DNA of 64,000 bases from an uncultured Lachnospiraceae bacterium. Lineage in GTDB: Bacteria; Bacillota; Clostridia; Lachnospirales; Lachnospiraceae. The translations under genes were made by a program, and so were the position numbers. Shown piece by piece: positions 1 to 64,000 of the stretch. Location of the stretch: assembly GCA_910588875.1 (NCBI GenBank), contig CAJURT010000019.1, positions 281 through 64,280 on the forward strand, given 5' to 3'. Positions within the stretch are counted from its first letter, which is position 1, and each line of letters starts with the position of its first letter. The notes below the pieces were generated by a model. It made no database searches. It worked only from the letters and a program-made list of their open reading frames with translations, and was not told the origin of the DNA.

Positions 1-2171
1 ATCTTTTTTGCCCAGCCCAACCGGTCCTCGTAGTCTTTGTAGGCCTGCTCACGCACGCGGGAATAATCCTCATAGTCCAGAAGCGTCATGAACCAGTCCT
101 TATTCATCAGTTCATCGTAAAGCCGCTGCAGGTTTTCCTTCTTGCCGATCTCCATCAGTTCCTCCCCGATGATGAAATCCACAGCTTCCTTGATGTCGTC
201 ATTCTTTTCATAGTAGTCCTTTGAGACATAGTCTGCCTTCTCGTAGTGCCGGATAACGGTCTCGCTGGACTCCCCGAAGATATAGATATTTTCCTTGCCC
301 ACCAGCTGAGCAATCTCCACGTTTGCCCCATCCATGGTTCCTAAGGTTACTGCCCCGTTCAGCATGAACTTCATGTTTCCGGTGCCGCTGGCTTCCTTGG
401 AGGCTAAGGATATCTGCTCGGAAATATCGCAGGCAGGAATCAGTTTCTCTGCCTGTGTAACATTATAATTCTCCACCATCACCACCTTCAGGTACGGGCT
501 CACCTGGGGATCCTGGTTCACCAGCTTCTCCAGGCACAGGATCAGATGGATAATGTCCTTGGCAATCACATAAGCCGGCGCTGCCTTTGCCCCGAAAATC
601 ACCGTGATTGGGGTGGTGGGAACCTTCCCTTTCTTGATCTCCAGGTACTTATGGATCACGTAAAGCACATTCATCTGCTGCCGCTTATACTCGTGGAGCC
701 GTTTTACCTGTATGTCAAAAATGGAGTTCTCATCGATCTCGATCCCCTGGGACTCCCAAAGGTAATGCTTCAGCGCCATTTTGTTTTGATGCTTGATCTC
801 CAGGAGTTCGCGGAGGGATGCCTCATCGTCAAACGCACCGATCTTCTCCAGTTCCTTCACATCCTTTTTATAGCCTGCCCCGATCTTTTTTGTGATATAA
901 TCTGCCAGTGGATGGTTGCAGTGCAAAAGCCAGCGGCGGAAGGTAATGCCATTGGTCTTATTGTTGAATTTTTCCGGATACAATTCATAAAAATCCTTTA
1001 ATTCCGTGTTCTTTAAGATCTCTGTGTGCAGGTATGCCACGCCGTTGGCACTGAAGCCGTAGTGGATATCCATGTTTGCCATATGCACCCGGTCATCCCC
1101 GTCTATGATCGCCACCTGCTCCCCCGCATATTTCCGGCGGATACGGTCATCTAAGATCTCAATAATCGGCACCAGCTGGGGCACAACCTCCTTCAAATAG
1201 GAAATGGGCCATTTCTCCAGCGCCTCTGCCAGGATCGTGTGGTTTGTATAGGCACAGGTCTTTTGCACAATCTCCACTGCCTCGTCAAAATCGATCCCCC
1301 GCTTGGTCAGCAGCCGGATCAGTTCCGGGATCACCATCGACGGATGTGTGTCATTGATCTGGATTACCGCATATTCCGGCAGGTCATGCAGGGTGCAGCC
1401 CCGCTCCACGCATTCATCCAGAATCATCTGCGCACCGTTGCTTACCATAAAATATTGCTGGTAGACCCTCAGCTTCCGCCCCGCCTCGTCGCTGTCATCC
1501 GGGTATAAAAACAGGGTCAGGTTCTTTGCGATGTCTTCCTTGTCAAAGGAAATCCCCTCCCCCACAATCCCCTCATCCACGCTCTCCACATCAAACAGAT
1601 GCAGCCAGTTCGTGCGGTTCCGGTATCCTGTCACAGCGATATCATACAGCCGGGAATGTACGGTCAGGCTGCCAAATTCCACCGGGTAGGAAACATCCCG
1701 CCGGATCAGCCAGCTTTTTTCTTCAATCCACGGATTCGGAGTTTCCTTCTGCAGTTCCTCCTCAAACTCCTGCTTAAACAAACCCAGATGGTAGTTCAAA
1801 CCGATCCCGGCGCCGTTAAGCCCCAGCCCGGCCATGGAGTCCAAAAAGCAGGCAGCCAGCCTTCCCAGGCCGCCATTGCCCAAGGATGGCTCCGGCTCTG
1901 CCTCCTCCACCTCACAGATATCCTTGCCGTTTGCTGCCAAAAGATCCCTCACCTCATCATACCATCCAAGGTTGATCAGGTTATTGCTCAGCAGCTTTCC
2001 AATCAGGAATTCCGCCGATATATAATAAATTTTCTTCTTTCCCTCGCTGCTTTCCCGTCCGGCAGCTTCCTTCTGCACCAGTGCCAGCAGCGCTTCATAC
2101 AGTTCATGGTTATTACACTGGGATATTTCCCTTCCACACTGTTTTCTCAATTCTTCTGCAATTTTTTTCAT
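1..2171 (-). CDS. glgP: alpha-glucan (glycogen/maltodextrin) phosphorylase; 3' end runs off the left edge of the window
   Basis: Absent from the ORF track because there is no in-window stop. My reverse-strand translation from the ATG at 2171 gives [13 protein letters not shown]...[24 protein letters not shown], a GT35 signature. In the same frame I read [13 protein letters not shown] (PLP-lysine motif, ~nt 360-400) and [19 protein letters not shown] at nt 1-59. AGGAGG lies upstream of the start. Confidence 0.9.
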
Positions 2172-2258
2172 CTTGGATTTTTCCTCCTTGCTATCCGAGA
2201 ATATTTCCATGCACTTTAGGCATCTGGCCTTATTATATGCCCTTCTTTTGTATTTTTC

Positions 2259-2288
2259 TTGCATTATTCCAGGAAAATATGATACAAT
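2259..2288 (+). promoter_or_regulatory. candidate sigma-A promoter for the AraC-family gene
   Basis: TTGCAT (2259-2264), 18-nt spacer, TGaTACAAT (-10 at 2283-2288), about 45 nt upstream of the ATG at 2331. Confidence 0.4.
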
Positions 2289-2330
2289 CCTATCATAACA
2301 ATTACAAATCCCCGGAAAAAAGGAGGATTT

Positions 2331-3251
2331 ATGGACATTATCGAGTACGAAAGCTATCAGGAAAAACCCAACCACAACAACATCCCATTCCCCTACCTGA
2401 CCTATCCCTGCTCCATCCCCCATGATTTCAGCCAGGTTCCGGCCCATTGGCATGACGAGATGGAATTTATCTACATCAAAAAAGGCCGCGGCATCGTATC
2501 CGTGGATTTCCGTTCCCTGGAAGTGGCAGCAGGAGATATCGCATTCATCTGCCCCGGACAGCTCCACTCCATCCACCAGCTGGGACAATACTCCATGGAA
2601 TATGAAAATATTATTTTTCCCCTGTCACTGCTCAATTCCCGCCAGGCGGACCCTGTCTGGGAAACCTACCTTGCCCCCATAGACCTCCGGCGCTTTCGCC
2701 TCCTCCCCTGCCTTCACCCGGATATGCCCTCCTATCCTTTTGTTGCAGCATGCATCGACCAGATTGACGATATACGCCGTACTTTCCCTGGCGCCTACGA
2801 ACTCCTCATCAAGGGAAAGCTGTTTGAATTGTTTTTTCAGCTATACCGCCACGGGCTTGTGGCTGCCCCGGACGCGGAAGATCCCGGCCGCCGTTCCAAA
2901 GAAAAAGCACTGGAGAAATCCCGCCAGATCTTAAAATATATCGAGCAGCACTACCAGGAGCCCCTTTCCATAAAAAAACTGGCCGAAGCCGTCGGCTTCA
3001 GCCAGTCCCATTTCATGAAATTCTTTAAAAATACCTTCGGGACATCCTTTACTGCCTACCTGAATGATTACCGCCTGACCATGGCCTCCCGCCTGCTGCC
3101 GGCCTCCGAGGACTCCATCCTCACCGTAGCGGCGGAATCCGGCTTTGAAAACCTTTCCTATTTCAACCGGAGGTTTAAGGAACGGTTTGGCGTAACCCCC
3201 CGTGAATTCCGCCGCCAGGCCTCCTCCCTCCCGGGCAGTCATCCCCGGTAA
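2331..3251 (+). CDS. AraC-family transcriptional regulator (cupin sensor half plus HTH)
   Basis: 306-aa ORF. The N-terminal half is cupin-like ([11 protein letters not shown]). The C-terminal half is an AraC HTH ([22 protein letters not shown] ... [24 protein letters not shown]). GGAGG lies just upstream. Confidence 0.85.
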
Positions 3252-4600
3252 AAATCGCATCCGCAGCGCCCATGCTCCTTGACCTGGTAGAGGGCGCTGT
3301 CCGTATTCCGGTATAAATCCTCGGTAAACCCTTTTGCCGAAAATGCAACGCCGACGCTTAAGGAAACCTCTGGCAGGCCGTCCTCAGGGTTTTTCAGGAC
3401 ACGGTTGATATAATTCACCTTATTCCGGATCCGCGTCTCCTGCTGCGGTGTCGCCTCTACCATCAGCACCGCAAACTCATCCCCTCCCAGGCGGGCCACA
3501 TAGTCATTGGAACGGAAGCTGTCCCGCAAAATCCCGGCAACCTTTTTCAGCACCAGATCTCCTGTCTCATGGCCATAGCCGTCATTGACCTGCTTAAATT
3601 TATCTACATCAATCAGCAGCAGCGCCAGGGGGATATCCTGTTCCTTTAAGATCTGGCACAGCTGGTCAAACCCTCCCCGGTTGATTACTCCGGTAAGGGG
3701 ATCGTGCTCCGCCTTATGCCGCAGCATCGCTTCATTGGCCGCATTAATCTCATAGATATCGTTATAGGTCAGCGCCAGATATTTAAATTCATATGCACCC
3801 GCAATCTCCAGCATCTTATCCTCCTTGATGCAGCGGATATAGATCTGCAGGGGCTTCACAATCAGCATAATCACCATCACAAAAGTAACGATGTTCAGGA
3901 TAAAGAGGACACTGATATAGATCCTTTGCCTTGTCATGCTTTTCTCCAGTATATGGGCGCTCTGAATCTGGTTCTGGCGTGTCGTCTCCACTGCACTGGT
4001 AAAGAAATAAGCAATATTGCTTCCAATCAATGCCTTGGCATCCTGGTAGGCAGTGCCAAATACCATCTCCCGGGCTTTTTCCCGCATTCCTTCCGGACTA
4101 AGCTGCTGGTCTTTGGCGCTCAGCACCACATCCCTTACCTCCTGGGGCAAGGCTTCTTCACTCTGCCCGGCAGCCTCTGCCACCAGCCTCATGGCATAGA
4201 ATTCCCGCTGCATCAGTTCGTTGGACTTTTCCAATGCCAGTTCCAAATAGCGGTGGGCTTCCGGATTATCCTGATGATGCCCCAGTTCCTCCACCGCCCT
4301 GTCCCGGCGCCTGGTCACATGCAATTCCTCAAAAAAGTCCTTCACCTGCTGCAGATCCTCTGTCTCCACATACAGGCGCACCTTCATCGTCAGGTAATCC
4401 GATCCCTCTGTTACCTGGTCAGCCGCTTTCATGCACTCAATATAATGATCCACAGCAGCGCTCAGGTCGTGATATCCCACCGATATATGGATGGTCACAA
4501 AAATAACCAGCACATACAGAATACAGGCCGCCAGGATCATCCCGTAATTCATGGTGCGGATGTGTATTCCCTTTATGTTTTTCTTTTCCTTGTTGTCCAT
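3239..4600 (-). CDS. membrane-anchored diguanylate cyclase (GGDEF domain)
   Basis: C-terminal GGDEF domain (DKFKQVNDGYGHETGD, RLGGDEFAVLM). Two hydrophobic segments flank a ~200-aa region that is probably extracytoplasmic. I set the start to the second ATG (MDNKEKK, GGAGG upstream); the ATG at 4627 is also possible. Confidence 0.85.
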   Translation of the reverse strand: MDNKEKKNIKGIHIRTMNYGMILAACILYVLVIFVTIHISVGYHDLSAAVDHYIECMKAADQVTEGSDYLTMKVRLYVETEDLQQVKDFFEELHVTRRRDRAVEELGHHQDNPEAHRYLELALEKSNELMQREFYAMRLVAEAAGQSEEALPQEVRDVVLSAKDQQLSPEGMREKAREMVFGTAYQDAKALIGSNIAYFFTSAVETTRQNQIQSAHILEKSMTRQRIYISVLFILNIVTFVMVIMLIVKPLQIYIRCIKEDKMLEIAGAYEFKYLALTYNDIYEINAANEAMLRHKAEHDPLTGVINRGGFDQLCQILKEQDIPLALLLIDVDKFKQVNDGYGHETGDLVLKKVAGILRDSFRSNDYVARLGGDEFAVLMVEATPQQETRIRNKVNYINRVLKNPEDGLPEVSLSVGVAFSAKGFTEDLYRNTDSALYQVKEHGRCGCDFYRG

Positions 4601-4610
4601 CTTGTTTCCC

Positions 4611-6152
4611 CTACTTCCTCCAGTCATGTAAGTCCTGCCTCACGTCCTCAATCATCTGCCCCATATCCTTTACATACCGGCTGTCCGGAGCGATCCGTTC
4701 CCACAATCGGTAAGCCCTGGTAGCCTGTATCCTGTCCTGGCTCATCCCATTGCCGGCACAATAGGCATAATATAGTTCTCCGTACAGGCCGGCCATCTCC
4801 TCCTTCAAGTCCTCAGGGATAGCCTTTAGCGTTTTTCGTGCCTGGTTTCCCACAATGCCCTTCATGTATTCTGCCCCGTACTCTTTAAACCTCAGAAGGC
4901 GCCCATCCCCGCTTCCCATCCTGCGGGCATGGCCTTCCACATCCGCCTGCCTCGTCCTGAACTGCATACCGCCATCCGCCTGCCATTCCAGCCATCCGTA
5001 CTGGCAGGGCGGAATACTGTATGGAGGCAGCACAATCTCCTGGATCCCATAGGCATCCTCCGCCGTTCCCGGCTCCGGCTTATGCTTTTTAATCCGTTGG
5101 GCATGCAGATGGCCGCTGACATACAAGGGAAGCCCATAGGTTTCAAACAAACCAATCACATCCCTATGGTTCTCCATCGTGCATTCTGTGGTATAAAGGC
5201 GGCTTTCCGAGAGCAGGTTATGGTGTCCTGCCGGCAATACCGTAATCCCCTCCTCCCGGGCCTGTATCAGCCAGCCTTCCAGCCACTCCATCGTCTCTGG
5301 CTTCACTCTCCCGCTGACATGGTTATAGTCCTCATACCGGCAGGTGTCTAACATCAGAATCCAATGGGTTTTGTCCAGGGCATACAAATAACTAAGGGAG
5401 GATTCATCCCGGCTGATAGCCTGGTCATAGCCAAATTCATGATATATATCATAAAAGTCCTGTGCCGACTCCAAATACTGTGCTTCTTCCCTCTCCTCCC
5501 CAAAATAGGAGGCGGCATTCCGGTTCTTAATGTCATGGTTGCCGGGGACCACCAATACCGGAACCCCCTCCCTGAATGCCCTGCGCAGCTTTTCTGCCAG
5601 TCTCTGGTGGTTTTCCCTCTCCCCGTTCAAGGTAATATCCCCGGTCAGCACCAGGGCAGAAGGCTTGCTGATAACCGCTTCCTCCACCAAAGTGTCGATC
5701 AGTTCGTCACTGAATTCGCTGATTTTCCCGTCATCCTGCGCCACCATTTCCTGAAATGCCGTCCCGCCGTCATGGGTAGCCCTGCTGATATAGTGAAGAT
5801 CCGATGCCAGCATTACAGCAGGCGGGCGGTAAGGCTCCTGATCAGGAACCGTTTCTGTCTCATCCGGCCATTCATCCAAATGCCAGGAATCTCTGTCCGG
5901 CTGCCTCGGCCGGCCGGGTGTCTCTGTGCCCTCCCCCTCCGGCAAAGGGGCCTCCGGTTCTGGTTGCCTCTCTGGTTCCGGCTGTCCTCCCGGCTCCGGG
6001 AAGCCATCCTCCCCGGATAAAGAAGAATCCGAGGAAGCCTCTGGATCCCCTTCCTGCGTCCCGGCCAGCCTCCCCACCGTCATCACAATTGCAAGGCAGC
6101 CCAAGAGCAGGAGCAGATAAAACAAAAACGGTATGTATTTTTTGAATCTCAT
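4611..6152 (-). CDS. membrane-anchored calcineurin-like metallophosphoesterase
   Basis: 513 aa. N-terminal hydrophobic anchor, then a Pro/Glu-rich linker, then metallophosphoesterase motifs (ASDLHY, VLTGDITLNG, VVPGNHD, SGHLHAQ). Confidence 0.8.
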   Translation of the reverse strand: MRFKKYIPFLFYLLLLLGCLAIVMTVGRLAGTQEGDPEASSDSSLSGEDGFPEPGGQPEPERQPEPEAPLPEGEGTETPGRPRQPDRDSWHLDEWPDETETVPDQEPYRPPAVMLASDLHYISRATHDGGTAFQEMVAQDDGKISEFSDELIDTLVEEAVISKPSALVLTGDITLNGERENHQRLAEKLRRAFREGVPVLVVPGNHDIKNRNAASYFGEEREEAQYLESAQDFYDIYHEFGYDQAISRDESSLSYLYALDKTHWILMLDTCRYEDYNHVSGRVKPETMEWLEGWLIQAREEGITVLPAGHHNLLSESRLYTTECTMENHRDVIGLFETYGLPLYVSGHLHAQRIKKHKPEPGTAEDAYGIQEIVLPPYSIPPCQYGWLEWQADGGMQFRTRQADVEGHARRMGSGDGRLLRFKEYGAEYMKGIVGNQARKTLKAIPEDLKEEMAGLYGELYYAYCAGNGMSQDRIQATRAYRLWERIAPDSRYVKDMGQMIEDVRQDLHDWRK

Positions 6153-6297
6153 AATCTAGCCCTTCTTTTCTGTATGGGTGAAATCATATCATATTTTCAC
6201 TCAAAAAGAAAGACAAAAAAACGGAAGGACAAAGGACATACCGCCAGGCCTCCCCCATCCCTCCGCTGCCCCCACATCCTGGGGGCACAGCCCTTAT

Positions 6298-7587
6298 TTA
6301 TAGGATTTCATTCACACAGACTGCTCCGTATGGGCGGATGCTCATCCGGTAAGCGCTCCCCTCCCCCAGGGCAGCCTCAATATAGGCTATGTACTCCTCT
6401 GTCAGGTCATTGGGCAGCATAGCCATGATAACCCCTGCAAAACCGCCGCCGTGAACCCGGCAGGCTCCCCGTTTCTTCTCTGCAATGAACAATTCCGTCA
6501 ATGCCAAAGCCACGGTAATCCCCTGCTCCTGATAGTTGGAATTTGTATAGCAGTTCTGCAGCCATTTCCATGAAGAGTTGCCGGATGCCGTAATGCCGGA
6601 CAAAAAGTCCTCAAACCGCCCTTCCTTTAGGGCAGCCACCTCAGCCTCAACCCGCTTATTCTCCTCAAAGAAATGGAGCGCACGCATCACGGAACGGTCA
6701 CCGGCAAACTCCCGCACCCCCTTCAGCTGCCGGATCACCTGCTCTTTTGTGATCTCCGCACACACTTCCTTGCCAAAATACTCTGCCACCTTCTTCATCT
6801 CATTCGGCACAGAAGAATAATCGGCGCTTAAGTCCGCATGCCCTTTCCCGGTCTGGACAATAATCAGGCTGTGGTTCTTGGAAGCAAAATCAAAATCCAC
6901 CTTTTCCACCACCGGAGAAGCCGGATCCAAAAAGTCTATGGTAATCAGCCCGCCCACGGCACAGGCCATCTGGTCTAAAAGGCCGGAAGCCTTGTCCCAA
7001 TACACATTCTCCGCATATTTTCCCACATGGGCATAAGCCACGGTATCCATCCGCCCGTCATTAAAGAAGGTATTGATCATCGAGCAGAGCAGCATCTCAA
7101 AGGCAGCAGAGGAACTCACCCCGGCAGAACTGATCACATTGCTTGTGATATAGGCATCAAAACCGCCAATCTCGTAGCCAAACTCTTTAAAGCCCTGCAA
7201 AAGCCCCCTCACCAGGTCTTCTGTCCCTGCCTTCCTCTCGCTGGGAGCCAGATCCTCTAAGTCAACCGTAAATTCCTGATTAAAGGTCTCACTGACTAAA
7301 TTCACCTGGGAAGTGCCGTTCTTCGCCGCAATCCCCACGCAGTCCAGGTTAATGCTGCCTGCCAGTACCTTGCCATGGTTATGGTCTGTATGGTTGCCGC
7401 TGATCTCTGTCCTGCCAGGGGACGTAAACATCAGGATATCCCGGTCCCCGTATTTCTTTTTGAATTTTTCCACCATATCCCGGTAACGGCCGGCATTCTC
7501 TTCTGCCTGGTCCGCACCATAAAGCTTAACCATCAGTTCCTTGGCCGGTTCACTCTCCAATAACCGCAATGTCTCTTCTGCTTTCAT
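6298..7587 (-). CDS. galK: galactokinase (GHMP kinase family)
   Basis: GRTEISGNHTDHNHG galactokinase signature, ISSAGVSSSAAFE GHMP motif, GGGFAG near the C-terminus. Start set to the ATG at 7587, preceded by AAAGGAGAGAA. The ORF-track start at 7716 would add 43 non-conserved-looking residues. Confidence 0.85.
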   Translation of the reverse strand: MKAEETLRLLESEPAKELMVKLYGADQAEENAGRYRDMVEKFKKKYGDRDILMFTSPGRTEISGNHTDHNHGKVLAGSINLDCVGIAAKNGTSQVNLVSETFNQEFTVDLEDLAPSERKAGTEDLVRGLLQGFKEFGYEIGGFDAYITSNVISSAGVSSSAAFEMLLCSMINTFFNDGRMDTVAYAHVGKYAENVYWDKASGLLDQMACAVGGLITIDFLDPASPVVEKVDFDFASKNHSLIIVQTGKGHADLSADYSSVPNEMKKVAEYFGKEVCAEITKEQVIRQLKGVREFAGDRSVMRALHFFEENKRVEAEVAALKEGRFEDFLSGITASGNSSWKWLQNCYTNSNYQEQGITVALALTELFIAEKKRGACRVHGGGFAGVIMAMLPNDLTEEYIAYIEAALGEGSAYRMSIRPYGAVCVNEIL

Positions 7588-7726
7588 TTCTCTCCTTTCT
7601 GCGTCCCCGCACGCCCCGGCGGCGCCCGGAAACTGCCGCAGCATACCTGCTACACCTGTGAAAATTATATCACAGCCCAAGGGGATTAGACAATAGGAAT
7701 AGGCAACACAAAACATGAAAAGTCAC

Positions 7727-8560
7727 TCACCAGGAAACCTTCACAAAAAGTTCCCGGATCCCCTCATAATACCCTACTGTCATGACCGTCCGCTCCTCCG
7801 ATGCCCCTGACACCACATATTTTTTGAAATACGGCGTTGCCTCCCCCAGGGGATTTACCTCACTGCAGGCTGAGGGCTCCGGGAGCCCTAAATAATTACA
7901 CCATGCACGGGCGATAGCATCCGGGTCAATCTCCTCCCATCCCCATTCTGTCCGGGCATAAAATTCATAGATTTTCCCGTCATCCGCATCCATATAGATA
8001 TCCATCAGCCGGTTTTCCTTGCGCACTCCCCGGATACGGTCTGAAAGACTCAGTTTCCAAACCTCCACATAGCTGCGGGGATCCCTTACGTCAATGGCTG
8101 AATACAACACCGCCTCATAGAATTCCGGCACCGCCTCCTCCACGGATTCCGGCAGGATACCGGCCTCTTTCAGTTCCCTAAGGCCGCGGCTGCACATCCC
8201 ATATGCCGCCTCGCCGGAAATGTCTTCCCCGGAAGGGCTCCTTTGGCTGGTGACAAACGCATAGTTTCCTCCGTTTTCCCGGTAAACTCCACCGGCAAAC
8301 GGGAGGTTTCCCTGCCCCCCGTCCTCTGCAGGCGACACACTCCCCAGTGCCTGGGACAGCACATATACCTTTTCCACCGCGCTCAGTTCATAACGGTAGC
8401 CCTCCCCGGATGCTTCCGTCTCCTGCCGGTGGATCTTGCCTAACAGGGAACGGTCCTGGTATCCGGACAAGGCCTCGGGCCCCCAGACCGAAAGGGCCAC
8501 TGCCAGCCCTACCAGCACAACAAAGAAAATATGGATGCCCCTCTTACCCACGCCTGCCAC
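7727..8560 (-). CDS. hypothetical membrane-anchored protein, last gene of the two-component operon
   Basis: 277-aa ORF with one N-terminal TM segment (IHIFFVVLVGLAVALSVWG). It overlaps the kinase gene by 17 nt. I recognise no motif. Confidence 0.6.
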   Translation of the reverse strand: MAGVGKRGIHIFFVVLVGLAVALSVWGPEALSGYQDRSLLGKIHRQETEASGEGYRYELSAVEKVYVLSQALGSVSPAEDGGQGNLPFAGGVYRENGGNYAFVTSQRSPSGEDISGEAAYGMCSRGLRELKEAGILPESVEEAVPEFYEAVLYSAIDVRDPRSYVEVWKLSLSDRIRGVRKENRLMDIYMDADDGKIYEFYARTEWGWEEIDPDAIARAWCNYLGLPEPSACSEVNPLGEATPYFKKYVVSGASEERTVMTVGYYEGIRELFVKVSW

Positions 8561-9965
8561 CCTCCCCTTCCGGGCCGCTTCCCCGCAGGATGAAACTCAT
8601 GCAGGTCCCTTTGCCCTTCTCACTGTCTATCTTCAGCCTGCTGCCGTGCAGAGCCAGGATCTCCGCACATAAAGCCAGGCCCAGTCCGGCGCCGTTTCTG
8701 CTTCGCGAGCGGGATTTGTCCACCATGTAAAATGCCTGTGTGACCTTCTCCTGCTCCTCCCTGGGGATGCCCTCGCCGTAATCCCGTACCGAGAAACGGT
8801 ATTTATTTTTCCTCAGGCAGCCGCGGATCTCAATCACGCCTCCGGGCTCCGATGCCTTGCAGGCATTGTCAATCAGGTTAATCAGCACGGATTTGATCAG
8901 GTTCGGCTCTGCCAGCAGCATGGCGCCCTCATATTGGAACCGGAACCTCATGGTCCTGTTGTTCACATACATATCGTGGAGATATTGGAACAGAGGCTCT
9001 GCCGGGACTTCCTGCAGCTTAATGTCCCCATGCCGGGTAACCATGATCTCAAGGAGCCGGAAGGACATGGCCTCCAGCCGTTTCCCCTCCGTGTAGATAT
9101 AATTGGCGGACAGGAAACGCTTCTCCTCATCCAGACGGTGGGAACGAAGCATATCCGCATAGCCAATGATCGCAGTCAGCGGCGTTTTCAGTTCATGGGC
9201 AAAGGCAGCCACAAAATCCTCCCTTGCCTGGATCTCCTTCTGCAGCATCCCAATGTTGTCCTCCAGGGCATTGGCCATCCGGTTAAAATCCAGTGTCAGC
9301 TGCCCCAATTCGTCGTCGCTGACCTTTTTTGCCCGGTAGGCATATTCCCCCTCTGCCATCCTCCTGGTGGCCCGGGTTAAAAGCCGGATGGGCCGGGTCA
9401 GCCAGGAGGAAATGCCATGCATGATAACGGTGCCGAGAACCAACATAAGCACCGTCACCCGCCGGTATACCAGAAAACCCAGTGCACGTTCCCGGAACAC
9501 CTCCGTCACATCCCGCATGGTCTCCAGGTACAAGATCCGGTCCAAAGCCCTGGCAGCCATGCAGGTCTGCACAAAATACTGCCCTTCCAGGCAGATGACC
9601 TGCCAGGTGTTTTCCTCCTGGCCTGTCTCTGCCAGCAGCGCGCCGTCCCCTCCGAAATCACTGCTTTCATAGATCATCTGCCGGTTCTCATCCGAGATCC
9701 GCAGCCTCCGGCTGCTGCCTCCGTTTTCCAGGTTACGGGCAATCTCCTCAATGGTCCGGTCTGCCAGTACATGATATTTCGCCGGGGCATTCAGGGCCGC
9801 CGTCTCAAAGGCAAAGCGGAGGATCCTGCTTTCCTCCATCGCCTGCCCTGTCTCCCGCTCCATGGAGGTCTGAAACACGGAATTGACAAAATAGAACCCG
9901 CTGAACCCCAGGGCCAGGGCCAGTATGATAACCGTGCACAACAGCAGCTTCCGCGAGAATTTCAT
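8544..9965 (-). CDS. sensor histidine kinase (TM-HAMP-HisKA-HATPase)
   Basis: HisKA H-box FAHELKTPLTAIIGYADML. HATPase motifs NLIDNACKA, DYGEGIP and GAGLGLALC. Two TM segments flank a ~140-aa periplasmic-type domain. Confidence 0.9.
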   Translation of the reverse strand: MKFSRKLLLCTVIILALALGFSGFYFVNSVFQTSMERETGQAMEESRILRFAFETAALNAPAKYHVLADRTIEEIARNLENGGSSRRLRISDENRQMIYESSDFGGDGALLAETGQEENTWQVICLEGQYFVQTCMAARALDRILYLETMRDVTEVFRERALGFLVYRRVTVLMLVLGTVIMHGISSWLTRPIRLLTRATRRMAEGEYAYRAKKVSDDELGQLTLDFNRMANALEDNIGMLQKEIQAREDFVAAFAHELKTPLTAIIGYADMLRSHRLDEEKRFLSANYIYTEGKRLEAMSFRLLEIMVTRHGDIKLQEVPAEPLFQYLHDMYVNNRTMRFRFQYEGAMLLAEPNLIKSVLINLIDNACKASEPGGVIEIRGCLRKNKYRFSVRDYGEGIPREEQEKVTQAFYMVDKSRSRSRNGAGLGLALCAEILALHGSRLKIDSEKGKGTCMSFILRGSGPEGEGGRRG

Positions 9966-10621
9966 TGTGGCACCTCTAACCGGTAGCCCACCTTATACAC
10001 CGTCACCAGGCAATTTTCCCATCCCAGCTTTTTGCGCAGCCTCTGCACATGCAGGTCCACCGTGCGGCTGTCGCCGGAATATTCCCCGTCCCACACCTTT
10101 TCATACAGGGTCTCCCGGAACAATGCCACATTTTTATTGCGGATGAACAGAACCAGCAGGCCGAATTCCTTGTTCGTCAGTTCCACCATCCTGCCGCCCT
10201 GCAGCACCTGGTGCGCCTCCACATCCACCACCACATCCCCGGCCGACAAAATATGGCCTGCTTTATGGTAACGGCGAAGCACTGCCTCCACCCGGGCCAC
10301 CAGTTCCACCATGTCAAAGGGCTTCACCAGATAATCATCTGCCCCCAGCTTCAGCCCCTTCACCCGGTCCTTCACCTCATAGCGCGCAGTGATAAAAATC
10401 ACCGGGATCTGCAAAGGGCGGATATATTCCATGATATCATACCCGTCCACGCCCGGCAGCATCACATCCAGCAGGATCAGGTCATATTTGCCTTCCTCAA
10501 TCATGCGGATCCCCTCCACCCCGTCCTGGACGGATGTGCAGTGGTATCCTGCTGCCGAAAGGTTCAAATCAATCAGGTCGCAAATCGGTTTCTCATCATC
10601 TACAATCAGGATTTTAATCAT
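9962..10621 (-). CDS. OmpR/PhoB-family response regulator
   Basis: Receiver domain (MIKILIVDDE, LILLDVMLPGVDG, KLGADDYLVKPF) plus winged helix (LTNKEFGLLVLF, VYKVGYRL). Start set to the ATG at 10621, preceded by GGGGAGGAAAA. Confidence 0.9.
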   Translation of the reverse strand: MIKILIVDDEKPICDLIDLNLSAAGYHCTSVQDGVEGIRMIEEGKYDLILLDVMLPGVDGYDIMEYIRPLQIPVIFITARYEVKDRVKGLKLGADDYLVKPFDMVELVARVEAVLRRYHKAGHILSAGDVVVDVEAHQVLQGGRMVELTNKEFGLLVLFIRNKNVALFRETLYEKVWDGEYSGDSRTVDLHVQRLRKKLGWENCLVTVYKVGYRLEVPQ

Positions 10622-11870
10622 TTTCCTCCCCCCATCCCCAGTATGACCGTGCCAGCACAATCAGTTCCTCCATCGTCGTCTCCTCCCCGCACTGATAGAG
10701 GCTCTTTAGTTTTGTGTCTTCCACAAATCCCCCGGTTCTCTGGTAATAGATTGTGTAGCCCTTTTCTGTCAGCATCTCCCCGGAGGGCGTGTCGTAAGTA
10801 TAGCGTGCCAGGGCCACCAGGTCCTTAAGGCCATCCCCGTCGATGTCCTGGCAGGCAATGCCCAGGATTTCATACAGGTTTTCAAATTCCCCCATGGGCT
10901 GGAAGTTCCAGGCAACCCTGCCCTCTTTGTTGACCAGGTAAACCATAAAAATATGGTATTCCGCCAGCTTATAGTAGCCCGGCACAACCAGAAGTTCCCC
11001 CAGCTTTTCAAAATCCGCATGGGAGGCATACCCCGGCTCCTCCACAAAACCATATTCTTCCAGTTCTTTTCTCGTCGCCGCTGTGTACAAAGCCTCCACC
11101 GGCTCCCCCTCCGCCGCAAAAGACAGGATCTGCCTCACGCTTTTGTTCATGCCATAGCGGTTAATACGGCCTGACAGCCGCCAGTCCCGGTAAAAACCCT
11201 CCTCTCCCTGGAAAAGCACGTCCCCCACTTTATAGGATGCACCTGTCCCGTCCTCCTGGGTATTGCACACCGTAATCAGTACCACGTCCTGCCGTCCGTC
11301 CCCATCCATATCAGGAAAGGATACCGCCGCCACGCCTCTGCATCCCTGCCTTAGCCTGCCCGGTACCTGGCCGTTCGCCCCCAGCTGTTCCGTCCAAAAC
11401 ACAATTTCCCCTCCCTCCCCCGGCTCTGCAAAAAAAAGTACCAGCCGGCGGTATTGGGGATCCAAGGCAGGAATCAGAAAAACCTCCCCCCTTCCGGCAA
11501 CCTCCAGAGGGAAAATCTGCTCTTCCACCATCAGCAGGCCTGCCTCCCCAATCTCCTCCCTCCTGCGGATTGCGCCCATCCGGCCAAGAAAAGCCTCATA
11601 TTCCCGGATCTCCTCAAGTTCCTCTTCCTCCATCGCCAACTCTCCCGGCGGGCCGGCAAATGCCCCCTCACGGGCCTCTTCCCCCGCCTCCTGCCTGCTT
11701 TCTTCCTGCCTGTTTTTTGTGTCTTGCTGTTCTTTTCCCCCATTATGCCACAGGCTGAATGCACCTGCCGCCACAGCAATCCCGGCAATCACCAGGAACC
11801 CCCGGATCCTTCTTACCGGGCGCCGCCTGCTCCTTCCCTTATCCCCCTTGGCAAAACCCAGGCCACTCAT
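10614..11870 (-). CDS. hypothetical membrane-anchored protein with DxDGDG (FG-GAP/VCBS-like) motifs
   Basis: 418 aa. Basic N-terminus plus a TM segment, then an acidic linker. Two Ca-binding-like motifs (FPDMDGDGRQDVV, QDIDGDGLKDLV). Overlaps both neighbouring genes. Confidence 0.6.
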   Translation of the reverse strand: MSGLGFAKGDKGRSRRRPVRRIRGFLVIAGIAVAAGAFSLWHNGGKEQQDTKNRQEESRQEAGEEAREGAFAGPPGELAMEEEELEEIREYEAFLGRMGAIRRREEIGEAGLLMVEEQIFPLEVAGRGEVFLIPALDPQYRRLVLFFAEPGEGGEIVFWTEQLGANGQVPGRLRQGCRGVAAVSFPDMDGDGRQDVVLITVCNTQEDGTGASYKVGDVLFQGEEGFYRDWRLSGRINRYGMNKSVRQILSFAAEGEPVEALYTAATRKELEEYGFVEEPGYASHADFEKLGELLVVPGYYKLAEYHIFMVYLVNKEGRVAWNFQPMGEFENLYEILGIACQDIDGDGLKDLVALARYTYDTPSGEMLTEKGYTIYYQRTGGFVEDTKLKSLYQCGEETTMEELIVLARSYWGWGEEND

Positions 11871-13084
11871 TCCACCTCCCTCTCCTTTCCGGCCGGTGCC
11901 ACTGTCCCGTCTGCCTCAATAGCCACACCGTAGGAAATACTTTCCATGTGGCTAAAAAATTCCTGCCGGTCAGCCTCATCCGCCAGCATCCTGGTATATC
12001 CTGCCCCGGAGGTTCCCGGGATCAGGCGCAGAACCGGCTCACCGGCGCCGTCCCAGTCCACCTGCAATAAAGCTGTCCTGGGAATCGAACTTCCAAACAC
12101 AAAATTCCCCAGGCTATAAACGATTGGCTTGCCATTGTGGTATTCTATTCCCTGAAGCACATGCGGATGCGCCCCCACCACCAGGTCCGCCCCGGCATCA
12201 ATCATCTGCCTTGCCATCCTCCTCTGATATTCCTGCGGCCACTCCTCTTTTTCAATCCCCCAGTGGATGTAAACCACCACAAAATCATTTTCCTGCCTCT
12301 GCTTCCCTATTTCCTCCAGGAGCACTGCCATATCATAGGCCGCCAGCATCCCGGGAGATTTGCCTCCTGCCGCCCAGTCCGAGGACGGAATCACCCTGGT
12401 GGCACCGATCACTGCGGCCTGCTTGCCCTTTTGCCCGATTATCACCGGCTTCCTTGCCAGTTCCAGATCCGCCCCTGCGCCGGTATGTCGGATCCCTGCC
12501 TGATCCAGGGTCTCACAGGTATCCAGGAGGGCCTCCCTCCCGAAGTCCAGGGCATGATTATTGGCCAGGGTTACCCCGTCAATCCCCATCTCCTGAAGCA
12601 GCGATACCCTCTCCGGCGGCAGCCGGAAGGTAAACTGCTTATCCAAAACCTTCTCCCCCCGGTTGCTGAACGGGAATTCCTGGTTGGCCATAAAGAAATC
12701 CCCTTCCTCTATCACCTCCCGGTACCCCTGGTCCAGTACCCCCTGGATCCCCCCTGCCTTCTCATAAGCATTCAGCACATGGTCTGACAAGAACACATCC
12801 CCTGCAAACAGAAGCGCCAGGGAATCCTCCTTCTCTTCTGCCTCCTCCCCCTCGGGGATGCCTTCCACAACAATCTCCGGGCTGTCCTGCTCTGAAATCA
12901 CAATTTCCTGAGGCTGTCCCTTTCCCTGTTCCCGGCCGGTCCCCTCCCTCTGCTCCAGGGTATCCGGGTATTTGGGTATGCTGACCTTTTCGTACTGCTT
13001 TGCCTGGCAGCCGGTGGCCAGGGCAAGGAGGCTCCCTGCTGCAAACAGCCATCTTCTTATTTCTTTTTTCATCATCTGCCCCAC
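11867..13084 (-). CDS. CapA/PGA_cap-family metallophosphatase lipoprotein
   Basis: Lipoprotein signal LLALATGCQ. Motifs FAGDVFLSDH, LANNHALDFG, IHWGIE and GAHPHVLQGIE are typical of CapA-family proteins. The exact start is uncertain: GTG at 13084 or ATG at 13075. Confidence 0.75.
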   Translation of the reverse strand: MGQMMKKEIRRWLFAAGSLLALATGCQAKQYEKVSIPKYPDTLEQREGTGREQGKGQPQEIVISEQDSPEIVVEGIPEGEEAEEKEDSLALLFAGDVFLSDHVLNAYEKAGGIQGVLDQGYREVIEEGDFFMANQEFPFSNRGEKVLDKQFTFRLPPERVSLLQEMGIDGVTLANNHALDFGREALLDTCETLDQAGIRHTGAGADLELARKPVIIGQKGKQAAVIGATRVIPSSDWAAGGKSPGMLAAYDMAVLLEEIGKQRQENDFVVVYIHWGIEKEEWPQEYQRRMARQMIDAGADLVVGAHPHVLQGIEYHNGKPIVYSLGNFVFGSSIPRTALLQVDWDGAGEPVLRLIPGTSGAGYTRMLADEADRQEFFSHMESISYGVAIEADGTVAPAGKEREVE

Positions 13085-13152
13085 TGGCTTTCCTGTTTTT
13101 CAAAGGGGCATCTCCATTCACATGGAAACGCCCCATAGGTATCCGCCCTCAT

Positions 13153-13971
13153 TCAGGGGGAAATCCAAATTCCCCCTTCTCCCACATAATAACCGTCCGG
13201 CGTCCTTGTATTTGCCATCAATGCTCCGTCCGGACCGCAATAATACCAATTCCCATTCTGCAGAATCCAGCCGTAACGGATATAACCGGCTTCGTTAAAA
13301 CAATACCACTTGTTGTCAATACTCAGCCAGCAGCCATAAGGATACGTGCCGTCCCCATACTGGTACCACCAGCCATTCTGGTCCAGGCACCAGTGGTTCC
13401 CGGAACCGGTCACTACCCCGGGCCCGTTTGCATAGCTGCCAAAGCCCCCGGCTCCCGGGCCGCTACGGTAAACATTGCTATATCCGCCAGGCACTCCCGG
13501 GCCCCGGCCCGTGTCATAGCCGTTATTGTCAGAGGAATCCCAGCCGCTTAGGTCCTCCGCCTCATCTGCAGAGACATACCAGCTGTCCGAACTTACCCAG
13601 TCCCCCTTCTGCGACCCGCTCCCCACTGCCCTCACTTCAAAATAATAATTGCCCCGCCGGTTGATGCGGCTGCCAAAATAATAATAAGATTCACTTGTTG
13701 TCCGGGTTGATGCCACAGAGGAACTCCCCCGGTACAGACGGACCTCATAACGTTTTGCAGAAGGGTTGTTGTCCCAGACTGCCGTCCCGTCGGACTCATC
13801 CCACCTAAGCCCTGTTACTGCCAGGCTGACTTCCGCCCCCGAACTCTCTGCTGCCCATGCCTGCCTTTCACAGCCCATGCAAACGGCGAATGAGAAAAAC
13901 AAAAGCCATGCCAGCAGCTGTAGGGCTGCCTTGTAAGGTAAGTTCCTTTTCCTTGTCCCTAATCTCCCCAT
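13153..13971 (-). CDS. secreted protein: FN3-like module plus C-terminal cell-wall-binding (CW_binding_1-type) repeats
   Basis: Signal peptide, then a YEVRLYRGS...YYFEVRAVGSGSQKGDW module. Gly-rich linker, then aromatic GW/YY repeats (GWWYQYGDGTY, NKWYCFNEAGYIRYGW, GNWYYCGPDGALMANTRTPDGYYVGEGG). Start set to the ATG at 13971 (GGGGAAAGGG upstream); the track start is 14016. Confidence 0.75.
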   Translation of the reverse strand: MGRLGTRKRNLPYKAALQLLAWLLFFSFAVCMGCERQAWAAESSGAEVSLAVTGLRWDESDGTAVWDNNPSAKRYEVRLYRGSSSVASTRTTSESYYYFGSRINRRGNYYFEVRAVGSGSQKGDWVSSDSWYVSADEAEDLSGWDSSDNNGYDTGRGPGVPGGYSNVYRSGPGAGGFGSYANGPGVVTGSGNHWCLDQNGWWYQYGDGTYPYGCWLSIDNKWYCFNEAGYIRYGWILQNGNWYYCGPDGALMANTRTPDGYYVGEGGIWISP

Positions 13972-14003
13972 ATCAACCCTTTCCCCGGCTTTGCCCTGCC
14001 TGA

Positions 14004-15200
14004 TTACCGGATCCACGCACCGTCCCCGCCTACATAATATCCGTCCGGTGTACGCGCATTCACCAGCATTGCCCCGTTCTCCTCACAGTAATACCACTGG
14101 CTGCCGGACTCGATCCACCCATGGCGGAGATATCCTGCTTCGTCAAAGCAATACCAGCTTCCGTCAATCTTTGCCCATGTCCCGGAAAGCCAGCTGCCGT
14201 CCCCCAAACGGAACCACCACCCCTTCTGGTCCTCCATCCAGCGCTCATCCTTATTGGCCGTAAGTTCTCCCTCACGGGTTGCGATGGCCGTCTTCCCGCC
14301 GCTGCTGGCAGTCTTGGTGCTTCTTCTCCCGGAACTTGACCCTGAATCCTCCTCGTCATCATACGCATTGTCCGGGTCAAACTCCTCATCACTGTAATAC
14401 CCTTCCTGAGGCTTTGAGGAAGTGGATGGGCTGACTGTTTCCTTATCTCCACCATCCGGAGAACCGTCCCCTTCCTCCTCTGTTTTGTCTGCTTCCGGGT
14501 TCCATCTCTTGGAAGACTCCCAGTCCCCCCGGGAGGAACCGCTGCCTATGGCACGCACCTCAAAATAATAACTTCCGCCCTGCTTCATCTGGCTGGAAAA
14601 CCGGTAGGAAGTGTCAGAGGAGGAACGGAGCGTCACAAAAGACACCTGGTCGCTGCCCCTGAAAAGGCGCACCTCATATCCCCTGGCCTCCGGGTTCTCT
14701 TCCCACTGGGCGGCCATTTTCTGTTTGTTCCAGCGCACCCCATCCACAGACAGGTTCTCCTCGTCCAGTTCCCCCAGCCTTACGGTCAGGTATAACTCAG
14801 TCCCTCTCTCCTTCTTCCTTGCCGACACATATTCCACATCCTCGCCGGAAAAAGAGAACAGGTCTTCGCCCGTCTCGTCGAAGTAATAGCCATCCTCAGC
14901 GTACAAAAAGATCTCCAGTTTCGGGCGGACTCCGCCTGCCCAGTCACCGGAAGCATTCAGTACCTCCACGCCCTCCACGCTATACTCGCTGTCCTCGGTT
15001 TCCACATCCACCTCACTGTTGCTTCCCCCCGTCTCGATCTGGGATTCAAAGATGAGGGACACCTCCTCAATGGGTTCCCCCTCCCTCGCTGCAAATGCCG
15101 TGCCTGCCCATACGGCGGCCAAAAGCATAGCCGCACTTATGCCAATACCCTTGCGGATCCAGGCGGCATCCCTGTTTTTCTTCCTGATTTTCATTCCCAT
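14004..15200 (-). CDS. secreted paralogue of the downstream gene with an extra N-terminal domain and the same cell-wall-binding repeats
   Basis: 398 aa. Signal peptide, an extra ~120-aa domain, then the same YEVRLFRGS...YYFEVRAIGSGSSRGDW module. Acidic Ser-rich linker, then GWWFRLGDGSW / GSWYCFDEAGYLRHGW / SQWYYCEENGAMLVNARTPDGYYVGGDG repeats. Confidence 0.75.
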   Translation of the reverse strand: MGMKIRKKNRDAAWIRKGIGISAAMLLAAVWAGTAFAAREGEPIEEVSLIFESQIETGGSNSEVDVETEDSEYSVEGVEVLNASGDWAGGVRPKLEIFLYAEDGYYFDETGEDLFSFSGEDVEYVSARKKERGTELYLTVRLGELDEENLSVDGVRWNKQKMAAQWEENPEARGYEVRLFRGSDQVSFVTLRSSSDTSYRFSSQMKQGGSYYFEVRAIGSGSSRGDWESSKRWNPEADKTEEEGDGSPDGGDKETVSPSTSSKPQEGYYSDEEFDPDNAYDDEEDSGSSSGRRSTKTASSGGKTAIATREGELTANKDERWMEDQKGWWFRLGDGSWLSGTWAKIDGSWYCFDEAGYLRHGWIESGSQWYYCEENGAMLVNARTPDGYYVGGDGAWIR

Positions 15201-15327
15201 AGTTCGTTTTCTTTCCCTTATTTTAAATTTAGGCCCTTCTCCTGAATGTGCCGGTACACTATGTAACCATTATAGTTCAAAATGTAGGATTTCACAATAA
15301 AAACCTGATCTTCCGGCCCTTTTCCCC

Positions 15328-16386
15328 TCACCCGAATATCTTCAGGTAATATTGGGGAAGGAACAGGTTCCCAAGTTTCCCAAACTCCGGGACATATTTT
15401 CCGATATCCAGGAATACCGGGCAGAATACCAGGCTCCCTACCAGGAAAAACGGGATCAGGCAGCAGACCAGTGCTTCCCTGGGGCAGGCTATCCTCACCG
15501 CCCAGGAAAATCCGGTCACCAGGATCCCATAAAAGGCCAGCGCCGTCATCTCAAAACCCATATGCCAGGCCGTCCCTCCGCTTAACAGGGCCAGATATCC
15601 CGATACGGCGGCTAAAAACACGGGCGCCCCCATGGCTGCCATCCGGCACAGGCTCCGGCTCCCATAAGGGACAGCCAAAAACAGCCCCCGCCTCTCATCC
15701 GCCAGGCTCATGGCCGCGCTGTAAAGCCCAATCACAAACAGATATACCGCCACAATCCCGCGTACAGGGAATACCATCGCCTCCGGGACTTCCTTCGTGG
15801 CCTCCCCCTGCCGGTCAACATACTCATAGGTAAAATGGAAAGTACTGCCGTTCTCCCTCCATTTGTCATAGAGAAGGCCTGCCTCCTTTTCCACCCCCGC
15901 CTCCTGTAGCTTTTCCGCCACATACTGCCCGAACAGTTCCGGGTCATACTTCTCAATCATAGCCGCAAACACCGTCTCCGAGGACAGACTTGCCGCAATG
16001 GTGGAGGGAGCGGAATAGACTCGGATGCTCCTCTTAAAATCATGGCGGTCCAGTTTTTCCTTCAGCCCCTCCGAAATCACGTAGCCGCACTCCGCCCTGC
16101 GGGATGCCACCTCATCCTTTACCTGCTGCTCATCCTCACAGAGGTAAAACCGAAACAGCCCTTTCTCTTCCTGCCTTTCTGCCAGCGCCTCTGCCAACTG
16201 CTGCTCCAATGACCCTTCCGTCCCCTGCTCCGCACAAACTGCGATATCAAGCCCGGCCTCCCCTTCCTTCTGGGATCCCCGGATCAGGAATGTCCCCACC
16301 GGCAGCAACAGCAAGATCACCAAAAAAGATTTTCTGTGCAAATGCCTTTTGCAGGATAGGAAAAACCACATCCATGCTCTGCCCAT
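15328..16386 (-). CDS. ABC-2-type transporter permease-like membrane protein
   Basis: 352 aa. N-terminal TM segment, a ~170-aa soluble loop, then about five C-terminal TM segments. Sits downstream of the ABC ATPase in the same operon. Confidence 0.6.
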   Translation of the reverse strand: MGRAWMWFFLSCKRHLHRKSFLVILLLLPVGTFLIRGSQKEGEAGLDIAVCAEQGTEGSLEQQLAEALAERQEEKGLFRFYLCEDEQQVKDEVASRRAECGYVISEGLKEKLDRHDFKRSIRVYSAPSTIAASLSSETVFAAMIEKYDPELFGQYVAEKLQEAGVEKEAGLLYDKWRENGSTFHFTYEYVDRQGEATKEVPEAMVFPVRGIVAVYLFVIGLYSAAMSLADERRGLFLAVPYGSRSLCRMAAMGAPVFLAAVSGYLALLSGGTAWHMGFEMTALAFYGILVTGFSWAVRIACPREALVCCLIPFFLVGSLVFCPVFLDIGKYVPEFGKLGNLFLPQYYLKIFG

Positions 16387-16424
16387 GCCATCTGACCTCC
16401 CTCACAACTCATAGATATCTGCCA

Positions 16425-17660
16425 TCAGCCTTCCCGCCTTTCCAAAAGGATAGCCAAAAGGGAACAAACCAGCAACAGCCCCATCAGCTTCCCTGGCGCC
16501 GCAAACGACCAGTCCCTGGCCAGGATCATCTGCACCCCCTCCATCAGCACTGCCGATGGCATGGCCGGTACCAGGCGCTGCAATGTCCTGGGCAGAAAGA
16601 CGGCCGGCAAAAAACCGCCCGCCAGAAAATGCTGTGCCGTCACCGTCAAAAACAGCAGCATAATCCCTCCGAGAAGGGAGCCGGCTGCCTGGTAGATAAC
16701 CACCACCAGCGACGCCGCTGCCAGGCAAACCAATAAAAGGGCCAGACAGGCCGCCGCTGCCGGAAATATCCCCCGGGATGCGCCTCCCACCGTTCCGGGA
16801 TTCAGCAGTTCAGACAGCCCCGGCATCTTTTTTGCTGCCAGGATTGCCACCAGGGTCATCAGAAAAAAGAGGCTCCCCAGGCTAAAAATCTTCCCCCATA
16901 CCCTGCTGCCGCTTCCGGCACCGGAAAGAGTCAGCTTGCGCCGCATCACCGGTGAAAAGGGCAGCAGATACCCGGATACCGGGATGGCCAGCAGCAATAA
17001 AAACAATACATATGCACTGATCCCATAAAATACCGGCACCTCCACGTCCCCTGTGGCACTGACTTTCAGATGGCGGAAATAGTCCTCCCGCGGCAGGCTG
17101 TAGGACAAAAAGATCTGGTTCAGATCCCGTTCCAGTTCCGGGACTAAGGCCTCCATGCCAACCATCCGGTAAAGTTCATTGCCAGCATAAATCCCTGCCT
17201 GGGAGGCACCCAGGATCTTCGCCCCCGCCTCCGTAAGTTCCCGGAAAATGCGGCTTTCCAGCCAGTTATTTCCCGGCAGCAGAATTCTCACCGCCGGATT
17301 GCTCCCGTCCATGATCCCCTGGATCAGGCCCTCCGGCATATCCATCACTGCACTCAATTTCCCCGTTTTCAGGGCCTCTATGCTCTCTTCCTCTTCCATA
17401 TACTGAAAATCACACAGGCTCTTTACACTGTCAAGGGAACTGATCATTGAGACCATCTGCCTGGCCAGCGCATCCTCCTTCGGCAGCACCACTCCCACTG
17501 CGACACGCCCCGCCGCCGCATCCCCGTACAAGGCACGTCCTGCCAAAAGGGCAATCGCGCCCGCCAAAAACAGCAGCGCGATTGCCCCCGCAAACATCTG
17601 TGGAAATCTCCGGTATGCTCTTTTCATTTCCAATTTCCAAAAAACCAGGCACATCCGCAT
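16425..17660 (-). CDS. ABC-2-type transporter permease-like membrane protein
   Basis: 411 aa with the same topology as the neighbouring permease: TM segment, large loop, multi-TM C-terminal half. Confidence 0.6.
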   Translation of the reverse strand: MRMCLVFWKLEMKRAYRRFPQMFAGAIALLFLAGAIALLAGRALYGDAAAGRVAVGVVLPKEDALARQMVSMISSLDSVKSLCDFQYMEEEESIEALKTGKLSAVMDMPEGLIQGIMDGSNPAVRILLPGNNWLESRIFRELTEAGAKILGASQAGIYAGNELYRMVGMEALVPELERDLNQIFLSYSLPREDYFRHLKVSATGDVEVPVFYGISAYVLFLLLLAIPVSGYLLPFSPVMRRKLTLSGAGSGSRVWGKIFSLGSLFFLMTLVAILAAKKMPGLSELLNPGTVGGASRGIFPAAAACLALLLVCLAAASLVVVIYQAAGSLLGGIMLLFLTVTAQHFLAGGFLPAVFLPRTLQRLVPAMPSAVLMEGVQMILARDWSFAAPGKLMGLLLVCSLLAILLERREG

Positions 17661-17690
17661 ATCCTTATTCCCCGATCCTTCTTCCAGGCA

Positions 17691-19544
17691 TTATTGTATC
17701 ACTGTCTGCAGCTGGCTCGCAATGTCCATAATTCCCATATATGCTTCCATCGCCACCCTCTGCCAGTCTGACTCTGTGGCCGCCAGCACATCCATCTTCT
17801 CCCCTTCCGGCTCCTCGATCTCATCCTCCAGCGGCCGCAGGTCATACTCACCGCTGAATATGATATAGAGGTCTTCATACGTCATCGTCGCCTCAGACTC
17901 CGGAACGTCAATGCGGATTTCATCCAGATCCATGTGCAGCACGCTGCCCTTCTCCAGTTCGCTGACTGCCCCCATTGCCGACAGGGCAAACACCTTCTCC
18001 TCCTCTGCCCTCACCTCTGCTTCCAAGTTAAAATCGCCATCCTCGGAAGAATAGGTGCCGCTCAGCATCAGGCCATAGCTTTCCTCTTTTCCGTCAACAT
18101 CCCCGCTCAGTTCAATATCCATGTCGCCTGTCAGGTTCTTTCCGTCATAAGTCCCCTGCTTTAAAACCTTAACGGCCACTGTCTCATCATCCTGGGTCAG
18201 TTCAACCTCCAGCTGTGCGTTCTGGGTCAGGTAACTCCCTCCCTGCAGGCTCATGGTGAAGGTTACTTCTGTGCTCTCGTCCTCCGTATCCAGGACAGTG
18301 GTTCCCACCACGGATGCCAGGCGCCCCTTAGAATCCACATGCACCAGCATCTCCACATCATTCAGCACGGAATCCAGTTCGTCAATGGCTTCTTCCACTG
18401 ACTTCCTCACTTCGTCATAATTCTCCTCCAGGCGTTCCTCTGCTGACAAACCGCCAAGGGCTTCGGAAGCCTCGCCGTTTGTGATCTCAATCATCCGCAG
18501 GCTCATGCGCAAATTTTCCAGAAAATTCTCCTTCAGCTGTTCATCCTGCAGGAAGAAGTCTGCCGACGTATCCAAAAAATCAATCATCGAATCCTTACTG
18601 ATATGTACCTGGTACCCTTTGCATTTTACCTCTTTGCCATCCATCAAAAAGGTGCCTTTCTCTGCCTTTTCCACCGTCAGGGCCGCCTTAAAATTCTCCT
18701 GTGCCTGGCTTCCCTCCTGGTAGCGCTTCCACACCTCCCGGATCCCGTAAGGGTCGGAAGCCGTCCCGTCCTCCACCTTCTTTTTGATCCATTCCATGTA
18801 TTCCTGGTAGAACTCTGCCAATGCTTTCATATCCATGCCTGAGGAGGCCATAATCGGCCCTAAGGTGGGGGAATTCTCAATGCGTTCCACAAGGCCGTCG
18901 CTGACATCCAGGGTAAATACCTTCCCGCTCAGTTCCGGGATGGCAGCCATCACCGTCTCATCCCCGTAGTAAAAATTCATGGTGACCAGATCCATCTGGT
19001 TGAACAGAATCCCCAGGTCAAGGGTGCCCTTCTGATTCTCCATATCATACTTAACCTCAGTCCGGATCCCACCGCCTGCCACCTGGTTTACCATCTCGTC
19101 AGAACAGCTGTCCAGCACAATCTCTGTCCTCACCTGCTGGCTTGTCTCCTGGGTAAATTCCCCAAAGCCAGACACCCCGAACAGTTCCTCCATGGGATTT
19201 ACCTGATCCTCCGTATAGATATTCTCAAAAGCAGCAATCACCACTTCCTTCGGATCCTTCTCCATCAGCTTTACCGCCGCAAAAGCCCCGATCCCGATCA
19301 CGGCCGCAGCAGCTATGGCAATGGCGGCTGTCTTCCCGGCAGACTTCTTCTTTGGGGCCTCTGGCGCCGTACTGCCGGATACGTTCCCTGCTTCCCCATA
19401 GGATCCGGCCGGGACGGATATCTGTGCGGCATTACTGCCCTCTGCCATCCCTTCTGCCGCTTCCTCCTGGCCCACCGCCTTGCCGCAGAACGGACATGCC
19501 AGATCCTGTTCGTTTAATTCATTTCCACAATAACTACACTTCAT
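17691..19544 (-). CDS. zinc-ribbon membrane protein with a large extracytoplasmic domain, function unknown
   Basis: Starts MKCSYCGNELNEQDLACPFCGK (CxxC...CxxC ribbon). One TM segment (TAAIAIAAAAVIGIGAFAAV), then ~520 acidic residues with no motif I recognise. Start set to the ATG at 19544, after GGGAGGAAAAGAG. Confidence 0.65.
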   Translation of the reverse strand: MKCSYCGNELNEQDLACPFCGKAVGQEEAAEGMAEGSNAAQISVPAGSYGEAGNVSGSTAPEAPKKKSAGKTAAIAIAAAAVIGIGAFAAVKLMEKDPKEVVIAAFENIYTEDQVNPMEELFGVSGFGEFTQETSQQVRTEIVLDSCSDEMVNQVAGGGIRTEVKYDMENQKGTLDLGILFNQMDLVTMNFYYGDETVMAAIPELSGKVFTLDVSDGLVERIENSPTLGPIMASSGMDMKALAEFYQEYMEWIKKKVEDGTASDPYGIREVWKRYQEGSQAQENFKAALTVEKAEKGTFLMDGKEVKCKGYQVHISKDSMIDFLDTSADFFLQDEQLKENFLENLRMSLRMIEITNGEASEALGGLSAEERLEENYDEVRKSVEEAIDELDSVLNDVEMLVHVDSKGRLASVVGTTVLDTEDESTEVTFTMSLQGGSYLTQNAQLEVELTQDDETVAVKVLKQGTYDGKNLTGDMDIELSGDVDGKEESYGLMLSGTYSSEDGDFNLEAEVRAEEEKVFALSAMGAVSELEKGSVLHMDLDEIRIDVPESEATMTYEDLYIIFSGEYDLRPLEDEIEEPEGEKMDVLAATESDWQRVAMEAYMGIMDIASQLQTVIQ

Positions 19545-19641
19545 CTCTTTTCCTCCCGTTGCTTTCATTCCGCAGTACTGCGCCCGCTTTAGCAACATTA
19601 TAACAAATATTTCAGGAAAATCCTATGGGGTTATGAAAATC

Positions 19642-20334
19642 TTAATGTTTTTCTTCCTGTTTTTGAAATTCACGGATCAATTCCGCTTCCCCCAGTTTAT
19701 TTTCGATCTTCCTTAGCTTCCCCTCCTTCAGCACATACATCACCGTGCATAAGGACAATTCCGGCAGTTCGTGGGAGGTAAGGAGAATCGTCCCTCCCTT
19801 TTCCCGGTATTTTTCCAGGTATCTGCGGATCTCTGCCTTACACTCCAGATCCAGGGCTGCCCCCGGCTCGTCCAGGATCAGCACCGAGGCATGGTTGGAA
19901 AGGGCGCAGGCAATGCTAAGGCGTTTTTTCATCCCTCCGGATAAGGTGGATACCGGCTTTTTCAGCATTTCCCGGATTCCCAGCATGGCGGCAGCCCCGG
20001 TTTTCAGATCCTCCTCCATCCCCGTCCTGCTCCCCCTGTACCACAGTGACAGGTTATCCTTCACAGAAAGTTCCTCTATCAGGGGATTCTCCTGAGGCAC
20101 ATAGGCTGCCTCCTCATAAAACACTTTCCCATGCCCCACTGCCTCCCGTCCATGGAAGCGGATGCTGCCCCGGTCCGCCCGGACTGCCCCCGCCAGTATG
20201 GACAAAAATGTGGTCTTCCCACAGCCATTGCTCCCCACAATCCCCACACAATCCCCCGGCGCCGCCGTCAGGGATACCTCTGACAGCACCTGATGTGCTT
20301 TATAGGTTTTACACAGGCCCGTTACCTCCAGCAT
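19642..20334 (-). CDS. ABC transporter ATP-binding protein
   Basis: Walker A GSNGCGKTT, signature LSGGMKKRLS, Walker B VLILDEPGAALD. Start set to the ATG at 20334 (GGGAGGGAG upstream), which lies 26 nt inside the 3' end of carB. Confidence 0.9.
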   Translation of the reverse strand: MLEVTGLCKTYKAHQVLSEVSLTAAPGDCVGIVGSNGCGKTTFLSILAGAVRADRGSIRFHGREAVGHGKVFYEEAAYVPQENPLIEELSVKDNLSLWYRGSRTGMEEDLKTGAAAMLGIREMLKKPVSTLSGGMKKRLSIACALSNHASVLILDEPGAALDLECKAEIRRYLEKYREKGGTILLTSHELPELSLCTVMYVLKEGKLRKIENKLGEAELIREFQKQEEKH

Positions 20335-23300
20335 AAAGACTCCCTCCCTGTCTGCTCTCTGCCTCTGCAATATCAACTAACGTCAGTTCCTTCGCCCGGT
20401 TTTCCAGGCTGGTTGCCAGCGCCCCTGCCGTATCCAGGCTGGTCAGCACATGCACTCCCGTCTCAACGGCATTCCTGCGGATCACAAACCCGTCATGGCT
20501 CCGCTCCGCCCCCTGCTGGGGGATATCGATCACCAGGTCGATCTCATGGCCCAGGATCAGATCCAGGATGTTAGGTGATTCCTGCTCCAGCTTACGCACG
20601 GTAAAGGCCTTCACCCCATGCTCATTCAATGCCTTTGCCGTTCCCCTGGTGGCAAAAATCCGATATCCCACCTTCTGAAACCGGCGGGCAATCTCCACTG
20701 CTGCCTCATGTTCGGATTCCCGCACCGTAATCACCATGTTTTTATGCCTGGGCAGCTTCACCCCCGCCCCCTCAAAGGCCTTATAAAGCGCCTCGTTAAA
20801 GGTCTTTGCGATTCCCAGGCACTCACCGGTTGACTTCATCTCCGGCCCCAGGCTGATATCCGCCCCCCTGATTTTCTCAAAGGAAAACACCGGCATTTTT
20901 ATGGCAATATACTCAGCCTTTTTCTGCAGCCCCGGCTGATACCCCAGTTCCTTTATGGTATGGCCGCAGATCACCTGGGTGGCCAGGGGCACAATAGGAA
21001 TCCCTGTCACCTTGCTGATATAAGGAACCGTCCGCGATGACCGGGGATTCACTTCGATGATATAGACCTCCTCCCCTGCCACGATAAACTGGATGTTAAT
21101 CATTCCCTTCACATGCAGCGCCCTGGCCAGCTTTTCCGTATAGTCAACCAGCTTTTCCTCAATCATTGGAGTAATGCTGGGCGCCGGGTATACGGAAATG
21201 CTGTCGCCGGAGTGCACCCCTGTCCGTTCAATGTGCTCCATAATGCCGGGAATCAGAATATCTGTCCCGTCACAGACTGCATCTACCTCAATCTCTTTGC
21301 CCACGATATATTTATCCACCAGGATAGGATGATCCTGGGCAATCTGGTTGATAATGCCGATAAACTCATCCATATCATGGTCATTGATGCAGATCTGCAT
21401 TCCCTGGCCTCCCAGCACGTAGGAAGGACGCACCAGCACCGGATATCCCAGTTCATGGGCCGCCTTCTTCGCCTCTTCGGCAGTGAATACCGTCTGTCCC
21501 GCCGGCCTGGGAATCCGGCACTGCTCCAGGATACGGTCAAATAATTCACGGTCCTCGGCGGCATCCACATCCTCAGCGGCTGTCCCCAGAATCGGCACGC
21601 CCATTTTCATCAACGATTCCGTCAGCTTGATGGCCGTCTGCCCGCCGAACTGCACCACCGCCCCGTCCGGCTTTTCCACATCCACGATGGACTCCACATC
21701 CTCCGGGGTCAGGGGTTCAAAATACAGCTTGTCCGCAATGTCGAAATCCGTACTTACCGTCTCAGGATTGTTATTGATAATAATGGTCTCATAGCCCTCT
21801 CTGGCAAATGCCCAGGTGCTGTGGACACAGCAGAAGTCAAACTCGATTCCCTGTCCGATTCGGATCGGGCCGGAGCCCAGCACCAGTACCTTCTTTCTGC
21901 GGCTGCCGTTCCGTTCCGGGCCAGCCTCCCCTGTCAGGCCGGCTCCGCCGGTATCTGCCTTCACTTCCCGGATTTCCTCCGCCTCACTTGTTCCGCCGAA
22001 ACAGGAATAATAATACGGGGTCTCTGCCGCAAACTCCGCCGCACAGGTGTCCACCATCTTATAGGACGCCCGGATCCCTGCGCCACGGCGCATTTTACGC
22101 ACCTTTCCCTCCGGCACTCCTGTCAGCCGGGATATCACACTGTCCGGAAATTCCAGTCTTTTGGCCTCCCCCAGCAGTTCCACCGTCAGGGGCCCTGCCT
22201 TTAAGGCCTGCTCCGTCTCCACCAGCACTGCCAGCTTGTCGATAAACCAGGGATCAATACGGGTGATTTCAAATATCTCCTCATAGGACATCCCCCGGCG
22301 CAGCGCCTCGGCAATCACCCAGATCCGACGGTCATCCACCTTGGCCAGCTGCTTTTTCAGGCCGCTCTCATCCAGCCCGCTGAAGTCATAGGAAAGGAGG
22401 GAATCCACATGCTGCTCCAGGGAGCGGATAGCCTTCATCAGAGCCCCCTCAAAGCTGGTGCAGATACTCATCACCTCACCCGTGGCTTTCATCTGTGTCC
22501 CCAGAGTCCGTTTGGCGCTGATGAATTTGTCAAAGGGCAGCCGGGGCATCTTCACCACACAGTAATCCAGCATCGGCTCAAAACAGGCGCAGGTCTTTTT
22601 CGTCACCGCATTCTTAATCTCATCCAGAGTGTAACCCAGGGCAATCTTCGCCGCCACCTTGGCAATGGGGTAGCCGGTGGCCTTGGAGGCCAGGGCAGAG
22701 GAACGGCTGACCCTGGGGTTCACCTCAATCACACAGTATTCAAAGCTGTCCGGATTCAGGGCATACTGCACGTTGCAGCCGCCGGTGATCCCCAGTTCTG
22801 TGATAATGTTAAGCGCTGAAGTCCGAAGCATCTGGTATTCCTTGTCCCCCAGAGTCTGGGAGGGAGCCACCACAATGCTGTCCCCTGTGTGCACCCCCAC
22901 GGGGTCGATGTTTTCCATATTGCACACAGTGATGACATTGCCCGCGCCATCCCGCATCACCTCATACTCAATCTCCTTCCAGCCTGCAATGCAGCGCTCC
23001 ACCAGCACCTGGCCCACCCGGGAGAGACGCAGCCCGTTCTCCAGGATTTCCCTGCACTGCTCCGGATTCCGGGCAATACCGCCGCCGCTTCCGCCCAGTG
23101 TGTAGGCCGGACGCAGCACCACCGGATAACCGATCCCGGCAGCAATCCCCAGCCCGTCCTCCACATTTTCCACAATATCTGAGGGTGCCACAGGCTCCCC
23201 GATTTTTTCCATAGTCTCCTTAAACAGTTCCCGGTCCTCTGCCTTCCTGATGGTCAGGGCCGTAGTCCCGATAAGCTTTACCTGGTTTTCTCTCAGGAAT

Positions 23301-23617
23301 CCGGACTCCTCCAGTTCCATGGCCAGGTTCAGCCCTGCCTGGCCTCCCAGGGTGGGCAATATGCTGTCCGGCCTTTCCTTGCGGATCAGCTGCTCCACCA
23401 CCTCCAGGGTCAGGGGTTCGATATATACCTGGTCTGCAATATCCTTGTCCGTCATTATGGTGGCCGGGTTGGAATTTAAAAGCACCACCTGGATGCCCTC
23501 CTCCTTAAGGGAGCGGCAGGCCTGGGTTCCCGCATAGTCAAACTCTGCTGCCTGCCCAATCACAATCGGCCCTGAGCCCAGAACCAGCACCTTCTTAATC
23601 TCCGGATTTTTCGGCAT
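20309..23617 (-). CDS. carB: carbamoyl-phosphate synthase large subunit
   Basis: 1102 aa with two ATP-grasp halves (MPKNPEIKKVLVLGSGPIVIGQAAEFDYAGTQA... and KKVLVLGSGPIRIGQGIEFDFCCVH...) and a C-terminal MGS-like domain. Confidence 0.97.
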   Translation of the reverse strand: MPKNPEIKKVLVLGSGPIVIGQAAEFDYAGTQACRSLKEEGIQVVLLNSNPATIMTDKDIADQVYIEPLTLEVVEQLIRKERPDSILPTLGGQAGLNLAMELEESGFLRENQVKLIGTTALTIRKAEDRELFKETMEKIGEPVAPSDIVENVEDGLGIAAGIGYPVVLRPAYTLGGSGGGIARNPEQCREILENGLRLSRVGQVLVERCIAGWKEIEYEVMRDGAGNVITVCNMENIDPVGVHTGDSIVVAPSQTLGDKEYQMLRTSALNIITELGITGGCNVQYALNPDSFEYCVIEVNPRVSRSSALASKATGYPIAKVAAKIALGYTLDEIKNAVTKKTCACFEPMLDYCVVKMPRLPFDKFISAKRTLGTQMKATGEVMSICTSFEGALMKAIRSLEQHVDSLLSYDFSGLDESGLKKQLAKVDDRRIWVIAEALRRGMSYEEIFEITRIDPWFIDKLAVLVETEQALKAGPLTVELLGEAKRLEFPDSVISRLTGVPEGKVRKMRRGAGIRASYKMVDTCAAEFAAETPYYYSCFGGTSEAEEIREVKADTGGAGLTGEAGPERNGSRRKKVLVLGSGPIRIGQGIEFDFCCVHSTWAFAREGYETIIINNNPETVSTDFDIADKLYFEPLTPEDVESIVDVEKPDGAVVQFGGQTAIKLTESLMKMGVPILGTAAEDVDAAEDRELFDRILEQCRIPRPAGQTVFTAEEAKKAAHELGYPVLVRPSYVLGGQGMQICINDHDMDEFIGIINQIAQDHPILVDKYIVGKEIEVDAVCDGTDILIPGIMEHIERTGVHSGDSISVYPAPSITPMIEEKLVDYTEKLARALHVKGMINIQFIVAGEEVYIIEVNPRSSRTVPYISKVTGIPIVPLATQVICGHTIKELGYQPGLQKKAEYIAIKMPVFSFEKIRGADISLGPEMKSTGECLGIAKTFNEALYKAFEGAGVKLPRHKNMVITVRESEHEAAVEIARRFQKVGYRIFATRGTAKALNEHGVKAFTVRKLEQESPNILDLILGHEIDLVIDIPQQGAERSHDGFVIRRNAVETGVHVLTSLDTAGALATSLENRAKELTLVDIAEAESRQGGSLYAGGNGPV

Positions 23618-24762
23618 TATTCCTTCCCTCCCATCATCTCTATAAAACGGTCAAACAGATAACCGGAGTCCTGGGGCCCCGGGCAGGCCTCCGGATGGAA
23701 CTGTACGGTAAATATGTTCTTTCCCACATACCTTAAGCCCTCATTCGTACTGTCATTGACATTGACAAAAGCCGGTACCGCCACCTGGGAATCCAGGCTT
23801 TCCGGATCCACGGCATAGCCATGGTTCTGGGAAGAAATGTACACCCGCCCGGTGGCCAGATCCTTTACCGGGTGATTGCCTCCCCGGTGACCGTATTTCA
23901 GCTTATAGGTATCCCCCCCTGCTGCCAGTGCCATAAGCTGATGTCCCAGGCAGATGGCAAAAATGGGCACGTCCGATTCATAGAGCCTTTGTATCTCACG
24001 GATAATCCCTGTATTCTCCTTGGGATCCCCGGGGCCGTTGGACAGCATTATCCCGTCCGGCGCCTCTGCCAGAAGTTCCTCTGCCGGGGTATCACAGGGA
24101 TACACCGTCACCTGGCAGCCCCTTTCTGTCAGGGCACGGGCAATATTCCTCTTGGCTCCCAGATCAAGGAGCGCCACCCGCCTGCCCTCACCGGCCCGCC
24201 TTTGTATGCTTTTGGTCTTTCTTGCCGTGCGCACGGACACTGGCTCTCTGTCGGGATCCGAGGGCTCCAGAACATATTTTTCCCTGCAGGATGCCGCTTT
24301 CACCACACCGGTCACCCGATATTCCTTCATCCGTGTGATCGGTTCTGTGTAATCTTCATAGACATGAGTCGTAATCATGCCGTTCATGGTGCCTTTTTCT
24401 CTTAAAATTTTGGTGAGGGCTCTTGTATCAATACCGCTGATACCGGGAATGTCATATGTTTCCAAGAAATGCTGAAGGCTGCCCCCGCTTCGGAAATTGC
24501 TGGGGATTCGGGATAGTTCACGTACAATAAAACCGTCGGGCCAGGGCCTTCCGGATTCCATATCCTCCCTGCAGATGCCGTAGTTGCCGATCAGGGGATA
24601 GGTCATCACCACCGCCTGCCCTGCATAAGAAGGGTCGGTAAGGACTTCCAGATACCCGGTCATGGATGTATTGAATACGATTTCACTGATAACTTCTCTT
24701 TCGGATCCGATGCTGCACCCGCAGAATACGGTTCCGTCCTCCAATATGAGAAATGCTTTCAT
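23617..24762 (-). CDS. carA: carbamoyl-phosphate synthase small (glutaminase) subunit
   Basis: 381 aa. CPSase small-chain N-domain, then a class I amidotransferase domain (PIFAICLGHQLMA, FHPEACPGPQD). Overlaps carB by 1 nt. Confidence 0.95.
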   Translation of the reverse strand: MKAFLILEDGTVFCGCSIGSEREVISEIVFNTSMTGYLEVLTDPSYAGQAVVMTYPLIGNYGICREDMESGRPWPDGFIVRELSRIPSNFRSGGSLQHFLETYDIPGISGIDTRALTKILREKGTMNGMITTHVYEDYTEPITRMKEYRVTGVVKAASCREKYVLEPSDPDREPVSVRTARKTKSIQRRAGEGRRVALLDLGAKRNIARALTERGCQVTVYPCDTPAEELLAEAPDGIMLSNGPGDPKENTGIIREIQRLYESDVPIFAICLGHQLMALAAGGDTYKLKYGHRGGNHPVKDLATGRVYISSQNHGYAVDPESLDSQVAVPAFVNVNDSTNEGLRYVGKNIFTVQFHPEACPGPQDSGYLFDRFIEMMGGKE

Positions 24763-24842
24763 AGGTAGGGAGCCATCCTTTCTTTTTCCATTGTCATGAA
24801 AAGTAGCTTTTGGGGATTCGGATTTTTGCCCAAATTGGTAAG

Positions 24843-24871
24843 ATTATACATGATTTCCCTTTAGATTTCAA
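24843..24871 (-). promoter_or_regulatory. candidate sigma-A promoter of carAB
   Basis: On the minus strand: TTGAAA (24866-24871), 17 nt, TATAAT (24843-24848). It lies ~80 nt upstream of the carA ATG. Confidence 0.5.
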
Positions 24872-24877
24872 GCAGTT

Positions 24878-24912
24878 CTTGAAATTAATTCAAAAAATTA
24901 ATTCAAAAAAAG
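24878..24912. promoter_or_regulatory. tandem TGAATTAATTT half-palindromes, possible ArgR/AhrC ARG boxes
   Basis: The minus strand reads TTTTTGAATTAATTTTTTGAATTAATTTCAAG immediately upstream of the -35. This resembles the TGAAT-N4-ATTCA ARG-box core. Eye match only. Confidence 0.3.
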
Positions 24913-25068
24913 AGGATGCCTTCTGGGAGGAGGGAAGGGAGCAGCCGGAGGAAAAAGGAGTCCCTGAGGGAAGCCAGGGGCGGCAGGTTAGGATAGGGAC
25001 GGAAAGAAAAATCATATTGGTGATGGGGGATGAATATATTTTCTATAATCATTTCTATCGAGGTTTTT

Positions 25069-26343
25069 ATGAGTAAAAATGTCTCGGCTGCGGCTGTTGA
25101 TACGCCTTCACAGGGGTTTTTACAGGTGAATGTTGTTAATATCAAGAATAATTTCCCCATCAAAAATGCTACCGTATCGGTCTCCTATCCTGACAATCCG
25201 GACACTGCTGTCGAAAAAACCAATACGAATAATTCCGGACAGACCCAGCAGCTTTCCCTGCCGGCCCCGCCCCTTGATTATAGCCTCCAGCCGGGAGATG
25301 AGCGGCCCTACTCGGAATACAACCTGGAAATCTCGGCGCCGGGCTATAAAACGGTCCGCATCTCCGGTACGGAAATACTGCCTGACGTTACTGCTATACA
25401 GCCGGTGCGCCTGGAACCGGAGGATGACCCGGCTCCGGAGGAGAACCCTATTGTGATCCCTGACCATACCTTGTATGGGAATTATCCTCCTAAAATTGCG
25501 GAAGCTGAGATCCAGCCGGTGGGGGAGAGCGGGGAGATCGTGTTAAGCCGGGTGGTGGTGCCGCAGACAATCGTGGTCCATGACGGAGTCCCCACAGACT
25601 CAACCGCCAAGAATTATTATGTCCCCTACCGGGACTACATCAAAAATGTGGCCTCCAGCGAGATCTATGCCACCTGGCCCCAGTCCACAATCACCGCTAA
25701 TGTCCTTGCGATCATGAGTTTTACCCTGAACCGGGTATACACCGAGCATTACCGGAACCGGGGCTATGACTTTACCATCACCTCGTCCACTGCCTTTGAC
25801 CATAAATGGATCTATGGAAGAAATATTTATGAGAGTATCTCTGTCATCGTAGATGAAATTTTTGATAACTACCTGTCAAGGCCGGAGGTGAAGCAGCCTA
25901 TCCTCACACAGTACTGTGACGGCAAACAGGTACAATGCCTGCACCGGGGGTGGATGACCCAGTGGGGTTCCTGTGACCTGGGGGAGCAGGGCTATAGCCC
26001 GATTGAGATTATCCGGAACTTCTACGGGGACAGCATGTATATCAACACTGCGGAGGAAATCTCGGGAATTCCCGCCTCCTGGCCTGGCTATAACCTGAGC
26101 TCCGGCGCCTCCGGCCAAAAGGTGCGCCAGCTGCAGGAACAGCTTGATGCCATTGCCTCCGTCTATACTGCCATTCCCGGCGTCACCCCGGATGGGATCT
26201 ACGGGCCTGCCACCGCCGCAGCCGTGAAAACCTTCCAGTCTGTCTTTGGCCTGCCCCAGACCGGGGTGACCGACTTTGCCACCTGGTATAAAATATCCCA
26301 CATCTATGTGGCGGTATCCGGGATCGGGGAATTGTACGGCTGA
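25069..26343 (+). CDS. SleC-like peptidoglycan-binding (spore cortex-lytic type) enzyme
   Basis: C-terminal PG_binding_1 motif (SGQKVRQLQEQL...PDGIYGPATAAAVKTFQSVFGLPQTGV). The central region YIKNVASSEIYATWPQSTITANVLAIMSFTLNRVYTEHYRNRGYDF matches my memory of clostridial SleC. The N-terminus looks like a carboxypeptidase-regulatory-like beta domain. Start set to the ATG at 25069. Confidence 0.6.
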   Translation: MSKNVSAAAVDTPSQGFLQVNVVNIKNNFPIKNATVSVSYPDNPDTAVEKTNTNNSGQTQQLSLPAPPLDYSLQPGDERPYSEYNLEISAPGYKTVRISGTEILPDVTAIQPVRLEPEDDPAPEENPIVIPDHTLYGNYPPKIAEAEIQPVGESGEIVLSRVVVPQTIVVHDGVPTDSTAKNYYVPYRDYIKNVASSEIYATWPQSTITANVLAIMSFTLNRVYTEHYRNRGYDFTITSSTAFDHKWIYGRNIYESISVIVDEIFDNYLSRPEVKQPILTQYCDGKQVQCLHRGWMTQWGSCDLGEQGYSPIEIIRNFYGDSMYINTAEEISGIPASWPGYNLSSGASGQKVRQLQEQLDAIASVYTAIPGVTPDGIYGPATAAAVKTFQSVFGLPQTGVTDFATWYKISHIYVAVSGIGELYG

Positions 26344-26349
26344 ATGGCC

Positions 26350-26390
26350 GGGGGCTGCCGCTTTTGGCTTACGCGGCAGCCCCCTCTCTT
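26350..26390. terminator. bidirectional hairpin between convergent genes
   Basis: GGGGGCTGCCGC (26350-26361) pairs perfectly with GCGGCAGCCCCC (26373-26384). Confidence 0.6.
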
Positions 26391-26459
26391 AAAATACAAT
26401 ATGGCCTACACTGCCAATGATGCCCTTGGCGGTGCCCCTTTGGCCCCTCCCAGGATTCG

Positions 26460-27266
26460 TCAGGAGATCCTCTTGTCTATCCAATGCAGCACGTCCCCAA
26501 TCACTTCATCCTTGCAGTATTCATTAAAAATCTCATGGAACAGATTGCCGTAGATCTTCATCTGCTTATCGGCGGATGCCGCTTCCCCAAAGAAACGGTA
26601 GGTATCCTGCACGCTTACCAACCCATCCTTTTCCCCGTGCAGCATAAGCACCGGATAGGCAAAGGACTTAGCCTTTTCTTTAAACCATGCAAGCCCGTCA
26701 CAGAGGGCGTAACACAAGCCTGTGGTAAAGGTCTTCGTGTTATAGGGATCCTTCCCATACCAGTCTACCACCTCAGCCACGGAACACACCCCTGCCCCCA
26801 GTTCATTGGGCAGCTTGGTATGTACCTCCAATCCCTTGGGCACCCCGGTAATCAGGCCTCCGATATCATAAGTCAGGGCGCCGCTGGTAACGATTCCCCG
26901 CAGCTTCTGATCCGGATATTTTGCGCCATATAGGGATACCGTAAAGCCCCCCATACTGTGGCCAACCAAAAAGACCGGGATATCCGGATTCTCCGCAACT
27001 GCCATATTTACCACCACATGCGTGTCGTCCAATAATTCATTAAAATCTGAATAGTACGTCCGTTCCCCTTCTGAACGCCCATGCCCCCGATGGTCAAAAC
27101 GGTAGGTCCCGATCTTTGCCTGATGGAACTTCTCTGCAAAATAGTCATACCGCCCCTGATGTTCGCACAGCCCATGGACAATCACTGCCACTGCCCGCGC
27201 CCCTTCCGGAACCTCCTTATTCAGGTATAGCTGCATCCCGTCAAATGAAGAAAACATTTCACCCAT
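26460..27266 (-). CDS. alpha/beta hydrolase (lysophospholipase/monoacylglycerol-lipase type)
   Basis: 268 aa. HGLCEHQGRY, nucleophile elbow GHSMGG, C-terminal His motif LFHEIFNE. Confidence 0.8.
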   Translation of the reverse strand: MGEMFSSFDGMQLYLNKEVPEGARAVAVIVHGLCEHQGRYDYFAEKFHQAKIGTYRFDHRGHGRSEGERTYYSDFNELLDDTHVVVNMAVAENPDIPVFLVGHSMGGFTVSLYGAKYPDQKLRGIVTSGALTYDIGGLITGVPKGLEVHTKLPNELGAGVCSVAEVVDWYGKDPYNTKTFTTGLCYALCDGLAWFKEKAKSFAYPVLMLHGEKDGLVSVQDTYRFFGEAASADKQMKIYGNLFHEIFNEYCKDEVIGDVLHWIDKRIS

Positions 27267-27370
27267 AATATACTCCTCCTTTTGCTGGTTTTATGGTTCA
27301 AGCATAGCATATTTCCCCGGTAAAGTATAGGCCTTGCCGATTCCCTGTGGAAATAAATATCATTTTCCTC

Positions 27371-27399
27371 TTGCTATCTAGTATTAAAAACTATATAAT
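27371..27399 (+). promoter_or_regulatory. candidate sigma-A promoter
   Basis: TTGCTA, 17 nt, TATAAT. Lies 18 nt upstream of the AGAGGTGA RBS of the gene at 27418. Confidence 0.45.
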
Positions 27400-27417
27400 A
27401 AGGTCAGAGGTGACAAA

Positions 27418-28047
27418 ATGAAGAATAACAATGAAAAACTAGCCGCTATCCTTGCCCGCCTGGACCAGCTTTCCTACATCAGGCTGGACAAGATCCCTGA
27501 GATTGACCTGTATATGGACCAGGTCACCTCCTTTATGGAGGACCATCTGAAAAAAACCAAACGCAGCCCCGAGGATAAGGTTTTAACCAAGACCATGATC
27601 AACAATTATGCCAAAAACCGCCTGCTTCCGCCGCCGGTGAAAAAGAAGTATTCCCGGGAGCATATCCTGCTTCTGCTCTTCATTTATTACTACAAGAACC
27701 TGCTGTCCTTCAGTGATATTGAACAATTGTTCCGTCCCATCACGGAACAGCATTTCAACACCCTGGCCCAGTTATCCTTAAGCGATATCTATCAGGAAGT
27801 ATTCTCGCTGGAGCACAGCCAGATGGAACGGCTAAAAGAAGACACCCGCATCAAATTCGAGGCCGCCAGCGCCACCTTTGCTAATGCGGAGGAGGAGGAA
27901 CGGGAATACCTGCAGCTGTTTGCTTTTATCAGCGAATTGGCTTTTGATGTATATCTGAAAAAACAGATGATCGAAAACCTCCTTGACCAGCTGCGCCAGG
28001 AAGGATCCCCTGCAGAGCCAAACAAGAAAAATGACAAAAACAGATGA
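27418..28047 (+). CDS. DUF1836-family protein
   Basis: 209 aa. The block IDLYMDQVTSFMEDHL...LTKTMINNYAKNRLLPPPVKKKYSREHILLLLFIYYYK matches my memory of DUF1836. Confidence 0.6.
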   Translation: MKNNNEKLAAILARLDQLSYIRLDKIPEIDLYMDQVTSFMEDHLKKTKRSPEDKVLTKTMINNYAKNRLLPPPVKKKYSREHILLLLFIYYYKNLLSFSDIEQLFRPITEQHFNTLAQLSLSDIYQEVFSLEHSQMERLKEDTRIKFEAASATFANAEEEEREYLQLFAFISELAFDVYLKKQMIENLLDQLRQEGSPAEPNKKNDKNR

Positions 28048-28071
28048 GCGTCCAATGCCCATCTGTTTTTT
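28036..28071. terminator. bidirectional intrinsic terminator
   Basis: AAAAACAGATG ... CATCTGTTTTT. An 11-bp stem with A/T runs on both sides, overlapping the stop codon at 28045-28047. Confidence 0.65.
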
Positions 28072-28072
28072 A

Positions 28073-28366
28073 TCATTCCTCCTTTGGCAGCCTGGCAAAT
28101 ACCATATCATATCCATCGCTTCCATAATTCAGCGAACGGTTCACACGGCTGATCGTTGCTGTGGAAGCCCCTGTCTTTTCTGCAATATCCAGATAGGTTC
28201 TCTTTTCCCTGAGCATCTTTGCCACCTCATAGCGCTGGGATAAGGATAAAAGTTCATTCACTGTGCATACATCCTCAAAAAATGCGTAACACTCTTCCGG
28301 AGTCTCCAGCGTCAAAATTGCCTGAAACAGATGATCTACTGCCTCAGTCTTGATTTTCTTATTCAT
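28073..28366 (-). CDS. YerC/YecD-family TrpR-like DNA-binding protein
   Basis: 97 aa. LFQAILTLETPEECYAFFEDVCTVNELLSLSQRYEVAKMLREKRTYLDIAEKTGASTATISRVNRSLNYG. Confidence 0.8.
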   Translation of the reverse strand: MNKKIKTEAVDHLFQAILTLETPEECYAFFEDVCTVNELLSLSQRYEVAKMLREKRTYLDIAEKTGASTATISRVNRSLNYGSDGYDMVFARLPKEE

Positions 28367-28450
28367 ATCAGGCTCCCCTCCTTAATTTTGGCCGCTTCTG
28401 ATAGTTTAGCACAGTAAATTTGTAAAGTCCATACCTGTTTTTAAGTTTTT

Positions 28451-28485
28451 AAAAGAAAAAGAACCCTGCCTTTGCCACAGGGTTC
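28451..28485 (-). terminator. intrinsic terminator of the hydrogenase operon
   Basis: The minus strand reads GAACCCTGTGGCAAAGGCAGGGTTC followed by TTTTTCTTTT. Confidence 0.75.
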
Positions 28486-28505
28486 CCTTTAATAAAATCA
28501 TGTTC

Positions 28506-29957
28506 TCAATGTCTGTGCATCGCTACCTGCTCCAGGCCCAGATTCTTCAGGTTCTCATGCACTTCCCGCTTATCTGCCTGGCCAATCAGAAGGTCTCTGG
28601 CCTTTTTCGCCTCCATCTCGCTCTTGTGTTTGCTCGGGCCTCCCACACAGCCTCCCACACAGACCATGCCTTCCACAAAATCCGCCGGCAGCTTACCCAC
28701 CTTCATCAGAAGCAAGGCCTTCTTACATTCCGCAGCGCCGTTGCATTTCATCACATTGGGGGCAATGTCCTCGTTCATCTCCTTAAAGCACTGCACCACG
28801 GCTGCCGTCACGCCACCGGAATTGCCAAACCGTTTGCCAAATACGGAACTTTCCTGATAGCTGTTCTCCTCCGGCTCCAGTTCCACCCCCTTTGCCCGCA
28901 TCATCGCACGGATCTCCCCAAAGGTCATGGCATAGTCCGCATTTCCAGTGATATTCAAATCCAGCGTCTCGCTCTTCTTGGCAATGCAAGGGCCGATAAA
29001 GACAGTAATCGTCTCCGGATCCTGTTCCTTCAGCATGCGTGATACCCCGCACATCGGAGACACTGTGGTAGACATATTGTCAAGAAGCATGGGGAAATGC
29101 TGTTTAATCATATTTACGAATGCCGGACAGCAGGAGGTAGTCATCTTCTTGCCCTCCTTATAGGCCTCCGCCCATTCCGCCGCCTCAGCCGCCGCAGTCA
29201 GATCCCCTCCGAGACCGACCTCAACCATATCGGCAAAGCCTATCTTTTTCAGGGCTGTCTTCCAGCTTGCCATCGTAATATCTGTCCCAAACTGTCCTTC
29301 CGTGGCCGGGGCAACCATGGCAACCACCCGCTTTCCGGCATTGATCAGCCGGATAATGTCCACCATAAAAGTCTTGGTGCCAATCGCACCAAAGGGGCAG
29401 CTGTGGATACAGGCGCCGCACTGGATGCATTTGCTCTCGTCAATGACGCAGATCCCGTATTCATCGTAGGTAATGGCATCCACCGGGCAGACCTTCTTGC
29501 AGGGGCGTTCCAAATGGGCAATGGCACTGTACGGGCATGCCTGGGCACACTTTCCGCATTCCTTACATTTCCCCGGATCGATATGGGCACGGCTGTCGCC
29601 AATGGTGATGGCGCCAAAATTACAGGAATTCTGGCAGGCCTTTCCCATACAGTTGCGGCAGTTATCCGTGACCACATAAGATGCGATAGGACACTCCTCA
29701 CAAGCCGCCTTAATTACCTGCACCACGTTCATGGAATCCATCCCTACCGGGCACTTCCCCTCCGCCAGACGGATCCTCTGCTTGGTTATCTCACGCTCTT
29801 TATAGATACAGCAGCGAAACTGAGCCTGGGGTCCCGGGAACATCTGATAGGGAAGTTCTTCACGCTTCTCCTCCAGGGTTCCCTCCCATGCCAGCTTTGC
29901 CACCTCGCAAAGTATATCATGCTTAATTTTTAAAATGGTTGCGTCATTTGTTACCAT
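28506..29957 (-). CDS. hydA: [FeFe]-hydrogenase catalytic subunit (monomeric, ferredoxin-type N-terminal clusters)
   Basis: H-cluster motifs TSCCPAFVNMIKQHFP, FIGPCIAKKSE and EGMVCVGGCVGGP. Upstream 4Fe-4S motifs CKECGKCAQACP and CIQCGACIHSCP. Confidence 0.9.
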   Translation of the reverse strand: MVTNDATILKIKHDILCEVAKLAWEGTLEEKREELPYQMFPGPQAQFRCCIYKEREITKQRIRLAEGKCPVGMDSMNVVQVIKAACEECPIASYVVTDNCRNCMGKACQNSCNFGAITIGDSRAHIDPGKCKECGKCAQACPYSAIAHLERPCKKVCPVDAITYDEYGICVIDESKCIQCGACIHSCPFGAIGTKTFMVDIIRLINAGKRVVAMVAPATEGQFGTDITMASWKTALKKIGFADMVEVGLGGDLTAAAEAAEWAEAYKEGKKMTTSCCPAFVNMIKQHFPMLLDNMSTTVSPMCGVSRMLKEQDPETITVFIGPCIAKKSETLDLNITGNADYAMTFGEIRAMMRAKGVELEPEENSYQESSVFGKRFGNSGGVTAAVVQCFKEMNEDIAPNVMKCNGAAECKKALLLMKVGKLPADFVEGMVCVGGCVGGPSKHKSEMEAKKARDLLIGQADKREVHENLKNLGLEQVAMHRH

Positions 29958-30066
29958 GAGTTTTTAACCTCCTCATTATTTTCTCCGCTTCGCGACCTTT
30001 GCGTGGCGCAAAGCTTCTCCGCTTCGCTTCCCTCGGGAAACACCGGTTCTGCTTCGCGCCGTTTGC

Positions 30067-31248
30067 TTAGTAGTAAGTTACTGTAACGGGTTTGCCCAGT
30101 TCTTCTACGGTATGCTTCAGCTGCTCTACCAGGTTCTGGCGGATCCCTAAATCGAAGGGAAGGCCTGGGTTCTGGTAGGCGCTGTTAATCGCCTTGCCTA
30201 CATACATATGAAGTTCTGTGCAGTCCTCAATCAGCATTTTGGCTACCATGGAGGCACCGTTTGGCTTATCCAGTTCCAGGAAGAAATCCTCGGAAACCGT
30301 CTCATTTTTTAGGTAACGCTTCAGAAGCTGGAGCACCCGGTTTAAAGTCAGCACGCCTTCTGTCACCAGGTCAATCCCATCCATGTAGGCAATTGGCGGG
30401 ATCTCCGGGTCTACATAGTCCATGGACACATCCAGAGATTTATTCAATACCCTGGACACAATGGTGGCGCTGGTGCCCCCGCAGACTATCCTCCTGGTAT
30501 CGTCGCCGCCGCCCATCCAGCTATGGACCATCTCATTATCCCGGGAAGCATCCTGTGCCGGGCCGGTCATCAGATGGACTGGCTTTGCATTGATAATCCG
30601 CATACAGGCCACAGTGGTATCGTCACCAGGCCGGTATTCATATAACTCGTCGCAGGCCTGGCAGATAGCGGATGCCAGGCGCATGGCGGAAATGGTCATT
30701 GGGTACTGCTTTACTGCATAGGCGGCAATATCCTCCCATACCCACCCAAAATTCAGCAACCGTCCCACCCCCGCATGGATGGTGCCGTCACTCATCAGGA
30801 TCAGCGCATCACCCTTTTGGACTTTAAAACGGTATTCATTGATCTTCTTGCCTTTGACCTCGCGGATATTCTCAGGGATAGGCATCAGCCTCCCTCCACG
30901 GATAAATATGCAGCCGGGATTGTCAAATTCTACCAGGTAGGCATCCCCGTTATGAAATACCTGAAGGATACTGAAAGTGGCATAAGCCACCTGGCGCACC
31001 TGGCAGATGGGCAAGGTTTCCACGATGGTCTCCACACATTCCTCCAGGGTGGCGCCGTTCAAAAACATGGTGCCCAGGATCTTGGAGGTCAGGGTGGCAA
31101 GGATATTTGCCTTCACGCCGCTTCCCATGCCATCGGCAAGGATCATGATGTTGGAGTCCACAGTCTTTAAAATCTCCACCTTATCCCCGCAAAGGATCTC
31201 CGTGAATTTATTCAGGCTTTTATATGCAACATCTACGGTAACTCCCAT
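30067..31248 (-). CDS. SpoIIE/PP2C-family serine phosphatase with an uncharacterised C-terminal domain
   Basis: 393 aa. PPM motifs CGDKVEIL, ILADGMGSGVKANILA, LILMSDG and DDTTVACMRI. About 160 further residues have no motif I recognise. The start abuts the hydS stop. Confidence 0.8.
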   Translation of the reverse strand: MGVTVDVAYKSLNKFTEILCGDKVEILKTVDSNIMILADGMGSGVKANILATLTSKILGTMFLNGATLEECVETIVETLPICQVRQVAYATFSILQVFHNGDAYLVEFDNPGCIFIRGGRLMPIPENIREVKGKKINEYRFKVQKGDALILMSDGTIHAGVGRLLNFGWVWEDIAAYAVKQYPMTISAMRLASAICQACDELYEYRPGDDTTVACMRIINAKPVHLMTGPAQDASRDNEMVHSWMGGGDDTRRIVCGGTSATIVSRVLNKSLDVSMDYVDPEIPPIAYMDGIDLVTEGVLTLNRVLQLLKRYLKNETVSEDFFLELDKPNGASMVAKMLIEDCTELHMYVGKAINSAYQNPGLPFDLGIRQNLVEQLKHTVEELGKPVTVTYY

Positions 31249-32979
31249 TTACACACCTCCGTTGTCGCCGTCCTCCAACAGAGAATGGCAAAGCTTCGTA
31301 AGGGTGGTCTTGGTTTCTGCCGTCGTCTCGCCCAGAAGCCCGGCAATCTCCTGCGCAACCATCATCTGTTTATGGATGACCCTCTGTGCCAGGTCGATTG
31401 TATCCAGCTTCTTCTCATAGTCGGCACGCGCCTGCTCTTCCTGCTGTGTGATGTCAATAAAGGTGGCCAGCACAGCATTTTCCTTTTCTATGTAAACCAT
31501 ATTCTGGAGGGTGTCCAGATGGTACTCCGGATAGCTTACTTTCTTGCCATGGATATTCTGGCGGGTATCAAATACCCACTGGAAATCCGCAGGGTCAATA
31601 AACTCATACAGATACATTTTCAAAGCCTCGGAGCGGGTCTTCCCGAAATATTTCTCCCCGACTGCGGAATATTCCAGAATCTTCATCTCGTCGTTGACCA
31701 ACAGCACCATGTTGGGCGAGGTCTCCATAACCAGGTTGGAAAGGGACTCGGACTGCTCATACATGAACGGGATGCACATATTGAGTTCTGCCTTTTTCTG
31801 GAACACGGCAATGGCCTTCTCCCGGCAGGTAGGATAACCGCAGGCGCCGCAGTTCAACTCGTCCTCCGGCCTGGTCTTGCCCGTCTTGGAAAGAATGTCC
31901 CGGATCTGGGCTTCCGTTGGGACCGGATCCTTGGGGGAACGGTCTAAGAATATTTTCTCCATCGGGACAGTGGCAATTGCCTGGCTCGTCTCTGCCTCCG
32001 GAACCGGTTCACGGGGAATGGCCTCTTCCATATCCAGCTTTACCTTGAAACGGGAAATGGATTTATCGCTGACAGTGGGGCCCTTGATGCAGCCGCCGTA
32101 GCACATATTCATCTCAATAAAGCAGCCGCTGATCTCCCCTCGGAGCATGCTGTCACAGAGTTCCATGCAATTCTTTTCACCGTGGATGTAAAATTTGCGG
32201 TAGGAATCCGTCTGGGACTGGGTCGCTACCACGGAACTGATGACCCCGCTGCTCACCGGGTAGAGGCGGTTAATCTTCGGGTCTTTCACAAAGGGCATGT
32301 CTTCACAGTCTTCTATGTGGATTTCCGCATCCTGAAGCCAGCGGCTGATGTCATTGAAATTCAGCACAGCATCAATACAGTCTTTATGGCGCTCGTCCTG
32401 GGCTTCCTGCTTTTTGGCAATGCAGGGGCCAAGGAAGACAACCTTTGTGTCCCGGCCTAATTCCTGCTTCAGGAGTTTGCCATGGGCAATCATGGGAGAT
32501 ACTACCGGAGCCATGTAAGGGATAAGCTGGGGGTAGTATTTCTCAATAAGGTCGTTTGCACTGGGGCAGCAGGTAGTGATAATGTTTTCCATCTTGTGTT
32601 CCGTCAGAAGCCGGGCGTATTCGGCGGTTACTAAGGCAGCGCCTTCGGATGTCTCTCGGACGTCAGCAAAACCGAGTTTTAATAAGGCGGCGCGAACCTG
32701 GCCAATGGTATGGTATTTTAAAAGGCCCATATATGCGGGGGCTAAGGAAACTACCACTTTCTCCCCGCGGATTATGTAGCTTTTCACCTTACCCAAATCA
32801 CTGATTAAGGTCTTGGCGGATTGAGGGCATATCTGGAGGCAGCGGCCACAGAGGACGCAGTTCTCCGGCATGATCTCGGCCCGGCCGTTTTTGACCATGA
32901 TGGCCTTGACTTCGCAATTGCGGACGCATTTATAACAGTGGCGGCACTTGGTTGCTTTGAAGTCGATAATTGCTGCCAT
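31249..32979 (-). CDS. hydS: sensory-type [FeFe]-hydrogenase homologue with C-terminal Cys motif and PAS domain (HydS, group C)
   Basis: N-terminal 2x4Fe-4S (CRHCYKCVRNC, CVLCGRCLQICP). H-domain motifs TTCCPSANDLIEKYYP, LGPCIAKKQE and EMNMCYGGCIKGP. These are followed by CGACGYPTCREKAIAVFQKKAELNMC and a PAS-like segment (SPNMVLLVNDEMKILEYSAVGEKYFG...). Confidence 0.85.
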   Translation of the reverse strand: MAAIIDFKATKCRHCYKCVRNCEVKAIMVKNGRAEIMPENCVLCGRCLQICPQSAKTLISDLGKVKSYIIRGEKVVVSLAPAYMGLLKYHTIGQVRAALLKLGFADVRETSEGAALVTAEYARLLTEHKMENIITTCCPSANDLIEKYYPQLIPYMAPVVSPMIAHGKLLKQELGRDTKVVFLGPCIAKKQEAQDERHKDCIDAVLNFNDISRWLQDAEIHIEDCEDMPFVKDPKINRLYPVSSGVISSVVATQSQTDSYRKFYIHGEKNCMELCDSMLRGEISGCFIEMNMCYGGCIKGPTVSDKSISRFKVKLDMEEAIPREPVPEAETSQAIATVPMEKIFLDRSPKDPVPTEAQIRDILSKTGKTRPEDELNCGACGYPTCREKAIAVFQKKAELNMCIPFMYEQSESLSNLVMETSPNMVLLVNDEMKILEYSAVGEKYFGKTRSEALKMYLYEFIDPADFQWVFDTRQNIHGKKVSYPEYHLDTLQNMVYIEKENAVLATFIDITQQEEQARADYEKKLDTIDLAQRVIHKQMMVAQEIAGLLGETTAETKTTLTKLCHSLLEDGDNGGV

Positions 32980-32981
32980 AA

Positions 32982-33221
32982 CTATAGCCTCCCCATGATT
33001 TCTTTGTTGAAGAAGTCTTCGGTGGTTTCAGGTGACAAGGAGAAAAGTTCCCCGTCTATGGTTACGCAGACGCCGTTAACACAGTTGCCGCTGCAGAAGG
33101 CGCCGTTTAGGTCTACTTTGTCTGAGACGTTGTTGGCTTTTACTAGAGTTTGCAGCTTTTGGATGATCTCACGGGATCCCCTTAAATGACATGCACTTCC
33201 GATGCAAATGGATACTTTCAT
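32982..33221 (-). CDS. thioredoxin-like [2Fe-2S] ferredoxin (NuoE/HydC-type fold), first gene of the hydS operon
   Basis: MKVSICIGSACHLRGS...FCSGNCVNGVC (CxxxxC ... CxxxC). Start set to the ATG at 33221, preceded by GGGAGGAAAAATTC. The 182-aa ORF in the track extends upstream only because the GC-rich tandem repeat has no stop codons. Confidence 0.75.
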   Translation of the reverse strand: MKVSICIGSACHLRGSREIIQKLQTLVKANNVSDKVDLNGAFCSGNCVNGVCVTIDGELFSLSPETTEDFFNKEIMGRL

Positions 33222-33300
33222 GAATTTTTCCTCCCAACATGGTGATAGATAGGTTGTAGGTGATGAGGCTCGCCGGGTGATTGGGAGCCGGGTGTTGTAG

Positions 33301-33500
33301 GGTTCGCGCTGTGAAGAGCGGGGCTCGCCTGTGAAGCCGCGGGGGGAGATGGGCTCGCCTGCGAAGCCGCGGGGGGAGATGGGCTCGCCTGTGAAGCCGC
33401 GGGGGGAGATGGGCTCGCCTGCGGCTTCGCGAGGAGAGATGGGCTCGCCTGCGGCTTCGCGAGGGGAGATGGGCTCGCCTGCGGCTTCGCAAGGGGAGCG
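33301..33500. repeat. tandem array of six 30-bp units plus degenerate flanks
   Basis: Units start at 33321, 33351, 33381, 33411, 33441 and 33471. Each has a constant part GGGCTCGCCT...GGGGAGAT. The core is G(T/C)GAAGCCGC in units 1-3 and GCGGCTTCGC, its exact reverse complement, in units 4-6. Confidence 0.9.
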
Positions 33501-33570
33501 GGGTGCTGGAGGGGCCGCAGTGGCGCTCACCTCCGCGATGCTCCGGTTCGCTCACGGGCTTTCGCCCTAT

Positions 33571-33635
33571 GAAAAAGTGCAGAACCAAAATTTCTTATGT
33601 GCGAGCACAACGAAATTTTGGTTCTGCACTTTTTC
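33571..33635. repeat. perfect 24-bp inverted repeat (hairpin) with a sub-hairpin in the loop
   Basis: GAAAAAGTGCAGAACCAAAATTTC (33571-33594) pairs with GAAATTTTGGTTCTGCACTTTTTC (33612-33635). The loop TTATGTGCGAGCACAAC contains TGTGC/GCACA. Confidence 0.9.
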
Positions 33636-33659
33636 GCACTGCTCATTGCTTACGTGGAC

Positions 33660-33688
33660 ATTATCTCACACCGACAAATTTTTATCAA
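33660..33688 (-). promoter_or_regulatory. candidate sigma-A promoter of the hydS operon, implying a ~430-nt leader
   Basis: On the minus strand: TTGATA (33683-33688), 17 nt, GATAAT (33660-33665). It sits downstream of the yajC terminator. Confidence 0.4.
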
Positions 33689-33814
33689 TTGGTTTTTTGT
33701 ATAAATATATGGATTTTTGTCCCATGTGATTTAAATTTACCGTTTTATATTTCCTTTTTTACTAAATTCTTGAAACTGTCTCGCCCTCTCCTCAAAGTGT
33801 ATCCCCTAAAATAT

Positions 33815-33851
33815 AACAACAAAAAGCAGGCAGCTTTTACTCCTGCCTGCT
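33815..33851 (-). terminator. intrinsic terminator after yajC
   Basis: The minus strand reads AGCAGGCAGGAGTAAAAGCTGCCTGCT followed by TTTTTGTTGTT. Confidence 0.75.
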
Positions 33852-33879
33852 CTTACTAGATATCTCTCTCGCCGCACCT

Positions 33880-34176
33880 TTACTGTGGCTTTTCTACCTG
33901 AACGATGGCGGCCTTCTGCATTGGGATACGGCAATGGCGGTCACTGCCGAATTCCACAATCACAGTATCGTCGGTCATGTCGATGATCACGCCGTAAAAC
34001 CCGCTGCTCGTCAGCACTGTGTCGCCAATCGCCACACTGGCCATCAGTTCTTCCCTTTTCTTCTTCTCCTTCTGCTGGGGGCGAATCGCCATGAAGTACA
34101 TCAGAACGATGAAAAAGATAATATAACCGAATAACAGGGACATCGGCATTCCGCCGGCTTGTGTTGCTGTCAACAT
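33880..34176 (-). CDS. yajC: preprotein translocase subunit YajC
   Basis: 98 aa. One TM segment, then RPQQKEKKKREELMASVAIGDTVLTSSGFYGVIIDM...VIVEFG. Confidence 0.85.
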   Translation of the reverse strand: MLTATQAGGMPMSLLFGYIIFFIVLMYFMAIRPQQKEKKKREELMASVAIGDTVLTSSGFYGVIIDMTDDTVIVEFGSDRHCRIPMQKAAIVQVEKPQ

Positions 34177-34255
34177 AAAACACCCTCCTCACAGACCTTC
34201 CCGCCGCCTCGCCGGGAAGCTGTTCTTTCTTTTTTTGATTGTCTCCGGCAGAACC

Positions 34256-35404
34256 TCATCCTTCCGCTTCCCGGGCTCCTGCCTCCATTCCGTTAAGCTT
34301 CCTTGCTTTATATTCCGCGTAACGGTGTTCCTCGATTGCGTCGCGAATCTCTTCCATCATTGTATTATAAAAATACAAATTGTGCAAGACACATAATCGC
34401 ATTCCCAGCATTTCTTTTGCCTTGAACAGATGGCGGATATAAGCCCGGCTATAGGAACGGCACGCCGGGCATTGGCAGCCTTCCTCGATAGGGCGCGGAT
34501 CCAACTCGTATTTCTGGTTCAAAAGATTTAGCTTTCCCTGGTTGGTATACACATGGCTGTGACGCCCGTTCCGGGATGGGTATACGCAGTCGAAAAAATC
34601 CACCCCCCGGTCCACCGCCTCCAGGATATTGGCCGGTGTCCCCACCCCCATCAGGTAAGTCGGCTTATTCTGGGGCAGGCATGGGACTGTCACATCAAGG
34701 ATGTGGTACATCTCCTCGTGACTCTCACCCACTGCCAGTCCGCCGATGGCATAGCCGTCAAGGTCCATCTGCGAGATTGTCTTTGCGTGTTCCATGCGGA
34801 TATCGTCCAGCACGCCGCCCTGGTTGATCCCAAAAAGCAGCTGCTCACGGTTTATGGTATCCGGAAGGGAATTCAGCCTGGCCATCTCCTTCCTGCAGCG
34901 CTCCAGCCAGCGGGTGGTCCGCTCCACGGAACGCCTGATATAATCATATTCCGCACGGCTGGGCGGACACTCATCAAATGCCATGGCAATGGTGGAGCCG
35001 AGGTTTGACTGGATCTGCATGCTCTCCTCCGGGCCCATGAAAATCTTGTGCCCGTCTATATGGGAGTTAAAATAAACCCCCTCTTCCTTGATCTTGCGCA
35101 GCCCTGCCAGGGAAAACACCTGGAACCCGCCGGAATCCGTCAGGATCGGCCGGTCCCAGTTCATAAAACGGTGAAGCCCCCCAAAACGGCGAATCAGCTT
35201 GTCCCCTGTCCGTACATGCAGGTGATAGGTATTGGACAGCTGCACCTGGGTTCCGATCTGGCGCAGGTCATCGGTGGATACCGCCCCTTTGATCGCCGCC
35301 ACTGTCCCCACATTCATAAAAACAGGCGTCTGGATCGTTCCATGCACAGTCCGGACCTCGGCCCGTTTAGCGCGGCCATCCGTCGTAATCAGCTGATATC
35401 TCAT
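34256..35404 (-). CDS. tgt: tRNA-guanosine(34) transglycosylase
   Basis: 382 aa. GRAKRAEVRTVHGTIQTPVFMNVGT, LTDSGGFQVFS, GYAIGGLAVGE and the Zn motif CQCPACRSYSRAYIRHL. Confidence 0.95.
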   Translation of the reverse strand: MRYQLITTDGRAKRAEVRTVHGTIQTPVFMNVGTVAAIKGAVSTDDLRQIGTQVQLSNTYHLHVRTGDKLIRRFGGLHRFMNWDRPILTDSGGFQVFSLAGLRKIKEEGVYFNSHIDGHKIFMGPEESMQIQSNLGSTIAMAFDECPPSRAEYDYIRRSVERTTRWLERCRKEMARLNSLPDTINREQLLFGINQGGVLDDIRMEHAKTISQMDLDGYAIGGLAVGESHEEMYHILDVTVPCLPQNKPTYLMGVGTPANILEAVDRGVDFFDCVYPSRNGRHSHVYTNQGKLNLLNQKYELDPRPIEEGCQCPACRSYSRAYIRHLFKAKEMLGMRLCVLHNLYFYNTMMEEIRDAIEEHRYAEYKARKLNGMEAGAREAEG

Positions 35405-37551
35405 TTTCCTTTATTCTCCGCCTTTGCCGCGGCATCTTTCTTGCTCTTTGCCATTGTCATCACATACCACAATGCCCCGGTTACACAGACGGAAGAATAG
35501 GTCCCGCAAACAATGCCGGTCATCAGCGGAAGCGCGAACTCACGGATGGAGGATACTCCCAGCAAAAACAGCACAAATACCATGATGAATGTGGTCAGGG
35601 ACGTGTTGATGCTGCGGGTAAATGTCTGGGTAATGCTCCGGTTGACAATCTCCTCAATCTGTTGCTTTGGCTCCCTGGCCGCTAAATTCTCCCGGATACG
35701 GTCAAAGATTACGATTGTTGCATTGATGGAATAACCGACGATGGTCAGCATACAGGCGATGAAGGTGGAACCCACCGACCATTTTGCCACTGCGTAGAAA
35801 GTCAGCACCACCAGCACGTCATGCACCAGAGCCAGGATGGCACTGGTTGCAAACCGGATATCCTTAAACCGGAACCAGATATAGAGGAGCATCAAAACCG
35901 TTGCAAAGGCCACTGCCACAACGGCATCCTGCTTCATCTCTTTGCTGACCGCAGCCGAGATGCTCTCTGCAGTGATCAGTTCTTTTTCCACGCCAAAGTT
36001 CTCCACCATAGCGTTCTCCAATGCCTGCCTCTGGTCCACAGACAGAGTTTGGGTCTTGATAATCACTTCATTGGTACCCTCCACCTTCTGAGTCTGCACG
36101 TCAGCATTGCCGGTGATCTGCGATACCACCGGAACCACCCTGCTGGAGATATCTTCCAGGGAAAGGTTCTCATTGAAGGTTACATTGGTGGAAGTACCGC
36201 CGGTAAAATCCATGCCATAGTTAAGGGCTTTTCCGGTTTGGGCATTATTAAAGAGCATGGCCGCCCACCCTGCCACTACCATTACGATAGAAATCGCAAA
36301 GCAGAGTTTCTTTTTGCCGAGGAAACCAACCAGCCTGCCCTCCTTCTTGACCCCGTAGCACCTGGGATTCTCAAATCCCAGGTTAAACAGGCCATAGATA
36401 GCAAAACGGGTCACAAAAAGCGCCGTGAACATAGACAGGACAATACCGATTGCCAATGTGGTCGCAAAACCCTTGACCGTACCGGAACCACGGAAATACA
36501 GTACAGCTGCCGCAATCAGGGTAGTCACGTTTCCGTCCACAATCGCAGACAGCGCTTTGCTGAACCCGGTCTTGATTGCCGATTTGACAACTTTGCCATG
36601 TCCCAGTTCTTCTTTGATACGTGTAAATATGATGACATTGGCATCTACAGCCATGCCTACCGAAAGAATGATGCCTGCAATACCCGGCAAGGTCAGCGTT
36701 ACCTCAAACGCCGCGAGCAGGATCAGGATCAGGCCCACATACAGAGCCAGAGCCAGCACTGCCGCCACACCCGGAACCAGGTATACCACCACCATAAACA
36801 CTGCCACCAAGGCAAAACCTATCGCACCCGCCTTCAGGCTGGTTGCAATCGCCTCTTCTCCCAGCTTTGCGCCTACCACATTGGAACGCAACTCTTCCAG
36901 TTCCAAAGACAGGGAGCCGATCCGGATAGTCGATGCCAGGTTGTTGGCCTCCTCGTATCCGGCCATGCCGTCGATCTGGCATTGGCCCCCAGTGATCGCT
37001 TCCCGGACTACCGGGCTGGAAATAATCATACCATCATAGATAATCGAGATCCTTTTGCCTACGTTGTTGGTGGTGGCGTCCGCAAATCTGGACGTGCCCT
37101 CCGGAGTGAAGGTCAGGCTGACCACATAAGAGCGGAGGCCGTTCTGCTCAGTCTGACCGACTTTGGCAGTCGCCACCTGGTCACCTGTCAGGATCTCATT
37201 CCCCTCCTCATCAATAAAAACCAGGGAACCTGGCTTACCCAGATCCTGCAGGATTGCATTGGCATCCGAGACACCAGGGATATCAATATTGATCCGGTTG
37301 GAACCCTCCCGGTAAACCTCCGCTTCCGTGCTGTAGTTCTGCACCCTCTGCTGCAGCTTGTAGACCGTATCCGCCATATCCTCATCTGACGGGTTCTCCT
37401 CCACCGCCTGGTAGGTAATGCTGACGCCACCGGCCAGATCCAGTCCCAGCTTGATACTATCCATCGTATCATAGCCGAAAAAACCGAACAGGCCTACCGC
37501 GAACAGCAGGACCAGCAGGCTTAAAAATCCCTTTACCTTACTGTTGTTCAT
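35401..37551 (-). CDS. secDF: protein translocase subunit SecDF (fused)
   Basis: 716 aa. SecD half (LGLDLAGGVSITYQA, periplasmic domain, six TM segments) fused to a SecF half (GMDFTGGTS..., six TM segments). Confidence 0.92.
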   Translation of the reverse strand: MNNSKVKGFLSLLVLLFAVGLFGFFGYDTMDSIKLGLDLAGGVSITYQAVEENPSDEDMADTVYKLQQRVQNYSTEAEVYREGSNRINIDIPGVSDANAILQDLGKPGSLVFIDEEGNEILTGDQVATAKVGQTEQNGLRSYVVSLTFTPEGTSRFADATTNNVGKRISIIYDGMIISSPVVREAITGGQCQIDGMAGYEEANNLASTIRIGSLSLELEELRSNVVGAKLGEEAIATSLKAGAIGFALVAVFMVVVYLVPGVAAVLALALYVGLILILLAAFEVTLTLPGIAGIILSVGMAVDANVIIFTRIKEELGHGKVVKSAIKTGFSKALSAIVDGNVTTLIAAAVLYFRGSGTVKGFATTLAIGIVLSMFTALFVTRFAIYGLFNLGFENPRCYGVKKEGRLVGFLGKKKLCFAISIVMVVAGWAAMLFNNAQTGKALNYGMDFTGGTSTNVTFNENLSLEDISSRVVPVVSQITGNADVQTQKVEGTNEVIIKTQTLSVDQRQALENAMVENFGVEKELITAESISAAVSKEMKQDAVVAVAFATVLMLLYIWFRFKDIRFATSAILALVHDVLVVLTFYAVAKWSVGSTFIACMLTIVGYSINATIVIFDRIRENLAAREPKQQIEEIVNRSITQTFTRSINTSLTTFIMVFVLFLLGVSSIREFALPLMTGIVCGTYSSVCVTGALWYVMTMAKSKKDAAAKAENKGK

Positions 37552-37675
37552 TTTCTTTTCTCCTTACTCTTGTAGCCATTTATCTATAACCATCCGGCAG
37601 CCGCCGTCCTTTCGGAACCCCTGCAAAACCCGGGTAAGGTTTTCGTCCCGAACCGGCAATTTCGCTGCCAGGCCG

Positions 37676-39085
37676 TTACATTCCTGCCTCATCCGCCAGG
37701 GCCGCCTGGATCATGATGGCACACTCGATCCGCTTTTTCTGCATCTCGCAGCCAATATCGTAAGCATCCGTGATGCTGCCATGGAAATTGTAGGAATTGG
37801 CGGCACAGCCGCCACTGCAGTAGAAACGCGCAAAGCAATCCCGGCACTTCTCCTTGGCATATACATTGCACAGCTTGAATTCGTCCCGGATGTCCGTCCG
37901 GACGATCCCCTCATCCACGCTTCCCATCCGGAAATCCTCCTGCCCTACAAACTGATGGCACGGATAAAAATCCCCCCAGGGCGTCACTGCCAAGTACTCG
38001 GTACCTGACCCGCATCCCGACAGGCGCTTGGCCACACAGGGTCCCTGGTTTAAGTCAATATTAAAATGGAAAAAGTGGAACCCCTTGCCCTCTTTCTTCC
38101 TTTTAATATACTCCAAAGCCAATTTATCATACTCTTCCATGATCTGCGGCAAATCTTCCTCCCGGATGGCATACTCTTCCTCCGGCGATGCCACCACCGG
38201 TTCTATGGACATCTGCTCAAACCCCAAATCTGCAAAATGCTTCACGTCCTCGCAAAAATCCAGGTTATGGCGGGTAAATGTCCCCCGCACATAATAGTCT
38301 TTCCCGGCACGGGACCGGGCAAACCTCTGAAATTTGGGGACAATGATATCATAGCTGCTTTTCCTGCCGTTGCGGGTGGGCCTCATAAAATCGTTGACCT
38401 CCCGCCGGCCGTCCAGGCTGAGCACCACATTTCCCATCTCCCGGTTGCAGAACTCCATCACCTCATCATCCAGGAGCACCCCGTTGGTCGTCAGGGTAAA
38501 GCGGAAACGTTTGCCATGCGCCTCCTCCTGCGACCTGCCATACTCCACCAGCCGCTTCACCACATCCCAATTCATCAGCGGTTCACCGCCAAAAAAATCC
38601 ACCTCCAGGTTACGCCGGTTCCCGGAATTGGCAATCAAAAAGTCAAGGGCTTTTTTCCCCACCTCAAAACTCATCAGAGCCCTGCGGCCATGGTACTCCC
38701 CCTCCTCGGCGAAGCAATACTTACAACCCAAATTGCAATCATGGGCAACATGCAGGCACAAGGCCTTCACCACAGTCTTCCGCTTCTTAAAGTCAGCCAC
38801 ATATTCCTGATAAATATCCTTGGTAAACAGTTCCCCCTCATCTACCAGGTACTGGATCTCTTCCAGGGCCTCATCTATGTCCCGGGCGCCCCAGCCCTGT
38901 CCCGCCAGCTGGCCACGCACCTGGCCACACAATTTTTCCGGCAAAGGTTTTGGCTTTTCCAGTTCCCCAACCTCCTGGGATAACAGGGCAATCGCCTCGT
39001 ACACGATATCATCTACCACATGCACGGAACCGCTCGCCACATCCATCACAATATTGTAGCCGTTATTTCTATATTGATGAATCAC
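37676..39085 (-). CDS. scfB: radical SAM/SPASM thioether cross-link-forming SCIFF peptide maturase
   Basis: CxxxCxxC radical SAM motif (CNLGCKYCFAEEG). C-terminal SPASM cysteines (CGSGTEYLAVTPWGDFYPCHQF, CRDCFARFYCSGGCAA). Immediately downstream of the SCIFF precursor gene. Start set to GTG 39085 (VIHQYRNNGYNIVMDVASGSVHVVDD, AAGGAG 7 nt upstream), which matches the usual N-terminus of this family. The track ATG is at 39130. Confidence 0.9.
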   Translation of the reverse strand: MIHQYRNNGYNIVMDVASGSVHVVDDIVYEAIALLSQEVGELEKPKPLPEKLCGQVRGQLAGQGWGARDIDEALEEIQYLVDEGELFTKDIYQEYVADFKKRKTVVKALCLHVAHDCNLGCKYCFAEEGEYHGRRALMSFEVGKKALDFLIANSGNRRNLEVDFFGGEPLMNWDVVKRLVEYGRSQEEAHGKRFRFTLTTNGVLLDDEVMEFCNREMGNVVLSLDGRREVNDFMRPTRNGRKSSYDIIVPKFQRFARSRAGKDYYVRGTFTRHNLDFCEDVKHFADLGFEQMSIEPVVASPEEEYAIREEDLPQIMEEYDKLALEYIKRKKEGKGFHFFHFNIDLNQGPCVAKRLSGCGSGTEYLAVTPWGDFYPCHQFVGQEDFRMGSVDEGIVRTDIRDEFKLCNVYAKEKCRDCFARFYCSGGCAANSYNFHGSITDAYDIGCEMQKKRIECAIMIQAALADEAGM

Positions 39086-39134
39086 CAGTATTCTCCTTTT
39101 TCCTCCAAATACGGCAAAAATCCCGCTCATAACG

Positions 39135-39170
39135 AAAAACCCCTACAATCCTGGACCATAGGGGTCTTTT
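39135..39170 (-). terminator. hairpin plus U-run between scfA and scfB (partial terminator/attenuator)
   Basis: The minus strand reads ACCCCTATGGTCCAGGATTGTAGGGGT followed by TTTTCG. Confidence 0.6.
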
Positions 39171-39200
39171 CATGCTCTTCAAGTATTCATCTGGCGCGGA

Positions 39201-39347
39201 CTAACGGTTTCCATTCTCGCAGCTTTGGTTGCCTACTGTACAGGAAGTCTTGCATGCAGACTGGCAGGATGTCTGGCACTCGCCGCAGCCGCCCTTCTTC
39301 ATGGATTCCTTCAAGGTCTTATTATTCAAGGTTTTTATGTGTTTCAT
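39201..39347 (-). CDS. scfA: six-cysteine ranthipeptide precursor SCIFF
   Basis: Too short for the ORF track. My translation is MKHIKTLNNKTLKESMKKGGCGECQTSCQSACKTSCTVGNQSCENGNR (48 aa), a near-consensus SCIFF sequence. A GGAGGA RBS lies upstream. Confidence 0.9.
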   Translation of the reverse strand: MKHIKTLNNKTLKESMKKGGCGECQTSCQSACKTSCTVGNQSCENGNR

Positions 39348-39383
39348 AGCACTTTCGTCCTCCTGTCATTTTTATCTGCCGCG

Positions 39384-39412
39384 ATTATATCATATGTGAT
39401 TGGTTACCGCAA
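39384..39412 (-). promoter_or_regulatory. candidate sigma-A promoter of scfA
   Basis: On the minus strand: TTGCGG (39407-39412), 17 nt, TATAAT (39384-39389), with an A-rich tract upstream. Confidence 0.5.
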
Positions 39413-39423
39413 GTTTTTTATTT
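39389..39423. repeat. 35-bp direct repeat, copy A (putative att site, left island boundary)
   Basis: ATCATATGTGATTGGTTACCGCAAGTTTTTTATTT. Identical at 34 of 35 positions to 44257-44291. Confidence 0.85.
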
Positions 39424-39581
39424 TCAATATTTGAAACCCGAAACTCGATTTGGGGAATCGGGCGGCCTGCCCTGGTTCTGTTCTGCAGCCTTCCATATTA
39501 ATGCAGGATAGAATGGCCATTCCTGCATCCAGATTGCAAAAACCTCTTGAAACCCATTTCTGGATATGGTATATTGATAGC

Positions 39582-39682
39582 AGAAGGGGAAAGCCAGAGA
39601 AGCGGCCTACCCTCAAATGATTAAAGCGTACCCTTTACAGGGCAGCCGTCAACTATTGGGAGTAGTTGGCGGCTATTTCTTT
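39582..39682 (+). ncRNA. candidate antisense (antitoxin) sRNA, copy 1
   Basis: Promoter TTGAAA (39547-39552), 17 nt, TGgTATATT (-10 at 39570-39575). Hairpins at 39631-39642 and 39645-39673, followed by TATTTCTTT. Complementary to the 3' end and 3' UTR of the peptide mRNA. The transcript ends are predictions. Confidence 0.5.
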
Positions 39683-39762
39683 CCCCTGAAGATTGTATAG
39701 CACAACCCAACCAGGGCAACCATAAGTATACAAAACTGAAACAAATCAGCATATGTAACCAT
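39673..39762 (-). CDS. 29-aa hydrophobic peptide, candidate type I toxin (holin-like toxin type)
   Basis: AGAAAGGAGGG SD, 8 nt, then ATG. My translation is MVTYADLFQFCILMVALVGLCYTIFRGKK followed by a stop. Own promoter TTGTCG (39876-39881), 17 nt, TGcTACAAT (39853-39858). Confidence 0.6.
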   Translation of the reverse strand: MVTYADLFQFCILMVALVGLCYTIFRGKK

Positions 39763-39963
39763 TGGCAATCCCTCCTTTCTGACCTCCGGAGGGTTAGCCC
39801 CTCCGTGTAAGGAGGGTAAGTCGCCTTTTGCTCTCTGACTTTCCGTATCTGGATTGTAGCATAGCTTCCCTATTTCGACAATATATCTTTTTTAACATTT
39901 ATCCACTCAACAAAATAGTGATTTAAACAATGCGAAAGAAAAAATGGAGCAGATAGTAAACAT

Positions 39964-40313
39964 TTACGCACAAGCAGATACGCATGGCCAGAAATGCCTC
40001 TGCTCCCGCATCACCCCGTAGTAATACCGCAGGTCCATGCCTGTGATATCCTCAATCCGCTTCCCCAAGAACTCAAGCATATTGTGGATTTCCTGCTTAT
40101 TCTGTTTAAACGTGTTATCCTGGCGGTTTACTGCTTTTTTCGATGCAATAAACCTCCGGACTATAGCTTCATCCCCGTTCTCTCCCCTGGAAACCAAATC
40201 CGTGCATTGGTCGCATACCTCCTTCCCATGAAAACTTTTAAATGCTCCAGCTGCCCTTCCTCCAGGTGCGGCACCATCTCATTGACTACGTTCTCCAATA
40301 TCTTCTCAACCAT
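39964..40313 (-). pseudogene. tyrosine recombinase/integrase remnant (N-terminal ~115 codons, frameshifted and truncated)
   Basis: MVEKILENVVNEMVPHLEEGQLEHLK (after an AGGAGGG RBS) continues after a frameshift as LVSRGENGDEAIVRRFIASKKAVNRQDNTFKQNKQEIHNMLEFLGKRIEDITGMDLRYYYGVMREQRH. This resembles the N-terminal SAM-like domain of Firmicute mobile-element integrases. No catalytic domain follows. Confidence 0.6.
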
Positions 40314-40420
40314 AAAAAATAGCCCTCCTTCCATATTTATTTTAGGATAGGATGGCCATTCCTGCATCCGGATTGCAAAAACCGCTTGAAACCCATTTCT
40401 GGATATGGTATATTGATATC

Positions 40421-40521
40421 AGAAGGGGAAAGCCAGAGAAGCGGCCTACCCTCAACAGTATATGACTTTACCTCTTATGAGGCCAGCCGTCGCTATTGGT
40501 AGTAGCGGCGGCTATTTCTTT
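40421..40521 (+). ncRNA. candidate antisense (antitoxin) sRNA, copy 2
   Basis: Promoter TTGAAA (40386-40391), 17 nt, TGgTATATT (-10 at 40409-40414). Hairpins at 40471-40482 and ~40485-40512, then TATTTCTTT. Confidence 0.5.
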
Positions 40522-40601
40522 CCCCTGAAGATTGTGTAGCACAACCCAACCAGGGCAACGATAAAGATACAAAACTGAAATAAATCAGCATATGTAACCA
40601 T
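40512..40601 (-). CDS. 29-aa hydrophobic peptide, candidate type I toxin, copy 2
   Basis: AGAAAGGAGGG SD, then ATG at 40601. My translation is MVTYADLFQFCIFIVALVGLCYTIFRGKK followed by a stop. Promoter TTGTCG (40716-40721), 17 nt, TACAAT (40693-40698). Confidence 0.6.
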   Translation of the reverse strand: MVTYADLFQFCIFIVALVGLCYTIFRGKK

Positions 40602-40865
40602 CCGCATCACCCTCCTTTCTGACCTCCGGAGGGTTAGCCCCTCCGTGTAAGGAGGGTAAGCCGCCTTTTGCTCTCTGACTTTCCGTATCTGGATTGTAGC
40701 ATATCTTCCCTATTTCGACAATATGCCTTTTCCCATGCAGGGATTTAACCCCGGGCGGGGGAGAGTGGGGATGAAGCCAAAATCCGGATATTTATTGCAT
40801 TGAAAAAGGCGGTCATTCCTGCCTTTTTCTTTTGCAGTAAAGAAGTAAAGAACACGCTATATTGA

Positions 40866-40895
40866 TTGACAATCACAGAGTTATTCCTGTATATT
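40866..40895 (+). promoter_or_regulatory. candidate sigma-A promoter of the island AraC gene
   Basis: TTGACA, 18 nt, TATATT. About 45 nt upstream of the ATG at 40942. Confidence 0.45.
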
Positions 40896-40941
40896 TAATT
40901 CATAAAACAGGCAAAAACCGCAGATATGCAGGTGAACAGAC

Positions 40942-41853
40942 ATGAAAAATATCCATAGCATTGAATTTTATACTGGAAGCAAGGAAGAATTGTTTCCCGA
41001 TTATGAAAAAGATTTTCCCTATATCGCTTCAAGGGCAGAACTTGACAAGTATACAGGACGTTTCGTGCCCTGGCACTGGCACAAGACGGTGGAACTCTTT
41101 TACATGGAAAGCGGCAGTGTTGAATATACTACGCCGGGAGGAAAATTAGTGTTTCCTGCCGGGAGCGGCGGCATGGTAAATTCTAATGTACTCCATATGA
41201 CAAAAGCAATGTCGCAGAGAGAACAGAATATACAGCTGCTTCATATTTTCGATGTTTCCCTGCTTGCCGGGGAACAGGGAAGCAGGATTGAACAAAAATA
41301 TATTGCACCTGTCATAACAGCCCCGCAGCTTGAGGTAATCCCGCTTTTTCCAGGCAATCCAGCAGAAGAAAGGATTTTAAATCTTATTGCCGCATCATTT
41401 CGTTTGTCCGGCGATGAATTTGGGTATGAAATAAAACTGCGGGAAGCCCTGACGGAAATATGGCTAATGTTATTTGAACTATCCCGCCCTATGCGTGAAA
41501 AGAAAGGAGAACATAACAAAAGCAACGATAAAATAAAGCTGATGATGATATACATTCATGAGCATTACGGGGAGAAAATATCTATCCCGGAACTTGCGGC
41601 GGCAGCATACCTGAGCGAAAGAGAATGCTATAGAGTATTTCATGACTGTCTGCACATGACACCCGTAGAGTATATAAAGACATACCGTCTGCAAGCCGCC
41701 TGTCAGATGTTAGCAAATGGACAGAAACCTGTTACCGTTATCAGCCATGACTGCGGTTTAGGAAGCAGCAGTTATTTTGGAAAAGTTTTTCGGGAATACG
41801 CACATTGTTCACCCACAGAATATCGGAGAAAATGGCAGAATCGTGATAGATAA
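40942..41853 (+). CDS. AraC-family transcriptional regulator (cupin plus HTH)
   Basis: 303 aa. WHWHKTVELFYMESG cupin half. C-terminal HTH ISIPELAAAAYLSERECYRVFHDCLHMTPVEYIKTYRLQAA...SSYFGKVFREYAHCSPTEYR. Confidence 0.85.
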   Translation: MKNIHSIEFYTGSKEELFPDYEKDFPYIASRAELDKYTGRFVPWHWHKTVELFYMESGSVEYTTPGGKLVFPAGSGGMVNSNVLHMTKAMSQREQNIQLLHIFDVSLLAGEQGSRIEQKYIAPVITAPQLEVIPLFPGNPAEERILNLIAASFRLSGDEFGYEIKLREALTEIWLMLFELSRPMREKKGEHNKSNDKIKLMMIYIHEHYGEKISIPELAAAAYLSERECYRVFHDCLHMTPVEYIKTYRLQAACQMLANGQKPVTVISHDCGLGSSSYFGKVFREYAHCSPTEYRRKWQNRDR

Positions 41854-41941
41854 GGGCAGAAATAAAATATTTTTCTTACGCTGTTTGCATTATAATGATA
41901 CCTGTAAAGTAAATCAGCTATTTACAGGAGGTGAGTGCAAA

Positions 41942-42181
41942 ATGTTAAAATTGAACATTCTGAACATGAAAAATTTTTTAAATACGGTCAATGCCTGTAC
42001 CGGCAAAGTAAATATGCTCTGCCCGGACGGTAGAAAACGGAACATCAATGGGGAAGAAAAGATACAGGACAGTTTGCGGCAGCAGTATTTCCAAAACAAA
42101 AACTGCCTGCGGCTTGTTTTAGAAATCCCCAATCCAACGGACTATATGAACATTGTTTCCTATTATGCCGGGGATTGCTGA
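41942..42181 (+). CDS. hypothetical 79-aa protein
   Basis: AGGAGGTGAG RBS 6 nt before the ATG at 41942 (MLKLNILNMKNFLNTVNACTGKVNMLCPDG...). Followed by a terminator. No motif recognised. Confidence 0.5.
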   Translation: MLKLNILNMKNFLNTVNACTGKVNMLCPDGRKRNINGEEKIQDSLRQQYFQNKNCLRLVLEIPNPTDYMNIVSYYAGDC

Positions 42182-42207
42182 TTTGTCTGTAACTATTTCA
42201 TCATAAA

Positions 42208-42245
42208 GGGGCTGGACGGTTACTCTGCCAGCCCCGCCTTTTTTG
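42208..42245 (+). terminator. intrinsic terminator
   Basis: GGGGCTGG ... CCAGCCCC followed by GCCTTTTTT. Confidence 0.7.
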
Positions 42246-42257
42246 AAAGGAGTTAAC

Positions 42258-42857
42258 ATGGAACTAACCATTCAGACCGCAGAACTGGCATTAAAGGAAG
42301 CGTCAGAATCCAATCCGGGGCCATGGGCAGACCATTCCCGGTATGTAGCCCAAGCCTGTAAAAACATTGCGTCACACTGTAAAGATTTATCTTCTGAACA
42401 GGCGTATCTTTTCGGGCTGTTACATGATATTGGACGTTATGCCGGAGTGAGTTCGGAAAGGCATTTGATAGACGGCTATCGTTACTGTATGGAGCGTGGG
42501 TGGGGAAAAGCTGCACAGATATGTATATCCCACGCATTTATGATACAGGATATTGATACTTCTATCGGAGAGTTTGATGTCAGTGATGAGGATTACCTGT
42601 TTATGAAAGATTTTGTTGCAAATGCGGTATATGATGATTATGACCGTCTGGTACAGCTATGTGACGCATTGGCTATGCCTACGGGGTTCTGCCTTTTGGA
42701 AAAGAGATTCGTAGATGTGACAATACGGTACGGCATCCACCCGGCGACAATAGACAGGTGGAAAAAAATTTTAGAGATTAAAGAACTGTTTGAAGAACAG
42801 ATTGGCTGCTCTGTTTATACTCTGCTTCCGGGCGTTGTGGAAAACAGTTTTCGTTAG
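42258..42857 (+). CDS. HD-domain phosphohydrolase
   Basis: HD motif LFGLLHDIGRY plus H...D residues downstream. Start set to the ATG at 42258, after AAAGGAG. Confidence 0.7.
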   Translation: MELTIQTAELALKEASESNPGPWADHSRYVAQACKNIASHCKDLSSEQAYLFGLLHDIGRYAGVSSERHLIDGYRYCMERGWGKAAQICISHAFMIQDIDTSIGEFDVSDEDYLFMKDFVANAVYDDYDRLVQLCDALAMPTGFCLLEKRFVDVTIRYGIHPATIDRWKKILEIKELFEEQIGCSVYTLLPGVVENSFR

Positions 42858-42868
42858 GGAGGGATATT

Positions 42869-43471
42869 GTGTATTACGAAGCAAGCGATTTTTTAGAAAC
42901 TGCGGACAGCGATACATTAAAGCAGATTGCCCGCACAAGGGAATTAACACGGGAATATTATTTCTCTGATTATGGAGATATGGAAAAACGCACTTCCATT
43001 CTTCGGAAGCTGTTGGGGGGAATTGGGGAAAATGTGGCAATCGACACACCTTTTCATTGTGATTATGGAAAAAATATTTTTTTGGGAAATGATGTGATAA
43101 TCAATATGAATTGTACCTTTGTGGATAACAAAACTATCCGAATTGGTGACAGGGTTTTGATTGCTTCAAATGTGCAGATTTATACATCTTCGCACCCTGT
43201 TTTACCAATGGAAAGGCTTGTGCCGGATTGGAGGGAACGCCAGACAACATTTTTTAGAACCTATGCACGTCCGATAGAGATAGAAAATAATGTCTGGATT
43301 GGCGGCGGCTGTATTCTTCTGCCAGGAGTCACCATAGGAGAAAACAGCGTAATAGGGGCTGGAAGTGTTGTAAACCGCCCTATCCCGGCTAATTGTGTTG
43401 CAGTAGGGAATCCATGCAGGGTGATACGTCATTTTGATACAGACAAAGAAAGGCGGCTACATGAAATATAA
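42869..43471 (+). CDS. sugar O-acetyltransferase (maltose/galactoside acetyltransferase family, left-handed beta-helix)
   Basis: Mac N-terminal region (RELTREYYFSDYGDMEKRTSILRKLLG). Hexapeptide repeats (IGDRVLIASNVQI, WIGGGCILLPGVTIGENSVIGAGSVV). GTG start after GGGAGGG. Confidence 0.85.
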   Translation: MYYEASDFLETADSDTLKQIARTRELTREYYFSDYGDMEKRTSILRKLLGGIGENVAIDTPFHCDYGKNIFLGNDVIINMNCTFVDNKTIRIGDRVLIASNVQIYTSSHPVLPMERLVPDWRERQTTFFRTYARPIEIENNVWIGGGCILLPGVTIGENSVIGAGSVVNRPIPANCVAVGNPCRVIRHFDTDKERRLHEI

Positions 43472-43961
43472 GCATATCGTTTTTGACATTGACGGTACTC
43501 TGATTGATACGGAATATGCTGTCTTACATTCCTTACAGGAAACCATAAGGGCATTGTCGGGGAGAGAGATACCATGCTCTGAACTAAAATTTGCGTTAGG
43601 GATTACCGGGATAGACGCTTTGAAAAAACTTGAGATAAAAGACATTTCCTATGCGATAGAATTATGGGATAAAAATATGTGTAAATATGCAGATACCATG
43701 AAAGTATTTGACGGAATAACCGGACTACTGAAAAATCTTCTGAGTCTGGATTATGAAATAGGAATTGTCACCTCAAAGACAAGGGAAGAATTTGCACATG
43801 ATTTTTGCCAGTCTGGTATCAGCCATTATTTTAAAACAATCATATGTGCGGAAAATACGGGAATTGATTTTGCTTTGGCAGTATGGGGCAGTCATAGCAA
43901 GCACATAAAAGCAGATTATTTTTTAGAAAGACCTGCCGACCTGTTATCTGCTATAACTTGA
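43461..43961 (+). pseudogene. HAD-superfamily phosphatase with an apparent internal in-frame deletion
   Basis: Motif I FDIDGTLIDT and motif II IVTSK are present. The sequence jumps from ...TIICAENT directly to GIDFALAVWG, so the segment that normally carries the motif III lysine and the motif IV GDxxxD is missing. Confidence 0.5.
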
Positions 43962-44176
43962 AATAACCATTTGCTTTTGTGGAAGAAAGGGAAAATTTCT
44001 ATGGCTTGCACGGAATCATACAAGGAACATATCGAATACACATTTTCTGAAAACCCTTCAAAACTTTGAGTCTGCAAATGTTCAAGGACAGGGATTTATC
44101 CCCATTTATGAGTCTACGAAACTGACCGACGATTGCATCGAATTAATGGGTTTGAAACAGACTATGAATTCATTAC

Positions 44177-44229
44177 AAAAAAACAGCACCGTTGTAAATC
44201 CCTGTTAGAATGGGCATTACAACGGTGCT
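44177..44229 (-). terminator. intrinsic terminator (13-bp stem), usable on both strands
   Basis: AGCACCGTTGTAA (44185-44197) pairs with TTACAACGGTGCT (44217-44229). On the minus strand a run of seven T follows. Confidence 0.7.
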
Positions 44230-44256
44230 TTGTTCTATTTGACTGTCAAAAATGGG

Positions 44257-44291
44257 ATCATATGTGATTGGTTGCCGCAAGTTTTTTATTT
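44257..44291. repeat. 35-bp direct repeat, copy B (putative att site, right island boundary)
   Basis: ATCATATGTGATTGGTTGCCGCAAGTTTTTTATTT. One mismatch to 39389-39423. Confidence 0.85.
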
Positions 44292-44476
44292 ATTTCCCCA
44301 ATTCCCTTACATACCGGACATATTCTTTTATCTATTCCATAACATTCCTTACATGTTACATAACGGCTTCCCCAAGAACTGTCTGAGAGATAATGATCCT
44401 CGTTGTGCATCTCACCCGATCCGCCGCATGTAGGGCATATAACCTTGCCAGCGCCTTTACATCTATAACAATCCAT
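44258..44476 (-). CDS. small DnaJ-cysteine-rich-domain-like zinc-finger protein (72 aa)
   Basis: MDCYRCKGAGKVICPTCGGSG...CKECYGIDKRICPVCKGIG contains four CxxCxGxG-type motifs. The RBS is weak and the start is uncertain. The upstream part of the 138-aa track ORF looks non-coding. Confidence 0.4.
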   Translation of the reverse strand: MDCYRCKGAGKVICPTCGGSGEMHNEDHYLSDSSWGSRYVTCKECYGIDKRICPVCKGIGEINKKLAATNHI

Positions 44477-44805
44477 AGCCGGATCGTTGACCCAGAGAAA
44501 AAGCATAGTCTGTATCACTAAACCATATGGGGGAGTTCTGCGTCCGCCTGATGAAATCAGGCATACGGTCAAAGAATTTGACCAGCTGGTGGAGAAAACA
44601 CACCATTGTGATAAGGAATGCAGGATGGTCATGGAAGCCATTCCATAATGATACCCTCCATAGACAAGAGACACACGCCCTTGTCCATGGAGGGCATATC
44701 TGTTTAATAAAAAATATAAATAGGACAGTAAACCCTTTGGAATATAAAAGGCCGGAGGCGAGATATGTGCCGGTCTTTTTGCCGTGACGTAAACAGAAAT
44801 AAATT

Positions 44806-45996
44806 TTACAATTTAATCCCCTGAATCCCGGCCTCCTTTAGCAACGTCCCCCGCTCATTTTTCTGGGGACATTCCAGCACCAGTTCCAGAAGCCTCTGCA
44901 AAAGTTCTCCCATCTCTTTCCCTGGCTTTATCCCCGCCTCAATCAGATCCTGTCCGCTGACTGCCAGATGCTTTAAGTCCAGGCAGTCCCCTCGTTCCCG
45001 GATCTCTGCTGTCAGGCGTCGGATCGCCTCCCCACATCCATTCAGATCCAAAAGGGCATCCCACACCAGGGGGGACATCCCGCTCATCGCCCGGCGCACC
45101 CCGGCTGCCTCGGCCGGGATTTCCTTTCCTGCCCAAACAGCCAGTGTCCGCACCCGGTTGACCGTATCATTATCCAGCTTCAGATCCTTTAGCACCTGCA
45201 CTGCCGCCTCCGGGCCTGCCAGGCGCAAAAACGCCCCCCACCGCACATATTTCTCGGCAGAAAGCCCTGGCAACACCCGGAACCCCTCCCAGGGCAAGGC
45301 ATGGAAGGCCGGTGAAATATAAACGCTGATACCCGTCTCGTATACTTTGCAAATTTTTTCCGGATGATCCGAGCAAAGAAGTTTTGTCAGTTCCACCTGG
45401 ATCCGTTCCTTACTGACCCTGGCCATATTGGGTGCAATCTGCGTGATAGCGCCATAAGTCCGGCCCTCAATGGTAAAATTAAGCTGGGCAGAAAAACGGA
45501 TCGCCCTTAGAATACGCAGGGCATCCTCCCCAAACCGTTCCAGAGGATCCCCAACACAGCGGATAACCCCTTTTTCCAGATCCTCCATACCATGAAAGGC
45601 ATCCACAATCCCTGTCTCGTGGCTATAGGCCATGGCATTGATTGTGAAATCCCGCCGTTTTAAGTCCTCCACCAGTTCTGAGGTGAACGCCACCTGTTTT
45701 GGGTGGCGCCCGTCCTCATATTCACCGTCAATCCGGTAGGTCGTCACCTCATATCCCACATGGTCCATCAGGATAGTAACGGTACCATGCTGAATCCCGG
45801 TATCCACCGTCCGGGTAAACAGACCTTTCACTTCCTCTGGGCGGGCCGAGGTCGTGATATCCCAGTCCCCCGGCTGCCTCCCCAAAAGTGTATCCCGCAC
45901 ACAGCCGCCTACTGCATAGGCCTCAAAGCCCCCCTGCCTCAGCCTCCCAATGATCCGTTCCACCTGTGGCGGCATCGTGATCCTAAGCCTTTCCAT
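44806..45996 (-). CDS. cca: CCA tRNA nucleotidyltransferase
   Basis: GFEAYAVGGCVRDTLLGRQPGDWDITT, RRDFTINAMA and DALRILRAIRFSAQL motifs. Start set to the ATG at 45996 (MERLRITMPPQV). Confidence 0.88.
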   Translation of the reverse strand: MERLRITMPPQVERIIGRLRQGGFEAYAVGGCVRDTLLGRQPGDWDITTSARPEEVKGLFTRTVDTGIQHGTVTILMDHVGYEVTTYRIDGEYEDGRHPKQVAFTSELVEDLKRRDFTINAMAYSHETGIVDAFHGMEDLEKGVIRCVGDPLERFGEDALRILRAIRFSAQLNFTIEGRTYGAITQIAPNMARVSKERIQVELTKLLCSDHPEKICKVYETGISVYISPAFHALPWEGFRVLPGLSAEKYVRWGAFLRLAGPEAAVQVLKDLKLDNDTVNRVRTLAVWAGKEIPAEAAGVRRAMSGMSPLVWDALLDLNGCGEAIRRLTAEIRERGDCLDLKHLAVSGQDLIEAGIKPGKEMGELLQRLLELVLECPQKNERGTLLKEAGIQGIKL

Positions 45997-46075
45997 TCTG
46001 CCTCGTCCTCTCTCCAAGTGCCTGTCCGCTCTGTTTGGATAGCGGCTAACATGGCAAAAAGCGCGATGTTTTCCT

Positions 46076-47509
46076 TTAGTATGCCCTTCCCCAGTATACC
46101 ATTTTGGTTGCGGGTTTTCCGCAGCATACACATGTCTCCGAGAGTTTTTCCTGGGCAAAGGGCATGCAGCGGGAGGTCGCACCGGTCACTTCCCGGATCT
46201 TGTCCTCACATTCCCGGTTGCCGCACCACATGGCTTTTACAAAGCCCGGCTTTTCCTCTACCGTCTTCGTAAAGGTCTCAAAATCCGTGGCCTCATAGGT
46301 GTGGGCATCCCTGTGGGCCCTGGCACGTTCCAGCATATCCTTTTGGATCTGTTCCAGGAGTCCCTCCACCTTCTCTGTGATCTCATCCAGCGATACCACC
46401 AGCTTCTCATGGTTGTCCCGACGTACCAGCACTGCCTGGTTCTGTGCTATATCCTTCGGCCCGATCTCCACCCGCACCGGGATGCCGCGCATCTCGGATT
46501 CACTGAATTTCCAGCCCGGGCTCTTATCTGAGTCATCCACTTTCACCCGGAAACCGGAAAGGGCATCCCGGATGGCAAATGCCTTCTCCAGCACGCCTTC
46601 CTTCTTCTGCTGGATCGGTACCACCATCACCTGGGTCGGCGCAATCATTGGCGGCAGCACCAGCCCGCTGTCATCCCCATGAACCATGATAATGGCGCCG
46701 ATGATCCGGGTGGACATCCCCCAGGAGGTCTGATGCACATACTGCAGGGAGTTGTCCTTTGCCGCATACTGGATCTCAAAAGCCTTTGCAAACCCGTCAC
46801 CGAAGTTATGGCTGGTTCCGGACTGCAGCGCCTTCCCGTCATGCATCAGAGCCTCGATTGTATAGGTCGCCTCTGCCCCTGCAAACTTTTCCTTGTCGGT
46901 TTTCTGCCCCCGGATCACAGGGATTGCCAAGACTTCTTCGCAGAAATCCGCATATACATTCAGCATCTGCTCTGTGCGTTCCTGGGCCTCCTGAGCCGTG
47001 GCATGGGCAGTATGGCCCTCCTGCCACAAAAACTCCCGGGAACGCAGGAAAGGCCGGGTTGTCTTCTCCCATCTCACCACCGAGCACCACTGATTATACA
47101 CCTTGGGCAGATCCCGGTAGGAATGGATGTCACGGGCATAAAAATCGCAGAAAAGGGTCTCTGAGGTAGGGCGCACGCACATCCTCTCCTGCAGTTCTTC
47201 CAGGCCTCCGTGGGTCACCCATGCCACCTCCGGGGCAAAGCCCTCCACATGGTCTTTTTCCTTCTGAAGCAGTCCCTCCGGGATAAACATGGGCATGTAA
47301 ACATTTTCCACCCCTGTCTCCTTAAAACGTTTATCCAGTTCTTTCTGGATATTCTCCCACAAGGCATATCCCGCTGGCTTGATGACCATACACCCCTTCA
47401 CGCTGGCATAATCACATAGTTCTGCCTTCTTCACCACATCCGTATACCACTGGGCAAAATCCTCCCCCATGGATGTGATTGCCTCCACCAGTTTCTTCTC
47501 GCTAGCCAT
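46076..47509 (-). CDS. proS: proline--tRNA ligase (archaeal/eukaryote-like type II form)
   Basis: 477 aa. [14 protein letters not shown], class II motifs ([27 protein letters not shown]) and a C-terminal zinc-binding domain ([10 protein letters not shown]...CVCCGKPA). Confidence 0.93.
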
Positions 47510-47559
47510 AATAATCTCCTTTTATCACACATGATTTTTCCTAAAACCCAAAGCCCTCT

Positions 47560-48768
47560 TTACCCTGCAAACACATACTTCTCCAGACGTCTGAATGCCT
47601 CCTGCACCCGGGAAAGGGGCAGCGCAAGATTCATGCGGATGGCATTTTGCCCATGGAACATCCGGCCATCCTGCCATGCCACGCCCACATCCCATCCTGC
47701 CTTTAGCAATTCATCGATGGTCTTTTCATGGGATCTGAGCCATTCCGTACAATCCAAAAATAACATATATGTCCCTTCCGGCTTCGCCACCTGCACGCCG
47801 GGGAAATGTTCGTGGATAAACCCACATGCATATTCCACATTCTCCGTTATCACCTGGCGCAGTTCATCCACCCACACATGCCCCTCCGGCCCATACGCCC
47901 CGATCAGTGCATGCATGCTGAGCACATTCATGGAGTTATAGTGAGACTTGCTGCCCTGGGCTTCCACCCGCTCCCGCAGGTATTTGTTGTAAATGATATG
48001 GTATGCCCCAATCATCCCCGCCAAATTAAAAGTCTTTGACGGCGCATACAAGGCAACCGTGCGGCTCCTGGCATCCGCATTCAGCATCTGCAGCGGAATA
48101 TGGCAGTTCCCCTTCAGGATAATATCCGACCAAATTTCATCTGAGATTACCATGCAGTCATTGGCCTGGTACACCTCCATCGCCTGTTCCAGTTCCTCCC
48201 GCTCCCAGACACGCCCACAGGGATTAAAGGGATTGCAGAACACTGCCACATGGATTTTGTTCTCCTTGATCTTGGCGTCCATATCTTCATAATCCATCCG
48301 CCATACCCCTGCCTCATCCAGCCTTAGCGGACTGTGGACAATCCTCCTGCCGCTATTTAAAATACTTTTGGTAAAACCAATATAAGTAGGGCTGTGGAGG
48401 AGCACCGCATCTCCCGGCGCCGAAAATGTCTCCAGCACTGACACCAGGCCGCCCAGCACGCCGTTCTCATAGCCAATGCACTCCCGGGTCAGCCCAACCA
48501 CCCCATTGCGCTTTTCCTGCCAGTCAATAATCGCATCAAAATAGGCATCGCTGGGATTAAAATAACCAAAAGCCGGATGGTTCACCCGGTCAATGATTGC
48601 CTCCTGGATCGCCGGGAGCACCGGGAAATTCATATCTGCCACCCACATTGGGATCACATCAAAACCTTCCTTCGGGGCTTCCGGTGCAGAACCGCCGCCC
48701 CCCAGCCCGTCTACCGCCAGGGAGTCCTTCCCCCGCCGGTCAAGAATGGAAGTAAAATCGTATTTCAT
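47560..48768 (-). CDS. MalY/PatB-family PLP-dependent C-S lyase (cystathionine beta-lyase type aminotransferase)
   Basis: 402 aa. MWVADMNFP, NPFNPCGRVW and PLP-lysine context YAPSKTFNLAGM. Confidence 0.8.
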   Translation of the reverse strand: MKYDFTSILDRRGKDSLAVDGLGGGGSAPEAPKEGFDVIPMWVADMNFPVLPAIQEAIIDRVNHPAFGYFNPSDAYFDAIIDWQEKRNGVVGLTRECIGYENGVLGGLVSVLETFSAPGDAVLLHSPTYIGFTKSILNSGRRIVHSPLRLDEAGVWRMDYEDMDAKIKENKIHVAVFCNPFNPCGRVWEREELEQAMEVYQANDCMVISDEIWSDIILKGNCHIPLQMLNADARSRTVALYAPSKTFNLAGMIGAYHIIYNKYLRERVEAQGSKSHYNSMNVLSMHALIGAYGPEGHVWVDELRQVITENVEYACGFIHEHFPGVQVAKPEGTYMLFLDCTEWLRSHEKTIDELLKAGWDVGVAWQDGRMFHGQNAIRMNLALPLSRVQEAFRRLEKYVFAG

Positions 48769-48786
48769 ATCAGAACTCCTCCTCTT

Positions 48787-49788
48787 TCATCCTTCCGCCT
48801 GGGGCGGTATCACGTAAAAAGAATACTCAATATCCTGGGCGGCATCGATGTGCCAGGAAGCCTCCACATCACTTCCCCAGCTGTCAATCCCCCCAATTCC
48901 GCGGACGGCGCCCAGGATGCAGACCACCGTCCTGCGTGGCAGCGGCAGTTCTTCCTGATGGGTGGCGTTCTCCAGTTCCTCCGCCGTATACGGCAGGCAC
49001 GAAAATGCAAACGGCTCTTTTGCCTTCCCGAAAGTAAGGGAAAAGGGCACTGCCTCCTCCCCTTCTTTTCTCTCGTTTGCCAGCACCGATGAACGGTATA
49101 CTGTCAAACTCTCCGTATCCATATGCATCCCGCAATCCTGGGGAACCAGGTAAGGAGTCACCGGAAGGCCATCCACCCTCCACTCTCCCCTGATGCCGCC
49201 TGCCATCCTGTCGGGGTATGTCTCACCAGACAGCCCGGTATAACAGTATCCCTCCGCCCTGGTAGGCATAATGAACCGCATCCCGAACACTGGCAGCTGG
49301 GGAAGCCCTTCCTTTCCATAATAATGGGCATCCACCCGGATTTTCCCTGTCCTCTCTACCGTATAGGAAATTTCCACCTCGGTCTCCGGCACGGTGGCCG
49401 TGGAATATACAAATACCACCTGTAATGTTTCCGCCTTTACCTCCCCGGCAAAACGGTTGTTGCCCGGCGCCATAAACCGGGGAACCTCCTGGCCATCCAC
49501 CTGCACCCGGATTTCCTTTGTCCGCAGAAACATGTCTGCCCCCAGCCACATGGCAGATCTCCACGGGAACCCGCAGCCACGGTCATTGTCCGTAACCGCC
49601 CGCCAGAAGGTAGGCTTTGGCGCCCGGTATAGCCATTCCCGGCCATTTACCACCATTGATTCCAACCCTCCGGCCTGGTAGGAAAACAGATATTCAAAAC
49701 CTGTCCCATGTACCCCCAGCACCACATCGCCAAACACGATCCCCAGGCTCTCCGCCCGTTCTGTTTTCTCATCCCTGGTACAATCCAT
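48787..49788 (-). CDS. lacM: beta-galactosidase small subunit (LacM type, GH2 C-terminal domain)
   Basis: 333 aa. GVHGTGFEYLFSYQAGGLESMVVNGREWLYRAPKPTFWRAVTDNDRG. Overlaps the large-subunit gene by 20 nt. Confidence 0.85.
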   Translation of the reverse strand: MDCTRDEKTERAESLGIVFGDVVLGVHGTGFEYLFSYQAGGLESMVVNGREWLYRAPKPTFWRAVTDNDRGCGFPWRSAMWLGADMFLRTKEIRVQVDGQEVPRFMAPGNNRFAGEVKAETLQVVFVYSTATVPETEVEISYTVERTGKIRVDAHYYGKEGLPQLPVFGMRFIMPTRAEGYCYTGLSGETYPDRMAGGIRGEWRVDGLPVTPYLVPQDCGMHMDTESLTVYRSSVLANERKEGEEAVPFSLTFGKAKEPFAFSCLPYTAEELENATHQEELPLPRRTVVCILGAVRGIGGIDSWGSDVEASWHIDAAQDIEYSFYVIPPQAEG

Positions 49789-51682
49789 AATAATGCTTCA
49801 CCTCCTGCATGGCCGGCTTTGGCGTCCTGTCCGCAAATAAAATCCCATTGCCGGAAAATTCGTAATCCGAAGGGCGGTCGTCAAAATCCCCGCCATAGCG
49901 CAGTACTTCTCTCCCTGTCACCTCATCCTTCACCCACAGCGCCTGGTCGATAAAATCCCAGATAAACCCGCCCTGGTATCCTTCATACCGATCCAGCAAT
50001 GCCATATAGGACTGCATTCCCCCCAGGGAGTTACCCATATCATGCATATATTCGCAGACAATAAACGGCTTTTTTCCGTTTTCCTTAAAATACCGTTCTA
50101 TCTCCCAGGGAGGCGCATACATCTGGCTTTCCATATCGGAGATCCTGTCCTCATAGGCCCGGTTATGGAATACGCCTTCATAATGAACCAGGCGCCCGTC
50201 ATTTTTCTCTTTTAAATATTGCTGCATCTGCCAGATATTATCCCCCGCAAAGGACTCATTCCCCAGAGACCAGAACAGAACCGACACATGGTTTTTCAAT
50301 GTCTCAAAATTTGTCCGCATCCGGTCCAGCACCGCCTCACGCCACTGCGGAATACTCCCCGGCACATTCCAGCTGGGCTCGTCCTGTCCCTTTTTCTGCC
50401 AGGAGCCATGTGATTCTAAGTTTGTCTCCGCCATCACATAGATCCCCTCCCGGTCACACATGCCATACCAGGGAAGCTGGTTTGGGTAATGGCATGTCCG
50501 TACACTGTTAATATTATTTTCATGGAAACATGCCAGATCCGCTTCCATGTCCTCCCTGCCGATCACCCGCCCGGTATGGGCATTCCACTCATGGCGGTTG
50601 ACCCCATTTAAGATCAGGCGCCTCCCATTCAGCTTCATAATACCGTCTTCCAGGACAATCCGCCGGAAACCAATCTCATAAGGGACAATCTCAACCAGCT
50701 GCCCGTCCCCTGACAAAAGACGGATCTCCAGGCGGTAAAGGTAGGGATGGCCGTGGTCCCACACCTGCACCTCCCCCAGCTGCTGCGCCTCCATGCATAT
50801 GGCCTCAGCCGCGGGAAATGGCTGCTCCAGCAACACCTTTCCAAAGGCATCCTTAAGCGCCACCAAAACCCTATAGCCCTCCCATCCTCCTGGCATTTCC
50901 TTTACTGAGAGTTTCAGTTCCACCCCCAACTCACCGGATCTGCCGTCCTCCTTAAGTACCGGCCTGGCCCACAAATCTTCCACGTGGATCTCTGGCTTGG
51001 CATACAAAACCACATCCCGGAAAATACCAGAAAACCGGAAAAAGTCCTGATCCTCCAGATACGCCGCCGTGGAACGCTTGTGCACCTCCACCGCCAATAT
51101 ATTCCCCTTCTCCCTGATATAAGGGGTCAGATCAAAATCCGACGGAGTAAAGCTGTCCTCCGCATACCCCACAAACCGGCCGTTGAGCCACACGTACAAT
51201 GCCTGCTCCACCCCCTGGAAGGATATGCATACCCGCTTGCCCAAAAGCCCCTCATCCAAATCAAATTCCCGGCGGTAAGACCCTACCGGGTTATACTCCG
51301 CCCCGGAAAACTGCCCCGGCTGTGCCCCTAAACCCTCCAGGGAATAGGCCGGCCGGCGGTACAGATGCCCCTCCCAGGGATACATCGTGTTAATATAATG
51401 GATCCGGTCATATCCTGCCAGTTCCATATGGCAGGGAACCGGAATCCTCCCAAAACCACTGCAGTCAAAATCTTCCCTGTAAAAGCCTTCCGGACGCTGT
51501 GCGGCATTCTTGGACCAGTAAAACTGCCACTCCCCATTCAAAGACTGATACAAACGCCCTTCCTCCTGCCTGCAATCCTCCTCCGTCCCATAAAATCGAT
51601 GGTCTGAATGCGCTGGCAGGACATTGACGCGGAATACTTCAGGATCATCCAGCCAGCCTAACTCTGGTTTTATGACAGACAT
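49769..51682 (-). CDS. lacL: beta-galactosidase large subunit (LacL type, GH2)
   Basis: WLDDPEVFRVNVLPAHSDHRFY, NGVNRHEW, catalytic WSLGNES and ICEYMHDMGNS-type motif (VCEYMHDMGNSLG). Start set to the ATG at 51682 (GAGAGGAGAA upstream); the track start is 51724. Confidence 0.88.
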   Translation of the reverse strand: MSVIKPELGWLDDPEVFRVNVLPAHSDHRFYGTEEDCRQEEGRLYQSLNGEWQFYWSKNAAQRPEGFYREDFDCSGFGRIPVPCHMELAGYDRIHYINTMYPWEGHLYRRPAYSLEGLGAQPGQFSGAEYNPVGSYRREFDLDEGLLGKRVCISFQGVEQALYVWLNGRFVGYAEDSFTPSDFDLTPYIREKGNILAVEVHKRSTAAYLEDQDFFRFSGIFRDVVLYAKPEIHVEDLWARPVLKEDGRSGELGVELKLSVKEMPGGWEGYRVLVALKDAFGKVLLEQPFPAAEAICMEAQQLGEVQVWDHGHPYLYRLEIRLLSGDGQLVEIVPYEIGFRRIVLEDGIMKLNGRRLILNGVNRHEWNAHTGRVIGREDMEADLACFHENNINSVRTCHYPNQLPWYGMCDREGIYVMAETNLESHGSWQKKGQDEPSWNVPGSIPQWREAVLDRMRTNFETLKNHVSVLFWSLGNESFAGDNIWQMQQYLKEKNDGRLVHYEGVFHNRAYEDRISDMESQMYAPPWEIERYFKENGKKPFIVCEYMHDMGNSLGGMQSYMALLDRYEGYQGGFIWDFIDQALWVKDEVTGREVLRYGGDFDDRPSDYEFSGNGILFADRTPKPAMQEVKHYYGLYQG

Positions 51683-51910
51683 CTTTTTGGTTCTCCTCTC
51701 TTTCTCTTTCCATTCATCTGCCATTATATGTCATTTTGCCTGTTTTTACAAGGTGAAGTTAAAGGGACAAACACGCGCTTAAGACTCCCTTTTCGGATAC
51801 CTGCGCTCCGTTCGTCCCCCCTCCTAAACGAAAAAATAACGCCAGCACTTTCTATCTTTCATGGCCTAAAGATAGAAAGACTGACGCTTATCCCCTTGTC
51901 CACAGAGGGC

Positions 51911-52660
51911 TTATCCCTGAATAAACCGGCTCAAAAACTCCTGTGTCTTCGCCTTTTTCGGGTTTCCGAAGATCTCCTCCGGGCTTCCCTCTTCTTCAAT
52001 CACCCCGTCCGCCATGAACACCACATGGCTGGATACGTCCCGGGCAAATGCCATCTCATGGGTCACGATGATCATCGTGATCCCCTCCCTGGCAAGTGTC
52101 CGCATTACCGCCAGCACTTCTCCCACCATCTGGGGATCCAGGGCTGAGGTCGGCTCGTCAAACAGCAGGACCTCCGGCTCCATGGCCAGGGCACGGGCAA
52201 TCGCCACCCGCTGCTTCTGCCCGCCGGAGATCTGCCGCGGCTTGGCATTGATGTAGGGCGCCATGCCAACCTTTTCCAGATAGCGCATGGCATTTTTCTT
52301 CGCCTCTTCCCTGCCCTTCTTAAGGACTTTTGTCTGGCCGACCATGCAGTTTTCCAGCACGGTCATATTGTTAAACAGGTTAAAACTCTGGAACACCATG
52401 CCCACCCGGGAACGATAAGCCGGTACGTTGACGCCATGATCTGTGATATCCTTCTCATGGTACAAAATCTCCCCTGTCGTCGGCGTTTCCAACATATTGA
52501 TGCACCGCAGAAGCGTGGATTTCCCGGATCCGGAAGCGCCGATGATACAGGTCACGTCCCCGGTGTCCACCTGGAAATCAATGTCCCGCAGCACCACATG
52601 TTTCCCGAAGGCCTTGCTTAAGTGGCGCACCTCCAACACATGTCCGTTCTCAGCCATCAT
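51911..52660 (-). CDS. polar amino-acid ABC transporter ATP-binding protein
   Basis: Walker [10 protein letters not shown], signature [15 protein letters not shown], Walker [12 protein letters not shown]. Confidence 0.93.
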
Positions 52661-53448
52661 TTCCCCTCCTTCTTCTCATCCGGGTACTTGTACATCCCGC
52701 TGGTATGCGCCAGGGTGTCTGTTGTCGCTAAGTCATAATTATCCGAGCCATCCATCCGGTTCTCCATCCAGCGCAGGATCCGGGAACAGGTAAAGGTCAT
52801 GACAAAGTACACGATCATGGTTATGGTATAGGTCTCAAAATTCATGTAAAGCGCTCCGGCCGCTGCCTTTGTCTTATACAGCAGTTCCGCCACGCCGATC
52901 ACGGAAAGGACACAGCTGTCCTTAATGTTGATAATCAGGTTGTTGCCGATCTGGGGCATGATGTTACGCAGGGCCTGGGGCAGGATCACATACAGCATCA
53001 GCTGCACATGAGTCATACCGATGGCCTTGGCCCCCTCTGTCTGGCCAGAATCAATCGAAAGAATCCCTCCCCGGACCGTCTCTGCCATGTAAGCCCCTGT
53101 ATTGATGGACAGGATAAAATATGCCGACTGCCGCATGGAGGGATTAAAACCCATCAGCGGAAACAGGCCATAATAAATAAACATCGCCTGAGCCATCATA
53201 GGCGTGCCCCGGAAAAATTCCACATAGGCATTCAAGATCAGCTTCACCAGCCATAACCCGCCTTTTTTCACCGGATTATCCTTCTGCTGTGTGGGAATCG
53301 TCTGCACGATTCCCACGGCAAAGCCAATGATACATCCAATTAAAGTCCCCACCAACGCAATCTGCAGGCTGACTCCCGCACCTTGCAGCATCGACATTCC
53401 ATAGCGTTCAAACACCGCCATCACGCGGCCAAGAAAATCTGTTGGCAT
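52657..53448 (-). CDS. amino-acid ABC transporter permease (His/Glu/Gln/Arg type)
   Basis: 263 aa. [18 protein letters not shown] and EAA-loop-like [23 protein letters not shown]. Confidence 0.9.
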
Positions 53449-53498
53449 ATTCCTTTCTCCTTAGCAGCCGGGTATCCCGGCATATTCCTGAATGTGTC

Positions 53499-54434
53499 TT
53501 AATTCGCCAGAGGCTGAACTGAGATCGCCTCATCCATCATTTCGGAAAAATCATCCTTCGTCATCTTGCCAAGAACGCTGTCAATGGCTGTCTTTAACTC
53601 GGTATTGCCCTTTTTGATGGAAATGCCGATATTGATGTCCTCTTCTGTCACCTGGAAATCATCCTCGCCGCCGCCGAACTCCAGCATTACAAAATCCGGA
53701 TAAGCCACCAGGGCGCCCTTGCCGGTCGGCTGATCCGTAACCACCAGATCGCATTTATCTGCGTTTAAAGACATCAGCATGTCCGGTGCGCTCGCTGTAG
53801 CTGCCAGGATATTGGCATCCTCAATCTGCGGCAGGCAGTTCTGATACCAGATCGTGCTCTGCTGGGAGGTGCAGGTGGCACCGGCCAGATCTGCCACGCT
53901 CTTGGCATTCTCATATTTACTGCCTTTCTTCACCAGGGTAACAATCGAAGCATAATAGTAGGGCTCACTGAAATCCACTGCCTGAAGCCGCTCTGCCGTT
54001 ATCGACTGGCCGGCAATGACACAATCCGCCTGTCCGCTCTGCAGCGCCGGGATCAGGGAATCCCAGTCCAGACGGACAATCTGCAGATCATAGTCCAACT
54101 CCTCACAGATCTTCTTTGCCATCATCACATCATATCCATAAGCAAACTCATTGCTGTCTGCGATGGGAACCGCCCCGTTGGCATCATCCGGCTGGCTCCA
54201 GTTATAGGGTGCATAAGCGCACTCCATGGCTACCCGAAGCACCTTCTTCTCCCCGGATTCCTCCGTATCGCCGGACTCTGCCTTCGCCTCTTCCTTCGCT
54301 GCCTCGCTCCCTGCCGCCTCATTGCCTGCAGCCGCCTTCGTCTCCGGGGCACTGCCGCCCCCGCAGGCGCTTAAGGAAAGCAGTGTCACTGCCGCCATCG
54401 CCAATGCTGCCAACTGTCTTGCTGTCTTTTTCAT
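53499..54434 (-). CDS. amino-acid ABC transporter substrate-binding lipoprotein
   Basis: Lipobox LLSLSACGG, an Ala/Glu-rich linker, then a family-3 SBP fold (GYDVMMAKKICEEL, DCVIAGQSIT). Confidence 0.88.
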   Translation of the reverse strand: MKKTARQLAALAMAAVTLLSLSACGGGSAPETKAAAGNEAAGSEAAKEEAKAESGDTEESGEKKVLRVAMECAYAPYNWSQPDDANGAVPIADSNEFAYGYDVMMAKKICEELDYDLQIVRLDWDSLIPALQSGQADCVIAGQSITAERLQAVDFSEPYYYASIVTLVKKGSKYENAKSVADLAGATCTSQQSTIWYQNCLPQIEDANILAATASAPDMLMSLNADKCDLVVTDQPTGKGALVAYPDFVMLEFGGGEDDFQVTEEDINIGISIKKGNTELKTAIDSVLGKMTKDDFSEMMDEAISVQPLAN

Positions 54435-54486
54435 AATTTTCCTCTCCTTTTGTTAAAATAAAAGCTTTCTTGTGAAGGTGATATCA

Positions 54487-54560
54487 CAAAAAGAAGCCCC
54501 ATCAAGGTTTCAGGCTTCTTTGCTCTGCCTCATTTTACTATGGATGCTACTGTTTGTCAA
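54487..54560 (-). promoter_or_regulatory. candidate promoter plus leader hairpin/U-run upstream of the amino-acid ABC operon
   Basis: On the minus strand: TTGACA (54555-54560), 17 nt, TAAAAT (54532-54537). This is followed by AGAAGCC...GGCTTCT and TTTTT (54487-54520), about 50 nt before the RBS. Confidence 0.4.
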
Positions 54561-54598
54561 TTGCAAACAAAAGCAATTTGCCTGGAAAAGGTCATCCC

Positions 54599-54813
54599 GT
54601 TACTGTTCACCCCCAATGTCAGTAAGTTAGGTTGTTCCAAAGGGTTCGCGAAGCACAGCTAAGGAAACGGGGAGAGAAGCCATCGGAAAGGGTTTGCTGC
54701 TTTTTCCGGTTTCGAGATCAAGAATTCCTAAAATTTCCGATGGCTTCTCTCCCCGTTTCCTTGGCTGTGCTTCGCGAACCCTTAACTTACTGACATTGCC
54801 TGTGAACAGTAAC
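54599..54813. repeat. 215-bp imperfect palindrome (arms of 91 and 80 nt, 44-nt loop)
   Basis: I derived the reverse complement of 54734-54813 by hand. It equals 54599-54689 except for a 3-nt mismatch, an 11-nt insertion (GGTTGTTCCAA) and one transition. Confidence 0.9.
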
Positions 54814-54814
54814 G

Positions 54815-55444
54815 TCATCCTCCCAAAGTAATGTCCTGCTCTCCATACCAGGCGATGGCATCATAAACATGCCGGGGGGTAAAATCCGGCCAGTAATCAT
54901 CGACCACATAGATATCCGCATATACCGACTGCACCGGAAGGAAGCCGGACAGCCTCCTCCGCCCGCCCCACCGGATCACCAAATCAACCCTTGATACCTC
55001 TGCCGAACCCATAGCCGGCCCAATGCTCCCTTTACGGAAGCCCAGATCCCATTCGTAACTGTAGTTAACCAAAAAATTGATCTTGATTCCGCCCTTCCCA
55101 AAACAGTGCCTGGTTGTGTAGGGGAGCAATTCCTTCGGAAACATGGCGGAATTGGTGTTTCCCAAAACCAACAACTCTGCATCTTCCCCTGACAAAAAGT
55201 CAACCGCCCTGACACAGGCATCGGAAAAGGCAATCCGTTGTACGGACGGACGTTTGGTATTGTCCACGGTAAAGCCATAGAAGGTAAGTTCCTGCACTCC
55301 CAAACCCCGGCATATGTGGTAAAGTTCCATCCCCGGAGCAATCCCATGCCCATATCCCTCTTCCTTTGCCATCCTCTTCTCAAACGCCCACCGGCGGTTG
55401 CCGTCGGGAATAATGCCTATATGTCTGGGTAACCTCTTCATCAT
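54815..55444 (-). CDS. cis-prenyltransferase (UppS-family isoprenyl transferase), short form
   Basis: 209 aa. HIGIIPDGNRRWA, LTFYGFTVDN and IRWGGRRRLSGFLP motifs. Confidence 0.8.
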   Translation of the reverse strand: MMKRLPRHIGIIPDGNRRWAFEKRMAKEEGYGHGIAPGMELYHICRGLGVQELTFYGFTVDNTKRPSVQRIAFSDACVRAVDFLSGEDAELLVLGNTNSAMFPKELLPYTTRHCFGKGGIKINFLVNYSYEWDLGFRKGSIGPAMGSAEVSRVDLVIRWGGRRRLSGFLPVQSVYADIYVVDDYWPDFTPRHVYDAIAWYGEQDITLGG

Positions 55445-55524
55445 CTATATTCCTTCCGTCCTCCATGGATTTTTTCACTACTCCTATTATACCCATTTCT
55501 TGTCCTGGCAAACGGAAGGCCGCC

Positions 55525-56955
55525 TTAATGCCCATACCGGAATCCCTTCCACCGGTTAATGATTATTTCCCCTGCATCCCTTCTTTCCTTTACAGGCTCT
55601 GCCAATCCCCCCTGTTCCCTCCAAAGGCGTTTCATAATCGCCCGGTAAGAAGGAACCAGGAACAGATCCGCCGCAATCCACGCACAGGGACTGGCGAAGC
55701 AAACCGCCGTATACCCGAAGTAAGGCACCAGCAAAAATCCCACACCGGCACGGGCAGCCATCTCGCACACCCCGGCCAGGACGGCCCTCTTGGAATACCC
55801 CATCCCCTGGATGGTAAAACGCACCACATTTACCAGCACCAGAGGAATAAAAAACGTTGCCGTGGTCAGCAAATACTGCCTGACCTGCCCCAGGATCTGT
55901 ACTTCGTCAGCATCCAGAAACAGCAGGGCAATCTGGTCACCGAAGCAAAACAGCACTGCCAGCGCCAGCACTGCGTAAGCCGCCCCCATCAGAACCGCCG
56001 CCTTCATGCCCTCCTCCAGCCGTTCCAGCTGCCGGGCACCGATATTCTGACCTCCATAGGTGGCCATGGTGGAACCCAATGCATCAAAGGGGCAGCAGAA
56101 AAACATGCCGATCTTTGAGGCTGCGGTCATCGCTGCCACTGACATGGAACCCAGGCCGTTGACTGCCACCTGCAGCACCATGCTTCCGACCGCCGTGATA
56201 GAATACTGCAATCCCATGGGAATCCCGATCCCGCACAGAATCTTCATAATGCTCCCGTTTGGCTTTGCTTCCTCTCTCGTCATCCGCAGGATCTCGTATT
56301 TTTTTACCATAAAAGCCAGGCAGGCAGCCCCGGAGATTGCCTGGGAAACCACCGTCGCCCAGGCAGCCCCGGCCACCCCCATTTTCAGCACCACAATGGT
56401 AAACAAATCCAAAACCACATTCATCAGGGAAGACATGACCAGAAAATAAAGGGGCGTCCTGCTGTCCCCTAAGGACCGGATAATCCCGGATCCCATATTG
56501 TAGAGATAAGTTGCCGGAATCCCCAGGAATATCACAAAAATATAGGCATATGCACCGTCTATGATATCCTCCGGCGTATTCATCCACAGCAGGATCCTGC
56601 GGCAGTGCAGGCATACCAGGGTGGTCATCACCACCGCAAATCCAACGGCCAGCCACGCCCCGTTAGCCGCAAATCTGCGGAGTTCACTAAAACTCTTTTC
56701 CCCGAACTTCTGGGCCACCGGGATGGCAAAGCCATTGCACACTCCCATGCAGAACCCGATAATCATGAAATTGATGGAGCCGGTGGAACCGACCGATGCC
56801 AGGGCTTTGACCCCCAAATAATTCCCCACAATGATCGTATCTACCATATTATAGAGCTGCTGAAACAAAAGCCCGAAAACCATGGGCACAAAAAAGCCGA
56901 AAATCAACCTTACCGGAGATCCTGTTGTCATATCTTTTACCGCAGTATTTGCCAT
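55525..56955 (-). CDS. MATE-family efflux transporter
   Basis: 476 aa, about 12 TM segments, typical N-terminus (PVRLIFGFFVPMVFGLLFQQLYNMVDTIIVG). Confidence 0.88.
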   Translation of the reverse strand: MANTAVKDMTTGSPVRLIFGFFVPMVFGLLFQQLYNMVDTIIVGNYLGVKALASVGSTGSINFMIIGFCMGVCNGFAIPVAQKFGEKSFSELRRFAANGAWLAVGFAVVMTTLVCLHCRRILLWMNTPEDIIDGAYAYIFVIFLGIPATYLYNMGSGIIRSLGDSRTPLYFLVMSSLMNVVLDLFTIVVLKMGVAGAAWATVVSQAISGAACLAFMVKKYEILRMTREEAKPNGSIMKILCGIGIPMGLQYSITAVGSMVLQVAVNGLGSMSVAAMTAASKIGMFFCCPFDALGSTMATYGGQNIGARQLERLEEGMKAAVLMGAAYAVLALAVLFCFGDQIALLFLDADEVQILGQVRQYLLTTATFFIPLVLVNVVRFTIQGMGYSKRAVLAGVCEMAARAGVGFLLVPYFGYTAVCFASPCAWIAADLFLVPSYRAIMKRLWREQGGLAEPVKERRDAGEIIINRWKGFRYGH

Positions 56956-57194
56956 ATTGATTCCTCACTTATTCCTTTCATAACCTGTGATTTCTCCCAC
57001 CCGGGAATGCCATGAGAAAATGTCACACCACAAATTTCAGTAACCTAATTTACTCCATTCCTCCCGAAAAATCAATCGACTAAATGACTAATTTTTGTTG
57101 ATCGTTTTCGCAGTTACTGGTTGTTTTTATTTTGCTTTAGGGCATACAAGCCCACTTCGGTCGTTGCTAAACGAATGCCACTGGCACTCAGCAA

Positions 57195-57423
57195 CCTCGC
57201 AGAGCGTTTTTGTTTCACAAGACGCAATTTCCTATGTGAAAAAGAATCCTGCTTCGCAGGATTCTCCGCCTGCGGCGGGTCGCTTCAGCGACATGATTCC
57301 TTTCCGCCGCAGGCATTGGCTCACTTAGCGAATGCAATGAGCTTAGTGAACAAGCCCACACCGTGTTGCGATCCTCGCGGAGCGTTTTTATATCATAGGA
57401 CGCACTTTCCTATGATATAAGAA
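57195..57423. repeat. two ~52-bp direct repeat units with embedded hairpins in a 480-bp intergenic region
   Basis: 57195-57246 (CCTCGCAGAGCGTTTTTGTTTCACAAGACGCAATTTCCTATGTGAAAAAGAA) aligns with 57373-57423 (CCTCGCGGAGCGTTTTTATATCATAGGACGCACTTTCCTATGATATAAGAA). The second unit holds a perfect 13-bp hairpin (57388-57420). Confidence 0.8.
57238..57265 (-). terminator. terminator-like hairpin inside the intergenic region
   Basis: The minus strand reads AGAATCCTGCGAAGCAGGATTCT (10-bp stem) followed by TTTTTC. Confidence 0.5.
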
Positions 57424-57446
57424 AAAAGCAGGCGATTCACGCCTGC
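57421..57446 (-). terminator. intrinsic terminator of the antiporter gene
   Basis: The minus strand reads GCAGGCGTGAATCGCCTGC followed by TTTTTTC. The hairpin overlaps the stop codon at 57437-57439. Confidence 0.7.
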
Positions 57447-58723
57447 CCCACTTTCATGGTTTTGCTTCTCTTTCCTGTCTCTTTTCTTTTCCCTTTCTCC
57501 TGGCATTCCTCCACGGACTTTGCTATCGCCGGCTTGATAGAGCCTGACAGGAAAAACGAAGCCTTCGCGCAGGCCGGACCCACCAACTCATACAATACCG
57601 ATGACGACAGTATAATGGTCAGAAGCATATCTCCGATCTCTGCCGGCAGCAGTCGCTTGCCCAGAAATGCCAGCCCGATGGCAACCCCTGCCTGCGGGAT
57701 CAGAGCCAGCCCCAGATAATTCCGGATATTGGCCGGCATACCGGTCAGAACACAGCCGAGATAAGCGCCGGAATATTTCCCCACAATCCGAATCAGGAAG
57801 TAGCTTGCTCCGATCACTCCCGCAGTTTTTATTGCCCCCAAATCCAGGTTCATGCCGGATATGATAAAAAACATGCTCATAATCGGCGGTGTGAAATGAT
57901 TGATCTGTTTAAACAGTTTCCGGTCATCCTTCAGGTTCATATAGACAGCGCCGAATACCATGCAGGAAAGCAGCGGGGAGAGTCCAAAGATCGCCCCAAT
58001 GCCAGAAAGCGCCAGCAGCATTGCAATGGTCAGAATCAGCCTGTTATCCTTGCTCCTTGCCGGAGTCAGAAGCCGCGACAAGAAGAAAGCACAGGCAGCC
58101 CCCAGAACCATCCCGGCCGCATTTCCCATAATGGGAACAAAAATATCAGACAATGTGATATGTCCGTCCGTTCCGGCATTGACCACGGCAACCACTACAC
58201 TGTAGATCAGAAGACACACCACATCATCCAATGCCACCACCTGCAGCAATGTAGTCACATACTCTCCCCGGGCATGGTACTGGTGGATCGTCATCATGGT
58301 GCTGGCCGGCGCCGTGGCCGTGGCAATCGCCCCGAGAATCAAGGCAAAATTCCCATTCACATGGAACAAAAACCTCATGGAAAATGTCACCAGCACCCCT
58401 GCTGCCACAGCTTCCAGAACCGTAATCAGGATGATCCGAGGCCCTGCCTCCTGGATAACCTCCCTTTTAAAGAACTTCCCGACGCCGAAGGCAATGAAAG
58501 CCAGCGCAATATCACTCATAAATCCCATATGAGATAAAATGTCCTCCGGAATCAGACGCAGGCAGCCCGGACCAATCAGAACACCTGCGATAATATAACC
58601 ACTGACATTCGGCAGACGCAGATACTTTGTCAGCCTGGTCACTAAAAAGCCGGCAAACAGAATTATTGCCAGCGAGCAAAGCACGATTGTCGATTCATCC
58701 ATGTTTCCATAAAAAAACTGCAT
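57437..58723 (-). CDS. cation:proton antiporter (CPA2/Kef-type Na+/H+ exchanger family)
   Basis: About 12 TM segments (LPNVSGYIIAGVLIGPG...) with a short basic C-terminal tail. Start set to the second ATG (GGGGGAAATAAAA upstream); the ATG at 58744 is possible. Confidence 0.82.
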   Translation of the reverse strand: MQFFYGNMDESTIVLCSLAIILFAGFLVTRLTKYLRLPNVSGYIIAGVLIGPGCLRLIPEDILSHMGFMSDIALAFIAFGVGKFFKREVIQEAGPRIILITVLEAVAAGVLVTFSMRFLFHVNGNFALILGAIATATAPASTMMTIHQYHARGEYVTTLLQVVALDDVVCLLIYSVVVAVVNAGTDGHITLSDIFVPIMGNAAGMVLGAACAFFLSRLLTPARSKDNRLILTIAMLLALSGIGAIFGLSPLLSCMVFGAVYMNLKDDRKLFKQINHFTPPIMSMFFIISGMNLDLGAIKTAGVIGASYFLIRIVGKYSGAYLGCVLTGMPANIRNYLGLALIPQAGVAIGLAFLGKRLLPAEIGDMLLTIILSSSVLYELVGPACAKASFFLSGSIKPAIAKSVEECQEKGKRKETGKRSKTMKVGQA

Positions 58724-58860
58724 TTTTATTTCCCCCTGCTGCATTCTTTTTTCTTGTACCGTCTTCTTGGCGGTGCTATAATTATAGCAGCAATCTCCAT
58801 AAATACAAATTATTAGTTTTTGTATCCTAATAACAAATCATGATACCAGGAGGATTCCCT

Positions 58861-59763
58861 ATGATGGACGCCAAACTCGAGACCTTGCTGAAGGTCAACG
58901 AAACCAGGAACTTTACCAGAGCCGCCAAGCTTCTTTCGCTGACCCAGCCTGCCGTCAGCCAGCACATCCGCCAACTCGAACACGATCTGAAGGTCAGCCT
59001 GTTCATCCGGGGAGAAGGCGCTCTAAAGCTGACTCCTGAAGGAGAAATCGCCGTCAAATACGCCCGGAGAATCGAGAATCTGTATCAGAACCTCGAGCAG
59101 GCCCTGCAAGACGAAAAAAAGAACCTCACCCGGCTCTCCGTCGGCGTCACTCACACCTCAGAGAGCAATATCATTGTGGAGGTCCTTGCCAAATACAGCA
59201 GCCTTGCCGAGAACTGCAAGATAACGATTCTTTCTGATACCATAAATAATCTTTATTATAAACTAAAAACCTATGAACTGGATATCGCCATTGTGGAGGG
59301 AAAAATTGTCGATTCCAATTTCAATAAAGTGCTTTTGGATACCGATTCCCTGATCCTGGCTGTATCCAAAGACCACCCACTGGCGCAAAAAAGCATCGTT
59401 ACCCTGGAAGAACTGAAGAAGCAAAAGCTGATATTGCGCCTGCCGGATTCTGCCACACGCAACCTCTTCGCCTCCCATCTGGAAAGCAACAACCAGACAT
59501 TGGACGAATTCAATGTCATATTAGAGGTAGACAATGTCGCCACCATCAAGGACCTGGTCCGCAGAAATTTCGGCGTCTCCATCCTTCCCCGAAGCACCTT
59601 TGCCTCTGAACTGCGCAAGGGCAAGATGGCCGGACTTCCCATTGAGAACCTCAGTATGACCCGCGAGATCAACATTGTCTACCATCGGGACTTTGCCCAC
59701 GCGGATATGCTGCAGGAGATCACCAAGCTTTACTATCAGTATTCACGCAAAAAGTATTCCTGA
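58861..59763 (+). CDS. LysR-family transcriptional regulator
   Basis: HTH LETLLKVNETRNFTRAAKLLSLTQPAVSQHIRQLE plus a LysR substrate-binding domain. Start set to the ATG at 58861, after AGGAGG. Confidence 0.88.
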   Translation: MMDAKLETLLKVNETRNFTRAAKLLSLTQPAVSQHIRQLEHDLKVSLFIRGEGALKLTPEGEIAVKYARRIENLYQNLEQALQDEKKNLTRLSVGVTHTSESNIIVEVLAKYSSLAENCKITILSDTINNLYYKLKTYELDIAIVEGKIVDSNFNKVLLDTDSLILAVSKDHPLAQKSIVTLEELKKQKLILRLPDSATRNLFASHLESNNQTLDEFNVILEVDNVATIKDLVRRNFGVSILPRSTFASELRKGKMAGLPIENLSMTREINIVYHRDFAHADMLQEITKLYYQYSRKKYS

Positions 59764-59849
59764 ATCCTTCCCGTCACCAAACTTTATTTCACAAGCGCTC
59801 CTCCGGATTCATATCATGTAATATTAAAGAATGTCATTCAGGAGGAATT

Positions 59850-60863
59850 ATGAAAAAAAATGTAGGAAGGAGGCTGGCAGGCCTGTCCCTTACCGCAGTC
59901 CTGCTGCTCTCCTCATTCACTGCCTGCCAGTCCAAAACCGCTGGCACAGGACTGACAAAGGTCACCTTAAATGAGGTCGCCCACTCCATCTTCTATGCCC
60001 CTCAGTACGCAGCCATTGAACTGGGGTACTTTAAAGATGAGGGGATTGACCTCACTTTAGTCAACGGAGCCGGGGCTGACAAGGTAATGACTGCCCTTGT
60101 CAGCGGGGATGCTGACATCGGCTTCATGGGATCCGAAGCCAGTATCTACACCTATGCCGGCGGTTCTGAGGATTATGCCGTCAACTTCGCCCAGCTGACC
60201 CAACGCGCCGGTAATTTCCTGGTGGCCCGCCAGCCGGACGATCATTTTACCTGGGATAAACTGAAAGGGACGAAAGTTCTGGGGGGGAGAGCCGGCGGTA
60301 TGCCCCAGATGGTATTTGAGTATATCTTAAAGAAAAACGGCATCGACCCCAAACTCGACCTGACCATTGACCAGAGTATCAGCTTCGGACTCACTGCCGC
60401 CGCTTTTACCAGCGACGACTCGGATTACACCGTTGAATTCGAGCCCTTCGCCACCGGCCTGGAACTGGAGGGCAACGGCTATGTGGTGGCCTCCCTTGGC
60501 ACGGACTCCGGCTATGTCCCCTACACTGCCTACAGCGCCAGACAAAGCTACCTGAAGGCTCATCCTGAAGTAATCCAGAAATTCACCAACGCAATCCAAA
60601 AAGGCTTGGACTATGTCAATTCCCACTCCGCAGAGGAAATCGCCAAGACCATCCAGCCTCAGTTCAAGGAAACCCCTTTGGAAAATATCACGGCCATTGT
60701 CGAACGCTATAAATCCCAGGATACCTGGAAGGAGGATACCATCTTTGAACAGGAAAGTTTTGAACTGCTGCAGAATATCCTTGAAGAAGCCGGTGAACTG
60801 CCAAAACGGGTTCCCTATGAAGATCTGGTAACCACGGAATATGCGAAAAAGGCTAAGAAATAG
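59850..60863 (+). CDS. NMT1/THI5-like (NitT/TauT-family) ABC substrate-binding lipoprotein
   Basis: Lipobox LLSSFTACQ. VTLNEVAHSIFYAPQYAAIELGYFKDEGIDLTLVNG. There is no permease or ATPase gene next to it. Confidence 0.75.
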   Translation: MKKNVGRRLAGLSLTAVLLLSSFTACQSKTAGTGLTKVTLNEVAHSIFYAPQYAAIELGYFKDEGIDLTLVNGAGADKVMTALVSGDADIGFMGSEASIYTYAGGSEDYAVNFAQLTQRAGNFLVARQPDDHFTWDKLKGTKVLGGRAGGMPQMVFEYILKKNGIDPKLDLTIDQSISFGLTAAAFTSDDSDYTVEFEPFATGLELEGNGYVVASLGTDSGYVPYTAYSARQSYLKAHPEVIQKFTNAIQKGLDYVNSHSAEEIAKTIQPQFKETPLENITAIVERYKSQDTWKEDTIFEQESFELLQNILEEAGELPKRVPYEDLVTTEYAKKAKK

Positions 60864-60896
60864 AAATCCATGGCAAGCCAGCCGCATGGCTATGGC

Positions 60897-60939
60897 TGCC
60901 CCTGCCCTTCTCCCCCATTGGGGGAAAAGGGCAGGGCAG
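60897..60939. terminator. bidirectional hairpin between convergent genes
   Basis: CTGCCCCTGCCCTTCTCCCC ... GGGGAAAAGGGCAGGGCAG. A near-perfect ~19-bp stem. Confidence 0.6.
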
Positions 60940-61048
60940 GGAGGAATCCCATCCCCCTGGGGCTGCCAGTCTATGCCAATACCTCCCCCTCATAACATCC
61001 CCTTCCCTCATCCTCCTTAAAACACCAGCTGCCTATCCTCTCCCCACA

Positions 61049-61423
61049 TCACAATTCCTTCCCCACCGCCTTCGTCACAATCACATCGCTCCCCAGCCCC
61101 AGCACATCCTGAATCACAATCTGCCCTGCCTTCACCGGCGCCGTCAGCCGCTGCTTCCGGATCTCCGCCATCACATCAAAGATCCTCTCTTTGGGAATCG
61201 CCCTGGTGAGGCGCACGCTTGCCAATGGCAGTTCCCCGCCGAATACCAGCACAGAAGTGGCGATATTTCTCTGAGGGTCCGTCAGTTCCTGAACAGCATA
61301 TTCTTTTCCCTTGCGGCAGGTATTTCCTGTTACCAGAATCTCGTCTTCATTCTCCCCCTGTCCGGCTTCGGCTCTCAAGTCACAGCCCAGCGGGCACATA
61401 ATGCAGGTAAATTCTCTTACCAT
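61049..61423 (-). CDS. DUF1667-domain protein
   Basis: 124 aa. FTCIMCPLGCDL...GNTCRKGKEYA. Third gene of the GlpA-like trio. Confidence 0.8.
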   Translation of the reverse strand: MVREFTCIMCPLGCDLRAEAGQGENEDEILVTGNTCRKGKEYAVQELTDPQRNIATSVLVFGGELPLASVRLTRAIPKERIFDVMAEIRKQRLTAPVKAGQIVIQDVLGLGSDVIVTKAVGKEL

Positions 61424-62652
61424 ACCACACTCACCTCCAAATCTTTTTCTCTGCTCAGCTTCTCTGCCTTTACCGGAATCTGAATCATCTCAGCCGGAAT
61501 GGCCTTGGGCATTTTCTTTTCCAGAATCACCTTTTCCCCCTGGCTTAAACGGATGAGAGCATTTCTGACCGGCTTTCTCACCCGCAGAGACAGCTTGAAA
61601 TCCTGGCTGCCGCTGATTCTCTGGGGGATGGTGTGAGTCACGTTGCCGTCAGTTTTTACCTCCAGTCCGCATTCCGCAAGCTGCCCCTCTGTCAGATAGC
61701 GGACCACGGAATCCGCCAGGCTCTCTGCCTCCATGGACACAAAGTCCACCAGATCGTGCACCTGCAGCACATTGCCGGCAGCGAAGATTCCCGGCACGCT
61801 GGTCTGATGGTACTCGTCCACCACAGCCCCCTTGCTCCTCTCGTCCAGCACCACGCCGGCAGACAAGGACAGTTCATTCTCCGGAATCAAACCAACCGAG
61901 AGGATCAGCGTATCGCAGGGATATTCCTTTTCCGTTCCCGGCACTGGCTGCATGCGCCCGTCCACTTCGGACACCACCACAGCCTCCAGCCGGTCCGTCC
62001 CCTTTATCTCTGTCACCGTATGGCTCAAATACAGGGGAATCCCGTAATCGTTCAAACACTGTTCAATGTTCCTGGGAAGCCCGCTGGCATAGGGCTGCAC
62101 CTCAAAGACTGCCTGCACATGGGCGCCCTCTAAGGTCATCCGCCTCGCCATGATCATGCCGATGTCGCCGGAGCCAAGAATCACCACCTCCCGCCCCACC
62201 ATCTTATTTTGCAGGTTGATATAACTCTGGGCCACTCCCGCGGTGTAGACCCCCGCAGGCCGCTGGCCGGGAATGCTGATGGCTCCCCGGGTTCTCTCCC
62301 GGCAGCCCATGGTCAGCACCACAGCCTTTGCCTGAATCTCCAGAATACCGTCCCGGGAGGAGGCGGTCACCTTCCGGTCCCCGGAAATGTCAATGACCGT
62401 GACGTCTGTCATATAGGGAATTCCCATTTCCAGCGCCTGGTCAATAAAACGTGCAGCATACTCCGGACCGCTTAAGGTCTCCCCGAACCGGGTCAGGCCA
62501 AAGCCGTCATGGATACACTGTCTTAAAATCCCTCCCAGAAAATGCTCCCGCTCCAGGATCAGGATATCCCGGATTCCTTTTTCCCACAGGCGCACTGCCG
62601 CTGCCAGGCCCGCAGGCCCGCCGCCAATGATTACCACATCCGTCTGTCTCAT
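61417..62652 (-). CDS. FAD/NAD(P)-binding pyridine-nucleotide-disulfide-type oxidoreductase
   Basis: DVVIIGGGPAGLAAA and VVILGSGDIGMIMA Rossmann motifs, plus GIFAAGNV. Confidence 0.85.
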   Translation of the reverse strand: MRQTDVVIIGGGPAGLAAAVRLWEKGIRDILILEREHFLGGILRQCIHDGFGLTRFGETLSGPEYAARFIDQALEMGIPYMTDVTVIDISGDRKVTASSRDGILEIQAKAVVLTMGCRERTRGAISIPGQRPAGVYTAGVAQSYINLQNKMVGREVVILGSGDIGMIMARRMTLEGAHVQAVFEVQPYASGLPRNIEQCLNDYGIPLYLSHTVTEIKGTDRLEAVVVSEVDGRMQPVPGTEKEYPCDTLILSVGLIPENELSLSAGVVLDERSKGAVVDEYHQTSVPGIFAAGNVLQVHDLVDFVSMEAESLADSVVRYLTEGQLAECGLEVKTDGNVTHTIPQRISGSQDFKLSLRVRKPVRNALIRLSQGEKVILEKKMPKAIPAEMIQIPVKAEKLSREKDLEVSVVW

Positions 62653-64000
62653 TGTTCCTCCCTCACCTTTCCTGTAAACATGTATCCGTCCTTCCTGGAA
62701 TACCGGACCTCCTCCGGGGAGATTCCCAGTTCCTCCTCAATCATTTTCGTGATTCTGGTCTCACAGTAGCCGCCCTGGCAGCGCCCCATGGTGGCCCTCG
62801 TCCGGTTCTTGATGCCGGTCACGGTATGTACGCCCAGGGGATTGTGGATGGCCTGTAAAATCTCTGCCCGGGAGACATTCTCACAGCGGCAGACCACCTC
62901 GCCGTAGTCGGGATTTTCTGCGATTGCCGCTTTTTTCTCCTCCGTGGTCATCTCAATATATTTACGGATTCCTTTGCGGCAGGGATTAAAGTCCGGGTTC
63001 TCCGCCAGCTGCTCCCGCTCCGCCAGGATTTTCACTGCCCTCCGTGCCAGAGGAAGGGCGCAGGTAATGCCCGGGGACTCGATTCCCACCAGGTTGACGG
63101 TATTGGGCTTATCCTCCTCTGCTTCCAGAAGGAAGTCCAGAATCTCCCCCGTCTCCGGGTCATAACGTTTCCAGCGAATCCCGGCAAAATTGCGGATAAA
63201 ATACTCCCGCTTCATGTGTTTGAACATTTTCTGCCCGTCTGCAATCAGGCCGTCTAAGTGTTCCTTTGTGACGGCGTAATCCTCACGCCCTTCTGTCACA
63301 TAAGAATCCGGCCCTACCAGAACGTTTCCGTCAACGGTAGGGGTTGCATGGGTGGAAAATCCGCCCTTGTCATTGGGCGCCGGATAGACCGGAATCCTCA
63401 GATGTTTCCCCGCCTTCTTGTCCAGAATGAAATATTCTCCCTTAAAGCCTTTGGTGGGATAATGGGGATAGCCCAGCATTTCCGAAATCTCCGGCGCATA
63501 CATACCGGCACAGTTGACGACCCATCTGGTCCGGAATTCCCCCTTCCTGGTCTTCACCAGATAGTCCTCTCCCTCCCGCTCAATGGCCACCACCTCTTGG
63601 CCAAAATAAAATTCCACTCCGTTCTGGCAGGCGTTTTCCGCCAGGGCGATGGTATACTGCATGGGATCCAGAATCCCGGAATCCGGCACATACATGGCAA
63701 ATTCTCCGCCCGCGCTGGAATCCAGCCGATGCAGTTCTTCCTTATCAATGATCCGCATCCCCCGGACACCGTTTTGCTCCCCCACTGCCTTGAACTTTAA
63801 AAGGTTCTCCCGGTCATGCTCCGTGAAACCCACCACCACCTTTCCCGTCCGGCGAAAGGGTACCTCCAGTTCCTTTGCCACCTGGTCAAACTCCTGGTTG
63901 CCCTCCACCGCGCACTCTGCCTTTAAAGTACCCGGCTTATAGGTGAAACCGGCATGGAGCATCCCCGTATTCCTGCTGGAATTGCCGCATGCCACGTCCA
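62649..64000 (-). CDS. FAD-dependent glycerol-3-phosphate-dehydrogenase-like oxidoreductase with BFD-like [2Fe-2S] domain; 5' end beyond the right window edge
   Basis: GMLHAGFTYKPG and DAO-family body. C-terminal VCRCENVSRAEI...RATMGRCQGGYC BFD-like motif. The reading frame is open to the window edge. Confidence 0.85.
   Translation of the reverse strand, partial: DVACGNSSRNTGMLHAGFTYKPGTLKAECAVEGNQEFDQVAKELEVPFRRTGKVVVGFTEHDRENLLKFKAVGEQNGVRGMRIIDKEELHRLDSSAGGEFAMYVPDSGILDPMQYTIALAENACQNGVEFYFGQEVVAIEREGEDYLVKTRKGEFRTRWVVNCAGMYAPEISEMLGYPHYPTKGFKGEYFILDKKAGKHLRIPVYPAPNDKGGFSTHATPTVDGNVLVGPDSYVTEGREDYAVTKEHLDGLIADGQKMFKHMKREYFIRNFAGIRWKRYDPETGEILDFLLEAEEDKPNTVNLVGIESPGITCALPLARRAVKILAEREQLAENPDFNPCRKGIRKYIEMTTEEKKAAIAENPDYGEVVCRCENVSRAEILQAIHNPLGVHTVTGIKNRTRATMGRCQGGYCETRITKMIEEELGISPEEVRYSRKDGYMFTGKVREEQ

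What the first reader, a model, noticed from the sequence alone, without database searches (positions are those of the whole stretch)
33301..33500. Six 30-bp tandem repeats in the hydS leader whose 10-bp core is flipped between units 1-3 and units 4-6
Each unit has a constant part (GGGCTCGCCT...GGGGAGAT) flanking a core.
- The core is G(T/C)GAAGCCGC in the first three units.
- The core is GCGGCTTCGC in the last three units.
- These two cores are exact reverse complements of each other.

The array is therefore a direct repeat and an inverted repeat at the same time. In RNA or single-stranded DNA, the three cores on one side can pair with the three on the other side, with 20-nt bulges between them.

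The array sits between a good promoter (33660-33688) and the ferredoxin RBS, so it would be part of a ~430-nt leader.

It is also open in all frames. In the ferredoxin frame it reads (PREAAGEPIS)x3 then (PRGF[TA]GEPIS)x3, so a repeat-containing N-terminal extension starting at the ATG at 33530 cannot be fully excluded.

I know of no described regulatory element of this form.
Basis: seen in the sequence. Interest (0 to 1): 0.62.

Follow-up and report, generated by a model that had tools for sequence, protein, structure and literature searches.

The report
Strain-variable hairpin repeat in hydS leader
The six 30-bp repeats are real, but they are a strain-variable, species-restricted expansion of one small hairpin in the untranslated leader of a hydrogen-sensor operon, and the "flipped" core is best explained as a replication error that inverted the hairpin loop, not as a new regulatory device.

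Summary
In detail: six head-to-tail 30-bp units lie at 33321-33500. Units 1-3 carry G(T/C)GAAGCCGC and units 4-6 carry GCGGCTTCGC.

The genes are on the minus strand, and the array lies inside the 5' UTR of a ferredoxin/HydS/PP2C operon. It sits in the C-rich 3' tail of a ~145-nt structured leader module. That module is a sub-threshold relative of Rfam Clostridiales-1. It is multi-copy in Hungatella, Lacrimispora and other Lachnospiraceae genomes, and each copy follows a -10 box directly. About a quarter of the copies carry tandem duplications in or after the module.

Sister species (HydS 95-91% identical) have the same leader but only single GCGAAGCCGCAGGCGAGCC modules. More distant relatives have a ~45-nt leader.

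Within the species, assemblies show 3A+3B, 3A+1B and >=4A+1B arrays. The unit was found nowhere else in three large collections.

Each unit is an imperfect hairpin. A and B types differ by inversion of the apical AAGC loop (with its GCG/CGC closing pairs) and one flank base. This fits template-switch loop inversion followed by slippage.

I found no evidence of coding, of an invertase switch, or of a conserved regulatory role. A modulatory effect on the mRNA is not excluded.

The parts
33821..33850 (-). Intrinsic terminator of the upstream yajC gene (GCAGGCAG-loop-CTGCCTGC-TTTTT). It marks the end of the preceding transcription unit.
   Evidence: Read from the sequence. yajC RNA contigs end at 33864-33908 in six RNA runs.
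33660..33688 (-). Promoter of the fdx-hydS operon: TTGATA, 17 nt, TG-n-GATAAT.
   Evidence: Consensus scan gives 10 of 12 matches with an extended TG. It is conserved in orthologues with 80-95% HydS identity. All 40 family copies have a -10 hexamer ending immediately before the leader.
33515..33659 (-). Structured leader module (Clostridiales-1-like). It has a conserved 5' 27-mer, closing helix GCAGUG/CACUGC, a 24-bp hairpin (33571-33635) with apical GUGCUCGCAC, GGGC-GAAA-GCCC, and a 3' hairpin.
   Evidence: Rfam RF01699 scores 34.3 bits, below the gathering score of 48 (E 7e-6). My own covariance model R1 scores 162.8 bits, and held-out copies score 64-128 bits. 27 of 45 pairs have compensatory changes in 25 copies.
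33411..33500 (-). This is the ancestral orientation.
   Evidence: The first A module is orthologous to single modules in L032, L040 and L059. GCGAAGC is in this orientation in 9 of 28 other family tails, and the reverse orientation is in 0 of 28.
33321..33410 (-). The core is inverted relative to A while the flanks stay in direct orientation.
   Evidence: Other alleles carry a single B unit (the CGC form) at the 3' end of the array.
33300..33320 (-). Degenerate 21-nt unit (CGCUCUUCACAGCGCGAACCC) flanking the array on its 3' side.
   Evidence: TRF period-21 row. It is present in all alleles.
33236..33299 (-). Rest of the C-rich tail between the array and the RBS.
   Evidence: The whole tail is C 0.48 and G 0.21. 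It aligns with the tails of L032 and L040 near the RBS.
33219..33235 (-). RBS GGGAGG (33230-33235) and ATG (33219-33221) of the 79-aa thioredoxin-like [2Fe-2S] ferredoxin.
   Evidence: Gene callers give 79 aa in every orthologous locus.
30067..33221 (-). Downstream operon: ferredoxin (32982-33221), sensory [FeFe]-hydrogenase-like HydS with a PAS domain (31249-32979), and a SpoIIE/PP2C phosphatase (30067-31248).
   Evidence: Pfam hits PF01257; PF02906 + PF04060 + PF00989; PF07228.

Best explanation
The array is a non-coding minisatellite (VNTR). It arose in one mouse-gut Lachnospiraceae species by replication slippage of a single ~30-nt hairpin module that already existed in the leader of the fdx-hydS-PP2C operon.

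That module (GCGAAGCCGC-AGGCGAGCC plus a C-run) belongs to the C-rich, repeat-prone 3' tail of a ~145-nt promoter-proximal structured leader. The leader is a Clostridiales-1-like RNA module found in many copies in front of unrelated genes in Hungatella, Lacrimispora and other Lachnospiraceae.

Each unit folds as an imperfect hairpin: CUC-C-CCU-C-GCG [AAGC] CGC-AGG-C-GAG. In one unit at the 3' end of the array, a short template switch during replication inverted the apical loop in place (AAGC to GCUU, within the self-complementary GCG/CGC closing pairs). This created the B type. Later slippage changed the numbers of A and B units independently, giving the 3A+3B allele of this window and 3A+1B or >=4A+1B alleles in other strains.

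The array is transcribed as part of the 5' UTR. The complementarity between A and B cores is a by-product of the inversion. It lets the RNA fold into a self-contained rod, but the array has no dedicated, conserved regulatory role. At most it modulates leader stability or folding.

What is shown: the anatomy, the leader location, the family context, absence in sister species, strain polymorphism, and uniqueness of the unit. What is inferred: the slippage and template-switch mechanisms, and the lack of function.
For: (1) Context. The conserved promoter, the module and the tail architecture recur in 39 loci from other genomes. The module's fold is supported by 27 of 45 covarying pairs and by a CM that recovers held-out copies.
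(2) Repeat-prone tails. TRF finds tandem duplications in 10 of 40 copies, with periods of 16-123 nt, including 27 nt x6 in L025 and 29 nt x3.5 in L026.
(3) Ancestral single module. L032 (95.1% HydS), L040 (94.6%) and L059 (91.5%) have GCGAAGCC(G/A)(C/G/A)A(G/A)GCGAGCC once or scattered at the orthologous place and no 30-nt array. L011 (91.8%) has only a degenerate trace. L017/L042 (86.5%) and L022 (80.5%) have a ~45-nt leader.
(4) Polymorphism within identical-HydS/YajC assemblies: 3A+3B (WIN, L063, L070), 3A+1B (L064, L066, and runs X34/X37 with linked SNPs), >=4A+1B with 29-nt units (L002, L065), and another A-block in L067.
(5) The flip is confined to the core and the flanks stay direct. 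It differs from A only by the 4-nt loop inversion plus one T/C. GCTTCGC occurs in 0 of 28 other family tails, against 9 of 28 for GCGAAGC, so B is the derived state.
(6) In-place inversions of mostly 4-nt hairpin loops by template switching are documented, including in bacteria (PMC8794818; IR-spacer inversion in PMC8604942).
(7) The unit junction is absent from ~185,000 species genomes, from the JGI metagenome contigs and from IMG/VR. There are no foreign flanks inside the array in 12 DNA metagenomes (and X34/X37).
(8) The array is in RNA: contigs contiguous with fdx/hydS cover it, up to 33525 (X31) and 33562 (X26).
(9) The predicted P(unpaired) of the SD is 0.12 for 1A, 3A, 6A, 1A+1B, 4A+1B and 3A+3B alike.
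Against: Every allele resolved at its 3' end keeps at least one B unit there, next to A units (L067 ends inside the array and L068 lacks it). One A:B helix of 12-13 bp is therefore always possible, which could reflect selection rather than history.

GCGAAGC-type modules recur in one orientation in many family tails, which hints that tail modules may have an RNA-level role.

L040 and L059 carry a loosely similar C-rich segment (CCCACGCGTCTCCACA) where WIN has its B unit. B could descend from that segment and have been 'corrected' to complementarity, rather than arising by loop inversion within an A unit.

The closing arms available for the switch are short: 3 perfect bp, or 9 of 11 including mismatches.

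Copy numbers rest on short-read assemblies and k=31 contigs, and no long reads were available. No TSS mapping or expression comparison between alleles exists. No RNA contig covers the first ~90 nt of the predicted leader.
Confidence: 0.7

Rival explanations
1. Functional RNA structure. The A and B cores pair in the leader RNA into a three-step rod. The rod regulates the operon, for example by controlling mRNA stability, RNase access, transcription pausing or translation. Copy number and A:B ratio would tune expression of the H2-sensing module, as in a contingency locus.
For: The MFE and centroid folds pair units 6:1, 5:2 and 4:3. The leader folds far better than shuffles (z = -9.15). At least one B unit is retained 3' of the A units in every allele resolved at that end. 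The array is transcribed.
Against: The low energy follows automatically from any inverted repeat. The array is absent in four sister species with the same operon and leader. The number of possible helices varies from 1 to 3 between strains. Two of the three B units in this allele carry a C.A mismatch against all A cores in the sense RNA. No compensatory changes were seen. SD accessibility is unchanged in all modelled configurations. No U-tract follows the helices, so no intrinsic terminator is formed.
Confidence: 0.12
2. Multi-site binding platform. The oriented GCGAAGC hairpins embedded in C-rich, G-poor RNA would be functional parts of the leader family's tail. They could be repeated sites for an RNA-binding protein (KH-type or other) or a Rho-loading (rut-like) tract. 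Tandem amplification would increase valency. The B units would be defective or neutral copies.
For: Tails of 28 other copies are C-rich (C 0.3-0.5, G 0.15-0.25). GCGAAGC is the most recurrent specific 7-mer (9 of 28 tails) and is always in one orientation. Tandem repetition of tail modules recurs in unrelated loci. GCGAAGC is enriched in the window (15 observed against 7.3 expected; 0 of 100 shuffles reach 15), including two AGCGAAGCGGAGAA motifs and one GCGAAGCAGAA in the PP2C-hydA spacer.
Against: Tail sequences are poorly conserved between orthologous leaders. Many family copies have short tails or tails without the motif. Base composition alone predicts about a 2.7:1 orientation bias, so 9:0 is only suggestive. 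The motif also occurs in the module's own 3' hairpin (GGAGCGAAGCGGAA in many copies), so tail copies can be explained as decaying partial duplications of the module. No binding protein is known.
Confidence: 0.12
3. B units do not come from loop inversion of an A unit. They would descend from a different ancestral tail segment (as in L040/L059, CCCACGCGTCTCCACA) that became complementary to the neighbouring A core through quasipalindrome correction or point mutations, and was then amplified.
For: MAFFT aligns the WIN segment CCCCCGCGGCTTCACAGG with the L040 segment CCCACGCGTCTCCACAAAAG (about 14 of 18 positions). L059 has a similar segment. The degenerate 3' flanking unit (CTCTTCACAGCG) is B-like and is present in all alleles.
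Against: The similarity lies mostly in the C-run and the GCG shared by A and B. The B-specific part matches at only 5 of 7 positions. The B flanks (AUCUCCCCCC ... AGGCGAGCCC) are the A flanks in direct orientation at 19 of 20 positions. This is expected if B is a modified A unit and not an unrelated segment. The single-B alleles carry the exact 10 of 10 reverse complement.
Confidence: 0.1
4. The repeats encode a repeat-containing N-terminal extension of the ferredoxin, or another peptide on either strand.
For: All six frames are open across the array. A 182-aa in-frame ORF starts at GTG 33530.
Against: The unit length is a multiple of three and GC is ~70%, so open frames are expected. The true start has GGGAGG 8 nt upstream. 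All homologues are 79 aa. The extension adds no Pfam domain. The GTG lies inside the covarying RNA core. The array is absent or of different length in sister species and strains, and includes 29-nt units that would shift the frame.
Confidence: 0.01
5. A recombinase-driven phase-variable inversion switch, or an assembly artefact.
For: Both core orientations are present. Short-read contigs break in the array.
Against: The inverted segment is only 4-10 bp and there is no recombinase gene nearby. No contig shows the alternative orientation at a given unit within one sample. The identical 3+3 array occurs in three independent assemblies, and compatible contig graphs occur in seven metagenomes.
Confidence: 0.02

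Closest known systems
Clostridiales-1 RNA motif (Rfam RF01699; Weinberg et al. 2010, PMC2864571)
   Same: The ~145 nt upstream of the array align end-to-end to the model (closing helix, long hairpin with conserved GUGCUYGCAC apex, 3' hairpin). It is found in gut Clostridiales/Lachnospiraceae, is multi-copy, and has unknown function. It is listed in the paper as a probable RNA that is not cis-regulatory.
   Different: It scores 34.3 bits against a gathering score of 48. None of 18 related loci reaches the gathering score. The model's middle hairpin is replaced by GGGC-GAA(A)-GCCC. This variant always follows a -10 box directly and precedes a gene. The 30-nt array itself is not part of the motif and lies in its variable tail.
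Bacterial intergenic VNTRs/minisatellites, e.g. MIRU-VNTR loci of Mycobacterium tuberculosis (from my own knowledge)
   Same: Head-to-tail units of tens of bp lie in transcribed intergenic DNA of operons. Copy number differs between strains and is generated by slippage.
   Different: MIRUs are dispersed at dozens of loci, and many are translationally coupled mini-ORFs. This unit occurs at a single locus, is a hairpin, and has two core orientations.
Modular structured repeats with a variable number of internal modules: BOX elements of Streptococcus pneumoniae (boxA-boxB(n)-boxC) and E. coli BIMEs (REP units in alternating orientation) (from my own knowledge)
   Same: They have a conserved structured head plus a variable number of short hairpin-forming modules. 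They are co-transcribed with neighbouring genes. BIMEs combine direct and inverted arrangement within one cluster.
   Different: There is no sequence relationship. In BIMEs whole palindromic units alternate in orientation, whereas here only the apical 4-10 nt is inverted and the two types form two blocks. The amplified module here is not dispersed.
Template-switch loop inversions in hairpins (Monttinen & Loytynoja 2022, PMC8794818; IR-spacer inversion, PMC8604942; small hairpin-loop inversions of chloroplast spacers, from my own knowledge)
   Same: A short loop, typically 4 nt, is inverted in place between complementary stem arms. The stem and flanks stay unchanged and the change appears as a cluster of substitutions.
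   Different: Here the inverted copy was subsequently amplified in tandem next to non-inverted copies. This turns a silent loop flip into long-range complementarity within one RNA.
Strain-variable tandem tails of Clostridiales-1-like modules noted earlier in this scan (e1-3703602, e1-2003126, e1-5201077, e1-4139175)
   Same: They involve the same kind of module in Lachnospiraceae leaders, followed by locally amplified, strain-variable repeats. One case has an inverted copy.
   Different: Those repeats are 19-133 nt and are mostly partial copies of the module. None is described with a core-only flip. They are AI notes, only partly re-tested here.

Membership tests
Clostridiales-1 RNA (RF01699), for the leader module that carries the array | Score at or above Rfam's gathering threshold (48 bits) | tested here: not met
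   34.3 bits, E 7e-6. 0 of 18 related loci reach the gathering score.
Clostridiales-1 RNA (RF01699), for the leader module that carries the array | Architecture: closing helix enclosing a long hairpin, an internal hairpin and a 3' hairpin | tested here: inconclusive
   The cmscan alignment spans model positions 1-166, but the middle hairpin (about positions 76-127) is deleted. My own alignment gives a 4-way junction with 27 of 45 covarying pairs.
Clostridiales-1 RNA (RF01699), for the leader module that carries the array | Multi-copy occurrence in gut Clostridiales next to unrelated genes | tested here: met
   39 loci, up to 4 per genome. Held-out copies score 64-128 bits with R1. Depth at 33636-33662 reaches 613x against a ~10x baseline in a metagenome.
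Bacterial VNTR / minisatellite | Head-to-tail repeats with a unit of 10-100 bp | tested here: met
   30-bp period, 5.4-6 copies, 92% matches.
Bacterial VNTR / minisatellite | Copy-number polymorphism among strains of one species | tested here: met
   Tail lengths of 293 and 234 nt (a third, 332 nt, includes a 100-N gap). Unit strings are 3A+3B, 3A+1B and >=4A+1B in assemblies with identical YajC and HydS. The 1B junction is also seen in runs X34 and X37. Caveat: these are short-read assemblies.
Bacterial VNTR / minisatellite | Absent or single-copy in sister species | tested here: met
   L032, L040, L011/L048 and L059.
Template-switch hairpin-loop inversion | The inverted segment is bounded by complementary arms and the flanks keep direct orientation | tested here: met
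   GCG[AAGC]CGC against GCG[GCTT]CGC. The unit folds as a 9-bp interrupted hairpin. The flanks are identical except for one T/C.
Template-switch hairpin-loop inversion | Polarity established by an outgroup | tested here: met
   The A orientation is present at the orthologous place in L032, L040 and L059. The reverse orientation is in 0 of 28 other tails.
Template-switch hairpin-loop inversion | Direct observation of the event (parent and child sequences differing only by the inversion) | not testable with these tools
   No A-only allele, or allele with AAGC at the B position, was recovered.
Invertase-type phase-variation switch | Invertible segment flanked by recombinase sites, a recombinase nearby, and both orientations in one population | tested here: not met
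   The segment is 4-10 bp. No recombinase lies among the neighbouring ORFs. No alternative orientation is seen at a given unit in 12 DNA metagenomes (plus X34/X37).
Dispersed repeat (REP/BIME, BOX, MITE), for the 30-nt unit | Many copies at unrelated loci | tested here: not met
   0 further copies in the window. 0 matches in genome contigs, metagenome contigs and viral contigs. No foreign flanks in the metagenome contigs.
Riboswitch / attenuator | Conservation across orthologous leaders, and an expression platform (terminator or RBS sequestration) coupled to the structure | tested here: not met
   The array is absent in orthologues. No U-tract follows the helices. SD accessibility is unchanged by the array configuration. 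No Rfam riboswitch hit was found.
Protein-coding repeat (N-terminal extension) | Conserved ORF with a start signal, with homologues carrying the extension | tested here: not met
   Homologues are 79 aa. The start is GTG without an SD and lies inside the RNA core. 29-nt units occur in other alleles.

The most novel reading that the evidence does not exclude
The C-rich tail with its oriented GCGAAGC hairpin modules could be a working part of the Clostridiales-1-like promoter-proximal leader. For example, it could be a multivalent landing pad for an RNA-binding protein or for Rho, or it could work with the structured head to set read-through or mRNA lifetime. In this species, rapid gain, loss and flipping of modules would then act as a contingency locus that sets the level of the H2-sensor (HydS-PP2C) circuit strain by strain. 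The B units would create a tunable intramolecular clamp.
Probability: 0.1. Interest if true: 0.6.

Novelty: new variant of a known kind. Interest (0 to 1): 0.3.

Why it matters
For this locus, the result removes a tempting candidate "new riboregulator" of a hydrogen-sensing operon. It replaces it with a documented evolutionary history: a leader module was acquired, one tail hairpin was amplified, one loop was inverted, and the blocks were then resized.

More generally, it is a clean natural example of a template-switch loop inversion that was captured and amplified in a tandem array. This shows how mutation alone can create extensive RNA self-complementarity without selection for structure.

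It also adds to the evidence that GC-rich tandem repeats in Lachnospiraceae 5' UTRs are usually tails of one dispersed leader family. That family always follows a -10 box directly and shows strong covariation, but its function is still unknown. The family, rather than this array, is the open question worth experiments.

On the practical side, the array is a ready-made VNTR marker for strain typing of this mouse-gut species. It is also a predictable break point for short-read assemblies.

Tried and rejected
I could not scan the organism's own genome for further copies and used the window, three public collections and metagenome contigs as proxies.
- Unit-junction pattern: no match in genome contigs, metagenome contigs or viral contigs.
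- The array's unique 3' flank was not found in JGI metagenomes, so the species is absent there. The leader 27-mer is not in viral contigs.
- The Rfam gathering scan of 18 family loci gave no Clostridiales-1 call, only unrelated lysine and TPP riboswitches and a tRNA.
- I considered and rejected these readings: coding extension, invertase switch, dispersed REP/BOX-like unit, riboswitch/attenuator, and assembly artefact. The reasons are given under rival explanations and membership tests.
- A possible natural deletion allele (L068, with the leader start joined to the array's 3' flank) is not supported by any joint in 12 DNA metagenomes. It lies at a MAG contig end, so I treat it as unreliable.
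- RNA contigs could not give a TSS. None of six RNA runs covers 33563-33860 (X34 and X37, which do cover it, behave like DNA or total nucleic acid). Only Logan contigs were available, not raw reads.
- RBS sequestration by the C-rich units (anti-SD-like CCUC/CUCC) was modelled. SD pairing probability did not depend on the array.
Full report
OBSERVATION

The plus strand at 33321-33500 holds six head-to-tail 30-bp units. TRF reports period 30, 92% matches and score 235. The constant 11-mer GGGCTCGCCTG occurs six times at exact 30-bp spacing and nowhere else in the window. Units 1-3 carry GTGAAGCCGC, GCGAAGCCGC and GTGAAGCCGC. Units 4-6 carry GCGGCTTCGC, the exact reverse complement of the unit 2 core. 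A degenerate 21-bp unit precedes the array at 33300-33320. The description is therefore correct, with three small corrections:
- Only one of the three "forward" cores is an exact complement of units 4-6.
- The upstream in-frame start at 33530 is GTG, not ATG.
- The genes are on the minus strand, so the transcript reads units 6 to 1.

Below I call the GCGAAGCCGC form (transcript sense; units 4-6) type A, and the GCGGCUUC(A/G)C form (units 1-3) type B.

SURROUNDINGS

On the minus strand the order is as follows:
- yajC (stop at 33880);
- its terminator (33850-33821);
- a promoter, TTGATA-17-TGnGATAAT (33688-33660);
- a 145-nt structured segment (33659-33515) that includes a perfect 24-bp hairpin;
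- the array;
- a C-rich spacer;
- GGGAGG and ATG (33221) of a 79-aa thioredoxin-like [2Fe-2S] ferredoxin;
- HydS (sensory [FeFe]-hydrogenase-like with a PAS domain);
- a SpoIIE/PP2C phosphatase.

Rfam gives one notable sub-threshold hit, Clostridiales-1 (RF01699), at 33643-33516(-). It scores 34.3 bits against a gathering score of 48, aligned over the full model but without its middle hairpin.

ORTHOLOGOUS LEADERS

I fetched loci through the HydS protein and later through a DNA pattern, and ranked them by HydS identity. The promoter is conserved in all of them.
- Relatives at 86.5% (L017/L042) and 80.5% (L022) have only a ~45-nt leader.
- Relatives at 95.1% (L032), 94.6% (L040), 91.8% (L011/L048) and 91.5% (L059) have the long structured leader. 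The hairpin arms differ by compensatory changes. None has the 30-nt array.
- At the orthologous place, L032, L040 and L059 carry single or scattered modules. For example, L059 reads CCCAAGCGAAGCCGCAGGCGAGCCTCCCC.

The long leader is therefore a derived acquisition. The A-type module is ancestral within it, and the six-unit array is specific to the window's species.

POLYMORPHISM WITHIN THE SPECIES

Contigs that encode identical HydS or YajC proteins show several arrays:
- 3A+3B in the window and in two independent MAGs (L063, L001/L070);
- 3A+1B in L064 and L066;
- >=4A+1B with 29-nt units in L002 and L065;
- a further A-block variant in L067.

The 1B junction and its linked SNPs reappear in runs X34 and X37. 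The 3+3 contig graph appears in X1, X2, X3, X14, X15 and X19. In the alleles resolved at the 3' end of the array (WIN, L063, L070, L064, L066, L065, L002), the B units are 3'-terminal and the A units are 5'. Single-B alleles have the CGC form, which is the exact complement of A. The CAC variant occurs only in the expanded B block. In the sense RNA it gives a C.A mismatch against every A core.

UNIQUENESS OF THE UNIT, COMMONNESS OF THE MODULE

The unit junction AGGCGAGCCCATCTCYCCYCGCG has no match in ~185,000 species genomes, in JGI metagenome contigs, or in IMG/VR. Metagenome contigs show no foreign flanks inside the array.

By contrast, the first 27 nt of the leader (in a degenerate pattern) hit 39 loci in Hungatella, Lacrimispora, Enterocloster and other Lachnospiraceae, with up to four copies per genome. 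These lie in front of unrelated genes: the hydS operon, and ORFs that look from their first residues like rubrerythrin, clpX, plsY, a zapA-like gene and cytidylate-kinase-like genes. I read those identities by eye and did not test them.

In all 40 copies a -10 hexamer (at least 5 of 6 matches) ends immediately before the conserved start, and 29 of 40 have the extended TG.

An alignment of 25 cores shows three things:
- the 5' segment, the apical loop and GGGCGAAGCCCGUGAG are nearly invariant;
- the arms of the long hairpin are hypervariable but complementary;
- the consensus is a four-way junction, with 27 of 45 pairs kept through double changes.

A covariance model built from this alignment scores the window copy at 162.8 bits and eight held-out copies at 64-128 bits. 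It finds no second copy in the window and nothing in the short-leader relatives. None of 18 loci reaches Rfam's gathering score for Clostridiales-1. I therefore call the module Clostridiales-1-like, not a member of that family.

The 33636-33662 segment reaches up to 613x depth against a ~10x baseline in gut metagenomes. This confirms high copy number for the module, but not for the array.

TAILS OF THE FAMILY

Downstream of the closing helix, the copies have variable, C-rich and G-poor tails. TRF finds tandem duplications in or after 10 of the 40 copies, with periods of 16-123 nt. These include 27 nt x6 (L025), 29 nt x3.5 (L026) and 79 nt x4.8 (L048). The L048 duplication is absent from L011, which has the same HydS, so it is another strain-variable case.

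GCGAAGC is the most recurrent specific 7-mer. It is in 9 of 28 other tails, and its reverse complement is in none. The same heptamer sits in the module's own 3' hairpin in many copies (GGAGCGAAGCGGAA). In L024, L060, L035 and L048 the duplicated unit visibly includes that hairpin. I infer that tail modules are decaying partial duplications of the module's 3' end. The window's unit (GCGAAGC-CGCAG-GCGAGCC) would be one such descendant, with L041's GCGAAGCGTCAGCGAGCC as an intermediate form.

THE FLIP

Each unit folds as an imperfect hairpin, CUC-C-CCU-C-GCG[AAGC]CGC-AGG-C-GAG, with -9.9 kcal/mol for A and -7.2 for B. A and B share their flanks in direct orientation. They differ only by AAGC versus GCUU inside the self-complementary GCG/CGC pairs, and by one T/C in the 5' arm. 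A reverse complement of the whole hairpin would have moved the arm mismatches, and it did not.

This is the signature of an in-place loop inversion by short template switching. The process is documented for hairpins, mostly with 4-nt loops, including bacterial cases (PMC8794818; IR-spacer inversion in PMC8604942). Polarity comes from the outgroups, which are all A-type. Slippage then resized the A and B blocks.

A weaker alternative is that B descends from a different C-rich ancestral segment, seen in L040 and L059, that was "corrected" to complementarity. This would also involve template switching.

TRANSCRIPTION AND FOLDING

RNA-run contigs contiguous with fdx/hydS extend into the array in all runs, through all of it to 33525 in X31, and to 33562 in X26. 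The array is therefore in the mRNA, and the TSS lies upstream of it. No RNA contig covers the 24-bp hairpin or the promoter-proximal 90 nt. This could reflect RNase III-type processing, library bias against a perfect hairpin, or low depth. Contigs cannot decide between these.

The whole leader folds far better than shuffles (z = -9.15), with A6:B1, A5:B2 and A4:B3 nested. That outcome is automatic for inverted repeats. In models with 1A, 3A, 6A, 1A+1B, 4A+1B and 3A+3B, the SD pairing probability is identical (P unpaired 0.12). The array therefore behaves as a self-contained domain. No U-tract follows any A:B helix.

VERDICT

The finding is real and is correctly placed in the leader. It is best explained as a species-restricted, strain-variable minisatellite, derived from one tail hairpin of a dispersed Clostridiales-1-like leader module. 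A fossil loop inversion accounts for the "flipped" core (confidence about 0.7).

A regulatory RNA rod (0.12) or a multivalent binding platform (0.12) are not excluded, but they lack conservation support. I reject the coding, invertase-switch, dispersed-repeat and artefact readings.

Earlier notes of this scan describe the same module family and similar variable tails in other genomes. I used them as leads only and re-derived the family here.

All population data are short-read assemblies or k=31 contigs. No experimental TSS or expression data exist.

Noticed in passing
window 33563-33660 (-), especially the hairpin at 33571-33635: In six RNA runs the contigs cover fdx/hydS, the array and up to 33525-33562, but never the 24-bp perfect hairpin or the first ~90 nt of the predicted leader. 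DNA runs assemble straight through it. Possible causes are RNase III-type processing at the hairpin base, library bias, or low depth.
   Followed up: partly
window 29957-30066 (-), PP2C-hydA spacer: The spacer holds three GCGAAGC copies. Two occur as AGCGAAGCGGAGAA, which resembles the loop region of the leader module's 3' hairpin (GGAGCGAAGCGGAA). The spacer is 109 nt here but 36 nt in the 92% relative (L011, 3566 to 3603). This species may therefore have gained module-derived fragments there too. GCGAAGC is enriched in the window (15 against 7.3 expected).
   Followed up: partly
L048:161-541 vs L011: These are two assemblies with the same HydS (91.84% to the window). L048 has a 79-nt x4.8 tandem duplication of the module's 3' part (P4 plus closing strand plus tail start). 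L011 has a single copy. This is another strain-variable tail in the same operon leader of the sister species.
   Followed up: partly
L068:1985-2061 (GCA_948774515.1, contig end): The leader start ...GCAATGAGCAGTG is joined directly to GAGCCCCGCTCTTCACAG, the array's 3' flank. That would be a ~330-nt deletion of the module core and the array, or a MAG misassembly. No supporting joint was found in 12 DNA metagenomes.
   Followed up: partly
window 33561-33630, run X10: One contig (depth 11.8) skips 68 nt, which is exactly the long hairpin. This suggests a hairpin-less variant of this copy or of a paralogous copy in that community.
   Followed up: no
window 33660-33700 (-) and L017, L022, L032, L040, L042, L048, L059: The promoter region AATTGATAAnAATnTGTCnnTnTGAGATAAT is conserved across HydS identities of 80-100%, beyond what the -35 and -10 boxes need. 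It may hold an operator for the H2/redox circuit.
   Followed up: no
L042:4639-4665 / L017 (86.5% relative): The ~45-nt short leader still matches the module's first 27 nt at about 20 of 27 positions (GTTCTCATAGGCAACGAGTAAAGCAAA). The short leader may therefore be a deletion derivative of the module rather than the pre-insertion state. The 80.5% relative (L022) shows no such similarity.
   Followed up: no
window 33636-33662; runs X1, X2, X3, X10, X14, X19: Contig depth spikes 5- to 60-fold over the flanks (up to 613x), with several different foreign flanks at 33632/33635 and 33664. The module's 5' segment (TAATGTCCACGTAAGCAATGAGCAGTGCG) is shared by many loci and organisms in mouse-gut communities.
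   Followed up: partly
L024-L062 (39 loci): The leader family looks like a promoter-plus-leader cassette. It has an extended -10 with no good -35 (best match 2-4 of 6 in most non-hydS copies), the structured head, a C-rich tail, and then an RBS. The P4 region shows GA/AG-rich internal loops that could be a kink-turn-like motif. The function is unknown.
   Followed up: no
window 33321-33500 (+): The template (+) strand of the array is G-rich, with G6 and G3 runs in every B unit. The transcript is C-rich. G-quadruplex or R-loop effects on transcription were not evaluated.
   Followed up: no

Follow-up and report, generated by a model that had tools for sequence, protein, structure and literature searches.

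Two direct repeats within a 64,000-nucleotide stretch of DNA from an uncultured Lachnospiraceae bacterium (hereinafter the window, i.e., the whole stretch analyzed) very probably (roughly 0.85) each constitute a complete type I toxin–antitoxin module of the BsrG/TxpA (Hol_Tox) kind, with a dual mode of control like that of bsrG/SR4. Each repeat combines a minus-strand promoter, an 84-nt leader and a 29-codon ORF with a convergent plus-strand promoter and an RNA of ~100 nt, a layout shared by homologous modules, more than 100 in all, in genomes of Lachnospiraceae and metagenomes of the gut. The initial annotation of this DNA had read it as a 3'-overlapping type I system, and all elements of such a system that can be read from sequence are present and conserved across these modules: the two promoters, the coding ORF, the terminator and 5' hairpin of the RNA, and the obligatory co-occurrence of peptide and RNA. 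From modeling and analogy we infer the dual mode, namely translation inhibition together with RNase III decay, as demonstrated for bsrG/SR4.

A duplicated module around a recombinase remnant

Pairwise alignment bears out the two direct repeats of about 400 bp described earlier and resets their boundaries to 39489-39892 and 40328-40732 (~403 bp each). Three segments align at 97% (39770-39891 versus 40610-40731), 94% (39498-39616 versus 40337-40455) and 93% identity (39668-39767 versus 40507-40606), and diagnostic strings of 22 and 31 nt each occur twice in the 64-kb window against zero expected. The copies differ almost wholly in a ~27-nt patch (39617-39643 versus 40456-40484) corresponding to the middle hairpin of the antitoxin RNA; hence, their similarity is uneven. 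The DNA between them encodes what is left of a tyrosine recombinase, its N-terminal third, frameshifted and devoid of the catalytic domain, in agreement with the integrase remnant previously recognized there. In the window, the modules are situated between SCIFF and an AraC regulator. Here and below, toxin and antitoxin denote the predicted products.

39489..39892, no strand, direct repeat copy 1: complete toxin–antitoxin module plus ~58 nt past the antitoxin promoter
39997..40313, minus strand, tyrosine-recombinase remnant: homology to residues 1-25 and 30-111 of a 338-aa homologue
40328..40732, no strand, direct repeat copy 2: complete module plus the upstream region and RBS of the recombinase remnant

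The toxin gene and its peptide

A consensus scan independently recovers the toxin and antitoxin promoters in both copies, with the extended TG in 4/4, thereby confirming both the minus-strand and the convergent plus-strand promoters. Likewise, the 29-codon minus-strand ORFs encode exactly the peptides first quoted, and the Shine–Dalgarno (SD) sequence and two CCCTCC tracts lie in the leader where the initial annotation had placed them. The toxin promoter is kept in 39/47 modules. The terminator of the toxin mRNA is weak in the window copies, and because of this we infer its 3' end.

39853..39881, minus strand, copy 1 toxin promoter: TTGTCG-17-TGcTACAAT, predicted TSS ~39846
39578..39846, minus strand, copy 1 predicted toxin mRNA: ~270 nt with 84-nt leader, ORF and ~95-nt 3'UTR
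39811..39844, minus strand, copy 1 D1, 5' arm of the predicted long-range helix: includes anti-SD 1, CCCTCC at 39811-39816
39788..39804, minus strand, copy 1 inner hairpin: GGAGGG(1) at 39799-39804 with CCCTCC(2) at 39788-39793
39770..39777, minus strand, copy 1 SD: AAGGAGGG
39673..39762, minus strand, copy 1 toxin ORF: MVTYADLFQFCILMVALVGLCYTIFRGKK plus stop
40693..40721, minus strand, copy 2 toxin promoter: TTGTCG-17-TACAAT, predicted TSS ~40686
40417..40686, minus strand, copy 2 predicted toxin mRNA: MFE fold with the full 27-bp 5'-3' helix
40651..40684, minus strand, copy 2 D1, 5' arm of the predicted long-range helix: anti-SD 1 included
40512..40601, minus strand, copy 2 toxin ORF: MVTYADLFQFCIFIVALVGLCYTIFRGKK plus stop; SD at 40610-40617

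The peptide begins with MVTYAD, continues into a 19-residue hydrophobic stretch and ends in RGKK, thus fitting the Hol_Tox profile of a short (about 30-60 aa), single-pass hydrophobic protein of Firmicutes with a polar N-terminus and a basic C-terminus. The two copies score 24.0 and 28.4 bits against Pfam PF16935 (Hol_Tox), values that barely exceed the gathering cut-off of 23.3 bits. On the same model BsrG, whose sequence was verified in SPbeta records, scores 34.5 bits, and TxpA also falls in this family. As two other subfamilies gave 17.7 bits (subfamily C) and no match (subfamily B), the clade lies at the edge of the Hol_Tox model. BLASTP of the peptide against BsrG gave no alignment, an NCBIfam search recovered only PepG1 at a sub-threshold score, and profile searches of NCBIfam and Pfam gave no match to the Fst family. 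Exact database look-up of a GTG-extended version of the ORF returned no record.

Homologous modules were gathered with degenerate DNA patterns, and in ~75 loci from Lachnospiraceae genomes the ORF is 27-31 aa long with the basic tail kept. Outside the search pattern, its variability by codon position is 0.23/0.10/0.45. Judged by this sequence signature, the ORF is under coding constraint. The module had been called unannotated: for the peptide this fails, in that NCBI names its close homologues "putative holin-like toxin", and for the antitoxin RNA, with no Rfam family, it holds.

The antitoxin RNA

At the opposite end of the module, the convergent promoter would drive an RNA with three hairpins (SL1, SL2 and the terminator SL3), the last followed directly by ATTTCTTTCC in both copies.

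39547..39575, plus strand, copy 1 antitoxin promoter: TTGAAA-17-TGgTATATT, predicted TSS ~39582
39582..39684, plus strand, copy 1 antitoxin RNA: ~100 nt; SL1 39586-39614, SL2 39631-39642, terminator SL3 39644-39674, U-tract 39675-39684
40386..40414, plus strand, copy 2 antitoxin promoter: TTGAAA-17-TATATT, predicted TSS ~40421
40421..40523, plus strand, copy 2 antitoxin RNA: SL1 40425-40453, SL2 40471-40482, terminator 40485-40513, U-tract 40514-40523

The terminator had been said to abut the peptide stop; more exactly, its stem ends within the TAG codon and the U-tract covers the last three codons. Being contained entirely within the 3'UTR and final codons of the toxin, the RNA is a perfect complement of the toxin mRNA. 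By its sequence, it qualifies as an antisense gene of the 3'-overlapping class, to which TxpA/RatA, BsrG/SR4, BsrE/SR5 and YonT/SR6 belong: (i) it has its own promoter in 46/47 modules (42 of them with the extended TG), with the extended -10 at a fixed distance from SL1; (ii) its terminator shows covariation; (iii) its register relative to the toxin stop codon is fixed. In the alignment, 87.9% of cells are paired (98% in the terminator), 14 pairs show compensatory change, 94 cells are doubly changed against 28.5±4.6 in shuffles, and G-U cells outnumber A-C cells on the plus strand by 121 to 19 overall and by 75 to 0 in the terminator; since the modules are related by descent, the figures for covariation and G-U pairs, here and for the long-range helix below, draw on a limited set of independent changes. 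A conserved U-G pair of the terminator would be an A-C mismatch if read on the toxin strand. SL2 presents 22 different stems when scored sequence by sequence, with only 46-58% pairing in MAFFT and Infernal alignments.

A search of positions 38500-41500 on both strands with 4227 Rfam models gave no relevant match even at E≤10; ctRNA_p42d, STnc390, tmRNA and the other matches were rejected as terminators or chance similarities that scored below threshold and lay outside the element or ran across it. We also discarded a 5'-3' closing helix within the antitoxin itself, the 3' arm of which falls past the likely termination point. The ACCCUC of SL1, considered as an anti-SD acting in trans, is complementary to the SD over only 5-6 nt.

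Distribution and obligatory pairing of the two genes

Conservation over 59 modules is bounded by the toxin -35 on one side and the antitoxin -35 on the other. Candidate carriers among cultured strains are Enterocloster aldenensis k25-0101-E9, Roseburia yibonii BX0805, Hominifimenecus sp. rT4P-3 and, from mice, the isolates MGBC000124 and MGBC000181. Whichever of the two serves as the search key, peptide and RNA co-occur in the same convergent register, a point that the initial annotation had proposed to check: an intact toxin ORF lies at a fixed offset from 64/68 matches of the antitoxin covariance model, and of 61 distinct loci from a metagenome scan keyed on the RNA, 44 contain the ORF, while in the other 17 the RNA has no intact toxin ORF beside it, in a classification admitting MYVTY and MNVTY starts. 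Peptides without a convergent RNA had been named as evidence against the proposal; among intact evaluable ORFs, the sole clear exception is L078, a relic whose own promoter and leader are gone as well (L010, L018 and L084, divergent or contig-end members, fall outside this scoring). Retention of the RNA with loss of the toxin ORF, start codon or promoter is seen at L007, L012, L023, L026, L064, L066, L067 and L073. Essentially no locus shows the reverse, with an intact, expressed toxin but no RNA, and this asymmetry is the pattern predicted for a harmful gene product.

The modules are found in multiple copies adjoining recombinase genes, and the order module, tyrosine recombinase or its remnant, second module recurs in the window, L033 and L023. 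One module, on a viral contig, lies between terminase and portal genes with no lysin seen (L004), and another adjoins phage tail genes (L048). Searches of plasmid and phage collections (blastn with the module, tblastn with the peptide) recovered nothing useful, and a viral-contig match to the pattern CCCTCCGGAGG...AAGGAGGG (L006) was dismissed as chance.

A long-range helix and a nested Shine–Dalgarno switch

The two ends of the toxin mRNA are complementary to each other, the 3' end being the segment that the antitoxin targets, and the corresponding helix is present in the MFE fold. The CCCTCC tracts had been proposed as a translational lock; they are indeed predicted to lock the SD, and we refine this to a nested switch tied to the previously unnoticed 5'-3' helix, with the inner hairpin of copy 1 predicted to act as an anti-anti-SD/anti-SD 2 pair. 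Folding gives 13-28 expected long-range pairs in 42/42 modules. In thermodynamic predictions for these 42 modules, the mean probability of the SD being unpaired is 0.21 in the free mRNA versus 0.04 in the nascent and antitoxin-bound states, in which it is sequestered; the predicted opening is thus partial. Copy 1, with a G-to-A change in D1 that weakens helix block B, has no predicted opening. Across the 27 pairs of the helix, 91% of cells are paired and 11 pairs are compensatory, values reached in 0/500 shuffles. Cognate 5'-3' duplexes average -45.1 kcal/mol versus -39.8 for non-cognate ones (p=5e-5). Part of the signal for the long-range helix could be mimicked by an inverted repeat in the DNA evolving in concert.

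The terminal inverted repeat might instead belong to the DNA alone and play no RNA part in the toxin mRNA, whether as a site for a recombinase or regulator, as an outcome of gene conversion or as a MITE-like terminal repeat. For this step alone, we regard such an origin as unlikely, though it carries appreciable weight: the arms are homologous sequences beside two similar promoters, the multi-copy modules adjoin recombinase genes, and concerted evolution would by itself yield the cognate-over-non-cognate difference. Nevertheless, differences between the arms are skewed to G-U on the toxin-mRNA strand, with the toxin-strand duplex stronger than the opposite-strand control in 36/40 modules; the helix is the MFE solution; complementarity is kept with unrelated sequences in two further subfamilies; conservation passes beyond the repeat to both -35 boxes, with the ORF under coding constraint; and the equivalent helix P1 has been probed in bsrG mRNA (PMC3834814). 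Hence, the toxin mRNA is predicted to have a bsrG-type helix with its 3' arm inside the antitoxin target.

We advance the following plausible mechanism of action. In the nascent toxin mRNA, the upstream CCCTCC would lock the SD. Upon completion of the 3'UTR, the 5' end, including this CCCTCC, would pair with the 3' end in the 27-bp helix, partly opening the SD. Contact with the antitoxin probably begins at the YUNR-containing loop of SL2, after which the antitoxin would pair with the 3'UTR and displace the 5' arm of the long-range helix, such that the freed CCCTCC closes the SD again. The resulting ~100-bp duplex, being perfect, would probably be an RNase III substrate and lead to decay. If the antitoxin were lost, the peptide would insert into the membrane and harm the cell, thereby stabilizing the prophages and integrase-bearing elements often found with these modules.

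Relationship to characterized type I systems

The initial annotation had likened the locus to txpA/RatA and bsrG/SR4; the 3'-overlapping layout common to them stands, and we specify bsrG/SR4 of the Bacillus subtilis prophage SPbeta, rather than txpA/RatA alone, as the closest worked-out analogue. In both bsrG/SR4 and the present modules, the toxin belongs to Hol_Tox, the antitoxin gene is convergent and covers the 3' end of the toxin gene, the toxin mRNA pairs its 5' end (here by prediction) with the 3' segment targeted by the antitoxin, and there is linkage to prophages or mobile elements. In bsrG mRNA, nt 1-35 pair with nt 232-262 in helix P1, mapped by probing; SR4 binding opens this helix and the SD helix grows from 4 to 8 bp, so that the tightened sequestration predicted here is experimental there (PMC3834814). 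The differences are several: the peptide has 29 aa as against the 38 of BsrG, with no pairwise BLASTP alignment; an antitoxin of ~100 nt lies here wholly within the overlap, whereas SR4 is 183 nt with an SL1 that lacks complementarity to bsrG mRNA; the predicted long helix here has as its 3' arm the complement of the antitoxin 5' hairpin, at the extreme 3' end, whereas bsrG has a separate terminator SL4 after P1; and the host belongs to Clostridia rather than Bacilli.

The txpA/RatA pair of the B. subtilis skin element likewise has an antisense RNA over the toxin 3' end. TxpA shares the N-terminal motif M-x-T-Y-x-x-L in addition to the Hol_Tox match; however, it has 59 aa. RatA is 222 nt long, and we know of no 5'-3' helix or SD switch described for txpA. 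In Enterococcus faecalis, the EF3263 antisense RNA is, at ~110 nt, of the same size as the one described here and overlaps the 3' end. TxpA-like ORFs, some named "holin-like toxin", were previously noted in Clostridiales by Fozo et al. 2010 (PMC2887945).

As predicted for our modules, the toxin mRNA ends of hok/Sok and aapA/IsoA fold together and SD-sequestering hairpins block co-transcriptional translation (PMC6733600, PMC8594479). Their peptides are unrelated, however, their antitoxins target the 5' region and not the 3'UTR, and their anti-SD lies at the 3' end, with the helix keeping the mRNA inert until 3' trimming. Here, in contrast, prediction has the helix sequestering an anti-SD that lies upstream, and it would therefore open the SD, with the antitoxin closing it. 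Fst/RNAII (par of pAD1) and SprA1/SprA1AS are also type I systems of Firmicutes with convergent transcripts and a common terminator region; their peptides are of another family, and the two RNAs interact at 5' repeats or the RBS rather than within the overlap (PMC8594479).

Alternative readings of the module

The peptide could conceivably be a non-toxic small membrane protein, such as a regulator or accessory subunit, tuned by its antisense RNA. There is precedent in that YhzE-2 had an antisense RNA yet no toxicity, and TxpA is non-toxic in E. coli (PMC2887945). We nonetheless consider this quite improbable, as many loci keep the RNA after losing the toxin ORF, start codon or promoter (17/61 in the metagenome scan) whereas an intact expressed toxin lacking the RNA is essentially absent; the predicted multiple locks on the SD, the prophage and integrase linkage, and a Pfam family common to the proven toxins BsrG and TxpA point the same way. 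A phage holin or lysis-timing peptide, with the plus-strand features reduced to a 3'UTR and bidirectional terminator, would suit the "holin-like" Pfam name and the modules by terminase/portal (L004) and tail genes (L048), but is most improbable given that no endolysin is adjacent in the window (the neighbors being SCIFF, the recombinase remnant and the AraC regulator) or in L004, that most modules occupy ordinary chromosomal intergenic sites such as that between SCIFF and the AraC regulator, that 46/47 have the extended -10 promoter at fixed spacing to SL1, and that the conserved terminator U-G becomes an A-C mismatch on the toxin strand, the U-tract being on the plus strand.

Conclusions

The type I toxin–antitoxin module described here is real but ordinary for the BsrG/TxpA kind, belongs to a family that is widespread in gut Lachnospiraceae and does not overturn current understanding. 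A role beyond that of passive addiction cassettes, with the linked ideas of orthogonal specificity, a recombinase link and dual-use ends, is in our estimate distinctly unlikely. Its first strand is the ~27-nt SL2/linker patch, the most variable part family-wide, which differs almost wholly between copies otherwise ~97% identical and may determine specificity, with diversifying selection acting on it; if so, SL2 divergence would let several paralogous toxin–antitoxin pairs coexist in one genome without cross-talk. The modules may also travel with, or be recombination substrates of, a small integrase cassette, and should that link hold, the terminal inverted repeat could double as RNA helix and DNA site.

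Most detailed work on type I toxin–antitoxin systems concerns Bacilli, enterococci, staphylococci, enterobacteria, Helicobacter and C. difficile. Against this backdrop, a coherent and widespread family is now documented in Lachnospiraceae, a dominant gut clade (Eisenbergiella, Enterocloster, Roseburia, Hungatella and others), together with a new antitoxin RNA family that has no counterpart in Rfam. With the covariance model and peptide pattern, genes overlooked by ORF callers can be annotated, and the modules serve as markers of prophage and integrase-linked DNA. They could also become stabilization or counter-selection parts for the genetics of hard-to-manipulate anaerobes. In evolutionary terms, our observations suggest that the Hol_Tox group inherited the bsrG/SR4 design, a 5'-3' helix coupled to an allosteric SD lock, from its ancestor, and that this design is no peculiarity of Bacillus.

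The repeated module

The initial annotation had described two direct repeats flanking an integrase remnant, each carrying on the minus strand a candidate toxin gene for a 29-aa peptide and on the plus strand a convergent candidate antitoxin RNA of ~100 nt. A repeat search recovered these as three collinear blocks of 93–97% identity at a spacing of 839–840 nt, and two diagnostic strings, for which no chance occurrence is expected in the window, are each found there exactly twice. The 29-codon ORFs were confirmed, a consensus scan recovered both promoters in both copies, and the Shine-Dalgarno sequence (SD) and both CCCTCC tracts were located at exact coordinates.

Elements of the left (copy 1) and right (copy 2) modules
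39489–39892: direct repeat, copy 1 (limits by pairwise alignment)
40328–40732: direct repeat, copy 2 (limits by pairwise alignment)
39673–39762, minus: toxin ORF, copy 1, 29 codons
40512–40601, minus: toxin ORF, copy 2, 29 codons
Both copies, minus: toxin promoter, TTGTCG-17-TACAAT, extended TG (consensus scan)
Both copies, plus: antitoxin promoter, TTGAAA-17-TATATT, extended TG (consensus scan)
39644–39674, plus: antitoxin terminator, copy 1, then ATTTCTTTCC (consensus scan)
40485–40513, plus: antitoxin terminator, copy 2, then ATTTCTTTCC (consensus scan)

The U-tract of the antitoxin terminator (39675–39684 and 40514–40523) is the complement of the Lys/Arg codons in the basic tail of the toxin; thus, one stretch serves both genes. 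By pairwise alignment the copies are ~97% identical, save for a ~27-nt patch, the terminator stem and the SD–ATG spacer. The patch, covering the second antitoxin hairpin (SL2) and a linker (39617–39643 versus 40456–40484), is the most variable part of the family and is almost wholly unlike between the copies, between flanks of ~97% identity. The contrast suggests that modules have recombined with one another or that selection favours pair-specific recognition.

The peptide family

Both peptides match Pfam Hol_Tox (PF16935), copy 1 with 24.0 bits and copy 2 with 28.4 bits (gathering cut-off 23.3), and their sole NCBIfam match, PepG1, is sub-threshold. Relatives were sought in a one-genome-per-species collection with a degenerate nucleotide pattern spanning codons 1–10. 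This matched 83 stretches, of which ~75 are true relatives, nearly all from Lachnospiraceae (Eisenbergiella, Enterocloster, Roseburia, Hungatella, Acetatifactor and Parablautia), with ORFs of 27–31 codons ending in a basic tail. With the ten pattern-fixed codons left out, pairwise variability at codon positions 1, 2 and 3 is 0.23, 0.10 and 0.45, a coding signature. Close homologues already bear the NCBI name 'putative holin-like toxin' (WP_243240557.1 from Roseburia yibonii and a MULTISPECIES Lachnospiraceae entry); in the protein collection the copy 1 ORF is recorded without a name and that of copy 2 was not found. Among the fetched loci from genomes, viral contigs and metagenome contigs (handles prefixed L), family members also occur on contigs assigned to Paludibacteraceae and Selenomonadaceae bins (L018, L055 and L045, the last with a peptide identical to that of Roseburia yibonii), which probably reflects mis-binning, the alternative being horizontal transfer.

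Structured plus-strand RNA in a module bounded by two promoters

Across an alignment of 59 distinct modules, conservation runs from the toxin −35 to the antitoxin −35 and collapses outside. Of 47 main-family modules, 46 have the antitoxin promoter (TTGnnn-17-TAnnnT), 42 of them with the extended TG, and 39 have the toxin promoter; the modules lacking the latter have a replaced leader.

The plus-strand RNA comprises three hairpins: the 5' hairpin SL1 (GGG-AAA-GCC...GGC-CUA-CCC), SL2 and the terminator SL3. In an alignment of 75 hits to the covariance model, SL1 and SL3 together have 87.9% of cells paired, compensatory change in 14 of 22 pairs, and 94 double-changed cells against 28.5±4.6 in shuffled alignments; no shuffle or slid register came near these values. 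SL3 by itself is 98% paired. SL2 aligns badly and was scored per sequence: a stem of 4 bp or more directly next to the terminator occurs in 35 of 47 modules, in 22 different versions, usually with a UUAC loop that forms a YUNR motif when the closing base is included. G-U cells outnumber A-C cells on the plus strand by 121 to 19, and by 75 to 0 in the terminator alone, counts that depend on a few inherited positions; this asymmetry points to plus-strand selection of the structure, as would be seen for a plus-strand RNA terminator. The RNA matched no family in Rfam.

Co-occurrence and decay

In the fetched genome loci, 64 of 68 covariance-model hits face an intact opposite-strand ORF whose stop codon keeps a constant distance from the RNA, and in the remaining four the toxin is frameshifted or truncated; the model also recovered copies missed by the peptide pattern (L007, L014, L023 and L033). 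An RNA-only pattern run over metagenome contigs yielded 61 distinct evaluable loci, 44 with the ORF (41 of these with an SD) and 17 without an intact one. These 17 (L091, L098, L105, L109, L126, L139 and 11 others), with a toxin ORF that is deleted, shortened or without a start, look like orphan antitoxins. The converse, homologous peptides without a convergent RNA, which had been proposed as a check on the pairing, is essentially absent: in the one clear instance, L078, an intact peptide ORF lacks the RNA and has also lost its own promoter and leader. As read from these sequences, a harmful gene would be expected to decay in just this way, with the antitoxin outlasting the toxin.

Two divergent peptide subfamilies, B (L009, L038, L063, L080, L086 and L087) and C (L008 and L070), keep the same layout with different convergent RNAs. 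Their peptides begin MVTYADLFQFVIMLCAV... and MVTYADLFQFVMMLVAV..., respectively, those of subfamily B falling below Pfam Hol_Tox. At the level of sequence comparison, we regard the promoters, coding status, RNA structures and co-occurrence as established.

A predicted long-range helix and translational switch

At its 5' end the toxin mRNA carries ~35 nt (GGAAAGUCAGAGAGC...GGCGGCUUACCCUCC) that nearly repeat the antitoxin SL1 sequence, a likeness that the initial annotation did not remark. It amounts to an inverted repeat at both module ends, such that the 5' end of the toxin mRNA is complementary to its own 3' end, within the antitoxin target. The resulting helix is present in the MFE folds of both copies, with 13–28 long-range pairs expected in all 42 modules tested. 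A joint alignment gives 27 pairs, 91% paired and 11 compensatory, values reached in 0 of 500 shuffles, and cognate 5'/3' duplexes are more stable than non-cognate ones (−45.1 versus −39.8 kcal/mol; permutation p=5e-5). The toxin-strand duplex is more stable than the opposite-strand control in 36 of 40 modules; thus, differences between the arms are biased towards G-U on the toxin mRNA. Subfamilies B and C retain the same 5'–3' complementarity in unrelated sequences.

The leader is predicted to nest, with CCCUCC(1) pairing the SD and enclosing an inner hairpin, GGAGGG(1):CCCUCC(2). Predicted SD accessibility is 0.04 in the nascent RNA, or when the 3'UTR is masked to mimic antitoxin binding, versus 0.21 in the free full-length RNA (Wilcoxon p about 4e-8, over related sequences), where the long helix would take up CCCUCC(1). 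In copy 1 the 5' arm is altered by a G-to-A change, and the SD is predicted to be closed in both states.

In the bsrG mRNA of the Bacillus subtilis SPbeta bsrG/SR4 system, probing found nt 1–35 paired with nt 232–262; upon SR4 binding nt 1–33 become single-stranded and the SD helix grows from 4 to 8 bp, and SR4 inhibits translation besides promoting decay (PMC3834814). This probed 5'–3' helix and SD closure match the switch predicted for the window modules; hence, by analogy, we read the module as one that would work like bsrG/SR4, and we infer its transcription, toxicity, SD switch and RNase III cleavage. BsrG (confirmed in SPbeta records, annotated 'phage toxin BsrG') itself scores 34.5 bits against Hol_Tox.

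Genomic setting

The integrase remnant between the copies proved to be a frameshifted tyrosine recombinase (residues 1–25 and 30–111) without the catalytic domain; locus L048 encodes an intact 338-aa homologue matching Phage_integrase and its SAM-like domain. There (1–6535), a module has the recombinase immediately downstream, then small convergent ORFs and phage baseplate/tail genes, which makes the site one end of a prophage or, possibly, a tail-fibre region capable of inversion. A 57-nt inverted repeat in the window, 81% complementary, links 40130–40186 inside the remnant to 40757–40813 just outside copy 2; thus, copy 2 is bordered by a second, inverted recombinase-gene scrap, a hint that the region was rearranged in the past. 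The module–recombinase remnant–module arrangement recurs in L033 (330–1280), with divergent peptides, and in L023 (270–2310), with inverted copies, and is therefore not a simple private duplication. L023 also has a third, truncated module copy.

The window modules, like those in two other assemblies, sit between an AraC regulator and two ranthipeptide genes:

39201–39347, minus: SCIFF six-cysteine ranthipeptide precursor (TIGR03973, E=1e-25)
37676–39130, minus: SCIFF radical-SAM maturase

These two genes are immediately downstream of copy 1 on the same strand, with SecDF further on, and transcription passing the weak terminator of the toxin mRNA would run on into the SCIFF operon. In another lineage, L049 (3013–3560) has a module just upstream of SCIFF in the opposite orientation, and in L071 a module lies 1.8 kb past SecDF; the SCIFF/SecDF neighbourhood may be a recurrent landing site. 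Elsewhere, integrases or their remnants adjoin modules in about ten loci, the viral contig L004 has one between the terminase and portal genes, and other modules occupy ordinary intergenic sites.

Conclusions

Precedent exists for every design principle of these modules. Fozo et al. 2010 included 'holin-like toxins' and E. faecalis EF3263, with its 3' antisense RNA of ~110 nt, in the TxpA family and reported TxpA-like ORFs in Clostridiales (PMC2887945), and T1TAdb catalogues 3'-overlapping Gram-positive families (PMC8594479). Full-text literature searches found no type I system characterised in Lachnospiraceae. The finding of the initial annotation is correct, and it reaches beyond the window to a large family whose antitoxin RNA is uncatalogued.
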